DNA of 64,000 bases, taken from contig OX597814.1 in assembly GCA_951406725.2 (NCBI GenBank), forward strand, positions 145,576,001 to 145,640,000, given 5' to 3'. Position 1 is the stretch's first letter. Every line of letters begins with the position of its first letter. Made by a program: the position numbers and the translations under genes. This document shows positions 1-64,000 of the stretch, piece after piece. The DNA comes from Octopus vulgaris. Lineage: Eukaryota. The notes below the pieces were generated by a model. The model saw nothing but the letters and a program-made list of their open reading frames with translations. It was not told where the DNA came from and did not search any database.

Positions 1-44
1 CTAGAGGTATGCGAGCCTGTGTGTGTATGCGTTTGTGTATATAT

Positions 45-86
<42 letters not shown>

Positions 87-693
87 GTGTGTGTTTCTTA
101 GCTTCCTTCTGTGCTTCACTTCACTTGTTTATGTGATTACATGACTGTTTTTATGTAATTTTCAAAACAGCATCCAAGAGCATAATCAACAGACTTAGTG
201 AGAGTGCTGTCTGAGGAGACATGGTCGCTTAACATTGCTTTCATAACAAAAGCTATCGAAATTACGGGTAGAGAACGAATACACACAGATGCACGCGCGC
301 GCGCGCGCACACACACACACACAGAGGTACACACATGTACACAAACACGCACATACACACATGCACAAACACACAAACACAAAAATGCTTCTCATCAATT
401 AGTCTCAATGCTTAATGTATTCGAAAACAAAACCTGATTCCAGCAGTGACAATTATATATACATAAAGAAAGCGCGCCATAAAATGACTATGATAACAAA
501 GATACACAGACATACACACACACAAACAAAGACGTAGAAACACACACGTATATATATATATATATCTTTGTTTTTATAAATGTATATGTATAGACATATG
601 TGGGAAAGTTTATGTAATTCCTAGTAAATATTAGTTCTAGGCATGTAGTTGTTAGTTTTAAGCATATACACACGTACAAATAAGCATATATAT

Positions 694-762
<69 letters not shown>

Positions 763-914
763 CATATACATATGTACACACACATGCATATATAGGTTCG
801 TACGTACGCACACACAGACATACACACATATTTCTGTAGGTTTCCATCAGTCTATCAATCTATCAATGCATATACACACATGCATTTATATATATATATA
901 TACATACATATATC

Positions 915-997
<83 letters not shown>

Positions 998-1160
998 GTG
1001 TGTGTTTATACATATATATATGCATATACATATACATACACTTATATAATTATTTACACACAGGTGTATATACACAAATATATACTCACATCCAAAGACA
1101 TACATACATACATACATACATACATACATACATGCATACATACACATACATACACGTACT
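1..1160. repeat. Compound microsatellite field: (GT)n, (CA)n, (AT)n ~919-994, (ATAC)n
   Basis: Directly visible simple repeats; the ORFs here translate to poly-YI/CV/HT. Confidence 0.95.
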
Positions 1161-1755
1161 ACTATTACACATGTATCTGCATGGATGTCATCAAGTAATT
1201 ACTATAATTTCATCAAAGCAACAAAATGAATTATAAATATTAATTTAGCGAAACAATCTCACATGTAACTCGTGATCGTTTGTTGCTGTTTTTTTGTTTT
1301 TTTTGTTTTTCATCTTCATACTACTTTCGTTAATGCACCCTTTTAAGTAATTGGATTCTTTCGATGCAAGTAACATACCGATGCCCTCTATCTCGATTTT
1401 CGTTTCTGTTTTTTTTTGTTTTTTTTTGTTTTATATGCATTCTGTTTTCTTTTGTACATCTAACATGGTGAAAAGAAACGTTAAGTGTCATCAGATATGT
1501 CACATGAAGACTGTGTTGCCAAACTATTTCAAGCGTTTCGTGATACAAATGATATTAAATATTATCAAGTTGTTGCTGCTGCTGCTGTTGCTTCGATTGT
1601 TCTCGATGATATTTCAGTATTATTAGTTGTCGTTATTGTTGTTTTACGTATTATTGTTGTTTAACCAGAGGTAGGCGATGACCGACCAAGCAGTGGATGA
1701 AAAGTGCCTCACAACTGCATGAAATGAGTATTAATTTTTCTTCTCTCTCCCCCCC

Positions 1756-1840
<85 letters not shown>

Positions 1841-2492
1841 ATCTATATTAAGATTAATTGAGACGATGTCCGGTCATCGAGTGACCAACGGTTTCGCATC
1901 CACAAAGACTTTAGGCTCGTGGATATCTCGTCACACTCTAAAGCCGAAGACAAATGGAATTTTTCGTCTCTTTGAAGCTGGAATCCGCTACGGTCATTTG
2001 GTTACTTGCTCATCAAAGAATAAATAGTCCAGGGTCAGCGAAGAAGGGTTGTTGACCTTAGACCAGTTTCATGTGAGTCGAAAGTGTGACGAGAAGGGAT
2101 TTATCCATTGGGCAGCTTTTGGATCGTAATGGTGCTTCTCATTAAATGAGGTTCAGTTTGAAATCTACTATATGAAGTCGCGGTCCAAGCAAAGTTGTTA
2201 GCTGCAACTTCGTTCATGTTGAGTAACTGGGTAACAATATTTACGTGTTGTTGATTCTATCGAACTAGTATATAATGATTATTTTACCAATCTTAGGTCA
2301 TTCAGCAAGTAAATTGACATAACAGAATCAGTGTAAAATGTAAGTAGATCTTGTTTGTCGTAGGGCTCTGATTTCGGAAATCTAACATACACAGGAATAC
2401 ATTTTATATACATGCATAGACATACAAGCATGCATGCATACGTAATTGCATACAAATGAATACACACACACACAAACCCACCCCCACACACA

Positions 2493-2539
<47 letters not shown>

Positions 2540-2984
2540 TCTCATGTTTGAGGCTTTAATGAAGTTGTAAGACATTACTCTGGAACTCGACTATGAGTCC
2601 ACCGCATCCTATAGCGGAAACATCTTTAAGTTATTGAAGTTGATGACCCTTTAAACCTTTGTCATTTCGTTTTTTTTTACACACATAAAGCACACACACA
2701 CACGTGTGTGCGTGTGTGCGGTAATTGGCCTTTCCTTTCTGATGGAATCTTAGGAGTGGGTGACGCCGAGGCGTACGACGTGTAAGGGCATTTTGGCCCT
2801 GCTAACTACTATCGTTTTCCATGTTTATACCGAGCCGAATTCGTAGCATCAAACAAAAAAAGAAAACAAGAGCATCCAGTGATAAAGTTATAGATATAAT
2901 TATCTTTCCCCGAAATGATTAAAATTGATGTTGTGCTCAACCGGAACGAGTTTTGTCTCTTCGCGATAACTATGTGTGAATCGT

Positions 2985-3165
2985 TGGCGATTTTCTTCCT
3001 CCGTCTTCCCTTCTTTTGGACTTTCATCTATTTCTAAAGAAGAGCTTTGCTCGAAACGTTAAGTCCTCTTTCTTTCCTTTCCTGAGCGTCTGATAATACA
3101 TTACTTGTATCGCGTCCTCCCGTTGTTGTTTTTTCATGTTTGTTCTTCTTTGTTTGGATTCACTA
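2985..3165 (+). mobile_element. Solo Penelope-type pseudo-LTR with a decayed minimal hammerhead
   Basis: Homologous to 24745-24930; motif CTAAAGA-a-gagc-ttt-gctc-GAAACGTTAA at ~3034-3063; ends in a microsatellite. Confidence 0.55.
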
Positions 3166-3179
3166 TACACACAGACACA

Positions 3180-3245
<66 letters not shown>

Positions 3246-3460
3246 CAGTAATCCCTCGCCTTATCGCGGTTTACCTATCGCGGTTTATTATTTAAGCTGA
3301 CCTCGATTTCTCTGTGGTATTGTTTTACATTTATAATAAAATATATACAAATTATAAAAATAATTTAAAAAAATTACATTACAGTACTGTTTGTACTTCG
3401 CGGATTTTCACCTATTGCGGGTGGTTTTGGAATGGAACAGCCGCGATTGTCGAGGGATAC
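3246..3460. mobile_element. pogo/Tigger-like MITE
   Basis: Starts TA|CAGTAATCCCTCGCCTTATCGCGG; the right end CCGCGATTGTCGAGGGATAC is its imperfect reverse complement; ~215 bp with no coding capacity. Confidence 0.6.
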
Positions 3461-3496
3461 CTATCTATCTATCTATACATCCATATCTATCTATCT

Positions 3497-5208
3497 GTAC
3501 ATCCAGTGATGTCAACCCCCAACACACTATATCGGACATAACGTTTAGTGCCCCTGATGTCTTAGCGGCGATAAACGAAATAAAACACAATTCAGCAGTA
3601 GGCCCCGATAGGTTCCCTGCTTGTGTCCTGAAGGTGTGTCGACACCAACTTGCATCTCCCCTTGCTAATCTGTGGAGAAACTCACTGGATGCTGGCTATA
3701 TTCCAAAACACCTTCTGTCTCAGTCTGTTGTCCCAGTTTTCAAAAAGGGAAACAAGTCCCTTGCAGTGAATTACCGTCCGATCTCACTCACCTCTCATAT
3801 CATCAAGGTATTTGAGAGGGTGGTGAGATCTCGAATAACCCAATTTCTGGAAAGCAACAGACGGCTGATCTCCAACCAACATGGGTTCCGTAATGGAAGG
3901 GACTGCCTAACGCAGCTCCTGCATCACTTTGAGGACATTTTGAGAGCTTTGGGAGAGGGCTCCAACACCGATGTCATCTACCTTGATTTCAGTAAGGCCT
4001 TCGACAGGGTCGATCACAAGATCCTATTGAAAAAACTATCCAACATTGGTGTCTCTGGAAAGTTACTGAAATGGATCAAGTGTTTCCTGACAGACAGATC
4101 TCAACATGTTGTAGTTGAAGGGGTAAAATCAAGCCCAGCCAAACTCAGTAGTGGCGTTCCGCAAGGCACTGTGCTGGGCCCACTTCTTTTCATCATTTAC
4201 ATTAATGACATTAATAACATCATCAAGCACAGCAACATAAAAATCTTTGCAGATGACTCCAAGCTACAGAAGGTCATAAATGAGGCGAGTGACCGGACAT
4301 GCCTTCAGTCAGATCTACTGGCTGTTATCCAATGGGCAGAAAAAAACAATATGCTGCTGAACGAGGATAAATTTGAGCTAATCCACTTTGGAAAAGAGGA
4401 TGCCCTGAAACTCCCATACTCCCTTCCTTCAGGTGAAACTCTCGCGGCGTCCAACAACATCAGAGACTTGGGAGTAATTGTGGACAACAACATAAGCTGG
4501 GCCACTCATATAAACACCAAAGTTGACATGGCCCGCATAATGTGTTCGTGGATTCTCAGAACTTTCCAGTCGAGAGATATCCACACCATTATCCTTCTCT
4601 TCTCCACTTTTGCCCGACCCCATCTTGAATACTGTTGTCCACTGTGGTCTCCCCACACAATACAAGGTATCATAAAAGTTGAAGCACCTCAAAGGGCAAT
4701 CACAAAAAAGATAGATGGCATGACAGGCCTCGACTATTGCGGTCGACTAGAAAAGCTAAAACTCTATTCTCTCCAACGTCGTCGTGAGCGCTACATCATC
4801 TGCATGATGTGGAAAATATTTCATCAGCATTGCCCAAATGATGTTGGCATCACCTTTAAGGTACATCCAAGGCTTGGGCCCCGTGCCATCCGCCCAAAAC
4901 AAAAATCGCACTCTCATCTCATAACAACAATACGGCACAATTATTTCACCTCAATTGGCCCCGCTCTCTTTAACATTGCACCAAAACACATTAAAACAGA
5001 AACTGACCCTATAGGGTTCAAGAAGTCTTTGGACAGATTCCTTCAAGAAATCCCGGATAAACCCCCTACACCCGGATATGTCTCTGTAAACAATAACTCT
5101 CTACTTGAGTGGGCCATAGTGCCCAAATTCTGACTTGAAAGACTTCACCAGGTGGTGCTATTAAGTTAGACATGGCCTGGGCCAATAATGGCCGAAACCT
5201 ATCAAAGT
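3497..5208 (+). mobile_element. 5'-truncated CR1/L2-group non-LTR retrotransposon, young copy
   Basis: Open RT frame, a ~75-nt 3' UTR with a stem-loop and an AAGTAAGTA end; no endonuclease domain present. Confidence 0.92.
3499..5133 (+). CDS. LINE ORF2 reverse transcriptase domain plus C-terminus, 5'-partial; the ORF-track start at 3391 is spurious
   Basis: Motifs NYRPISLTS, QHGFR, YLDFSKAFDRVDH, SGVPQGTVLGPLLF, FADD, RDLGV, LEYC..LWSP; no stop over ~545 codons. Confidence 0.9.
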   Translation, partial: TSSDVNPQHTISDITFSAPDVLAAINEIKHNSAVGPDRFPACVLKVCRHQLASPLANLWRNSLDAGYIPKHLLSQSVVPVFKKGNKSLAVNYRPISLTSHIIKVFERVVRSRITQFLESNRRLISNQHGFRNGRDCLTQLLHHFEDILRALGEGSNTDVIYLDFSKAFDRVDHKILLKKLSNIGVSGKLLKWIKCFLTDRSQHVVVEGVKSSPAKLSSGVPQGTVLGPLLFIIYINDINNIIKHSNIKIFADDSKLQKVINEASDRTCLQSDLLAVIQWAEKNNMLLNEDKFELIHFGKEDALKLPYSLPSGETLAASNNIRDLGVIVDNNISWATHINTKVDMARIMCSWILRTFQSRDIHTIILLFSTFARPHLEYCCPLWSPHTIQGIIKVEAPQRAITKKIDGMTGLDYCGRLEKLKLYSLQRRRERYIICMMWKIFHQHCPNDVGITFKVHPRLGPRAIRPKQKSHSHLITTIRHNYFTSIGPALFNIAPKHIKTETDPIGFKKSLDRFLQEIPDKPPTPGYVSVNNNSLLEWAIVPKF

Positions 5209-5216
5209 AAGTATAC

Positions 5217-5290
<74 letters not shown>

Positions 5291-5307
5291 ATATATATAT
5301 ATATATT

Positions 5308-6476
5308 TCGTTTACTGGACAGATGCTGGAGTACCTTCTTTCAGTGTTTTGATGTCTCATTTTGGTACCGTTTTTGGACAACTGAGTTGGATGAAGCTGC
5401 TTTTCTTTGTACCTCCTGCTGGGATGCAGTCTTATCTGGGATTTCTGACAGAAATTTCTCATGGTGCTTTTGAATGTTCCCAGATCTACAACTTGCAGAT
5501 CTGTTAGGTCCCGTGGAAGGATGTTAAACTGGTGTGATACCCAGAACCCTGAGCTAATGCAATACTGGATCCTTATCTGAAAGGAAGAAGACGGTATCTT
5601 TCATATTACGCAGTGCTGTCCAGTTCGATGGCTTGTATAGGTTTCAGTTCTAAAGTTGTGAGCCAGACTTTCCAGGGTCTTCCATATGTATGTCACAGCA
5701 TAATTTTCTCGTCTTCTCTCCACGGAGTAGAGCTTCATTTCTTGTAACCTCACCTATTTGTTCATTTGTTTCACCAAGTCAATCTTCTTTGTGTAATGCC
5801 GCTGGATTGCCTCAAGTTTCGTATCAAAATTTGACATTCTGCTGCGGGAGCAGTAATCCAGTCGACTGAGGACAAATGTGCTCCTTAAGAGTAGCAAGGT
5901 ATCCTTACTTCTGGCTCTGAATGACATAAGGATCCATCAAGCTACTCGCCTTCATAGTCTTGCCATCCTGGCAATACACACATGAATAGTTGCATCACTA
6001 CTTATGTAGATTCCCAGGTCACGCATCGTGTTTAACTCTGGGATTGCACTGCCCCCTGATCCTATGTATTCAGATTGTAGTCTGTGGGTCGATAGCGGAG
6101 TGCTTTGAAACTGATCAGCATTGAACTGCATGTTATTTTCATCGGTTCATTCGTATATTGCATGCAAGTCGTTTTGCAGTTTTACTATACCATCAAGCTT
6201 TTTGACTGCCTGAGATATGTATCATTAGCATAACTGGTGAGTGATTGCCTGTATAACTGAGGGCAATGTCTGAGAGAGCCACAACAAACAGTAGTGGTCC
6301 CAGTACAGTTCCCTGAGGAACTCCGCTGCAACTGCCGGACTTCTGTCTATGAAAAAGTCGTGCGGCTACTCTCAGTTTTCCAGTGATAGCCAGATTATGT
6401 AGTTTGTGACATCATCAATGATCAACTTTATCAAGGGCTTTGGCAAGTCGAGATATATGACATGCACATTTGAGTG

Positions 6477-6480
<4 letters not shown>
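5308..6480 (-). pseudogene. Decayed CR1-group LINE of a second family (RT plus 3' end)
   Basis: Minus-strand translation gives VIYLD.AKALDKVDH (~6420-6465), SGVPQGTVLGPLLF (~6290-6330) and RDLGI, with frameshifts and stops. Confidence 0.85.
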
Positions 6481-6540
<60 letters not shown>

Positions 6541-6544
6541 TATA

Positions 6545-6690
6545 AGCGCGATATGGTCAAAATAAACACCGCAGTGTATATTGTGACGAATTATATAAAA
6601 TTATTACCTTTGTATGGTATTTATTCCCATGCTGGCCACTTGATAATATCGATATTTAAATATCGATATTATCCTTATTTATAAATTTGT
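6545..6690 (+). mobile_element. Fragment of the 52.7-kb HHR element family, with a 5'-inverted piece
   Basis: ATTCCCATGCTGGCCACTTGATAA...TTATCCTTA matches 52902-52963; 6547-6576 resembles the reverse complement of ~52999-53028. Confidence 0.6.
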
Positions 6691-6695
6691 ATATA

Positions 6696-6726
<31 letters not shown>

Positions 6727-6919
6727 CAACAAATGAGGGTAAAATTAATTAATTAATCAATTTCACCAAGTGTTCAGTATGTAAAAGGACCATTTAAGGC
6801 GAATTCAAAATATTACATTATATAATTAGGGCTTAGTAAAATAAATTACTTTGCCACATACTGAACTTAGTAGAAATAGCAGCCAAAAAAATTTTCTTAG
6901 CATTTCTACTACTAGAAAT

Positions 6920-6982
6920 TTTGAGCTGACGAAAGAAATGCGGATTTTATTTGGCTAATCTTGAAACGTTGACGTACTCAAA
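6920..6982 (+). ncRNA. Type I hammerhead ribozyme
   Basis: tttgag-CTGACGA-aaga...tctt-GAAA-cgttgacg-TA-ctcaaa; stem I is 6 bp; predicted cut after 6976. Confidence 0.8.
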
Positions 6983-7481
6983 CGATCTATGTATTGTGAT
7001 ACGTTTCTGTATTTACCTCCAAACCTTCGTGAGCTGTCTGGAGTAAACATTATCTGAGAGAAATTTTCTTTAAGTAGTAGAAATGCTAAGAAAATTTTTT
7101 TGGCTGCTATTTCTACTAAGTTCAGTATGTGGCAAAGTAATTTATTTTACTAAGCCCTAATTATATAATGTAATATTTTGAATTCGCCTTAAATGGTCCT
7201 TTTACATACTGAACACTTGGTGAAATTGATTAATTAATTAATTTTACCCTCAATTGTTGATATTATAATTCATTTCTCTCGGTCATACTGCCTCGGTTCT
7301 CGCGGTTAAAATATAATGTTTGCTAGATAGACCACGTGGGTGGAATGAGGAGTGCAGAAATTTACGCCTGCGCATTTTGAATTTGTTGACACTGTTAGTT
7401 GGAGTGGTTCATCTGAAGCGACAAGTTCGCTGATAGGTAATGTTCCTTCGTTTTAGTGTTTCCAAATCCAAATTAAGAAAT

Positions 7482-7544
7482 TTTGAGCTGACGAAAGAAA
7501 TGCTGATTTTATTTGGCTAATCTCGAAACGTTGAAGTACTCAAA
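7482..7544 (+). ncRNA. Type I hammerhead ribozyme, second copy with a weaker stem III
   Basis: tttgag-CTGACGA-aaga...tctc-GAAA-cgttgaag-TA-ctcaaa; predicted cut after 7538. Confidence 0.7.
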
Positions 7545-7733
7545 CGATCTATGTACTTGTGATATGTTTCTGTATTTACCTCCAAACCTTCGTGAGCTGT
7601 CTGGAGTAAGCATTATCTGAGAGAAATTTTCTTTAAGTAGTAGAAATGCTAAGAAAATTTTTTTGGCTGCTATTTCTACTAAGTTCAGTATGTGGCAAAG
7701 TAATTTATTTTACTAAGCCCTAATTATATAATG

Positions 7734-7788
<55 letters not shown>

Positions 7789-8339
7789 AGCAAGGAAAAA
7801 TTGTAAAAATGCAGAATGCTCAAATGAAAGAAAATTTTATTGAAATGAGAAATTGATAAAATATATAAATATATATTTATTTATTCAAACCGGTCCACCA
7901 TTTATTGATATATATATATATATATATAGATATAGATATACCTGCTGCTTGGACGTATTTTTTTTATTTTGTCTCTCCCCCCACAGATACATATATAGTA
8001 TTTTTGAACTATTCTGCGCATTTTCTGTGTAGGTTATTTAATACGATTATTTTTTACACAATGCTATAGAAGGAAATCCCTGCTCAGGATTTCACGAGGG
8101 GTAATCGAACCTGGAAGCACATGTAAACAATGCGACATGCCCTTAGTTGTATAGGCAGCCATTTCCACCAGTTATGTTAAAACAAACGTATCTCAGGCTG
8201 TGAAAGACCCTGGTAACATAGTAAAACAGCAAAATGACTTGCATGCAATATACAAATGAACCACACACATTGACAAGAGCTTATATAAACTTCTCCCTTT
8301 CGAAACCCATCTTTCTCATATAACTGTAGAACTAGAAAT

Positions 8340-8630
8340 ATAGTCTACAGCATAAGTTGCATAGAGTGTGCTTGTAAAGACAAGAACATGATATATATAG
8401 GTGAGACATCTAGAAGCATTGCAGAGAGACGAGATGACCATTTGAAACAATATGACGACAAAAAAAACCAGTCCTCCATACTCTTCCAACATGCCGATGA
8501 CCAACATGGAGGCACCCTGGATAAACTTGACATCCGCATTTTATCCAAGCACCCGAAAGATCCAACACTCAGACAAATTCAGGAGTACCTCCTCATAAAT
8601 GAAACATCCCTAAATAGGAAATATACGTAG
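8340..8630 (+). pseudogene. GIY-YIG endonuclease fragment of a Penelope-like element
   Basis: IYIGETSRSIAERRDDH...FQHADDQH...RQIQEYLLI...LN; preceded by a short CR1 RT scrap at ~8190-8265. Confidence 0.75.
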
Positions 8631-8721
8631 AAGGTAGTCATAACCCAATACCCACAATTTACATATACACAGGTAGAGTTGTTAGTAGGCTGTTATGTAG
8701 ACGTGTGTATATATATATATA

Positions 8722-11060
8722 TCGTGAAAATTTACAGAAATCAAAAGACGAAGATGGGTGTGTAAACAACAAACAGATGTATTAGTTTAACGCTCGGGAA
8801 GTGACAAAGACTTTTACGTTTCGAGCCTGCGCTCTTCGACAGAAAGGAACACAGAAATAAACAGGGAGAGAAAATACAAAAAAGGCTTAGTGGCTAGAGA
8901 TCTATCATGGCGAATGCCGGACAGAGAGGTCACACATGAGAGCTGAGAAGAAGGGGAGATAATAAAGTAGTGGTGATGCCAAAACGAAGGTGCGCGTGAG
9001 TGTGCATGTGAGAGTGTGTATGTGTGTGTGGGAGGAGGCAGGTGACATTGACGCATGCATGTGTGCATGTGTTAGTGTGTGGAAAATGGTGTAGGTGCTG
9101 GGAAGTGGTCAGTGCTAATGTGTGCGGAGTGGTGTGATGTGGTGTGGTATGGTGGTATGTGGTATGTGGTGGTGTGTGGTGTGGTGCTGTTGGGGGTGTG
9201 GGGGAGACGAGAGTGGTGGAAGCAAGCGTGGGGTCTAAGGGATGGGGGTGGGATGGGAAGTATAGGGATGGTGGGGTTGAAATGTGTAGGTTGGGGTAAC
9301 GAGGGATGGGAAAATGAAGCGAGAGGGTGGAAGGCAGAAGGTGGGTAGGACTGAAAAGAGGAAGTAAGTGCCAGAGCAAGAGAGGAGAGGTGGTGGGAAG
9401 AAGTAGGTGTGAAAGGAAGAGATGAGGACGGTTAGATGAAGAGGGGAGGCGAGTTGAGCCCATTGGCGCAAACGAGCGAAGAGAGAAGATTAATCACTGC
9501 TCACGGCAAACACGGGAGTCCGGTTGCCCCCTGTGCAAGGACAACCCGAACACAGACAAGTGTTGTAAAGAGCGACCGGTAGAGAGGGAATGACGTGAGA
9601 GCGGGGTATCGTTGTCGAGTTTGATGTCTCGGATTTGTTCGCGAACCGGTCAGCCAAACAGCGTCCCGTTTGACCGATGTATAGAGGAAAGGAAGAGCAG
9701 GAGATGCAGTAGACGACGTTGCTAGAAGTGCAGGTGAATGGTGGATGATGTGTGCCTGTGAGGAGGGCAGATGATGAGTGCCTGTGAGGAGCGTGGATGA
9801 TGGGTGCCTGTTGGAGAGGTAAGGGCAGCAGCGTGGGTGGGAGCAAGGGAACGAGCCGGGTTAGGAGGTAGTGCTAGGAAATAAGCTGTGGACCTAGAGG
9901 TCTCGTAGGTTGTGGACTCGTTTGAAGGAGGGGAGGGGTCGGTTAGGGAAGATGTGCGAAGTGGAGCGGTCGCATTGGAGTCTCGCAGGAAGGCTCGGAG
10001 AATGGTGCGTTGAAGAGGTAAGTTGGTAGGGTGGTAGGTGAGGGGAAACGGGAGACGGGTGACGGCGGGGCGGGTGCGGGGAGAGAGAGAGAGCAAATGC
10101 ACGGTCCACTGAAGTGCTCTGGTAAGGATGGTGGGGATAGTGGTGAGGGGATATCCACGACAGATGAAGTGGTGAGCCATGAGCTGAGAGTGAGTCTCAG
10201 TCATGGTTGTCACTGCAGAGCCTGCGTAGTCGGAGGAATTAGGAGTAGGGAATGGAGAGGTTGGTGTGTTTAAGGTGGGAAGAGGAGGAGTTGAGTTATG
10301 AGTATTTTTAGTGGATGGAGGTGGTGAGAGTGGAGGGGTGAATGCTGACCGAATTATCGAGAAAGGCGATTGAGGTGTCGGAAATAGTGAAGGAAAAGTT
10401 AAATGCAGGATGGAAAAAATTGACAAAAGAGAAGAAAGAGTCTAGATGTTCACGAGAGAGTGAGGTCGCACTGATACAGTCATCAATATAACGACCGTAT
10501 ATTTCAGGAGCGGAACTTGTGAAACTTGAGAATATTTGGGCCTCAACGTAGCCAACGAAATGGTTCGCATAGTTGGGATCCATTCTCGTTACCATGGCCC
10601 CTCCCAAGACATGCCGGTAAAAATCACCAGCGAACGAGATGCGGTTCAGGGAGAGGACAAGTTCGCACCACAGCACCACGACTGCTCCCTTGTCGGCCGG
10701 TTTTATAATGATGTCCGTGTGGCGCGGAGATATCGAATGGCTGAGAGTTCGTCTGGGGAGATACTCAGATGTCGGGGCCGCATGGAAAATTCAAACCGAT
10801 CCACAGCACGCTGGCAGGCGCCCGCAAAAAGATCGACTGTTTGGAACTGGCCAGGAGCTGGCGTCCATTAGGATGGTCGGCGGCCCAGGTCGGGAAAGCA
10901 GTCCTCCTTATTAGATGCAGGGGGAGTGTCGCAAAATAGTGCACACAACCTAACGCGGCGCACGAAGCTGTGCATATCGGCACTAGTTGAAAATTCGTTG
11001 CTGGTTGGCGTGAGGGGGATGAAGCGCAGACCCCTACAGTGGAGGGAGCGCTCCGCCATC
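8722..11060 (-). mobile_element. Decayed, internally deleted Penelope-like retrotransposon (Neptune-like)
   Basis: N-terminal ERSLHCRGLRFIP...FVRRVRL (10868-11059); RT GGAMVTRMDPNYAN...RYIDDC (10308-10679); GIY-YIG CTSSNVVYCISC..LYIGQTGR (9490-9740); low-complexity spacer; pLTR 8722-8905. Confidence 0.88.
8811..8846 (-). ncRNA. Minimal hammerhead-like motif in the PLE pseudo-LTR (non-canonical core)
   Basis: cttt-CTGTCGA-a-gagc-gcag-gctc-GAAA-cg-TA-aaag; A6 is replaced by T. Confidence 0.55.
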
Positions 11061-11901
11061 TATATACATAAATATATGTGTGTGTAGGTAAATGCCTATG
11101 TACGTAAACAGACAGATAAACACACACACACACACACACATGCAAACACACAAACAGGAATATGCAGAATGCATACGTAGAAACGTACACACATGTATGC
11201 ATATATATGTATACACATACATGCATACGCACATAGATAATATATGCATGCATACATACAAGTGTGAAAACACATGTACACTGACACACACACTCACACA
11301 TGCGCACAAACAAACAAAGAAAAAGACCAGCGTCAACAGCCATTGAAAGGTTGCAAGACGCAATGAAAATTTTAGAAAAAATAAATAGGTAAACGAGTGG
11401 AAATCGAACCGGTGAATGTGTTACATAATAAGGCACTAAAAGAGAATGACTCTCTCTCCAGACACAATAGTATACTACATACATATATATATTCATACAT
11501 ATATATATATATTTGCATTTGGGTATGATTAGTATAATTTTGGTAGTAATGACTTTGTCCCTCTTAGTGTGAGGCATTTATGTGTAATAATGCCCTCTAT
11601 ACAATATAGATATAATTAATTTGTTCAAAAGAAAAAAATTATTTTCGGATTCTTTTCTTTTATGAGGTTTTCACGCTAGCTACCCGATAATTTCTTGTTA
11701 AGATCCCTTATTAAGAGATTATCCTTAATTGTTAAACTTATTCCGAAATACTTTTCATTACCCGACATGCAGTTCGTAAAAAGCCCGCCATTTACCGGAT
11801 ATATGATTTATAAACATTCCATGTGCTTGGCCGGAGTGAGCAGTTGTCTGTTCGTCTTCGCTACGTAAGGTTGGTAGTTTATTTATGATGTGTTCAGAAT
11901 C

Positions 11902-11959
11902 AGTTCTGCTGACGATCATTAGACGTAAGTTGAATGTGAAATCACGGTGATACAGAACT
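11902..11959 (+). ncRNA. Type I hammerhead ribozyme
   Basis: agttctg-CTGACGA-tcatt-a-gac-GTAA-gtt-g-aatgt-GAAA-tcacggtga-TA-cagaact; stem I is 7 bp; predicted cut after 11952. Confidence 0.88.
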
Positions 11960-12381
11960 AAATTCATTTTTTAAATGTCTTGCTTTGAAAAACTGCATTT
12001 GGGTATGATTAGTATAATTTTGGTAGTAATGACTTTGTCCCTCCTAGTGTGAGGCATTTATGTGTAATAATGCCCTCTATACAATATAGATATAATTAAT
12101 TTATTCAAAAGAAAAAAATTATTTTCGGATTCTTTTCTTTTATGAGGTTTTCACGCTAGCTACCCGATAATTTCTTGTTAAGATCCCTTATTAAGAGATT
12201 ATCCTTAATTGTTAAACTTATTCCGAAATACTTTTCATTACCCGACATGCAGTTCGTAAAAAGCCCGCCATTTACCGGATATATGATTTATAAACATTCC
12301 ATGTGCTTGGCCGGAGTGAGCAGTTGTCTGTTCGTCTTCGCTACGTAAGGTTGGTAGTTTATTTATGATGTGTTCAGAATC

Positions 12382-12439
12382 AGTTCTGCTGACGATCATT
12401 AGACGTAAGTTGAATGTGAAATCACGGTGATACAGAACT
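12382..12439 (+). ncRNA. Type I hammerhead ribozyme, identical second copy
   Basis: Same sequence 480 nt downstream; predicted cut after 12432. Confidence 0.88.
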
Positions 12440-12563
12440 AAATTCATTTTTTAAATGTCTTGCTTTGAAAAACTGCATTTGGGTATGATTAGTATAATTT
12501 TGGTAGTAATGACTTTGTCCCTCCTAGTGTGAGGCATTTATGTGTAATAATGCCCTCTATACA

Positions 12564-12606
<43 letters not shown>

Positions 12607-13529
12607 TGAAATACAATGGTTCTCTGAAATGTGGAAATGTTCTCTATTTGAAATCTAATATTGTAAATATATCGCGTACACATCTGTACAAGGAAGATTT
12701 CTCCTCTCTTTCTCACACAAATACATGAGCGAGCGCACATACTCCGGAACATGCACACACACACACATATGTACTTATCCAACTTTGTATGTGTGTGTTT
12801 GTATTATATATATATATAGGGAAATGTCTGAAAACTTATATATATATATGCATATATAAACTTATATATTCTTATGTATAAGCATATATGTATCTGAATA
12901 TGCATATATAAATAAGCACGCATACATGTATGTATATATATATCTATATATGCACATACACACAGACATGTATGTATACGTATATTCCTATAACTAATTC
13001 CTGTACACATATATGCACGCTATCGTATTTAGAATTCAAAATGTATGGCGTCCACTTGCTTTACTTTGCTACTTACTGTCTAGTTTGATTAATTACTTGA
13101 AAGTAATATGTATTTCTTTTCAACCATTCATTCTATCTTTAGCAATTAATCAGCGCACAACAGTTTCTGTTACCTGATTACTTATGGAAATTTGTCCAGA
13201 TAATCCAGCAAAGATTACCAGTATCATTATGCATAAATATTCTCAAAAATTTTATCCGCAAATACACACAGCTGAATTTTACATGTTATATCGAGATATA
13301 ATCTAATGCTAGATGGGTTCTATTTCTTGCATTTCTGTTCGATGATTATTCTATAAGACATGTCTTTGCTATCGGAATTACTAACAGTCGCTATCTAAAT
13401 TATGGTATCCCAATCCACATATTTATTCTTTGCAAATTCATTAAAAATTACAATATTGCATATCTGTGCATTTGATGCATAACCTCAAGTTTTCGTGAAT
13501 TAATAGTTTAGAAGTATTGTAATATATAA

Positions 13530-14180
13530 TACTGTGTTGAGCAAAAAGTTTTGCAATATTATCATTATTTTCAGTAACTTATTTACTTTGTTCGTCAAGT
13601 TAGAAGAAGCGATGCCTCACATTGGGATGCAAAGGCCATCGTGTTGGACCATCTGAAGACACCTTTCTGCCAGTTCTTTGAACCCATCCTGTTACCAGCT
13701 ATTGTCGTTCGAGGTGAAGCACTCCTTCCTGAAGAGTTACAAACGTTGAAAGTGAAGAATGGAATGGAGCAGGTAATAACCCAAGAGAGAGATTTTTCCC
13801 TAATTCTAATGTGCACAAGCAGTGGTTAAGCAAGAGTAAGCTTTCAGAAGCTGTCACAAAACACAAGGTGATGCTATTCTTTCATTTGAATTATGAGGAG
13901 ATAATTCACTACGAGTTTGTTCCAGGTAGTCGAACCATCGATGCTAAACGGTACTTAAAAACTGGAACGGATCTGTGCCATCGTGCGGCAAAAATACCTA
14001 GCATTGGTTAACAGAAAGCAAGCTCTTCTGCAGCAACACAACGGAGGACTTCAGACCGCTCGATCGAAACGGAATAAACGCTAGGAACATGAAAGAATCG
14101 AACTGAACACCCAGCACATAGTCCAGACCTAGCTCCCTCAGATTATTACTTGCTCCGTTCCATGGCTTGATTAATTGTAA
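13530..14180. mobile_element. Mariner transposase remnants in opposite orientations
   Basis: Plus strand 13850-14170: IIHYEFVPGSRTID...SPDLAPSDYYL; minus strand 13560-13780: KELAERCLQMVQHDG (transposase C-terminus). Confidence 0.7.
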
Positions 14181-14974
14181 CATGGAAACGCTGCACTTAT
14201 GACCTTATATTATCTAAAATTGGTATTATTCACATCTAGGCGGTGCTGCAGCATGGCCGCAGTCAAATGACGTAAACAAGTAAAAGATATCCTGGCTTCG
14301 ACTTATATCAAGAAAATATATAGAATATTCTTTATTCGAAGGAATAAACACAATTTAATAAATCTATATTCGTGTTAATTGGTTGATGGAATGATATAAA
14401 TCCTGAATTCAGCACTAAACATCTAGGAAGAGCTTATGTGGTATCTTCAGCTGACACATTACCCGAAAATTACACCCTAATAAAGACATATTGATAATTT
14501 AGTCAAGGTTCGAGATGAAATATTATGTGACACAACATGGCCATCACCTGACACAGGATATAATGAGAGCGGTTTCGATTGAATATTTAAAGTAATTTCT
14601 CTTCTCGTACTTTCTTTGAAAAGTATGAATTTCATATATGTTTATGAACTACAAAGTTTAAGTGTAAGTGCCTTTTAGCAAGTTTACATAAAGGAGTGTT
14701 CTATGAGGCCGTTATATATTCAAATTCCGTTAATATTCATACACTAACTATCATATAATATGCTTTGTGAAGTGCGAACGTTTTTAATCAGAATTTGTAG
14801 ACTGGTATGGAAAATATTATGCGGTATTTATCTTAGACACTTCATGTTCTGTGTTCAAATTTCATTGATGTTGACTTTGCCGCTTATCTTTCCGAGTTTC
14901 AAGAAAATATAATCGTAGAATTGAATTGATCAGTTATACCCGTCCATACAAATTATATGGCTGTATGTCTATTC

Positions 14975-15395
14975 TTTGACTGCGGTCATGCTGGAGTGCC
15001 GCTCTTAGTCGAACAAATCGACTCCAGGACTTATTCTATGTAAACATATTACTTATTCTCTCGGTGTCTTTTGCTGAACCGCTACGTTACGGGGTCGTAA
15101 ACACACTAGCATCGGCTGTCAAGCGATAGTGGGGGGGGGACACAGACACACACATACGCACACACACATACGCACACACACATACGCACACACACATACG
15201 CACACACACATATGTATATATTTATATACGACAGGCTTCTTTCAGTTTCCGTCTACTAGATCCACTCACAAGGCTTCGGTCGATCGACCCAAAGTTATAG
15301 TAGAAGATACTTCTCAAGGTGCCACGCAGTGGGTGTGAATCCGGAACCGTGTGGTTGGTAAGCAAGCTACTTATCACACAGCCACTCCTGCACCT
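14975..15395 (-). mobile_element. tRNA-derived SINE family A with an internal microsatellite
   Basis: Homologous to the 42869-43349 copy; tRNA-like A/B-box head. Confidence 0.85.
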
Positions 15396-16695
15396 ATGAT
15401 GGAAAACGATTTTTTTTTTTTAAATACCAGAAGCATTTTTACCACCGTTTGTTCTTACATCCCGGTGTTTTTTTCTAATTAACATGTTTGCCAGCATTCT
15501 TTGAATAATGACACTTTCAAACATATTTTAGCAACTAACATAAACATTAAACATCATTTATACAGTTTTACTTCATGTCACTTTATTGAATATTCCATTG
15601 ATATATCCAGGAAAGAAATTGCAAAACGAAAGTTTTGAAAACCTTCGCAAAACCACCCAAACCTAATCCAACGAATATTACCTTAAAGTATATTACTTTT
15701 AGATATGAAGAATATTACTCTTCAACAGAGTTATAGTAGAAAGGTATAAATTTTTTCTTCTTGCAAATATAATGTTTAATTGCAAGCCGTATTCGATTTT
15801 AATCATATATCGCAATAGTTAAACGCTTAAGATTAAACAGTTATAACAAAAATCAAACGGTTATCGTTGTTCGGTAAAAAGATGTAACAGAATATAAAGT
15901 GCTAAATATTAAAATTTTACTCCAGCGGTCCTCTGCTTCATTGCACATTTGGGAGAGTAAAACCAGAGCAAATGGTTAGATTTTCTTTTCCGAGATCAAT
16001 ATAATTTCAAAGCAACTTATTCGCATTAGTATGACGAAGTAAACTTCAAATTGACCTTAGATCATTTCAGTGTACATGTGTATGTATGTGTGTGCGTGCG
16101 TGCGTGCATGTATGTATGTGTGGAATGGGTGGGGCTAAGAAGTTTCGTTAGCCTCAAAGTCACTTCAGTTCATATTCAATGCCTGATATCTTGTTGAAGT
16201 ACCTTTATCATGTTCTCCATGCAACCCAAGCTCTTAGAGTGAAATTGGAAAGACGAAAACTACGCAGAAGCCAGTGAATGAAATTTGCCTGTAATTTAGA
16301 CAATTAAAATTGACCTAATGTGTGACATGTTCATTCTGCCAGAGGATTATATTAAAGGTATACGTATTTGTACAGTATTCAATACCTTACATGCTATTTG
16401 AATGAATAGGTGATTCCGTACATGACACCGACAGATATACATTTGGTTTACATAAAGTAGTTTCTTTGGGGGTCTTTTAATATATATATTTCAGATTCGT
16501 TCTAGAATGTTTTGGCTTTATCCTGGACTAATTGTTAATAACAAACTTTGCCGCATCGACATAATGCTCACTGACTTAGTATACTCTTAAGTTAGCTTTG
16601 GTTTTCCATGATATTTAATTGAATATAATTGCTTAATGATCCTACAGATAAAAATAAATGCGCCAAGCATATTATCTTAATATGCTTTGTACGGA

Positions 16696-17073
16696 AGGCG
16701 GCAAGCTGGCAGAAACGTTAGCACACTGGGCGAAATGCGTAACCGTATTTCGTCTGCCGTTACATTCTGAGTTCAAATTCCGCCGAAGTCGACTTTGCTT
16801 TTCATCCTTTCGGGATCGATTAAATAAGTACCAGTTACGCATTGGGGTCGATGTAATCGACTTAATCCTTTGTCTGTCTTTGTTTGTCCCCTCTGTGTTT
16901 ACCCCTTGTGGGTAATAAAGAAATAGGTATTTCGTCTAGCGTTACCTTATGACTTCAAATTTTGTCGAAGTCGACTTTGCCTCTCGAGGTCGATAAATTA
17001 ATTACCTGTTGCGTACTAGGGTCGATTTAATCGACTGGCCTCTTCCCCCAAAATGTCGGGCCTTGTGCCTAGG
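16696..17073 (+). mobile_element. SINE family B (tRNA head, Nin/Deu-like domain), two adjacent copies
   Basis: AGCTGGCAGAAACGTTAGC...GAGTTCAAATTCCGCCGAAGTCGACTTTGCTTTTCATCCTTTCGGG; repeated many times in the window. Confidence 0.8.
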
Positions 17074-18585
17074 AATATTTCATATCACTCGTGTTTTAAC
17101 TAATCTCTTTTATAGATTTTGTCAACAATGGTAAAAACAAGTTTCTAGTTCCAATGCATTCAATTTTTTTTTTAATGTCTGTCTGTCTCCTACTACTTCA
17201 ACAAAGACCACGGAGTTGAAAATAAGCTTTTGCATCATTAACTTGACACTTTTATTCCTAGTATATAGTTTAAAGTGCGTTATAAAACTGATTTCGACAT
17301 TTAACTTCCATGAGAAAAATAAAAATGAAGATACATATCACTTGATTAATTTCCAAACTAGAAGCACATTTTTCAAAATACCATATGTCAGTATGACTTT
17401 TAAAATATATAGTGAAATACAAGTTACACACAACCAAATCCCTTTCTAACTATGTAGCACGTCTCTAGACACAGCCTTCATTTTTAGATGATCATTTTGT
17501 ATTCTTGTGAAGTTGTTTTATGGCAAAAATATATAATAATAGGAATCAGAAAAATGAATATACGAACATAAAGAATAGATTAAAAATGCAATAGATATGA
17601 AGCTATAAGATCAATAAAATGATAAATGTGAAAAGATATCTAAAACTTTTTGAAATGATATTCTGTTTGTGTTAGAATACGAAGAAAATAATTATTTCTT
17701 GAATATGTATTATATGTGTAATCCACAGAGAGTTAATAGAATCGAACTGAATAACAACTTCGTTCGTTAAAACGGCGTCACATTTCTAAATACTATAAAA
17801 CTAAAAACAAATGCAATATTTTTTGCTATAATCTAACAATAAATATATTGCATATATATTTCTATTTGATGCAGTATTTGGTAATAATTAGATTTCTGTC
17901 GAACGTCGAACAGGGTAGATAGTATCTGTGTAGGAGTAGTAAAGCTTATGAAAATAGTTGAGATAATATCAGAAATACATAAAATACATGGGATGAAACA
18001 ATTATGAATAAATGCAGGACAAACGTTTTAAGTTTGTTTTGACTCGTTGTAAAGATAATCTATATTACACTAAATACACCAACAAAAATTATTACTCTAT
18101 AGTTTCTTCATCATTCATTCGAAAGTTAAATCATTTCAAGACATTGATATGGGAAAAACACAAATATTCAAACCTCTGTTGATATGGCAGGTCTTGTGCA
18201 GTTCTCTCCGTGATACCTACTACGTGAAATGATGTCAAGTTTGTAAGTGGCCGGGTATTGCACAGATACTTGTAGACTTAACCCAATTCTCTTGTTAAAT
18301 CAACGTATTAGAATGTGAAAATGCTGTAGATTTGAATTACATTTAAACAACAGGTATAGCTCAGAGACAAAGAATAATTCACTGCAGTATTGGTTGGGTA
18401 CTTTATTCATGGAACCTGAAAAGAAGAAAAGTTAAGTTCAACTCGGTGGGATTGCGCTCTGAGTATAAGTAAACGAAAGAACTACTGCACGGCATTCTCC
18501 CAAAGGCTGTAAACATTCTTCCAATTCTCTGCCTTAACTGTAATGTACACACTACATAAAAGAACAAATTCAAGGACAGAAAAGC

Positions 18586-18616
<31 letters not shown>

Positions 18617-19812
18617 CAGAGAGAGAGAGAGAGAGAGACAGAGAGAGAGAGGAGGGAGAAAGAATTACACAATGCTTTGCGATACGATGGTGGATCTAAC
18701 TGAATAGGCAAATGAAAGGCAGGGATATTTAGCCGGTATTTACTCAGATATAAAACTAATCTAAATGCCGATTGGAATGTTGCATAATTACAAGGTGCAA
18801 TTATATGTGCCTCATTCAAATAATCACAAATCATTTGAACAATTTCAGGATATAATTGTTTTTCTATGTTCTCCTCTATTTTTATGATTTCATTGTTTAT
18901 TGTTTTCTTTCACGTTTACTGCTTGGAAACACTTAACGACCTACGTCAATGTTGGTGATGGTGGATGCAAGATGGATTCATATTTTCCGTTTAATATATT
19001 GGTACATTTTAATGGCTTCAACTTTTGTGAAATTAGGAGTGAAATAGAGAAGTAAAAATATTACACAGAATAAATCAACTGCAAGAAACCATAATGGAGT
19101 AATAAACAAAAGTATATGGAAAAATGGAATGAATAAAACCTTTATACTAGTGTGTCGACCTCGCAAAGGATAATTAACACTTCGTTTAATTAATGCCTGA
19201 AGCGAGAACAGAAAACAATATAAAATGTTTAAACAATGGACGTGAATATAACAGTAAATTGAATGTATGAGCAATGTTCACGCTGGAAAATAGTAATAAA
19301 AGTAATGAGTGAATGAAATAGGAATGAGAATGTACTTTACAGGTCAAATGAAATCGTAGGTTACATCTTTGTTTTTCAAGAGGCTTTACGCTCGATAGAG
19401 GAGTTTCAGTAAGAAGTGAAATTCATTTCAGTTTGTGTAGCATTCCACATATTAAGCATGTATAATAATGAGGCTTAGGAATCCATATTGTAATATTAAT
19501 TTCAAGAGAGATAGAAGGGAAGATTGACACATTTTCGTGTTTCTGCAAATGTATTAGCTCCAGAGTTTAATCGGATAATCTCAATCCCGTGTAATAAGTT
19601 GAGCCATCAGCTAAATCTTAGCATCATTTGCGATTGCAATTAAAAATGTTACTTCAGTTGGTAGAATGATTAATTATAATTCAAATGATTTGATACTATA
19701 ACTGGCGATATATTTCTAATAAATAAATCTTGTGCAATTACAGATTTCGTTTAAGATTCTAATGTTGACACACGAATAATATTTACGTTTCATTATTTGT
19801 GAATATATATAA

Positions 19813-20232
19813 GGCTGGCTGGTTGAAACGATAGCATGTCGGGAAAAATGCTTAGCGACATTTCATCCGCCTTTCCGTTCTGAGTTCAAATTCCACCGAA
19901 GTCGACCTTGAGTTTCAGCCTTTCGGAGTCAATAAAATAAGCATCAGTCGAGCACTGGGGTTGATGTAATCGACTAGTTCCCTCCCTCGAAATTTCAGGG
20001 AATATTAATGAATATATTAAGGCGGCGAGTCGGCAGAATAGCTAGCACGCCGGGGAAGATGCTTTGCGGAACTTCGAACTCCTTTACGTTCTGACATCAA
20101 GTTCCGCCGAATTGACTTTGACTTTCATCCTTTCGGGTCGATAAATTGAGTACCAGTAAAGTACTGGGGTCGATGTGATTGACTCGCCCCATCGATCAAA
20201 TTCCGGGCGTTGTACACATAGTAGAAAGGCTT
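19813..20232 (+). mobile_element. SINE family B, two tandem copies
   Basis: Same head and central domain as the 16696 copy. Confidence 0.8.
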
Positions 20233-21585
20233 ATTCGTGAATATATTTTAGTGTAAAAGTGTGTGTAATGTTCTTTAACAATATTCTTTTAGCGAACCGC
20301 AAGTGAATTAGATTTTATCTGAAGTGTCTGAAAAGTTCCATGAGAAATATTTCGCTCCAGGTAATAATGGTAATTTAGACTTACCAATATACTCTCAGTC
20401 CATTAAATATTAGGTCTATTTCCCCTTTGTCATTTATTGTATTAGATATACGCATTTTTCTTAAAAGGGAAAATGTTGAGTCAGCTCAAACGCCCCTCAT
20501 AATCGCAAATACAAGTTAAATATCCTTCCAACCACCTGTTATTGGAGACAAACAGTGATATATTAGGCAATGCAGTAGATGATAGACAAAAATGAGATGA
20601 TCACTCATATCACTAGACCTCTTTGCACCATAACATAGTCCAGAATGCAACACTGGCAAATGTGCTCTCTCAACGCCGTTACAAATCGTCATTGGTAGGT
20701 TGTCTTCTCCTACAATGTGCATCATACAGTTTGGGTCAGAGAGCTGGGCTTCGTTGTGACCGCTGCCGTAACTTAGGTCCCTTTGACGATAGAAATTCAA
20801 TACCGTCCGCATAGCATATACAGACTCTGTCGAGATTTTCCAGTCACGCTTCATTATTTATTATCATACACATTCCATGAACGTTGTTGTAACCTTTTAA
20901 GAACAGTAATTAAAGAATTCACAATTGAAAAGGTTTTTTTCATAATCGAAGTAGACTGATAGCTTGAAGTATACTTGTAATAGTATAAAAAATATATATT
21001 TATGTAAGGGATTGCATTATAACCAGTTATTGATAAAATTAATGTGTCTATAGTATTTATATAAACATAGATATATGCTCAATTACATTTATATATATAT
21101 ACATTTATAATGTATACATAACACACACATGGAGATATGTAAGCATTAGTGTACATGGGTGTGTAATTCTGTCCCTGCTTGAAATGTCCTTGTTTTATTG
21201 TTCGTTTTTATGTGATTTTATGAAACTGTAGCCGTTATCTTTAGCAGTTTGTGAGATCATGTAGACGCCCCACTATTTATGTACCAAATAAATATTATTT
21301 AGTGCTTATAATAATGGATTTAGCTCCTTTCTAAAACGTATCATAGTTTGTACTTATATACTCCCCGAAAATTATAGTTTAGTTGATTACTGAATTGTAA
21401 ACCAGATTTTTTTATTGTATTCTAGGTTACTCTTTTTATTTTATATAATCATTGTACTAGAATATGAAAAATGAATTTCATTATTTATGATTCTTAAGGA
21501 TATAGTATAGGGTGTGCCATTGCATTTAAACATAATCTATAGAACTCCATTATTATTACTCTCAAAAATATTTTGGAAAATGCAC

Positions 21586-21687
21586 ATGTAGGCACAGGAG
21601 TGGCTATGTGAAAGTGTCTTTTACTACTCGGACTGACCAAAGCCTTGTGAGTGGATTTATTAGACGAAAAACTGAAAGAAGCCCGCC

Positions 21688-21755
<68 letters not shown>

Positions 21756-21781
21756 ACGTCTGTGTGTGTCTGTATGTATGC

Positions 21782-21825
<44 letters not shown>

Positions 21826-21974
21826 GAGCGAGTGGACAAGCGAAAGAAGGGCACTCAACCAATTTATAGATCGAAAGAGTTTGGTCCAAATTCGTAGGTA
21901 CTCTTCAGTTTCAAGCGTGATGCTAGTCGTCAGCTATTTTGAATTTTGAAAATGGCTGACGACTAACATCACGG

Positions 21975-22042
<68 letters not shown>

Positions 22043-22059
22043 ATATATCTATCTATCTA

Positions 22060-22107
<48 letters not shown>

Positions 22108-22305
22108 TATATATATAGACATATATATATTTGTGTGTGTTTTTGTTTGTTGTTTATCCTCCCACCATCGCTTGAGAACCGATGTTGGCATGTTTACGTC
22201 TCTGTAACTTAGCGATTTGGCAAAAGAAACCGATAGAATAAGTGCTATGCATACAAAGATTAAGTCCTGGGGTCGATTTCGATCAAATGACTGAAAAAAG
22301 AAAAA
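21586..22305 (+). mobile_element. SINE family A, split by expanded microsatellites and a nested hairpin insert
   Basis: Head and body at 21586-21690, tail at 22140-22305. Confidence 0.7.
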
Positions 22306-22437
22306 GAAAAAAAAATATTTGGTAAAACAGTGAAAATATACATATTTGGTAGAACGGTAGAATTAAATAAATATTTAGATGTTTGTGTTATCGTACATAG
22401 GTGCATATCTTAACTGTTCGATATTTAAACACATGAA

Positions 22438-22660
22438 GGTGGTGAGCTGGCAGAAACGTTAGCATAGCATACGTGGCGAAATACTTTGGGGTATTTCGTC
22501 TGCCTTTATGTTCTGAGTTCAAATTCCGCCGAGGTCGACTTTTCCTTTCATCCTTTCGAGGTCGATAAATTAAGTACTAGTTGCGTACTGTGGTCGAGTT
22601 AATCAACTGACCCCCTCCACCCCTAAAATTTCGGGCCTTGTGCCTTGAGTAGAAAGGAAT
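22438..22660 (+). mobile_element. SINE family B
   Basis: GGTGGTGAGCTGGCAGAAACGTTAGC...GAGTTCAAATTCCGCCGAGGTCGAC... Confidence 0.82.
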
Positions 22661-23249
22661 ATTTAAACACATGTATTCTTGACTGATATGATGCCAAAAT
22701 AATATTACTAAGTGTAGCCTTTATAAGGTTAATGCTGATGAAACATAACCCATATGGATCTATTGAATCAGTTTTTCTTGTAATTTGGGATTTTATGTTA
22801 CTAAAAATGAAAGCCAATGTCATATTCAAGACTATCAACGAATTCGTGTACTGTTTAAATACCAGATTAGAGATTGACAGCGAGTGTTCTTACTTCCGAT
22901 AGATATTTGTCAAAACCCTGAAAGATTATCACTGATTCTGATTAACATTTAATTATTTATCAGAGCAGTAATAATCTCTTTAATTTCCTCTTTAGTTTTA
23001 ATCATTCATTAGCTTCTATTCCCCTCCCCAGTTTATGCCACTTAACTCACTATACCCGATTGCATTATACGTTATCACCTCTTTAAAGTTTTTCTCTTAT
23101 GGCAGCAGTTCTTTAACAAGTTGACCTTCATGACAAACACAAGTACATATCTTAGGTGGCACAGGCAAGCAAGTGTGACTTAATATCTAATATCACAGCT
23201 TTATTAATTGTTTTAGATTCCTATATCGAAAAGAACAAATATAAGCACC

Positions 23250-23492
23250 TCATCGTGATCCTAACCCAAATGCAAATGTATGGGAAACTACCACCCGTGT
23301 AGGAGAGTCCAGTTTGCTGGACATTGTTGTATAGCTGAAGACAAGGCAATTTCTCCTCTTCTCCTCTGGAAGCCATCTACTCGCAATACCAGAGGGTGCA
23401 CACTCTCCTACTCTGATGTAATCTCCAGGGATACAGGCATTCAGCAACAGAACCTCCGTAATGCTATGACGGTCGAAAAATGATGATGATGT
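23250..23492 (+). mobile_element. 3' end of an RTE-type LINE
   Basis: RRVQFAGHC...LLWKPSTRNTRG... followed by a (TGA)n tail. Confidence 0.7.
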
Positions 23493-23499
23493 GATCCCC

Positions 23500-23880
23500 C
23501 CCACTTGACTTACAAGAGAAGAAGTTTTGTCATCATTGAAAAATAATCGAACAAACTACCATAAATCAAAAATTGCCTTTCAATCCTAAGGCATCATACC
23601 GGGAGATCACCGTTAAAACATCTGCAGGAGGTTTTGAATCATTCTGGTCTCACATCTTGAATGAAAAAGGAGGTTTCACGCAGAATGAACTATGGGTAAA
23701 TTGAGCTAGGGAAAATACTGTACCAACATAGATCGTAAAGAAAATATACATTCAATCCTGAAACTTTTTACCGTAGCTGTAAATAAGCTGCGTAATTGGA
23801 AGGCACATAGAAGAGACCTAAGAGCTGCATACTGGTACCAGAAGCTAACTTTTCACAGAAAGCCAGTAATGTGTGTACTC
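23500..23880 (+). pseudogene. Heavily decayed LINE fragment, possibly R4/Dong-like
   Basis: Residual FWSHI and VNKLRNWKA motifs only. Confidence 0.3.
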
Positions 23881-24640
23881 AAGTAAACGATGAAAGGTCA
23901 GGTCAACATGTCAAAATGGCTGCTAGAGGATAGAAGAATCTCGTAGCAAAGAGATCAATCGAAAATGTTATTAAAGTATCATCCTTCAATGCGACATTAC
24001 GTTTCGTAATTACGTAAAATACATTCCGAAGAAAAAGTGTTCTGAAGATAAATCTTCTGTTATTTAATAAACACATAAACATTAACGCAAGAAATATGTG
24101 TGGAACGTCCAACAATTGCAAGTACAAGAATGAACATGTACTCCTTTGCAGGTCAGCTGCCCCACTGACGTATGGTAATGAAATGATGATAACTACGGAC
24201 AAATACTTGAAACCCCCCAGTTTCTAACACAAATTACAAATAATAATCCGGTTTTGCGAGTAAATCCTTAGTGCCAATCTGGAACTCATAAGATCTTCAG
24301 TAACTGGCTTCAAACAATTACATTACAAATGCAATTTGTCACTAACCCGAACAGTAAAAGATTTTTCTCAAGCTCAGAATCTAACAGTGTTCTGGTTATC
24401 TTACGTTCCAAAGATGAATGTTGGTATTTTTGTTAGAAATCAGCTTTGTTAGAAGCAGTGATCACACAATCTTACATAATACATATACACACATACATAC
24501 ATACATACATACATACATACATACATACATACATACATACATACATACATACATACATAGGTTTAAGAGACACCGTCAATATCAACTCAATCAACTTTGA
24601 ACGACATTATATATGAAAGAGACGATTCGGAATAAATTCC

Positions 24641-24711
<71 letters not shown>

Positions 24712-24714
<3 letters not shown>

Positions 24715-24930
24715 GTCACCTCGTGTGTACCGTGTGTACCGTTGGCGATTTTTTTCCCTCTGTCTTCCCTTCTCTGGATCTTTCCTTCTCCTGTGTTTCC
24801 GACGAAGAGCTCCGTTCGAACCGTTAAACCCTCCTTCTTTCCTTCTCTCCTGACCGTTCAATAATACTATATTTGTTCCACGTCCTCATGTTGTTGTTTT
24901 TTTTGTGCTTTCTTGTTTGGATTAACTTTA
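24712..24930 (+). mobile_element. Solo Penelope-type pseudo-LTR with a decayed hammerhead
   Basis: Homologous to 2985-3165; gttt-CCGACGA-a-gagc-tcc-gttc-GAACCGTT-aaac; (TA)n on both flanks. Confidence 0.6.
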
Positions 24931-24949
24931 TATATATATATATACATAA

Positions 24950-25005
<56 letters not shown>

Positions 25006-25194
25006 GCACATATATGTTTGTCCTCCATTGCGTTTGGTGTGTTTATATCCACGTAACTTAGTGGCTCCGCCAAAAAGAATAATGAAATGTACTTAGTACT
25101 TATTCAGAAATAAGTAATAAGATCGATTGTTTAGACTGAAATTTTAGAAGGCCGTAGCCAAATTACTGGAACATATAAAGGAATGAAAGAATGT

Positions 25195-25443
25195 ACATGT
25201 GTGTATGTATGCATGTATGTATGTATGTATGTATGCATGCATGTATGTATGTATGTATGTATGTATGTATGCATGCATGTATGTATGTATGCATGCATGT
25301 ATGTATGTATGTATGTATGTATGTATGTATGAATGTATGTATGTATGTATGTATGTATGTATGTATGTATCTATCTGTCTATTTGTCCATCTAACTGTTT
25401 ATCTATCTATCCATCTATTAATCTCTATCTATCTATCTATCTA

Positions 25444-25475
<32 letters not shown>

Positions 25476-25480
25476 CATAT
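25195..25480. repeat. (ATGT)n / (ATCT)n microsatellites
   Basis: Directly visible. Confidence 0.95.
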
Positions 25481-26129
25481 ACTTAAACGTACTGATACAA
25501 CCGCACGACGGATGCACACACACAAATACACACACACACGCACGTACACACACACACAAATGTACGACGCACTCACGCACGTACGCACATATACACACAC
25601 AAATATATATGTACATATCAGATCTACTTGATTTCCTTTCATTATCCATCATTGCACGCTAACAAGTTATACTAACGCATTAGATTATTGTTTCTTTTAT
25701 GCTGCTGAAACCATATAATTGGCACTGAGATTAAAATAATTAAAATGGAACGGTGCATGTAATTAGCAATTTAATTCGAAATACATTCCTCCTTAGCGTT
25801 GTTTTATAGAGGAACCTACATTTCTGATATGTTTTGTCAGTAGATATTTACGATTTACTCGCTTTGAACATCTTAAGTGATGCAAACTTTTCCACTCTAT
25901 TCGTTTCCTTATTTAATTTCAGATGATCATTATTGAATCTTCTGCGCATGGTAATCATGAATATATATCTTCAGTTATTTTCCCTTGTGTTGAGCAAACA
26001 AAGCAGGTAGTGATAACATCCCAGGGTTAAAACGAGAAATGGAAGATGACTGTTTCATCGTTAGCAAAATTTTAATTATATATACATAATAGATCTAGTG
26101 GCATCAAGGTAAATTAGTACCTAACTATA

Positions 26130-27100
26130 ATAGTATCAATTAGGATAATAAGAAATCAAAAAGATAGGCCAAAGAAATTCATTTAGTTCGCCCCTCCCTT
26201 TTCCATTGATATAAAAACTAACATTGGTAAAAGATTCCTGTCACTCCAAAACAAACACTTTCCAGCTATTCACAGATACAGGAAAATATTCAATAGGCAT
26301 TCTGGGAAATTATCATATAGCTGCTGTCTAAATATAAAGAATTTTATTACAGTGGTCAACACCAAGAACCAGAATCCAGCTGCATCTGTGCGACCCACGA
26401 TCCTGTCCACTTGACCAACGATGTGAGATTAAATCTATCACAATATGAGGCAGAAGTTACTGCAAACCTAAGTAATAATACAACTGATAAGAATAGCTAT
26501 ATTGGATTATGTGAAGGAGAATTTAAAAATAGCCACACCAATCGCATAGCCTCCTTCCAACAGGGACAAAAGTAAAGGTACTTAGTTGGCTAGCTACATA
26601 AGGGCTTTGAAAGATAACGAAATACTGCATGTGATTAAATGGAAAGTAATTGAGAAACACATACCTTATGTGAATGGATCAAATAAATTTAGACTTTGTT
26701 TGGCTGAAAGAGCGCAGATCCTGTTCAGATATAAGATCCTAAACTCTCTATTGAACTCCAGGTCAGAAAATTTCAGTGGTTGCATGCATATGTACAAATG
26801 TATTCTGAAGATTTGGAAAATTCCGCCTATTCCTCTCACTGACATTATATCCTTCCAGCCTCATCATTTAAGGCCTAAGGAGACCTTTTTACCTTTTGAC
26901 ATTTCAGTTTCGTTTTCTGATTTTCGTTTTCCGTTGTTTACTGTGTGTGTTTTCTATATGCTGCATTCTCAGCTTCATCACGTTTTTAGTTCGTTATGAC
27001 ATGAAGTTTGCACTTGAAGATTATGTCTTAATATTTCTCTACATATGAAACTATTAGAGTGCTTAAATACATGAAATATGCTCTTTGAATAAATAATTAT
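26130..27100 (+). mobile_element. 3' part of a Penelope-like element (Naiad-like), decayed
   Basis: PPFSIDIKTNIGKRFL..KHFP..KIFN..SYSC, CPL, YIGLCEGEFK, IKWKV, RLCLAE..LLNSRSE..CMH; decayed HHR at ~27010-27062. Confidence 0.8.
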
Positions 27101-27123
27101 ATATGTATATATATATATATATA

Positions 27124-27299
27124 GATCGCTAGCCACTACACATTTTTTATTTTCTCTCCATGTTTCATTTTGTGTTCCTTTCTACGGAAGTGCGTACGCA
27201 CGAAACGTTAAAGACTTCTTCACTTCCTGAGCGTTAAACTAATATATCTGTTTGTTGTCTACACCACCTGCCTTCGTCTTTTGTCGTTTTGTGAATTCT

Positions 27300-27303
<4 letters not shown>
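27124..27303 (+). mobile_element. Solo pseudo-LTR of the Neptune-like family at 8722-8905
   Basis: Colinear homology with the reverse complement of 8722-8905; (TA)n flanks; a further scrap at ~28688-28735. Confidence 0.75.
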
Positions 27304-27348
<45 letters not shown>

Positions 27349-27354
27349 GAGAGA

Positions 27355-27746
27355 GATTCAGATGAATAAGGTATTTAAGTTGAGGTACCAGAATTTAGTA
27401 CAAAATAAACAACAAGAATAACCCGAGGTAATGCAGTACGATCGTTTCATACTACTTCATTTAATTGAACAATTCAATCATTACATCAATTGAAATTGCA
27501 GAGCAATCTTCAGTTGCACAAAGACATAGAATAGAGTAACTTCTAAACTTCAGTGAGACACCATGTCCTTTATCTATCTCCTTAGGTTCTTGGAGATTTT
27601 AGGTATAATTATACTAATGTGACCATCTATGTCTTTGTGCAGCAGAAGATTGCTCTCCATTTTAAATTGATGTAATGATTACATTGTTCAATTAAATGGA
27701 TTTGCATGAAACGATCGTACTTCATTACCTCTGGATATCCTTGTTG

Positions 27747-27750
<4 letters not shown>
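27355..27750. mobile_element. Inverted duplication carrying two mutated copies of an HHR
   Basis: Arms ~27410-27530 / 27626-27746; HHRs at 27432-27518 (-) and 27638-27724 (+); microsatellite flanks. Confidence 0.78.
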
Positions 27751-27813
<63 letters not shown>

Positions 27814-27929
27814 GTGTGTGTGTATGTTTGTGTGTCTGTGCTTGTACCCCAACATCGCGTGACAACCGATGTCTGTATGTTTACGTCCCCGTAAAGAAGT
27901 TATAGGCTTACAAAGAATAACTCCTGGCA

Positions 27930-28655
27930 GTCACTAGCGTAACGAAAAACATCCGAAAGGTTTGGTGTATCAAGAAGTAGTGTCTCGAAAGTATCGGCAG
28001 CCTTTCCGAAAGAGGAAAAAACATCCTCTTCGAAACATAACTCCAGAAGAAAACTAAACCTTATTTCCGACCACCGGCCGAGTATACGTTTGGAGACAAC
28101 CAAAAGAATCATTTGACCCAGATTGCCTTTTTCCAACTGTTAAACATAGAGGATGATCTATGATGATATGGACGGGGGGCAATATCTTGTAAATCCGCCG
28201 GCCCAATGATTTCCCTTCATGACAGAATTAATAGTCAAGACTATTTAAGTATTTTAGCTGATCAAATTTATCCTATGGTTGCGGAACTGTTTCCGGAGGG
28301 AAGTGCAATCTTTCACGATGACAATGCACCAATTCTCACAGCTAAAGTTGTTACTGAATGGCAAGAGAAGCATTCTAGTTGAACATCTTATCTGGCTACC
28401 GCAGTCTCCAGATTTCAATATTATTTGAACATTTATGGTGCATTTCAGAAAAACAAGTAAGGAGTCGATTTCCTCCACCATCATCACTACAAGAACTGGA
28501 GATGTCTTAGCTGAAGAATGGAAAGAAATTTCTTTGGAAACAACTCCAACTTTGTTGAATTCAAGCTGTAATTACTTCCAACGGCGGTCCTACCCCATAT
28601 TAAAATAAATTTGTTTGCAATTTTAATTTGCTACCAGCATTTTTGTTTAACTCGT
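27930..28655 (+). mobile_element. Decayed Tc1-like transposon fragment
   Basis: FHDDNAPILTAKVV and WLPQSPDFNII motifs of a DD34E transposase. Confidence 0.72.
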
Positions 28656-28769
28656 GTGTGCGTGTATATATATATATATATATATATTGTACACCACCTG
28701 TCTTCGTCTTTTGTTTTTTTTTTGTAAACTCTCCCTATATATATATATATATATATATACATATACATA

Positions 28770-28817
<48 letters not shown>

Positions 28818-28842
28818 CATATATAAATATATCTATATCTAT

Positions 28843-28971
<129 letters not shown>

Positions 28972-28990
28972 TTTATAGATACATACATGT

Positions 28991-29230
28991 GATGGCCTTG
29001 GCTTAGGATATTTGGCTCACAATCGCAAGGTCCTGAGTTCGATACTCAGTTGCCAAAATTGAATAGTTGCTGTATCTCAAAGGGCCAGCCTTATAAAACC
29101 CTTCGTCACACAGGATCTCCCTGAGATCTACATCAACTGTAGGCATGTCAATGGAGTGAGTTTTTCGAGCACGCTTTTCCGTTATCCGGAACAACTGGAA
29201 ACCTGGTCGTCTTAACAAACGGAATGCAAT
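28991..29230 (+). mobile_element. SINE family C, diverged
   Basis: tRNA-like head with GAGTTCGATAC; colinear with the reverse complement of 62872-63177. Confidence 0.6.
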
Positions 29231-30229
29231 TTTGTCATACATACACATACACACACTCGTATGTTTATGGGTATGAGGTTTTTACACCCGCGCGTCGCAC
29301 TAATATGTGAATCAAGCATTTTGAATCATACATGTGTGTAAGCGTGCGTGAGTGTGCATTGGCGCGCACGAAGATGTTTGAGCGTATGTGTGACCACATA
29401 TGTGTGTGTGTGTGCACCTGTGTGTAAGTGCGCGTTTATATATATGCACTTGTATGCATGTGCGCGTGTATGTATGTGCGCATCTATGCACGTGCGCATG
29501 TGTGCATGTGCGCGTGTATGTATATGTGCGTATATGTATATGCACGTGTAAGCATGTGTGCGTGTATTTTTGCGTGTGAATATACAGAGCACTGTGGCTC
29601 GCTTCATATTTCTACTTCTCATTCATTTGTCTCTGTGCCTTATTGTACATTTTCTTTTAAACTTCTTTCCATTAACGGTAATACATGAGAAGCAGCAATG
29701 GAATTGAATTATCTCATTTAGAAATTCTCATCCTGCAGCATTTAAATAAACCAAGATAACAAAGGATCATTTCATATTAATATATTCTTTATCACGATTC
29801 CTTTCTATGTTACCGGGTGAAAATTAATTTTTTTTAGAAAAAATATTTTGACAGATTTCATAAAATAATATTTGCTTATTCGGTACTAACACCAAATGAG
29901 AAAACAAGTTGCCAGGTAATGTGAGAAGAATAATATTGAAGCAGTCGTATATCGGTTACATGAACAAGAAAACGTACTTTGATTTGATGATTCATCAGAT
30001 TAGCAAATGTTTGAAACTTAATTCATTCATTCTACAGTTACTGGAAGAAGAACTAGTTTGATCTCAAGAAATATTTGATCATACGACAAGGATAACTTTG
30101 ACTTATTGAATTATGAGATATGTGTAATTTATTTTAGAAAGGTTGGAAAGAAATTTGTCCTAAAAGCTTAAAATATCACACACATACACATACACACACA
30201 TATACACGCATACACACACGCACACACAC

Positions 30230-32400
30230 CGGGTTTCAGGATGCCTAGAGCAGTTAAGTCTGGTCACCTAGATAATCAGGGGGAAGCTCGGGAGATTAAA
30301 GGAGACCAAGCAGTTTTGTGGCTGGATCTATATACCATACGAGTCTATATACCACGAATTGGTTAAAGACTCTCTGAAAAAGTACCGTGCCCCATAAATT
30401 ATGGACTACTACGATAGTCCCAATCTGAAACTCTCAGTAGCTTCCACAATATATGAGTGGCACAGGGTCGAGAGATGCATTATCACTGGATGTATCATTC
30501 CCACGCTTACAATTAAGATAGGGTTAGCGAAAATGCAGTGTAAAGAGGCATGAGTGTTGTTGACTTGACCTCGCCTGAATTTCAGTCCAGTCAGGTGTAG
30601 TTATCTTGTGCTCATGAAAATCACCAGCCGTCACTCTGGAAGCACTAAGTTTGAATGTGATAGTAATCTGAGAGACTAGTAATTTTGACTTCAACGCTCT
30701 GTTGAGATCTTATCTTTTACGAGCCGGAATGGAAAGCAAAGTGAAAGTGCTGCTTTGAAAAGGCCGGGATATCGAGATACGCTTAATCTTCCTGGACTGA
30801 GATGGTAAACTGGAGGTCTTGTATGTAAACAATAGCAAATGATTGCCGTGTATGCCCCCATTGGAATGATTTGCTCAGATGGAATGATTTGCTCCTGTAA
30901 ATGTCGCGCTGTTTAATGCTAGTGAGCAACTTGAACGGTACCTTTGTTGTACGTCTGAATTCTGTGCAGTAGGTTATATGAATAAAGCAGGTTAAATCTG
31001 CTTAGTCGTTTCCAAATATCTGAGAGGTATCGACTGAACTTCTCGAGTTTGCCAGTATGGATAGAGGTAAACAGCATCAGGTCATTCACATCATATCTGG
31101 GTGCAGTGTTTTGTAGGACGTCCAAGAGAGATGATAAAGGGTATTCACAAATCAAAATAGACGGTTACACTGGCCTCAAATTTGTAATATGTACGGTCGA
31201 CCTAGGTAAGCTGCATAGACAGGGCTCCAATTACTGGAAATTAAACGCTTCTTTCTCCGGAGAGAGCGGATTAGCGAAATATTTAACAGCGATTTGACGG
31301 GTGACATCATCAATAACTGATAGAGGTAAGCCAGGAAAAGGACTATAGATTTAAAATCGATAAGGTTCAGCAAGACAACAGTGATAGAAAACACTAGAGT
31401 AGAGGAGGAGCTAGTTAGTAATCTAGAAGAGGGACTCAAGAAAGATATTGAGACTGGTGTCCTAACAGCGAGATTGATCCGTGGCCGATTCTCTCAAGCA
31501 ATGTACGAAAGTTAGATTTTCGTAACCAATGCGTGTTCTTTGGCACCAGAAAGCAGAAGCTGTTTCAAGGGCTTTAGTAAAAGAAAATTCAACAACTATA
31601 TCCTCGGCGAATCGCAAGGAACACTCGTGAATAGAATCCAAGCAAATGTAAGAAGTTTCTCAATGGCACTACGAGCGAGGTATATAGTCTAAACAACAAA
31701 TGGACCAAAAGGAACTAGCCACTGAAGGGTCGACTGAAGTGGAAAATGCCGATATCATATTCGTTATGTTCTACCGCCTGACCACCGTGCTTTGTCCCGC
31801 TTCATCGCTGATCAAAATGGTGTGCTTATTTTTTAGCTTTATATAGAGGTGATCTACTTTGCTTGTTAGAATCGAATTAGGCATGCCTTGGCTAATGATG
31901 TATGGAAATGTGCTGAGTTGCAGCTTCTCCAGCGTTTTCTTGGTGTAGGATGGATCCGGATTGCAGCCGACTCCATCGTGAAGGTCAATCTACTGCTTTC
32001 TTTCGATCGGAAAGGTTAAGCGGTTTTCCTATGCTAATTGGATATGGCGAAAGATATGTCATGGATGCGATTGAAAGTGCTGAATACAGATACTTTCTTC
32101 ATCAACGTTTTCAAGTTCCATTTGCAAAGGAAAATGAGAGTGGAAAGGCATGTGCTTCCACCCAGAAAATTTCCTGAGAGGTGAGAGCATTTACTGAAAA
32201 TGGCCCAAGTGAATGCGTTCGTAGGTTGAAAATTTCAGGGGACATAGCACTTTACATTATACTCAGAGTGAATGTGGTGACTCGAGATTTTGCGAGTTCC
32301 TTGGTCGCGCCTGATTAAGTTTTGGTTATATCTTTTTTGTTATTGCTTTATTGTTTACACGTTTATGTAAAATCTCTCGGCCCTTTTTCCTTGTCCTAAA
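30230..32400 (+). pseudogene. Highly decayed L1/Tx1-like LINE pieces
   Basis: GSNYWKLNASF at ~31220-31255 (typical motif just after the endonuclease) and AVYAP at ~30845; boundaries uncertain. Confidence 0.45.
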
Positions 32401-32444
32401 TGATTTAGCAACTCCTTGCTAATGTATAACAACAATAACAGACT

Positions 32445-32552
32445 CCACCACCACCACCACCACCACCACCACCACCACCACCACCACCACCACCACCTCC
32501 TCCTCCTCCTCATCCTTCTCTTCCTCCTCCGCCAACAACAAAAACAACAACA
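32445..32552. repeat. (CCA)n-(TCC)n-(CAA)n trinucleotide tract
   Basis: Directly visible. Confidence 0.95.
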
Positions 32553-33758
32553 GCATCGATAATTTCTATTAAAGGCACCAGGTCTGAAATTTTTTGTAGA
32601 GGAGGCCAGTCAATTACATCGATCCCGAAAGGATGAAAGGTAAAGTCGATAATCATATAGGCATAAAGAAATCTAACGACTTTAGATTAAAACGTATTCA
32701 ATGAAGTTGTCAATTAGGCACCGACACATAAGATAAAAGCGAGGTCAATGAAGTTTGTAAATTCTTCACCGAGGTGGGTGTAGCGATGTAGTGCACAAAT
32801 TGATGAAACATCACCTGATTTCTCATTCAATTCGTCAGTGAAAAAGAATAGCTCTACTGTTGTTATTAGGATTGTTTTCTCTTTAGTGAAAAGTAGTATA
32901 ATCTATTTAAAAGCACGGTGACATTATTATGAACAAGCTCCCGGGGGCGAACGAAAACAACATACTGGAACGCAGATGAAATTACAGGGCAATTATTTGT
33001 TAATACATAATAAATAAGGCGATTGTCCGTGTAGCAGTATAACATCCCAAATGGATAACGTAACATTAGAAGGTGCTTTAATATACACTGATTCTTCAAT
33101 CACTTGGCTAACGTCAGAAATAATGAAAAAAGAAAAGCGATAGGTTGACTGAAATTTGTATGGAAATTAATTCATTTCGATATTGAATAGTCAACAGTTG
33201 AACGCATTACACCATACATGAAAGGCAACAGTCAATTTCACGCCAAAATGACTAAGAAATATTCTATTTTAAATCGTCAATCTGATAAGTTAAAGTAGCT
33301 TAAATTATGTTTAATGTCGCCATAATGAATAGGTTCCACCTGGTGAACTGTTACATCAACGGAACATAGCAAAATCAAGGGCCCTCACGTGATTAATGAA
33401 TAAATCCATTATTATGTGACAAAATCATGATCTTTAGTGTTTCTGGAAAACATTACTAGACTAGGAAATGTGAGAAATGAAATGATATTTACCCTTTATA
33501 AAAGTGCATCTCCACGATTATGAGGAAGGCTTGTAGACTAGTAGTTGTCCCTACAATTATTCCTGGAAAGTGCACAACATTGATGTCTATCCAATGGAAA
33601 ATAAACCGACTTGGGTCGTTATATTTTGCCATTGATATTACTATCCACTGCCCACATCTGGTATATTTTTATCGTCCCCAGTTCGAAGAAAAATAAAGTT
33701 AACTTCCGTGGTATTTGAACCCAGAACCCAGAAAATTGAACAAATACCCAAAAAGGGT

Positions 33759-33794
<36 letters not shown>

Positions 33795-33843
33795 TAATAC
33801 CCAGAAAGCATTATATATACACACACACACATATATACATACA

Positions 33844-33897
<54 letters not shown>

Positions 33898-34829
33898 GAC
33901 ACAGCACGTGTTGATTACTCATTACTTGGTTCTTGATTTAAAACCATATTCTCAGTACTTCATTGTATGTGTATGTGTGTATGTGTGTGTGTGTGTGAGA
34001 GAGAGAGAAAGAGAGCTTCAATGCTTCAATGTAAATATGTTTGTGTGTGAATGTGTTTGTAAGTATGTATGTATACATTTATGCACGCATGTGTGTGCCC
34101 TTGACTATCTGTCTTCATATTCATACCAGAAAGTAAACTAGTCATTTGTTGATGAAGTAGATTTTAATAAAATACTTAAATTGTTAAATGTAACACTGAT
34201 TCTTTGAAGACCTGAACATGTGTTTGTCATTTTTCTCTTTTGTTTTATTTGATCATTGGAGCATTATAATGTTTACTTAATTATATATTTAATCTTTTTT
34301 TCGGAAACATTATATAATTATTACACTGACAAAATAGAAGAACAAAACATTATTTTATATGATATTTATTGAAATAATTATATTTGTAAGAAATAATGAA
34401 TAAAAAAGATAATGTAAGTGTTTCAGCAAATTAGGTATAATAAAATTATTATAGATTATATCATGAAGAATTGCAAATATTCAATTTTTGTAATTTATTA
34501 TCAAAGCAGCCAAGTTTTAAAGGAACTGCTGTTATAGTTGTTTCCGTTGCTGTTATTGTTGTTGTCAATAATAAAGTAAAGTGAAGAGTTTTGATCAAGC
34601 AGCCATAAGAAATGTGTGTAAATCATCGACAGTTATGTTTTGTTCGATGATATAAATTTGATTATATTGTCTAACGTAGGGTAGCCATTTAGAGAAAATT
34701 GGCTACTATTTTTACCAAGATAAGAGAACGATTATGGACTCCTATATTATCTCATATATATTTCCTTACTGCCCACAAGGGGCTAAACACAGAGAGGACA
34801 AACAAGGACAGACAAAGGGATTATATATG

Positions 34830-34860
<31 letters not shown>

Positions 34861-34954
34861 ATATATATACATAGACGCAGCACGTGTTGATTACTCATTA
34901 CTCGGTTCTTGATTCAAAAGTATATTCTCAGTACTTCTCAGTACTTCCGCAGTG

Positions 34955-35330
34955 CGAAACTGGTACTTTATTTATCGACCCCGAAAGGATGAAAAGCAAA
35001 GTCAACTTCGGCCCTCAAAACTAAGAGCACGAAGTCGCCGAGTAAGACAAAATTTGAAGACTAAATTTTCATCTTCAGGCCTCACTTGAGTTTCAGAACA
35101 AAAACAGAAATCAGTTATTTCGTGTAGACAACTCTATCTCATCCAAAACTCGCGTAAATTAGGGGAGGGTGCCAATCGATTAGATCAGCCTCACTACGCA
35201 ACTGACACTTAGTTTATCGACCCCGAAAGGCCAAGTTGACCTCGACGGAATTTGAACCCAGAACGTGCAGACAGACGAAATACCGTTTTTCGCCCGGCGA
35301 GTTAACGTTTCTCTCAGCTCGTCGTCTTAT
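34955..35330 (-). mobile_element. SINE family B fragments
   Basis: TTTATCGACCCCGAAAGG occurs twice, plus GGAATTTGAAC; reverse complement of family B. Confidence 0.65.
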
Positions 35331-35502
35331 ATTTCCTTCATTAATTACAAAGGCTGTTCTTTTATCCTGCGAGCTATACGAGAATGAAATGGAAAACGTA
35401 TATAGCTGTAGTCTTCTCAACTCCCACAAAACAGGATATTAGCAGTAATGGTAACATTAGTATTCTGATGTGAGAAGAACTAGAATTCATTACCTAACAT
35501 AC

Positions 35503-35722
35503 CTTTTATCTTTTACTTGTTTCAGTCATTAGATTACGGGCATGCTGGGTCACATCCTTAAACAATTTGTTTTCGTTGAATGAATCAATCCAAGGACTTA
35601 TATTTTGTTAAGTCTGATACATTATCGGACCCTTTTGTCGAATCGCTCTTTACGGGGGGGCTTAATCAAACCAACACCTGTTGTCAAGCAGTGTCGTGGG
35701 ACAAGAAGAGCCACAACACACA

Positions 35723-35760
<38 letters not shown>

Positions 35761-35933
35761 CACACACACACACATACACACACATCTTTCATATATACGA
35801 CAAGCTTCTTTCAATTTTCGTCTACCATATCTACTCATACGGTTCTGGTCGGCGCGAAGCCACGCAGTAGGACTGAACCCGGAAGAATGTGGTTGGGAAG
35901 CAAGCTTCTTATCACACAGCTACACTTGCTCCT
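35503..35933 (-). mobile_element. SINE family A, diverged
   Basis: Tail CTTTTACTTGTTTCAGTCA through head CACACAGCTACACTTGC. Confidence 0.78.
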
Positions 35934-36505
35934 ATAATAATTTCTGAACTATCATCATAAATGTCGTAAATTTTAATGTACTCAATGTTATTCTATTTAA
36001 TATTTCAATAGAATATTACGTATACCAATAAATAATGTTTATAAAATATATTTCCTTTCGACATGGACTTTTATGATCCAGCTGGTTTTACAAACTGTTT
36101 TACATAAGAAAGAATTTGTATTTTTGCACACTGCATAAATTTCGTTTGTCGTAATATTTTTTTAATAATTGTAATGCGAATTATGGTATTTGTAATTATT
36201 AGTGGCATTTTTTAAATATTTTTCATTATTGAATACTATTCAAAGCTAGCAGCAAAACGAAAATAAATAAAAAATTAATGTAAATAAAACATTTCGATTT
36301 CTGAGAACAATTTAGTGAGTGACTAAATTTAGCCAATGAAAATGTCAGGTCATAATAACGTTCGACCTCTTTTATGAGGTCAACCTTAGAGAAATCTGAC
36401 AACGCGAAAAAGATAATCAATAATTTTACAAATTCGTGTTCGATGAAAATGAAAGAACACAAATATTGCATAATGGAATACGCAGTATCATACAAAGTGT
36501 ATGTA

Positions 36506-37646
36506 CGAGGGGCGTTCAATAAGTAATGCCCCTAACCCACTTCCCATAACAGTAGAGCAACGAAACTTGGCACAGTTATTAGTCTTCTTCTACATAGGAA
36601 CCACCCAGAGTTACGCATTTTCCTATCGTTTGATGCAGCTCTGGAGACCGTTTTTGTAGAGACCCTAGCTTGGTCCTCCAATCACGACGTGACTTCATAA
36701 ATCAAGGCTGCATCATCTGGGAAACGCTTTCCTTTCAAAAACAACTTCATGGCTGGGAAGAGGTGAAAATCAGAGGGTGCAAGGTCAGGAGAGTAGGGGG
36801 GATGGGGGAGGAGTTCATAGCCGCACGCCTGTGCTTCTGATCTGGCGACACACGAGTTGTGGACCGGAGCGTTGTCCTGCAGGAGGAGGATGCCTTTCCT
36901 GATCTTGCCCCGCCTCTTGCCTTCTTTGGAGGAGGTGAGTCACGTTGCTTCCACTGCATTGACTGGGCTTTGGTCTCTGGATCATAGTGATGGACCCAAG
37001 TTTCATCCTGTGTAATCAGTCTTTTGAAAAATTTTGACTCATCTTCTTGGCACATCTCCAAATTCATCCTCGCGCACTCGACGCGTTCTTGCTTCTGGAA
37101 AGGTGTGAGCAACCTGGGAATCCATCTGGCAGACAACTTTTAGATATGCAACTGGTCATGAATGATAGTTTCCACGGACCCGGTACTAATCTTGACCTCA
37201 TAGGCTATTTGGCGAATAGTTATGCGTCGATCTTCCAAAATAGCAGCCTCAACTTGACGGACAGATGCTTCATCAATGGCAGAAGGGGGGCGACCAGATC
37301 GGGGAGCTGTTTCCACAGAGTTCCGACCATGCTTGAATTCACGATGCCTGCGTTTTACAAGGTCATTTGATGGGGCATCATCACCATAAGTTACTTTCAT
37401 TTCATCAAAAGTCTCCCGTGGTGTGCGTCCTTTCAAATACAAAAACCGAATCACTGCTCGACACTGAACAGGCTCCATTTCACACTTGACTGAGTTCAAA
37501 CACCTGTAAATCAGGAAAACACAATTATTTCAGAGCTGTAATTTGCCACTTAATCTATAGAGATATAAATAACTGCACATGCACAATTTCAGCTAGATCA
37601 GCCAACTACAAGTGGGTCAGAGGCATTACTTATTGAACGTCCCTCG
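36506..37646 (-). mobile_element. Mariner (D,D34D) transposon, internally deleted, inactive
   Basis: TIRs CGAGGGGCGTTCAATAAGTAATGCC / GGCATTACTTATTGAACGTCCCTCG; TA at both ends; HTH region, WIPRLL, ITQDETWVHHY, QDNAP, YSPDLAPSDF; stop at ~37140. Confidence 0.93.
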
Positions 37647-37693
37647 TATGCCTGAGCGTACATACATATATTCATATCTGCCTACCTACCTAC

Positions 37694-37736
<43 letters not shown>

Positions 37737-37745
37737 TATATATAT

Positions 37746-38055
37746 TCTCCGATTTGAAGCAAGAATTTTTAAATACAAGTAAATGACCGAAGAATGATGA
37801 GCTACTCTAGCGAGAATGGAACCCACGCATCAATGATAACCCGTCTCGTTGTGCATTTAATTGGGCCAAACGCTCACCCATAAATTTCAGCCAAATTATA
37901 GAATATATGTTTAAACTGTCTAATATTACATATAATATTAGTAAACAAACCAGAGCCGTGTTAGAGTGGATTTATGGGCTCCAATTTGGTTAGGGTTAGC
38001 TCATCATGTTTCGGTCATTTGTTTGTATTTAAAAATTGCCGCTTCAAATCGGAGA
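37746..38055. mobile_element. MITE/foldback element with ~59-bp terminal inverted repeats
   Basis: 37746-37804 is an imperfect reverse complement of 37997-38055; TA flanks. Confidence 0.65.
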
Positions 38056-38155
38056 GTATATATTATTATGATATATTATTATACAGTTATTATAGTAAGA
38101 GCCTTCCATAGTAGCTTTCTCGCCGTGACTTGCGAAGCCTTTCTGGTCTGTTTAC

Positions 38156-38186
<31 letters not shown>

Positions 38187-38325
38187 GCAATAATTGTAAT
38201 GATAGATAATATGGAGATTGGTACATCCTCAAAATTTCTTTTCTTTTATTTTAGTTTATCACACACAATACTTTCATGTATGAGCAGTTTATTCAACTAA
38301 GCACACACACGCGCACACACATATG

Positions 38326-38423
<98 letters not shown>

Positions 38424-39901
38424 CATATATATATACACACACTCACTTATTACAAATAATTGTCGGATTATGGTTACTACACCTGATAAAATTACGCAGA
38501 GTAATATGTAATGTTTGCGATGGAGGCATAGGCTAAATCATAGCATGTGTAGATTTTGAAAACAATTCGGTGGCATTCCACGTCCAAGATGTCAATATTC
38601 AAGTTAACCGTGAGTTATAGAGCTTTTAATAATAATCTGTATTAATTACATTATAATATAATAATTGAGAGCCATATGATTTTCTAACTTCTTGGTTGAG
38701 TACAAAATCATGGACTTTTCATTAAAACGGCATTTTTATCATTGCATTTTTATTTGGATTTACTACTTTACTAAAATAAAACTATGAGTAGTTATAAATG
38801 TAAATGGTAATTAAAAAAAGGATCAAAGGTACTTCAGGAGCCACAGGATCATAAGGCTGATTTCCCAGATATTTTGACGTATATAGCCTTCATTGGACGG
38901 AACGCATGTCTATCGCAAGAACACAACGCGTCATCAGTTCAGGAATCAAAGCCCCAATCTCACGATAATGAGTGCAACACTCTAACCACAAAACCACGCA
39001 CTTCTACAAATAATAATTAGATGGCTATAAAAAATGTTTTAAATATTTATATGAGGATGAGAAAAAACTTTTCGAAGAAGATGAATTTATTAAGATAAAG
39101 TGTAACGTAGCGGTAGAAAAGCGAATAAACTATTTACTGAAGTAGAGAAAAACCTATAAAAATACATAATTTCCGATTTCCTACAGATATTCAAGCTAAG
39201 CAATTAGTAGAATAAAAATCTAGAAATAATTAAAAACACTTTAACAAAAAAAGCATACACCACTCTAAAATAAAACAGAAAACTTCACGATGTAACTCTT
39301 GACGCATAGGAATAGTATTGAAGACGGACAAAAATTCCAAGAATAAATTCATAACCATTACTGCAATCAAGAAGATTAATGATTATATTTAGAATACAAT
39401 ATTGAAATGTAGACGTTGGTACAGATTTATTAGCCATGGGCAGAGGCGAAATGTGACTCTTATGAGTAGACAATTACATTTAAGATTATTATAGTTTATC
39501 TAAATCTATAACAAAGAATCTGCAAGTTAAAGCGAAATACTGAAGCAAAAAGGAAGAAAAAATACAAAAAATGTTAAAGAGATCTTAGTCCTCATGTTAA
39601 TGTAGTCGGATGATAAAAAAGCTAAAAATGAAAAAAATGGGTGGGTAGTCGAATAGAAAACAAAATGATATGGCACATCGATAGAAAAAATATATGACTT
39701 AGGAAATTACAAGAAAAATTTGATGCAATTACCGGAGAAGCAGAGAGCGGAAAACTATTTTCATGGTCAAATGTTGAAGCGAATCGAAAAATACAAAGTT
39801 AGATAAAAAGAAAATCCAATGATTCGTTGCAAACACGAAATTTAAAATGTTCCCCTTAAGAACAGCTGGAGGTACGCATTTAACCACAATACATAATACA
39901 C

Positions 39902-39944
<43 letters not shown>

Positions 39945-39945
<1 letters not shown>

Positions 39946-40809
39946 GGAGTACCCAAAAGAAACTGGAATTTTGCAATATTATTTCATTCACTTAGTTAAT
40001 TCAAAGTATTCTCCATTTGACGCGTTTTTCCACTGTTCGAAGCAGTACTGGAATTCTTTGCAGAATGATACCATTTAACGCCTCCGTCGTTTTTTACTTC
40101 CCCACGTCCACATCTGCAAATTCCATAGAACCAGCTTTCGTTACCAGTAAAGACCTTTAAAAGAAGGTTCGGATCAATTTGCATCTGATTCTTTTTTTTT
40201 TTTGTTCACGACAAGCATACAGTAGGGACTGTCTTTAATCTTCCGTGAGCAGGCGAGGCACAATTTTTGCTGCAACTCTTTACATTCGCAATTCCTCCCT
40301 CAAAATTCGTTGGCAGAAGCTCCAAAACTCACCTGTCATATCAAAATGTTCATCAATTGTTCAGTGACAATCCACCAAGATAAGTTCATGAATTTTCATG
40401 ATGTTTTCATTCATTCGTGAAGTCGACGGACGCCCTGATCGAAGTTAGTTTAAAGCGACAAGAGACCATTCCTACAGCGTGAAAACCACCCGTAAATTTG
40501 GGCTTTGCTCATGGCAGTGTCCTTGTAAGCTTTTCGAAGCCTGTCAAATCTGTTTTGCCGCCGCCGCAGAGAACAAAATTTCATGGAAGCACGTTGTTCC
40601 TTCCTTTCAGCCATCGCAAAAATCGACGAACATTGGAGCAGCCCTGCAAAATTAAGACGCACAACTTGGTAAAATGACTTCAGTTGACGAGCCTGGTCAG
40701 CGTACTGATGCCTGAGGGTGGCATCAAGTTACTTCTCGCGGCGGAAGTCTGAGTTACAATGGGCTTCTCCCGCAGGGAGCGTTTCCGGTTACTTTTGGGT
40801 ACACTTTCG
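39945..40809 (-). mobile_element. Mariner, internally deleted and decayed
   Basis: TIR remnants GTACCCAAAAGAAACTGGAA / TTCCGGTTACTTTTGGGTAC; MAERKEQRASMKFC..KAYKDTAMSKAQIYGWF; TGNESWFYG. Confidence 0.8.
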
Positions 40810-40954
40810 TATGTATGTGTGTATGTGTGTCTTTGTCCCCCCACCACTCCACTTCAAGGCACTGCATGGCCGCAATCAAATGATTGAATTAAGTATATAT
40901 ATATATACTGAATCAAGAAAAAGAATATATATATATATATATAAATTTGGGGAG

Positions 40955-41235
40955 TGAGGGATTTTATTGATCCCTGGAGAATGAAAGGCAAAGTCGACCT
41001 TTATGGAATTGAACCCAATCCTTGAAGCCGGAAGAAATGCGGTTACGCATTTTGCCAGGCGTGCTAAAGATTCTTCTAGCCAGCAGGGGAGATGGCTAGT
41101 CGATTACATCAACCTCAGTACTCACCTGGTAATTAAATTACTTTATGGATCCCGAAAGATTGAAATGCAAAGTGGACCTCCGTAGATTTTGAACTCAAAA
41201 CATAAAAACGGAAGAAATGACTAAATATCTTTGTA
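40955..41235 (-). mobile_element. SINE family B, two diverged copies
   Basis: ATGAAAGGCAAAGTCGACC and TGAAATGCAAAGTGGACC match the reverse complement of the family B domain. Confidence 0.6.
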
Positions 41236-41289
41236 TCAAATGGGATCACGAATAAATACTTTCTTGGGAGTGTGTTGTTGCCTCTCCTT

Positions 41290-42845
41290 TTGTTCTTTGC
41301 AATGGAGTTGTGCTGATGCATGTTACAGTCTACATACACTGTGCATGCTACGTTCTTTCCAGGTATAGACTGTTTCCTCACTTGTGGTTGATGGCACTTG
41401 AGAAACTGAGGTTGGTTGATATATTATTCTACATTTTAAAGATGGGAGATTATGTACATTATTTACAATGGGTGGGTAGGTGTCCTCACCTTGTTTGTTG
41501 TTGCCACAATGTTTCGATTGATGTACTCTTCAAACTTCATCAGTTACCCTGGGTAGAATTTCGAACCCAACCATTAACTAATGGGATACTGTGTTCTCAT
41601 TCCTAAGGTGATTTTTTTTGCTGAGGTTATTTTTTCTGTAGATAACTTTTTCATGCCTGAGATTGAACTCAGAATCCGAGACTTAGTAGCCTGCGCTCTT
41701 ATCCACCACCCTGTATGCCCGTAGGAAGTTAGTGGGTGAGTTCTTGGACTTATAAACCTGATATTTTATTTTCTCTAAGGCGGTGATCTGGCAGTCATGT
41801 TTGCTCACCGGGCGAAATGCTTAGGAGAATTTCGTCAGTCTTTATGTTCTGAGTTCAAATTCCGCCGAGGTCGACTTTGCATTTTATCCTTTCAGGGTTG
41901 ATAAATTAAGTACCCGTTGCTAATCGACTGACCCACTCCTCAGAAACTTCGGGCCTTGTGCCTAGAGTAAAGAAAGAATATTTTTCCTTTTTATTATACT
42001 GGTTCCCATATTACATTCACATCTACACTAAGTCTGCTTAAGAGGTTATTTTGTCCTAGCATATGTGCTGCCTCTTTTAATTGTCGTAATGCCCAATGGT
42101 GTTCTCTGTCTATTATTTTAACTTCATCCCACAGGGGTAGGTGGTCTCCGTTTTTCCATACATTTCTTTGTTTTCAATATGTCCTAGTGTCACAGCTTTC
42201 CTCTGCCCTTATTTGAAGAGGGCAGCATGTTTCGCCTTTGTATAACCTACCACATCTGCATGGGATGCAGTACACGCATTTTTTGGTCATATTCTCTTCT
42301 ATGGGTGGTTTACTTGGAGGAGATATTTGCGAAGCGTTGTATTACTTCTGAATATTGTCCTGATGTCATATGGACCGCATACCTTTTGTATCTTGTCGGA
42401 GAGACCTTTGACATAGGGTTGACAAACTGTGTTTCATCCCCTCTTCTCTTCCTAATTGGAGTGGATAGTATATTTTCTGGGCAGTTGTTGCATAGCAGAT
42501 TGTTTCTTAGCCTGTCATTTCTTCGTGGTGTGTATCAGGATCGCTACTAATAGATAGTCTTTGGTTGATGTTTTAGACACTGAGCAATCCCTGTATGGAT
42601 GCTGAGAACTGAAGTTGAGGTATCGTCCATTGAAGTTTGGCTTGCGGTTTACAGCTGCCATGAACCCGTACTCAGTGCATGTCTTTAATACATCCAGGAA
42701 TGCCAGTTGATTTGTCTTTTTCCTTTTCCATTGTGAACTGTATGGATGGCTTTATTGAGTTCACATAATCTAGTAGTACTTGGACATTATTCACGCGGGG
42801 CCAGAGTATAAAGGTATCATCAACATATCAAAGCCATCGACCAAA
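41290..42845 (-). mobile_element. 5'-truncated, decayed Penelope/Poseidon-like retrotransposon
   Basis: YVDDTFILW..VNSIKPSIQFTMEKE..LAFLDV..RKP..RYLNFSSQHP (42590-42835); GIY-YIG VYCIPCRCGRLYKGET (~42225-42280); HHR remnant CTGATGA-a...GAAAC at ~41500-41548. Confidence 0.85.
41778..41975 (+). mobile_element. SINE family B nested in the Penelope element
   Basis: Family B head and central domain. Confidence 0.82.
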
Positions 42846-42868
42846 ATATGAGGTCGTTTAAGAAAATG

Positions 42869-43093
42869 TTACTCTTTACTCTCTTTTACTCTTTTACTTG
42901 TTTCAGTCATTTGACTGCGGCCATGCTGGAGCACCGCCTTCAGTCGAGCAAATCGACCCCGGGACTTATTCTTTGTAAGCCCAGTACTTATTCTATCGAT
43001 CTCTTTTGCCGAGCCGCTAAGTGACGGGGACATAAACACACCAGCATCGGTTGTCAAGCAATGCTAGGGAGACAAACAGACACACAAACACAT

Positions 43094-43160
<67 letters not shown>

Positions 43161-43349
43161 TATATACGACAGGCTTCTTTCAGTTTCCGTCTACCAAATC
43201 CACTCACAAGGCATTGGTCGGCCCGAGGCTATAGCAGTAGACACTTGCCCAAGATGCCACGCAGTGGGACTGAACCTGGAACCATGTGGTTGGTTAGCAA
43301 GTTACTTACCACACAGCCACTCCTGTGCCTATAAGCCACTCCTGCGCCT
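42869..43349 (-). mobile_element. SINE family A, best-preserved copy (tRNA head, CORE-like segment, internal (TA)n/(TG)n, LINE-like tail)
   Basis: Minus strand: TGGCTGTGTGGTAAG (A box), GGTTCAGTCCC (B box), CTTGGGCAAGT, tail GGTGCTCCAGCATGGCC...GAAACAAGTAAAAGAG. Confidence 0.9.
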
Positions 43350-43649
43350 ATATATAAAATTTTACCTTTAAATAAAATTTTAAAAACAAAAGATATGACA
43401 ATGTGCCAAAAATAACGTCTATATTCTGACGCATCTACGCTGTCAGTCGATCTGCTAGTAATAGATGCTAAATACCTTTAAAATTATATCCTACTTAAAA
43501 AAAATTGAGATCAGATAATGATACACTCTGAATAGACTAAAAGACTCACGAGACAAAACTAGAAAGACTTTGATCACAAGTCTGTTAAATTACCGTGGAA
43601 TCTAGTGCTAAACATCAACAAACATCAAAGAACAAACATTTAAACATCG

Positions 43650-44615
43650 AAAAAATAATAGAACTATGAACATCGAGGAAGTACATCACGAAGTTAGATC
43701 TGGTGCAAACAAATCAGAAGAGAAACAAGATGGCAAGCAAAATTAAAACCCTGTATATATATACATTACATTGTCCAAGTAAAGAACTAGACGTATATCA
43801 GCAAAATTTAAACAAAATTGAATCTAAGAAATATCTAAGATTAGAATACTTTAAAGCTGGAAATGTTCAGAATGACAACAATATAAATATGGAAATAATT
43901 AAAAAGATTTAAGTTTGATAGAAGATCTAAATACTCTCCTAAAGATTAATTTTAACGATAAAATAACAACGCAAACACAAACCGGACCACCGTAGACATA
44001 CTGGAAACACATGTGAACATAATTATCTCCAGAATATATCAAGTAATCTATGCAGCAGTCTGTCTGTAGTAACAAAACTAAATGGGGAAGTTAAATAAAT
44101 AAATATTATTATTTGTATTATTTTTCTTATTATTATCACAATCATTATTATCTAAACTGATCAAATAACAGGATAAAGAAGTATACGAAGAATGGTAGAA
44201 AATAAAACAAAGGACGTATCAATCTTAATTAGATTGATAACAAGAAACAAAACAAAAATGAAAGAAAGATAAGGGAGAATTACGACAGACAAAGAATATT
44301 AAAAAAAAGTAGCGAAAAAATGAAGCACTAAATCACAAACAATTCGACGTTCTGAGAAGAAACAACATATGGTTGCAAAACAAACGCTTTCTTCTATAAT
44401 CCAAACAGATTTTACCATGATGTAGGTCAAAACAGAGGAGAAACCAATACAGCTTCAATAGTGAAAGAACTAGAAATGGAGAACGAATTATAGCTAGCAG
44501 ATGAGAGCTTTAAGAATAACAATTACAATAAATTAATATAGAAAAGTTTCAAAAGAGTACTTAGATATAAAACAGGAACACCTGGATAACACATGAAGTG
44601 TTACATTTTTGGTTA
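43650..44615 (+). pseudogene. Heavily decayed LINE, possibly R4/Dong-like
   Basis: A-rich coding-like strand; residual resemblance to QN..F..N..RFY (~44375-44420) and KAPG.D..FW (~44570-44612). Confidence 0.35.
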
Positions 44616-45494
44616 GTCGTCTGGTAAAAATGTCGCTTGGCGTTGACGTCTGTCCTTAACCCTAGTAAGGTAGGGCATCCAAACCTAGTGATTTGTAGAT
44701 ACACTTCGAGAACTTATCTACATCAGCTTGTATGGGATTTTGTAATCACTCAGTATTCTTCCATAAACACTCTTCTTCAATAGAGTTTCAGTATAGACAT
44801 TTTGCCATCTCTCTTAACAATTATTCTTGGTCTTCTGATTTCGTTGTCCACATTCTCATGCATACATCTCGTTGCTGGCCTTGTTATTATCGTTGATGTT
44901 TATACTCTCGGTATTATTATTCTCGGTGGTGGGTATCGTACTGGATGAATATTTGTAGTAGTGTTGCTTGCTATTGAAGTAGTAAGTATATGGTTATGAT
45001 GGTTATGATGTGACGGGTTTTGTTTCAAATACCGCTACTACAGTTGTCGCTATAGCTAGCGGTGGCTTTTGTGCTGGTCATGCAGTCAGAAACATTGGTA
45101 ATGCTTTCATTGTCATCAATGTCGATAGTGTCACGTGATGATATTAGTGACACTATTTTAACGTGGTGACATTAGCGATGCTATTGTTATTGGTAGTGGT
45201 GTTGAAGCTGAAAGACAGGCGGATCAATCTTGTTATCTCTCCTTATTTCAGTTGATGAATAAGAGGTCCTTTCAACTCATATATATATATATATATATAT
45301 ATATAAATTAAATTAGAGATAAAACCACTATTAGGCAAATCAAAAAGTGAAAAACATAAACCAAAACATAGAAATAAAATTAATTAATATAATATATAAA
45401 ATATAAAATTCAAAATTTAAATTATTTAAATTTAAAGTTAAAAATTTAGAATTATTAATCTATATTTATAAATTTTTATATGTGTGTGTATGCG

Positions 45495-45794
45495 TGTATG
45501 TGCGTTTGTGTATGTGTTTGTCCCCGCCATTATCGCTTGAAAACCGATTTTGATGTGTTTACATCCCCGTAATTTAGCGGTTGGGGAAAAGACACCGATA
45601 GAATAAATCCAAGGGCCGATTTCTTGGACTAAAAGGTGGTGCTCCAGCATGACCATAGTCACAATGACTGAAACAAGTAAAAGAATATGAGCTTACAAAC
45701 CACATGGTTCCGGGCAAGTGTCTTCTGCTATAGCCTCGGACCGATCAAAGATTTGAAAGTGAATCTGGTAGACGGAAACTGAAAGAAGCCCGTC

Positions 45795-45797
<3 letters not shown>
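45495..45797 (+). mobile_element. SINE family A: tail half followed by a truncated head half
   Basis: Tail ends ...GAAACAAGTAAAAGA at ~45685; next copy CCACATGGTTCCGGGCAAGTG...GAAGCCCGTCGTATA. Confidence 0.75.
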
Positions 45798-45844
<47 letters not shown>

Positions 45845-45952
45845 TCGGGGTGAGTTACTTGATAATTATAAGCACCTGTGTATACCGTTTGGTGGTGTAG
45901 GTGGTGGAGTAAATTGATCAAAATAAAATAAAAACATGATGCGAAGGATTCA

Positions 45953-46030
45953 GCGGTACATATGTTTCGGGCCTTTATTAGACAGATTTATAACAATGCA
46001 TAATGTATGTCTGTGGCCTTCTTCAGCCGC
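45953..46030 (-). ncRNA. Type I hammerhead ribozyme
   Basis: Reverse complement of 47593-47670. Confidence 0.8.
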
Positions 46031-47592
46031 GCACAACAGCTTCCACAAGGACATGTGTTACATCAAAAATTCTTGGTTGGGGATGCAAATCCTCTCATTC
46101 GCGTACGACATAATGCGGCAGCAGCATAGAATTGAAGCGTCCATCTCTTTCTTCTCTCAATGTAGAATGAGGAAAATTGGATGTTGAAGTAATGTAAATA
46201 AATAAATACATATATAGACGTGAAGATGGAGGGGCGAGAATTCAGGACGAGGGATAAAAAATGTATAAAAAGTGTAAGTATAGAAAAATATAAAGATGTA
46301 GAGCATAAAGATATAAAGAGGTATAAGGAGATGTAAAGGGGGTATAAAGAATATAAAGAAATATAAAGAAATATAAATAAATGTAAAGGCATAAGGTTAT
46401 AAAGTAAAAATAGAAATAGAAATAAAAGTAAAAAAACATGATAAAAACATGATAAAAATGTAAAAAAATGTAAAGATAAGGGATGTATAGAGGTTACGGA
46501 CCAAGCATGGTGGTCAGGAGATTGATAAAATTTAGTTGTAGAATTGTCAGTAAATCAACTGTTTCGTCTGGGGACCTAATGTGTTGTAAATCAGAGCTGA
46601 TGAGCGTTTAATCTGGTTCCTTGTATATGTGCACGCACATACGGACACACAGCCGTGTGTGCGTGCACGTATAGACATGAGTACGTGATTCTTTACATAC
46701 ATTCTTTTATACATCCTTTAATATCTTATATCTAGACCTAGAAGCGTGGGCATATGCGTGTGTGTATGTAGGGATGGGCGCGCGTATGTACATGTGAGTG
46801 TGTACACGTATAGTGTCCGTGTATACATGCGGATATTCTGTTGTATGTATGTATGTGTACGTGCGTGCGTGTGGGTGTGTGTGTGTTTATGTACATGTTT
46901 ACACGCGAGTGCGTGTGTATGCTTATAGGCTTGGAGGCGTATATGTACGCGCGTATATGGGTGTATGTATCCATGATGATATGAATGTACTAGAAGTCCA
47001 TTTAATTCAAGGAACCAGATTAAACGCTCTGATTTACAACACATTAGGTCCCCAGACGAAACTGTTGATTTACTGACAATTCTACAACTAAATTTTATCA
47101 ATCTCCTGACCACCATGCTTGGTCCGTAACCTCTATACATCCCTTATCTTTACATTTTTTTACATTTTTATCATGTTTTTATCATGTTTTTTTACTTTTA
47201 TTTCTATTTCTATTTTTACTTTATAACCTTATGCCTTTACATTTATTTATATTTCTTTATATTTCTTTATATTCTTTATACCCCCTTTACATCTCCTTAT
47301 ACCTCTTTATATCTTTATGCTCTACATCTTTATATTTTTCTATACTTACACATTTTATACATTTTTTATCCCTCGTCCTGAATTCTCGCCCCTCCATCTT
47401 CACGTCTATATATGTATTTATTTATTTACATTACTTCAACATCCAATTTTCCTCATTCTACATTGAGAGAAGAAAGAGATGGACGCTTCAATTCTATGCT
47501 GCTGCCGCATTATGTCGTACGCGAATGAGAGGATTTGCATCTCCAACCAAGAATTTTTGATGTAACACATGTCCTTGTGGAAGTTGTTGTGC

Positions 47593-47670
47593 GCGGCTGA
47601 AGAAGGCCACAGACATACATTATGCATTGTTATAAATCTGTCTAATAAAGGCCCGAAACATATGTACCGC
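47593..47670 (+). ncRNA. Type I hammerhead ribozyme
   Basis: gcgg-CTGAAGA-a-ggcc-acaga...tctgt...ggcc-c-GAAA-catatg-TA-ccgc; palindromic stem III; predicted cut after 47666. Confidence 0.8.
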
Positions 47671-47705
47671 TGAATCATTCGCATCATGTTTTTATTTTAT
47701 TTTAT

Positions 47706-47819
<114 letters not shown>

Positions 47820-48677
47820 TGTGTGTGTGTATGTATGTATGTGTGTGTATATGTTTATGTGGCTGTCGTTGTTCCCTTAAAATCGCTTGACAACCGATGC
47901 TTGTGTGTTTACCGAACCCTAAACTTAACCCTAACCCTGGATCTTACTCTATCGTGCCATTTTGACAAACCGCTAGGGTTATTACTACTTAAACACACCA
48001 ACACCGGCTGTCAAGAGGTGGAGTGAAAAAACAAAAGAAAAGCAAAGACACAAAGAGATCCACGCATCTCGCCAGCGGGTGCACATACATATATTTATAT
48101 ATGCCAGCCTGCCACACAGATTTTGTGTATGAAATTCACTCACAAGATATAATTAAGCTCGCTTCTACAGAAGAAAATTAACTAAGGTGCCAAACAGTGA
48201 GATTGAAACCCAAACAACTTGCTTGTTACTTGAGCTTCTTAATGACCTAGCCATGCATGTACTTACCCATGCATGCGGTTTGGTACAATGTGTCTATAAA
48301 CGTGATATATAGTATAAAACTAGCGCTGTGATATCTATTCCCAAAACCATGAGTGTTCATAACACACACAGACGGTATCCTATGATGTAGATACAATGAT
48401 TGAAATATCCATAAACTAGAAATACTGATTATCTAAGAGGAGAAGGGTATATTTATTCAAAATTTCATATACCTACAATTGTTTCCACAGCAATAATTGC
48501 CACTTTGTTTTTACAAGACGGCGCTTCTTCACTCGCGAGTTTATCGATTATTCAAATGATTGAATAATTATTTGTAGAAACTCAAAGTGAAAATATCGAG
48601 AAGAGTCAGATTCTAATAATGTATACTAAGTGTACGTATTGAATTTGTTCTCCCCCATTTCTGAACAGCAACATTCA

Positions 48678-48790
<113 letters not shown>

Positions 48791-49034
48791 TCTATCTGTC
48801 TGTCTATCCATCCATCGATTCTTCCATCCATATCTTTGTCTCTTTATCCCTCCCCCCATCTATCTCTTTGTCTGTTTTTCTGTCCGTCTGTCCGTCTATC
48901 CGACTGTTTGTCTGTCCCGCTGTCTATCCATTCATCCATCCCTTCATCTTCGATTTCTACATCTATCTATCGATCACTTTATCGGCTTCTTCGATCTTAA
49001 ACACACAGATAGAAGGATAGGGACAGAGAGAGGG

Positions 49035-49071
<37 letters not shown>

Positions 49072-49669
49072 TAAGAGAGATAGAGAGAGACGGAGAGAAA
49101 TGTCTGAAGTATAATACACAAAATTGCATCTAGGAACAAGTACTTAACAAGTACATGTTATTATTTGATGTAGAGAAATTCACCTTACGTATAAAGCAAA
49201 TATCCATCTTATAGTCAATTTGAAAATGTATCAGATGCAAATGTCCAACGGTTATGTCAGTTAGACACAGTGCATTTATCAGGAATGCAAGCCTAAAAGC
49301 GTAGTCAAACGTAACAGAGAAACATGTGTAAATTGTGTATGGAAATGTCCATTTCTCATATATGAAACCATCCATCATACACAAGTACATTAAATATTTC
49401 TCGTGTTCCCCCTTCCAACATCTTCCAGCTATATATCATAAGAACCATCACAGATTTAAATCTCATCGTAATGTATATATGTTACATAGACACACACACA
49501 ATCACAAGTACAATACATACGTGCATACTTACATAATATAAAGGCACGCAAATACGCACACGCATATGCACACACACACACACGCACGTGAACACACACG
49601 GACATATGCATTCAACATATTTGCACCCACGTAAGTGCTCATATATATATGTAGAGATATATATGCATA

Positions 49670-49904
<235 letters not shown>

Positions 49905-50919
49905 ACACACACCCACACACACACACATATGCAAATATGTATCAAAATATGCAAACGCACACACACATGCACACACTTATATATATATATATTACACAAA
50001 TATATCCCGGCGTTTTGTACCGCAGATATATCTATCAGAGCGTAATCTGCAGCAGAGTGAAACCCTTAGATTTCTATCAATGAATGTTGGGCAATACAAA
50101 TAACACCATCGACTTAACATTGATCTATCGATCAATCTGCAATCCTAGCCAAGACTATTACAATCTTCAATATTTACATACCATATCTGAGTATTGCATA
50201 ATTCATTAAATTTCCACGCATTACAACCACCTTTCTTACATAAACAAATTACTCATCTTTCTGGTTCTCTTGTTACTTCCTTTAAATCATAAAACCATAG
50301 AAATATTCTCATTCAGAAAATATTTTTTTCTCTCTTGCGTGTCATCTAATTCTTACATTTTTACTAATATTTTTGATTAATTTTTATCTATTTATTTTTA
50401 TTTTAACTTTTGGCCTTTGATCTCCTTCGCACTCTAAACTTTTGTGTAGTTTTTATATTTCCCTGTTTGCCATAAGGATATTTAGCAATTTATTTTTGTT
50501 ATTCATGAACCAACGTATTACTAAATGATACCGTATTCACTAGTTATCTTTTATTTTTATGATTTACTTTAAACTGAATATAATTGTTCACATAAAGCAG
50601 AACTTTTCATGCACATATCCAATCTAAAAGTCACTTTATGTGATACATTTTCTTTTTAGTATATATCATGATCACATTCACTAAGCATATTACAAAACCT
50701 AAATTCCTGAAATATTTTAATAAGTGAGAAAGCGTTCAACACGTATGACGTATAACTATGCAAATATATCAAACCTATCCGTTTGCATTATTTAACGTGT
50801 AGAGAACGTTTCTAGACCTAAAAATCTGATATTTTTTTGTTACTACACTGTTCCTCTTACAGATACTAGATGTGTTACAGCAACATTACAGCTATTCTTC
50901 TACACTAAACTTTTCACTA

Positions 50920-52215
50920 CAAGGTGGCATCAAAAAGTTCCCGGACGAGTTATGCTTAATAAAAAGAAAAAAACTTTACCTATGTTTTAACATCATCTCC
51001 ATCGAAATAGTCACCTTGCGCAGCAATTAACCGGTCACAGCATCCCTGCTACTTTTGGAATCCGTCATGGAATTTGTTTTCCGTAAGCGAGTCGTAGACC
51101 TTCTGCGATTCACACTGGATTTCGATAACAGTGTTAAAACTGTGACCTTTGACCTGCCTTTTTATTTGGGGAAGAGAAGAAAGTCCGCAGGTGCTAGATC
51201 TGGCAAATAACGCGGGTGCGTTGCCGACATAATGTCGTTTTGTTGTTGTTTTTTTTTTTGCAAGAAACTCACGAATGAGGAGAGTTCGGTGACGGTGCAT
51301 TGTCATGGTCAAAAATCCAATTCTTGGCGCTCCACAGATTTGGTCACTTTTGCTGATTGTCCCCTCTCAAACGCTTCAAAACATCGCAGTAGAACTCTCG
51401 ATTGATGGTCTGACCTTGGGGGACGAATTCTCGATGCACAATACCACGGATGTCCAAATAAACTACGAGCATGCTTGTGATTGAGCTGCGGCTCTGTCGT
51501 GCATTCTTCGGTAATGGAGATGAAGGGCTCTTCCATTGGAATGATTGCTGCTTCGTTTCATGATCCTTCTCATGAAGGGTGGGGCATCAGTGCCACGCTG
51601 ACGGAGACCTCGAAAGACTTCGATGCGGCGTTCTTTCTGATCAGTGGTCAGTAGGCGGGGGACAAACTTGGCAGAGACATGTCGCATGTTGAATTCAGAT
51701 CTTAGGATTACCTCAACGGACACATATAACGACCAACAACACCAGAAATGTCACTGAGTGTCCTCCTACTATCCTCATGCACAAGCTGATAAATTGTCTC
51801 CACATTTCCGGGGGTGAGGGTCATGGCAGTCTTCCAGATCACTCGTCCTTTTTCGGAGACGTTCTTCCGCTTTTGAAGAGTCCGTGCCCCTCGAAGCATT
51901 ACGTACGACTCACTGCCTCGTCTCCGCAAGCTTGCCGAAACATGCTCATTACCTCTGCAGCAGACTTCCCAAGTTTAACACAAAATTTTACGTTGAGTCT
52001 TTGTTCCAACTTCTTGTCCATGACAATATCGCAGTTTACGGCGTGCATATGATCACAAAACTACATATTTCAAAACTTGCGAAGTGAACACAGCAATGTC
52101 GTTCGTCACTCTGCCTCATGAAGGTCACTGCTTGCTCTCAGTGTGCACGCAATCGTATGCTACCATCTATTGGCACGCTACAGAAATAGTCCCGAAATTT
52201 TTTTATACTACCTCG
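50920..52215 (-). mobile_element. Mariner transposon, about full length but decayed
   Basis: TA-flanked TIRs CAAGGTGGCATCAAAAAGTTCCCGGAC / GTCCCGAAATTTTTTTATACTACCTCG; MRHVSAKFVPRLLT; many frameshifts; ~1.3 kb. Confidence 0.88.
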
Positions 52216-52725
52216 TATTTCCATAAAGTTACATTACATTGGTACAGTAACACATAAAGAGAGAGATTATAGACGATTGAATTGAGACTAGGAATTAGTA
52301 TACTTCACTATTTCATGCTCCCTACTCCTCTGTATCTCAAAAAATATTACATCTAGATTCGTGCAATACATAATCTGATTCTCTGCTGTAAGATCGTTTT
52401 TTTTTCTCTATCAAAATATATTTCCTATCTGACCACATATAACTCATTTTATTGAGTCTCAATCACATTATCTTTCCAAGGACTACAATATTACCTGCAT
52501 AGGGCTTCTCGGTTTCTCCACATAGTATATAATAACATTAAGATCTATATTAATCTAATTGAAGATGTGAAGCTGCCACGCAATTCGTGCTCGCGCTTTC
52601 TAGCGAGATGCAAGTCGATGTCAGTATACAGGAAACGGATACTGCTACATGTCTCTGTGCTCGCTTTTCAAAACATTTTCATTATTGAAACCCTGGGCAA
52701 ACACAATTTTTTTCTCTTTCCCAAA

Positions 52726-53458
52726 GAATTATCCAGTAACTTTTTGCAAGTTTATTTTGTCCTTTTGTTTTCTCTCCTTGTGTTGTATGAACATTTAATG
52801 TGGGTTTAAAATCAGATTTGGCTGCTATTTTCAGCATGGCGGTATCTCGTAGATACCCTAAATTATAATTATAATAATTATCATTACCTTTGAAAGTTTT
52901 AATTCCCATGCTGGCCACTTGATAAGATAGATATTTAATTTAAATTAACGATCTTATCCTTATTGATGTAAATTTTAAATTTATTTCGTCATTGCATTTA
53001 CTGCGGTGATGTTTTAGCCATATCGCACGATGAGTTACGAGGCGGGTAATATAAACTGGTCGTGTTGCATACGTACATATATATGTATGTATACGTTCGT
53101 ATATGTAAGTATTCGTATGTTATATGTACATATATGTATGTATTTATGTTACTTTCTGCGTATATTCCACTGAAGCGGCAAAGTATTTCTTAATGCAAAA
53201 TTCAGAAATCCGGGATCTGGAATTATCCAGTAGCTTTTTGCTAGTTTATTTTGTCTTTTTGTCTTCCGTCCTTGTGCTGTATGAACATTTAATGCGGTTT
53301 TAGAGTCAGATCCTGGCTGCTATTTTCAGCATGGCGGTATATCGTAGATACCCTAAATTATAATTTTAATAATAATTATTACCATTGAAGGCTTTTATTC
53401 CCATGATGGCCACTTGATAAGATAGATACTTAATTTAAATTAACGATATTATCCTTAT
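52726..53458 (+). mobile_element. Older retrozyme-like element: ~1.5 tandem units of 494 nt
   Basis: Diverged direct repeats 52726-52962 / 53220-53458 with an HHR at the unit junction. Confidence 0.75.
53164..53223 (+). ncRNA. Decayed type I hammerhead ribozyme
   Basis: attcca-CTGAAGc-...-GAAA-tccggga-TC-tggaat; stems I and III intact, A9 mutated, stem II eroded. Confidence 0.65.
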
Positions 53459-53761
53459 ATATATGTGTGTGTGTGTGTGTGCGTTTATTTGTTATTTGTA
53501 TCTGGGCTTGACCTCCAACCATCGCTTGAAAACCAATGTTGGTGTGTTTGCGTCCCCGTCATGTAGCAATTCGACAAAATGAGACCGACAGAATAAGTAC
53601 TAGGTTTACAAAGAAAAAGTGCTGGGGTCAAGCATGGCTACAGTCAAATGTTTGTAAAAAGTAAAAGAATATGTATATATATATAAGCATATATGTGTAT
53701 ATCTGTATATATATGAGTATATATATATGTATATATACATGTATATAGATATATATGTGTA

Positions 53762-53827
<66 letters not shown>

Positions 53828-53885
53828 ACTTGTTGTACATGTATGTCCTTACTCTGGTATGTATATGCATAAACACATACACGTG

Positions 53886-53913
<28 letters not shown>

Positions 53914-53916
<3 letters not shown>

Positions 53917-54060
53917 AAATATAATATATGAACATTATTCGGTAGCCATGATAAAACTCCGAGTTTCGGATTTGGGGGCGGCGTGGGTTTCCGCCCCCAC
54001 ATCCAAAATTCAGAGTTTTATATCATGGCTACCGAATAATTTTCACCTATTGTATTTACA
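53914..54060. repeat. Long hairpin / palindromic MITE-like element
   Basis: ~68-bp imperfect arms around a 9-nt loop (53982-53990). Confidence 0.8.
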
Positions 54061-54150
54061 GATAAATTCCTCTATTTACATAATATTTATGCCCTGGTAA
54101 CTATTTATTTATTTTTCCGTGTTAATTGTTAACAAGGTAAAAATACACTC

Positions 54151-54189
<39 letters not shown>

Positions 54190-54357
54190 CATATATTATA
54201 TATATAATATACACACACGTATATATATACATACATACATACATACATACATACACACACACGCACATATGTGCGTGTGTGTGTATGTATGTATGTACAT
54301 ATGTATGTGTATGTGCGAGTGGTTGTCGTAGTTCAACGTGCAACATCATGACTTTTA

Positions 54358-55593
54358 TTGGGTCATCCCTTGAATAATGCAGTTTTTCTATACTTTTATT
54401 TTTCAAACTTAAGAGAAGCAAAATACTTTTTTCTTTATCTAAAATATACACTCTTTAATTGTCTAGAATGTTTTTCCATCTATCTAGTATAGTTGCAAGG
54501 ACCCTTTTCCAAAATTCGCTTGTCCTTGAACAAAAATACTCCTTAAGTACTGTTCTGACCCCGTCTACAGAATTCATGTTTTATTCGTCCAAATGGTTTT
54601 GTAAACTGCGGAACAAATGATAATCAGATGGGGCAATGTCCGCTGAATATGGTGGGTGGGGCTTCGTTTCTCATTGAATCTTCTTCAGCTTTTCGAATGT
54701 TATCCACGCTGTATGTGGCCGAGCATTATCCTGATGGAAGAACACCTTTCGTCTTGAAAGCAAGGATGGTCGTTTTTCTTCTAGCGCTGACGTAAGTCGC
54801 TCTAGCTGCTCGCAGTAGAATTCTTTGTTATCATTTGGTTTGGGTTTAAAAGTCCAAAGTGGACTAAATCTTTCTTACCTCATGAAACAGATAAAAACAC
54901 CTTACGTGGGTGAAGAGATTCTTTAGCCTGGATTGCCGGTGGTTCTCTTTTCCCTACTCATTGTCTTCGGCGCTTGACATTAGAGAACCCATTTCTCGTA
55001 ACCAGTCACTAATTCGGTCCCAAAAAAGTTTCATTCTGCGCGCGATTAGACTGGAAAAGTTTGTGAGGAACCCATTGACCCAATTTGCTGACTTTTCTGA
55101 TGGCAAGCAGCTGTCGATGAATGGTTGAATGACCAAATGGACTCTTCTCTGCTAGTTTATCAACGGTTACGGTGGAATTTTGTCCCACCGGGTTTGCAGG
55201 ACGTCCTCGATGAGCTCTACAGGACAAGGCTCGTCATCTAGGTTCTAGTTTCCGCCTCGGAATTTCTGGAACTGCTGCTGACATTGGTATACGATTACTG
55301 TTCGATCCTCATAACCTACATTAATATTCCTCGCACTTTCCGTTGAGTTCTTGCTTTTATTGAACTCATAAAACAAAATATGCCGAACATACTCCTATGT
55401 CACTTCCAATATAGCTTTGAAAAGTTAATTGTTAAAATCGAACTGCACTTTTCAAACCTTGTACTAAAAATAAGTACAAGGTAAAATTACTACCTACATT
55501 TATAGCAAGTTGATTTAGGTAGTTTATTTCGTCCTCCATCGACTTTTAGTTCATGCAATTGAAATAAGCCGCATGATTTATGGGATGACCCAG
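54358..55593 (-). mobile_element. Mariner transposon, decayed
   Basis: TIRs TTGGGTCATCCCTTGAATAATGC / GCATGATTTATGGGATGACCCA; KVSKLGQWVPHKL, HQDNARPH, PPYSADIAPSDYHLF. Confidence 0.85.
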
Positions 55594-55903
55594 TGGAAAG
55601 CAGTTGTAGAATGAAGAAAATTCAACGCTTACGTGTCATATTTGTACAAATACAGTTTCTATTCTTCACGAAATTATAATTTAATACTTTCATTAATTGA
55701 GCTAAATTTCAGTGTATTACTGGTATTTATATAATCAAGACTAGTAGGAAAGAAAACCAAATGTAAAGGTTGAAAGTATTCCAGTGGCATGTTGAATGTG
55801 TGATGTGAATATATTAACACTAATGGATTTACTTTAATACATTTATGCTACATTACTTCTCAATAGGGAATCGATGAGTATGGAAATGAAGGTATGCAAT
55901 ACA

Positions 55904-56012
<109 letters not shown>

Positions 56013-58101
56013 CAAATACATACATATACATATATATATATAGAGAGAGAGATAGATAGTTATAGATTTATATACATATATATATGTATATGTGTGTGCG
56101 TAATGTAATAATACGGTAAACTTTAAAAGCTCACAAAGTGAAACAATGTGTACGCATATTCACACACCTGTATACGCATATGGATATTACTTCCTAGGAT
56201 ATAACCAAATATATTGGAAACATTAGGACAGATATTTATGAATATGTTTGCATAACTGCATTTAAATATTTGCTTCTAAAATCATGTTACAATATAAGTG
56301 TCATCGGTAAATCAGCGTACAGTAATCTAACTATATTCTCTCATTCTAGTTAGAATACTATTATCGCAGGATATTCATATGGATTGTTGCTTAAATTTAG
56401 TTAAGTATATAAGAAAGTTTGAACACATGCGTACACACGTACACGCACACACACACACCAACACCCACACACAAATACACACATAAACACACACATTTGT
56501 ATACACTCACAGTCACCATATATTAGAATGTACGTCTATGTATGTGAATAGAATTTCTGAATGAAACCTTAATTGAATGGCATTCTATCGATCTGTTCTC
56601 GCTCTGGCAATGGTTAATAATTAAACTACCGGCCTTAAACTGCATGCTGTAATTATGTAATATCGACAATATGCAACCTTAAAAATTGTGGATACCTTAC
56701 ATATTCTGTTGTAGTTTGCTCGGAAGTGTCGTAGTTCTTATAACATTGCGTAATATTGCAGTATGGATAGCGAAAATGTTATAACCGTGAAGGATACATC
56801 TGAAAAATGTGTGAGAACTACAAATGTGCGGTGTTATATTACATGTCAGGAGACAGTTGTCAAAAATATTATTTTAATATAGGTTATGTCGGTGTCACAA
56901 GACTATGTGGATACCAATACTGTTTCTATTGTGAAAAGAGGGGAATTGATGTTAAGGAATAATTTCAATTATTTCGAAAATAAATTATCCTGCCCCCATA
57001 AACTAACGGATATCAAAACGATGATGCACATACTGATTCTTAATTTGCTCCGTTCGTGTTGAATATATACATATGTTTCGTTTCTGAAGAACATCTCATT
57101 TCAGACGGTGTACGTTGACAGCTTACTCGCCTCATAGATGTAGGAAGACGTTGAACCACCTGTGTTTCGTAGTGATTCAGTCTCTTTCGGCAAAGATTTT
57201 CAGGAACATTGTATCTAAACAAGAAGGACTGCTCGTTGAATTCAGTAAACAAATTATTTGCTGATACATGTTGATGTCTAGCCATCTGTTAAGCCGATAA
57301 TAAATTGGGATGTCTCCGTTATATAGTAAGAATCAGTATTTGCCAGCAGATTTCATCGTGAATATGCCAATTACTGAATTCTATAAGCAGGACCAATAGT
57401 TCTTGTTTATATTTATTTACCCGAAAGTAGCTTTCACTGAAGAGATGCAACCAAATCAAAATGGAGTGGTTCAAAATGTCCGTACAATAAAGAGTCGGGT
57501 GTGTTGTCAACACATATCGTGTGAAACGAGAATGAGTTCTTCAAAAGCGAAATGCAACAGTGATTAAACTATTTCCAATGAAATCTGCCAGAACATATTA
57601 AGAAGGAATGTGTACATCATCTCTTAACAATTTCAGTATATCGGTTTCCTTTCTGTTGTACACATTTGATTACAGTGTTAAAGGCGGAATATCTATATAG
57701 CCAGTTGGTGTCCTCAAAATAGAAGCCAGCTTATTACAGTTTACAAAAATGTAATATACACTGGATAATGATGCCTTTGATATTGCATATCTACATAAAA
57801 GCTGAAAGTGGTAAGGTCTAAAGCGTTTCTCATCATATGCTCTAAGGTGATGGACATTTCAATCAACTGGTTAACAGATACACATGTCTCTAAAGCTAAA
57901 TTTACTTTTTTTATATATAATGTATTAATTCATATGCACTGGATGTGAAATATAATTTTCTTAATATTCCCCGCACGTATAAAACATACATATACATAGA
58001 TAAATACAAAATACACACAAACATACGAGTATGCATATATATATAGACGTAAGTGTGTATGTATATCATTGCTCAGCTTTATTTCAAGATCTCTTGCCAA
58101 T

Positions 58102-58193
<92 letters not shown>
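58102..58193. repeat. (AG)n microsatellite
   Basis: Directly visible. Confidence 0.97.
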
Positions 58194-58194
<1 letters not shown>

Positions 58195-60340
58195 AGGTGT
58201 CTAACCTAGATATAGGGCACCTTCGTTGGAATATCAACATCAACAGCAGGTAATTTTGTATGTTTGTTTGTATGTATGTATGTATGTATGTATGTACGTA
58301 TCTTTGTATGCATGCATGTATTCATCTTTGTATATATGTATCTATATGTGCAAATTTATGTTTTGATATATGTATCTATGCTCATGCATATTGTTATATA
58401 TCTAGACATGCTCATATATATATATATAAATGATAAACTTCTAGAAATTTTTATAGACTTTTACAATTCCAGTGATGGACTGGATTTGTAGTCATCGAAT
58501 TAGCCTTCCATTTTCTGGTTCTGAGATGCCTAATTTCTCAAGATTGGTATTTAGACATATCTCATGGTCCCTGTACGTATACATGTATGTATGTATGTAT
58601 GTATGTATGTATGTATGTATGTATGTATGTATGTAGGTGTATGTATGTTTGTATGTATACATGTATATATGTATGGACACACGCACACATGCACACACTC
58701 ATACACATAAATGTAAGGTTTCTAATATGTATAAATATATTTTACGTAGCACACATTCTCAGGTTGAGTATAATATCTGATGTGTATATATATATAAAAA
58801 CATAAATGAATAATAATAGATGTGTCTAGTATTATTTGTTTCTTGTTTTTGTATGTGGGTTTTTTTTTTTTTTTTTTTAAGGGAAATGCAATATGACACG
58901 AAATAACATATTCATTTTGGTATTTGCCTTGTAATATGTGATTTTTGAAGTTTTCTAATATTGCATAGTATATTGCATAATATATATGTATATCTTGGTT
59001 AGATACCTAGCTCTAGATAATGTAATGATATTGTATAATATGTAATATATGAGAGCCTTTTATGAGTTTGGTGTGTTTAGGTTGAGAATATAGGTTTTTT
59101 GTATGTGTTTATTTGGAAGGTTTTTATTGTATATTTGGTCTTTCTTTGTACTCACCTTAATTTGTATCTTATGCTATTTACTAATAAACCTTTTTCATTT
59201 TTTTCATTTTCTCATTTACATACATTTGGCTTTATAAATATTACCAACCTTATATATTTAGTTTATATCTATAGTCCTCTGGATCTGTACTTTAAATTAT
59301 CCTTCCATACATATTTACTTTCAACAATATAACATTATATTTATTTTTTATTTTATTGTAATGTTATCAATCTCTGCATTTAGTCTTCTAATTATTTATT
59401 TATTTATTTGCCTATTTAGGTGTAGATGTTTACATACATATCAAGTCATCTAATTTGTTATCTATTTATTTTTTACTTATTTACTTATACTAGGGTAGTT
59501 TTATACATACATATCTATCATTTATTTTTATTTAATTTTAATAATATATGAATACATATATACTGGTTTGTACTTATAATATGTGTATAACCGTATTTAT
59601 TCCTTCGTATTTATTCCTTCTTATTTATCTTATCACATTTTATCTTAAGTATTTATAATATAAATTTTTAAAAATTTCTGTGATGTTCTCATAAGCGTTT
59701 ACATTAGTACTTCCCCTTCTATTTTTTAATGCCTAAACTGGTATATTATGGCATTAAATTTATTAAGTAAATAAGTGATTTATTTATAATATATAAATTA
59801 ATATATATTTTATATTTTATAATTTAGCGTACTTGGAATCATAACAAACTTACGATAAATCTAACAACCGTATGTTTACTATGCAACAAACCGGTGTTAT
59901 AAATTTTAAGTTACCCATGAAATAATTATCTGACTTAGTAACATACTGATATTTAAAATATATTTATATCTAAATTAAATATTTTATGATATGCATGGAT
60001 GGTTCTTTTTCGTTATTTGAGGCACAGTTATAATTTTGAAGGACTAAATGGTAGCATAGTTGCTTCCCTTTTTGTTTATCTATGTGCTAGTTGTTGCTTG
60101 TGATTATGTATGTGTATAAGTGTATGTATATACATATAACTATGTGTGTATGTGCGATTGATCTGTAGATGCGTGTGTGAATATTGGCGTTCCTTGACTA
60201 ACCAACCGTATAATTTTCTTTTGTGATTTAAATTTCAAACCAATAGCCAATCGAATTAATCTAAATTTTCTTTACCTAGTGGTCAGCATTTCTAAACTCA
60301 TAGTTATTTCGATCTTGAAAGGATGGACTTAACTGTATCT

Positions 60341-60371
<31 letters not shown>

Positions 60372-60723
60372 TTATTATTATTATTAATATTAATAGTAAT
60401 TTTTATTAACTTTCATAGCTTTAGAATTTTATGAACTGAACCATGGTTTTAATTATTATTTTCATCTCCCTATGTGTTAGTTTTTTAAAAAAAACTATTA
60501 GCCAAATATGTATAATATCGGTACTTATTAATATTAATATATACACTGATATATATTTTGTTTTATTTTGTTCTGTTTACCTTCCTTTATTGTATCAATG
60601 AGTATTATATTATATAAGTGTAGCATTATGATGTATAAGTTTTTATATTTTACATTTTTATATTTTTATATTTATATGTATATGGTTATATAATATTTTT
60701 CACAATTATAACAAATTTAATTT

Positions 60724-60839
60724 AATTCTCTGAAGAGGCCGTGGGGCATCCTTGTTAATGCCTCATTTATACCTGCCTTTATGGCTTAGAGGTTAAATGA
60801 GGTATGACTGCCCTCACTGCCGAAACAGCTGTCAGTTTT
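60724..60839 (+). ncRNA. Type I hammerhead ribozyme with an extended stem II
   Basis: CTGAAGA-ggc-c-gtggggca...atgcctcattta..acct/aggt..taaatgaggtat...tgccctcac-t-gcc-GAAA-cagctg-TC; stem I partly mismatched. Confidence 0.75.
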
Positions 60840-62871
60840 GATTTAATTGCATATTATATTTGAAATTTTTTACTTATATCTCTTTATCTTTTTACTATTA
60901 CTGTATATCTCATTTTGTATAATGCCTTTACTCATATGTAATGGTGTATTAAAGTATTGATTGGGTATCATCGGATAGTTGATGTTTTATTGATTTAAGT
61001 ATGTTTCTCCATTCTCTAATTTTGTAGTATATATATATATATATATATATATATGAAGAAAGCTGCTTATTAATTAAGTATGTACAAATTAAAAATACTA
61101 AAAGAAAGTAATTATTAAAGGGTTCACCGTCTAGAAATACTTTTATAAATTTATGTTCTAAGAAATTTCATATAATTTCGATTTCTCAAATTTCTAGAAT
61201 TTTTTAAACTCCAATTTCTAGCAAATTTAAATATTCATTGCATTCACTGCGGAGTGTTCCATTCTCGTTTCCAAAGTCACGTACTTTCTGTTTTAAGTTT
61301 TCATTCCGTATTTGGAAAACTGAGAGATTATTCCATTAACGTATACGTGATTTATTATTTTTTTATTTTATTAATGTGTACGTAATTTATTATTTATTGA
61401 ATGAAAAGTTTTAAAATCCTTGTATAATGTTTGAACGCTGGATATCTGTTGAAGAGCCTAGAAAGTTGTGTGATTACTATTAGAAGACGAGGAGAAAAAA
61501 GTTACCGACAAATACTTGAAACGTACACCTCTTTCATAGTTTCCAAACACTCTGTACCACTAAACCTGTATATACACAAGCAAGTTGCTTGTGACACACT
61601 CGCACACACACATAGATACAATTACACACAAATGAAAGGCAGTGACTGTGTGAGTTTGGTGTTCACTGACAAAACTTGTGCTGCATTACTTTTGCAAAGT
61701 TTTGTCATTAAACAGGTCGCGGTTTCAAAGCCATGAAAATATTTGACACAAACAAAATTTTAATGTTGAAATGAAACTGGTACTACTTGAAACAGAGGTA
61801 CTACTTAAAAATAGGTGTAACGTAAAAAATATTTTGAATGTACGCTGTGTGGGCGTGTAAGGATACCCTAGCCTTAACCCGAAAATCTAAACTCAAAACT
61901 AACCCTCCCATTCATATCGTTACGTAGATGAATCAAGACCTCTGTATTTATTTATTTTTTTTTTACCGAAAATGCTCTTTTGTTTTGAAGTACAAAAGAA
62001 TATTGGCCAAAATAGGTCCAGATTGGGATGATGAGCAAGGGGGTGTAAAACAAAAGAGTTTACAAAACACTTTTCATACAAGGATGCCTACACCCCTTCA
62101 TTTTGAAGGCTGTGGTCTTAAAGACATGAGGAAAATCCCTGAAAAATCTTCCCCACAAATTTCTTTATAATCATAATCTATGCCATTTGAAAGGGATTTG
62201 AATAAATTTTCATTGAAAAATAAGAGAGAAAAAAATTAGATCGAGTTAATTTTCCAAAACTCTTCTCTCCACGCCCTCGGAAAATTCTTTGTCATAAATC
62301 CCTATACACATTGAAGCCACAACATCTAAGCGGGATTTGTAGTAAATTTTGTTAAAAAGTATCCATTTTTCTGGATGTCATGATACAATAAATTTGGGGG
62401 CGTATACATCTGTAGTAATGCCCTTCTATTTATACGATTTTTTCATTTCATGTTTATTTCATTTATTTTTTGCAATGTTCTCTCACCTCTCTCACACATA
62501 CACTGCAAATCTTGTGCTGCTGAATCTATGTTGCTTTGAGGGGAAGGTAAAACTTGACAAACTGTTCTCCATCTGTTGTTGGACTACCGTGATGTTTGTT
62601 TAAAAAAGAGAGATTATGACTGTGATAAAATAACGAAAGGAATAATTTCTAAGCAAGTGAGCACTATTATACAAAGAAATAATTAGACATAAAATATTAA
62701 AATTATTAGAATTGGGAATCAAATATGAAAATATTATCAAGGGGTAAAAAGAAAACCGCCCGGTGGGGTTTCTTCTGCTAGTATATATAAATATACATAC
62801 ATACATACAAACATACATACATACATACATACATACATACATACATACATACATACATTCATACATACATA

Positions 62872-63177
62872 GAACTGGCACTCCATCGGTTACGACGATG
62901 AGGGTTCCAGTTGATCCGAACAACGGAAGAGCCTGCTCGTTAAATTATCGCACAAGTGGCTGAGTACTCCCCAGACACGCGTAAACTTAACGTAGTTCTC
63001 AGGGAGATTCGGCGTGATACAGAGCGTGACAAGGCTTTGAATATCAGGTACAACTTATTTTTGCCAACTGAGTGAACTGGAGCCGCCTAAAATACAGTGC
63101 CATGCTCAGCGCCTCAACGCAGCGTCAGGTATCGAACTCCCGACGTTACGATCGTAAGCTGAATACCCTAACCACTA
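62872..63177 (-). mobile_element. tRNA-derived SINE family C
   Basis: Minus strand: TAGTGGTTAGGG (A box) and GAGTTCGATACC (B box); homologous to 28991-29230. Confidence 0.7.
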
Positions 63178-63874
63178 TTATCTAAAGTATTGCGGAAAAA
63201 AACAAGGGTGAAACTCAGAGCTGACTTCCAACATTTCATGACACACAGACACACACACAAACACAGACGCACATGTACACACACACACACACACACACAA
63301 ACAAACACACACAAAGCTAAGCACACACACACACACACAAAGCTGAGCACCAATCTAAGCATAGAGAAACGTTCTCTAGTTTTGTCATGTCTATGTTTAT
63401 CTGTGATTTGCATAACTATGGAGTATAAGAAATATCTACTGTAAACCACAAATTCTTTATTTGCTTATTGTTCGTGATATGCCTTCACACACACGCGCGC
63501 ATACACACACAGACACACTGACACATACACACATGCACACAATGATATGTCCATATACACATGGCTGTGCGCCTCGAACCTACGCATATCTGCGCGTTTG
63601 TATATGTGTGTATGTGTGTGTGTCTGTTAATTGCTTTGGACTTATACTTATTCTTGTAAAAGTCTTTGGGGCCGTCTGTGGAATCTGTAATAATTACATC
63701 ACGAAACGCTTGTTTTAACTTATGTTTCAGATTTTACAAAAATTCTTAAATTTGACATTCTAAATTACTGTTACCTCTTATAAAGTGTTAATCTTATCAA
63801 CATATCTCTGCAACATGAGCACCGTCTCATCATCACCTGAATTTATTGAAGATAATTTCTTTGCGACAGTTCTT

Positions 63875-64000
63875 TTATTCTTTTATTTGTTTCAGTCATT
63901 TGACTACGGTCATGCTGAAGCACCGCCTTTAGTCGAACAGATCGACCCCAGGACTTACTCTTTGTAAGCCTATTACTTATTCTATCGTACTCTTTTCTCG
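63875..64000 (-). mobile_element. SINE family A tail, running off the window
   Basis: TTGTTTCAGTCATTTGACTACGGTCATGCTGAAGCACCGCC... Confidence 0.85.

Follow-up and report, generated by a model that had tools for sequence, protein, structure and literature searches.

The locus occupies 6690-7788 of the 64,000-nt stretch of Octopus vulgaris DNA analysed here (the window) and consists of a tandemly repeated 562-nt unit preceded by a shorter inverted copy of part of itself (Table 1). Unit positions are numbered q1-q562 from 6914 to 7475, with the predicted ribozyme cut after q63. A direct repeat (6914-7176 versus 7476-7739) has a spacing of 562/563, the inverted arms (6723-6913 versus 7073-7263) are 99% identical across 191 nt, and (TA)n tracts are read on either side at 6690-6726 and 7725-7788. 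All three features had been described in a reading made from the sequence alone. That reading also remarked that the direct repeat starts about 6 nt before stem I of the first ribozyme; it does, but the coincidence is incidental, as 5' ends are spread round the unit across loci. A target-site duplication, which in non-LTR retrozymes exceeds 4 bp when present, is illegible inside (TA)n flanks.

Table 1. Features of the retrozyme locus and of a second retrozyme in the window
Feature	Position	Strand	Remarks
Left target remnant	6690..6726	.	(TA)n
Arm B, inverted	6723..6913	-	Unit positions ~160-350; outer end 6723 at fixed site B
Arm A	6914..7739	+	1.47 units: q1-562 followed by q1-263; fixed site A at its outer end
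Hammerhead 1, type I	6920..6982	+	Predicted cut after 6976
562-nt monomer	6977..7538	+	Bounded by the predicted cuts
Conserved structured module	7069..7267	+	Contains sites A (q~254-270) and B (q~350-354)
Hammerhead 2	7482..7544	+	Private changes at 7524 and 7535
Right target remnant	7740..7788	.	(TA)n
Second retrozyme	11514-12574		480-nt unit x2.2; hammerheads at 11909 and 12389

Each hammerhead of the locus is of type I, with a CTGACGA core (at 6926 and 7488), a stem I of 6 bp and a predicted cut, after 6976 and 7538, respectively. The type I descriptor gave six matches in the 64-kb window, every one of them inside one of three repeat elements; none of 30 block-shuffled windows gave a match. 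The core of the first hammerhead is that of the family majority and is near-invariant across 55 young loci. In the second, a pair is lost from the base of stem II through T>C at 7524 and another from stem III through C>A at 7535; each change is a single-locus allele (1/55 young loci). Both cores are thus present, as the sequence-only reading had it, but the one at 7488 does not belong to a fully canonical hammerhead. Likewise, the cuts proposed to release a 562-nt monomer fall where that reading put them, but because of these two private, helix-breaking changes the second ribozyme is degenerate and this particular copy may fail to release the monomer. Stem III is very short and self-complementary, with a 10-bp self-duplex of -10.8 kcal/mol, and is predicted to favour dimers; hammerheads with a very short stem III are reported to cleave as dimers (PMC7229834). 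Rfam did not find the hammerhead at the gathering score or at E<=10, and its weak MIR4208 match (48 of 140 bits) reflects the long hairpin. When folded alone as a single strand the ribozymes do no better than shuffles (z -0.09 and -0.46), so folding gives no support for the ribozyme.

The unit is non-coding, as had been claimed: read as a circle, it holds no stop-free frame longer than 63 aa. The 562-nt monomer folds far better than its shuffles (z -6.6, 0/100 as stable). A 20-nt ribozyme word has 567 exact matches genome-wide against 0 for its reversed control, a result that bears on the genomic copy number the earlier reading had called for; the copies, in the hundreds, are dispersed. A search of the genome (2.8 Gb) gave 1,617 candidates, 40 of them scored; top-scoring copies are 94-98% identical, and full-length matches 95-98%. 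Identity falls to about 75% in older subfamilies, and arrays of 562-nt period reach about 3.6 units. The family is recently active. With a hammerhead in every tandem unit, short dispersed tandems, no coding capacity and a monomer predicted to be highly self-paired, the locus is very probably a non-LTR retrozyme and adds a member to an established class.

The ends of the insertions were compared in 87 loci of the 562-nt family. Sixty of these were picked by pattern from the first 100 matches listed for contigs C1 and C2, without the last six of C2 and five other loci, and 27 are the top-scoring set (30 minus 3 duplicates), which is biased to long copies; L027 and L052 resemble one duplicated insertion and both are counted. 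Nearly all outer ends (131/142) fall at one of two places about 91 nt apart, named site A (q250-272) and site B (q335-356). TA-rich DNA adjoins 115 of these 131 ends. Junctions at site B are nearly uniform. The 5' ends, in contrast to these fixed ends, are distributed round the unit in the 87 loci; the earlier reading had proposed to look for a permutation of start points. They are not enriched at the ribozyme cut (3/131 versus 2.1 expected); L025, L057 and L242 start at the cut or a few bases off.

The two sites are used as a pair. Head-to-head loci number 55; one end is off-site in 11 of them, and in the other 44 each end lies at A or B. Of these 44 classifiable loci, 43 combine A with B and the remaining one is B+B (L047); A+A does not occur (binomial p 2.6e-12 against 50:50); the pattern-picked subset gives 32 of 33. 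The window locus has B at its left end and A at its right. Single-arm loci divide into 17 ending at A and 15 ending at B, with a short B arm hidden in four of the 32. Arm lengths show no positive correlation. The earlier reading had likened the inverted arm to the inverted 5' pLTR of PLEs. Both outer ends of such loci, however, have the character of 3' (priming) ends. The arm is therefore more aptly regarded as the second of two insertion ends, and we infer that the outer end of arm B marks a second priming event.

The 480-nt family, represented in the window by the second retrozyme, shows the same rule. Its copies are 98-100% identical genome-wide, form arrays of up to 12 units and have ends 127 nt apart. 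Among its 29 top-scoring loci 19 are inverted, comprising 15 A+B, 0 homotypic and 4 with an off-site end. A further head-to-head element lies in (TA)n at 45840-47710, with 717-nt inverted arms (98%) and a long-stem-II hammerhead in each (47597 on the plus strand, 46026 on the minus strand). Its left arm is about 70 nt longer than its right, which makes it another tail-at-one-end insertion. The long (TA)n flanks and near-perfect inverted repeat of the window locus could also be produced at the DNA level, as a satellite or hairpin made by local recombination or by an assembly error; this is hardly credible for hundreds of dispersed copies that have fixed 3' ends and variable 5' ends and follow a rule that recurs in a second family.

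Six of the eight ATAT/TATA words of the unit are at A or B, which suggests that short pairing with a (TA)n primer probably fixes the exact base of the junction. Microhomology does not choose the site by itself: ends are rare at the ATAT/TATA patch of q398, and in the 480-nt family the GATATAT patch near q285 has none. Both sites lie within the conserved module, where each is preceded by a hairpin and a CCCT word. The module is common to related families at 68-77% identity. The region q153-350 recurs in two further hammerhead families, one with 77% identity over q153-251 and the other, also with a 562-nt unit, with 68% overall and ends at the same two places. An alignment of 18 module sequences has 41 predicted pairs, five of them with two-sided changes across families; as the aligned sequences are related, this covariation is only suggestive backing for the structure. 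More hammerhead families with the priming module, or like the 480-nt family, are found at 68-86% identity (L158-L182, L203-L222, L273, L288 and L292). The copies of the related 562-nt family at L218 and L221 sit in (TATC)n-type repeats and end a few bases beyond along site A.

The arms also bear on the template. Most of them (111/131; 75/93 in the pattern-picked set) cross the ribozyme cut and about half (64/131; 30/93) are longer than 562 nt, in support of the earlier suggestion that copying goes beyond one unit. On a cleaved linear monomer, an arm begun at A could reach no more than about 200 nt, and one begun at B about 290 nt. In 55 young loci, the rate of minor-allele sharing is 3.9/kb between opposite arms, where the null is 0.72 and rises to 1.41 at most in 300 draws, and 8.2/kb between passes within an arm, where the null is 1.40; local gene conversion or assembly homogenisation could inflate such similarities within a locus. 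Within-arm differences are distinct in 119 of 128 cases. The 480-nt family agrees on allele sharing (4.4 versus 0.42 and 6.0 versus 0.62). One of its loci, L255, carries the same six non-majority alleles through 11 full and two partial passes and in the opposite arm too; L258 is an exception, its two arms differing at a site shared within one arm.

As each site occurs once in a monomeric circle, two primers acting on it simultaneously would be forced to use A and B, respectively. A dimer acting on a linear multimer could yield A+B pairing equally. Two-strand priming on an uncleaved linear multimer, transcribed from a young homogeneous array, with a dispensable ribozyme and with A+B dictated by the geometry of the protein dimer, is an unlikely but serious alternative. 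It agrees with the failure of 5' ends to pile up at the cut, with the anole PLE, whose insertion is unaffected by hammerhead mutants and whose main substrate is unprocessed RNA (PMC11167929), and with the cleavage in vitro of just 1/9 Xenopus dimers (10.64898/2026.07.22.740005). However, 5' truncation would shorten arrays in each generation, yet the longest arms reach 2,026 nt in the 562-nt family and 5.9 kb in the 480-nt family. Within-arm differences seldom recur between loci, and stem I pairing is maintained across families of differing sequence; both points tell against the linear multimer.

Alleles common to both arms would be accounted for directly if priming occurred once and the cDNA folded back to copy itself, the second outer end being set by endonuclease resolution at the other site. 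The window locus is among the 25 of 41 A+B pairs in which one arm is nested in the other, as fold-back needs; nesting is found in 12/13 pairs of the 480-nt family, in which 4/13 joints are near-palindromic, and palindromic joints occur at L061, L080 and L264. In the remaining 16 of the 41 pairs each arm has sequence missing from the other, and for these fold-back is excluded. Furthermore, 5' ends no more than 25 nt apart are not enriched in the 562-nt family (4 versus 3.7 expected), and the longer arm can start at either site. As a general explanation fold-back is therefore improbable. The 55 head-to-head joints comprise 32 with overlaps, 6 that are blunt and 17 with gaps, as judged from BLAST ends.

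Two alternative 3' ends (the tail), 5' truncation, head-to-head inversion and a microsatellite target are the features of PLE-mobilised insertions, and the 562-nt population has them all. It thus supports, at the level of genomic sequence, PLE-type mobilisation. An ORF with RT and GIY-YIG between pLTRs, as in an autonomous EN+ PLE, is not found at the locus. PLE protein matches, to several families and in both orientations, occur in 14 of the 195 loci examined (some overlapping), and none continues the 562-nt unit. No PLE with the module was found among the approximately five families inspected: an old Neptune-like family and a young Poseidon-like family (provisional labels based on motifs rather than on a tree) have no copy of it, nor do a young two-ORF family and its relative. 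BLAST gave no match between the ends of the unit and the pLTRs inspected. The sole likeness among the pLTRs inspected is a 9-nt word, TTTTACCCT, that precedes the short end of the older relative of the two-ORF PLE.

Canonical PLEs have a single ORF. The two-ORF PLE (L186:1868-5568, also L183-L199) is young, intact and high-copy, with overlapping frames of 479 aa (no Pfam family above cut-off) and 781 aa (RT and GIY-YIG, RT-EN); it targets (TA)n, its tail measures about 35 nt, and no canonical hammerhead was found in it. L224/L225, considered as pLTRs flanking an ORF, proved to be two instances, 5.4 kb apart, of a duplicated palindromic composite made up of two small A+B insertions. In the window, an old PLE family has left a GIY-YIG remnant at 8289-8627, and 8134-8262, just upstream of it, has a 79% inverted copy across the retrozyme, at 6144-6270. 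A broken Poseidon-like PLE lies at 9637-11056 (-) and a LINE-type RT frame of 589 aa (PF00078) at 3364-5133 (+).

It is very improbable that a coding PLE, represented only by truncated 3' fragments, supplied the unit as its pLTR and 5' end. The PLE-like ends, tails and inversions of the unit, the GIY-YIG remnant at 8289-8627 and the homology of Xenopus retrozymes to pLTRs (10.64898/2026.07.22.740005) would all suit such an origin. Against it are the head-to-tail units without an ORF, the lack, in the 195 loci, of any PLE match that continues the unit, and the remnant itself, which belongs to an older family with different ends and whose closest other copies share about 80% aa identity with it. 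The non-autonomous, PLE-style element of the sequence-only reading is upheld by the copy number, the absent ORF and the lack of a recurring fusion to a PLE ORF.

We consider it rather probable that the element relies on a borrowed Penelope-like enzyme, for which the two target strands both serve as primers, each at its own fixed site on a single RNA that is probably a circle. A multi-unit locus would be transcribed, self-cleaved and ligated to a 562-nt circle, as the motif and other animal retrozymes suggest. A PLE RT/GIY-YIG dimer, bound to the two hairpin-CCCT modules, would nick both strands of (TA)n, and one strand would prime at A and the other at B, with 3-7 nt of TA microhomology, giving the ends observed. 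Each polymerase would run a variable distance, often over the ribozyme junction and past one unit, as the arms show, and the two cDNA ends would be joined head-to-head, often at the short overlaps seen at the junctions. Extension of one strand alone would give a single-arm copy. The anole PLE provides a precedent in that it nicks and extends both strands and has two internal start sites and a predicted dimer; it speaks against the model that its start site does not differ between strands and that it shows no homology to the target. Its ribozyme is dispensable in vitro (PMC11167929). Circles of retrozymes, with PLEs as candidate mobilisers, are described in PMC7229834, and a relationship of retrozymes to pLTRs in 10.64898/2026.07.22.740005. 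For EN+ PLEs, an inverted pLTR and a tail often at one end have been explained by self-priming or endonuclease-resolution models (PMC3846280, PMC8557442).

A broader proposal, whose chances seem a little short of even, is that twin priming at two sites is obligate in retrozymes and PLEs alike: a PLE dimer would act at two structurally homologous sites on one ribozyme-made circle, with both polymerases rolling, and a clan of at least four families would keep the double module while swapping the rest. If true, one step would account for the PLE tail, the inverted pLTR, partial tandems and second-strand synthesis. The A+B rule bears on the origin of the inverted and tailed insertions of Penelope; the available literature treats both their formation and the copying of retrozymes into DNA as open questions. 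The counted footprints of the family (A+B pairing, shared haplotypes, non-nested arms and arms that read through the cut), together with its candidate cis-module of 200 nt, make the two questions amenable to a defined test in vitro. A small RNA directing two-strand insertion into microsatellites would interest retrotransposon-based gene writing.

Retrozymes as a class are established. The literature searched, which did not extend to older subscription-only Penelope reviews, showed neither the paired-end rule nor any count of paired ends, and no application of twin priming to retrozymes. In L1 twin priming, both target strands prime on one RNA to give a 5' inversion joined at microhomology, the second primer acting at variable internal sites and the arms not overlapping. 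In the octopus retrozymes, by contrast, the two sites have fixed positions and the overlap between the arms is extensive.

Metazoan non-LTR retrozymes, as described in the available text of PMC7229834 and 10.64898/2026.07.22.740005, resemble the present family in their non-coding tandem units with one type I hammerhead each, low GC, highly self-paired monomer, dimer-favouring short stem III, co-occurrence with PLEs and proposed tandem cDNA from a circle. The 562-nt unit exceeds the 170-400 nt of Cervera and de la Pena 2020 (PMC7229834) and is within the 51-972 bp of Li et al. 2026 (10.64898/2026.07.22.740005). Mobilisation by PLEs is proposed there from co-occurrence and pLTR homology; the available text describes no fixed priming sites, head-to-head insertions or paired ends, and 'inverted' occurs 0 times in that of PMC7229834. 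With EN+ PLEs, as far as the available accounts go (PMC11167929, PMC3846280, PMC8557442), the family shares two alternative 3' ends, 5' truncation, partial tandems, head-to-head inversions, microsatellite targets and a tail often at a single end. It differs from them in having no ORF, in junctions on TA microhomology and in a tail of 91 nt (127 in the 480-nt family) rather than 30-40. The one-end tail of EN+ PLEs is a qualitative remark in those accounts, whereas the octopus retrozymes provide counts of it and often have non-nested arms.
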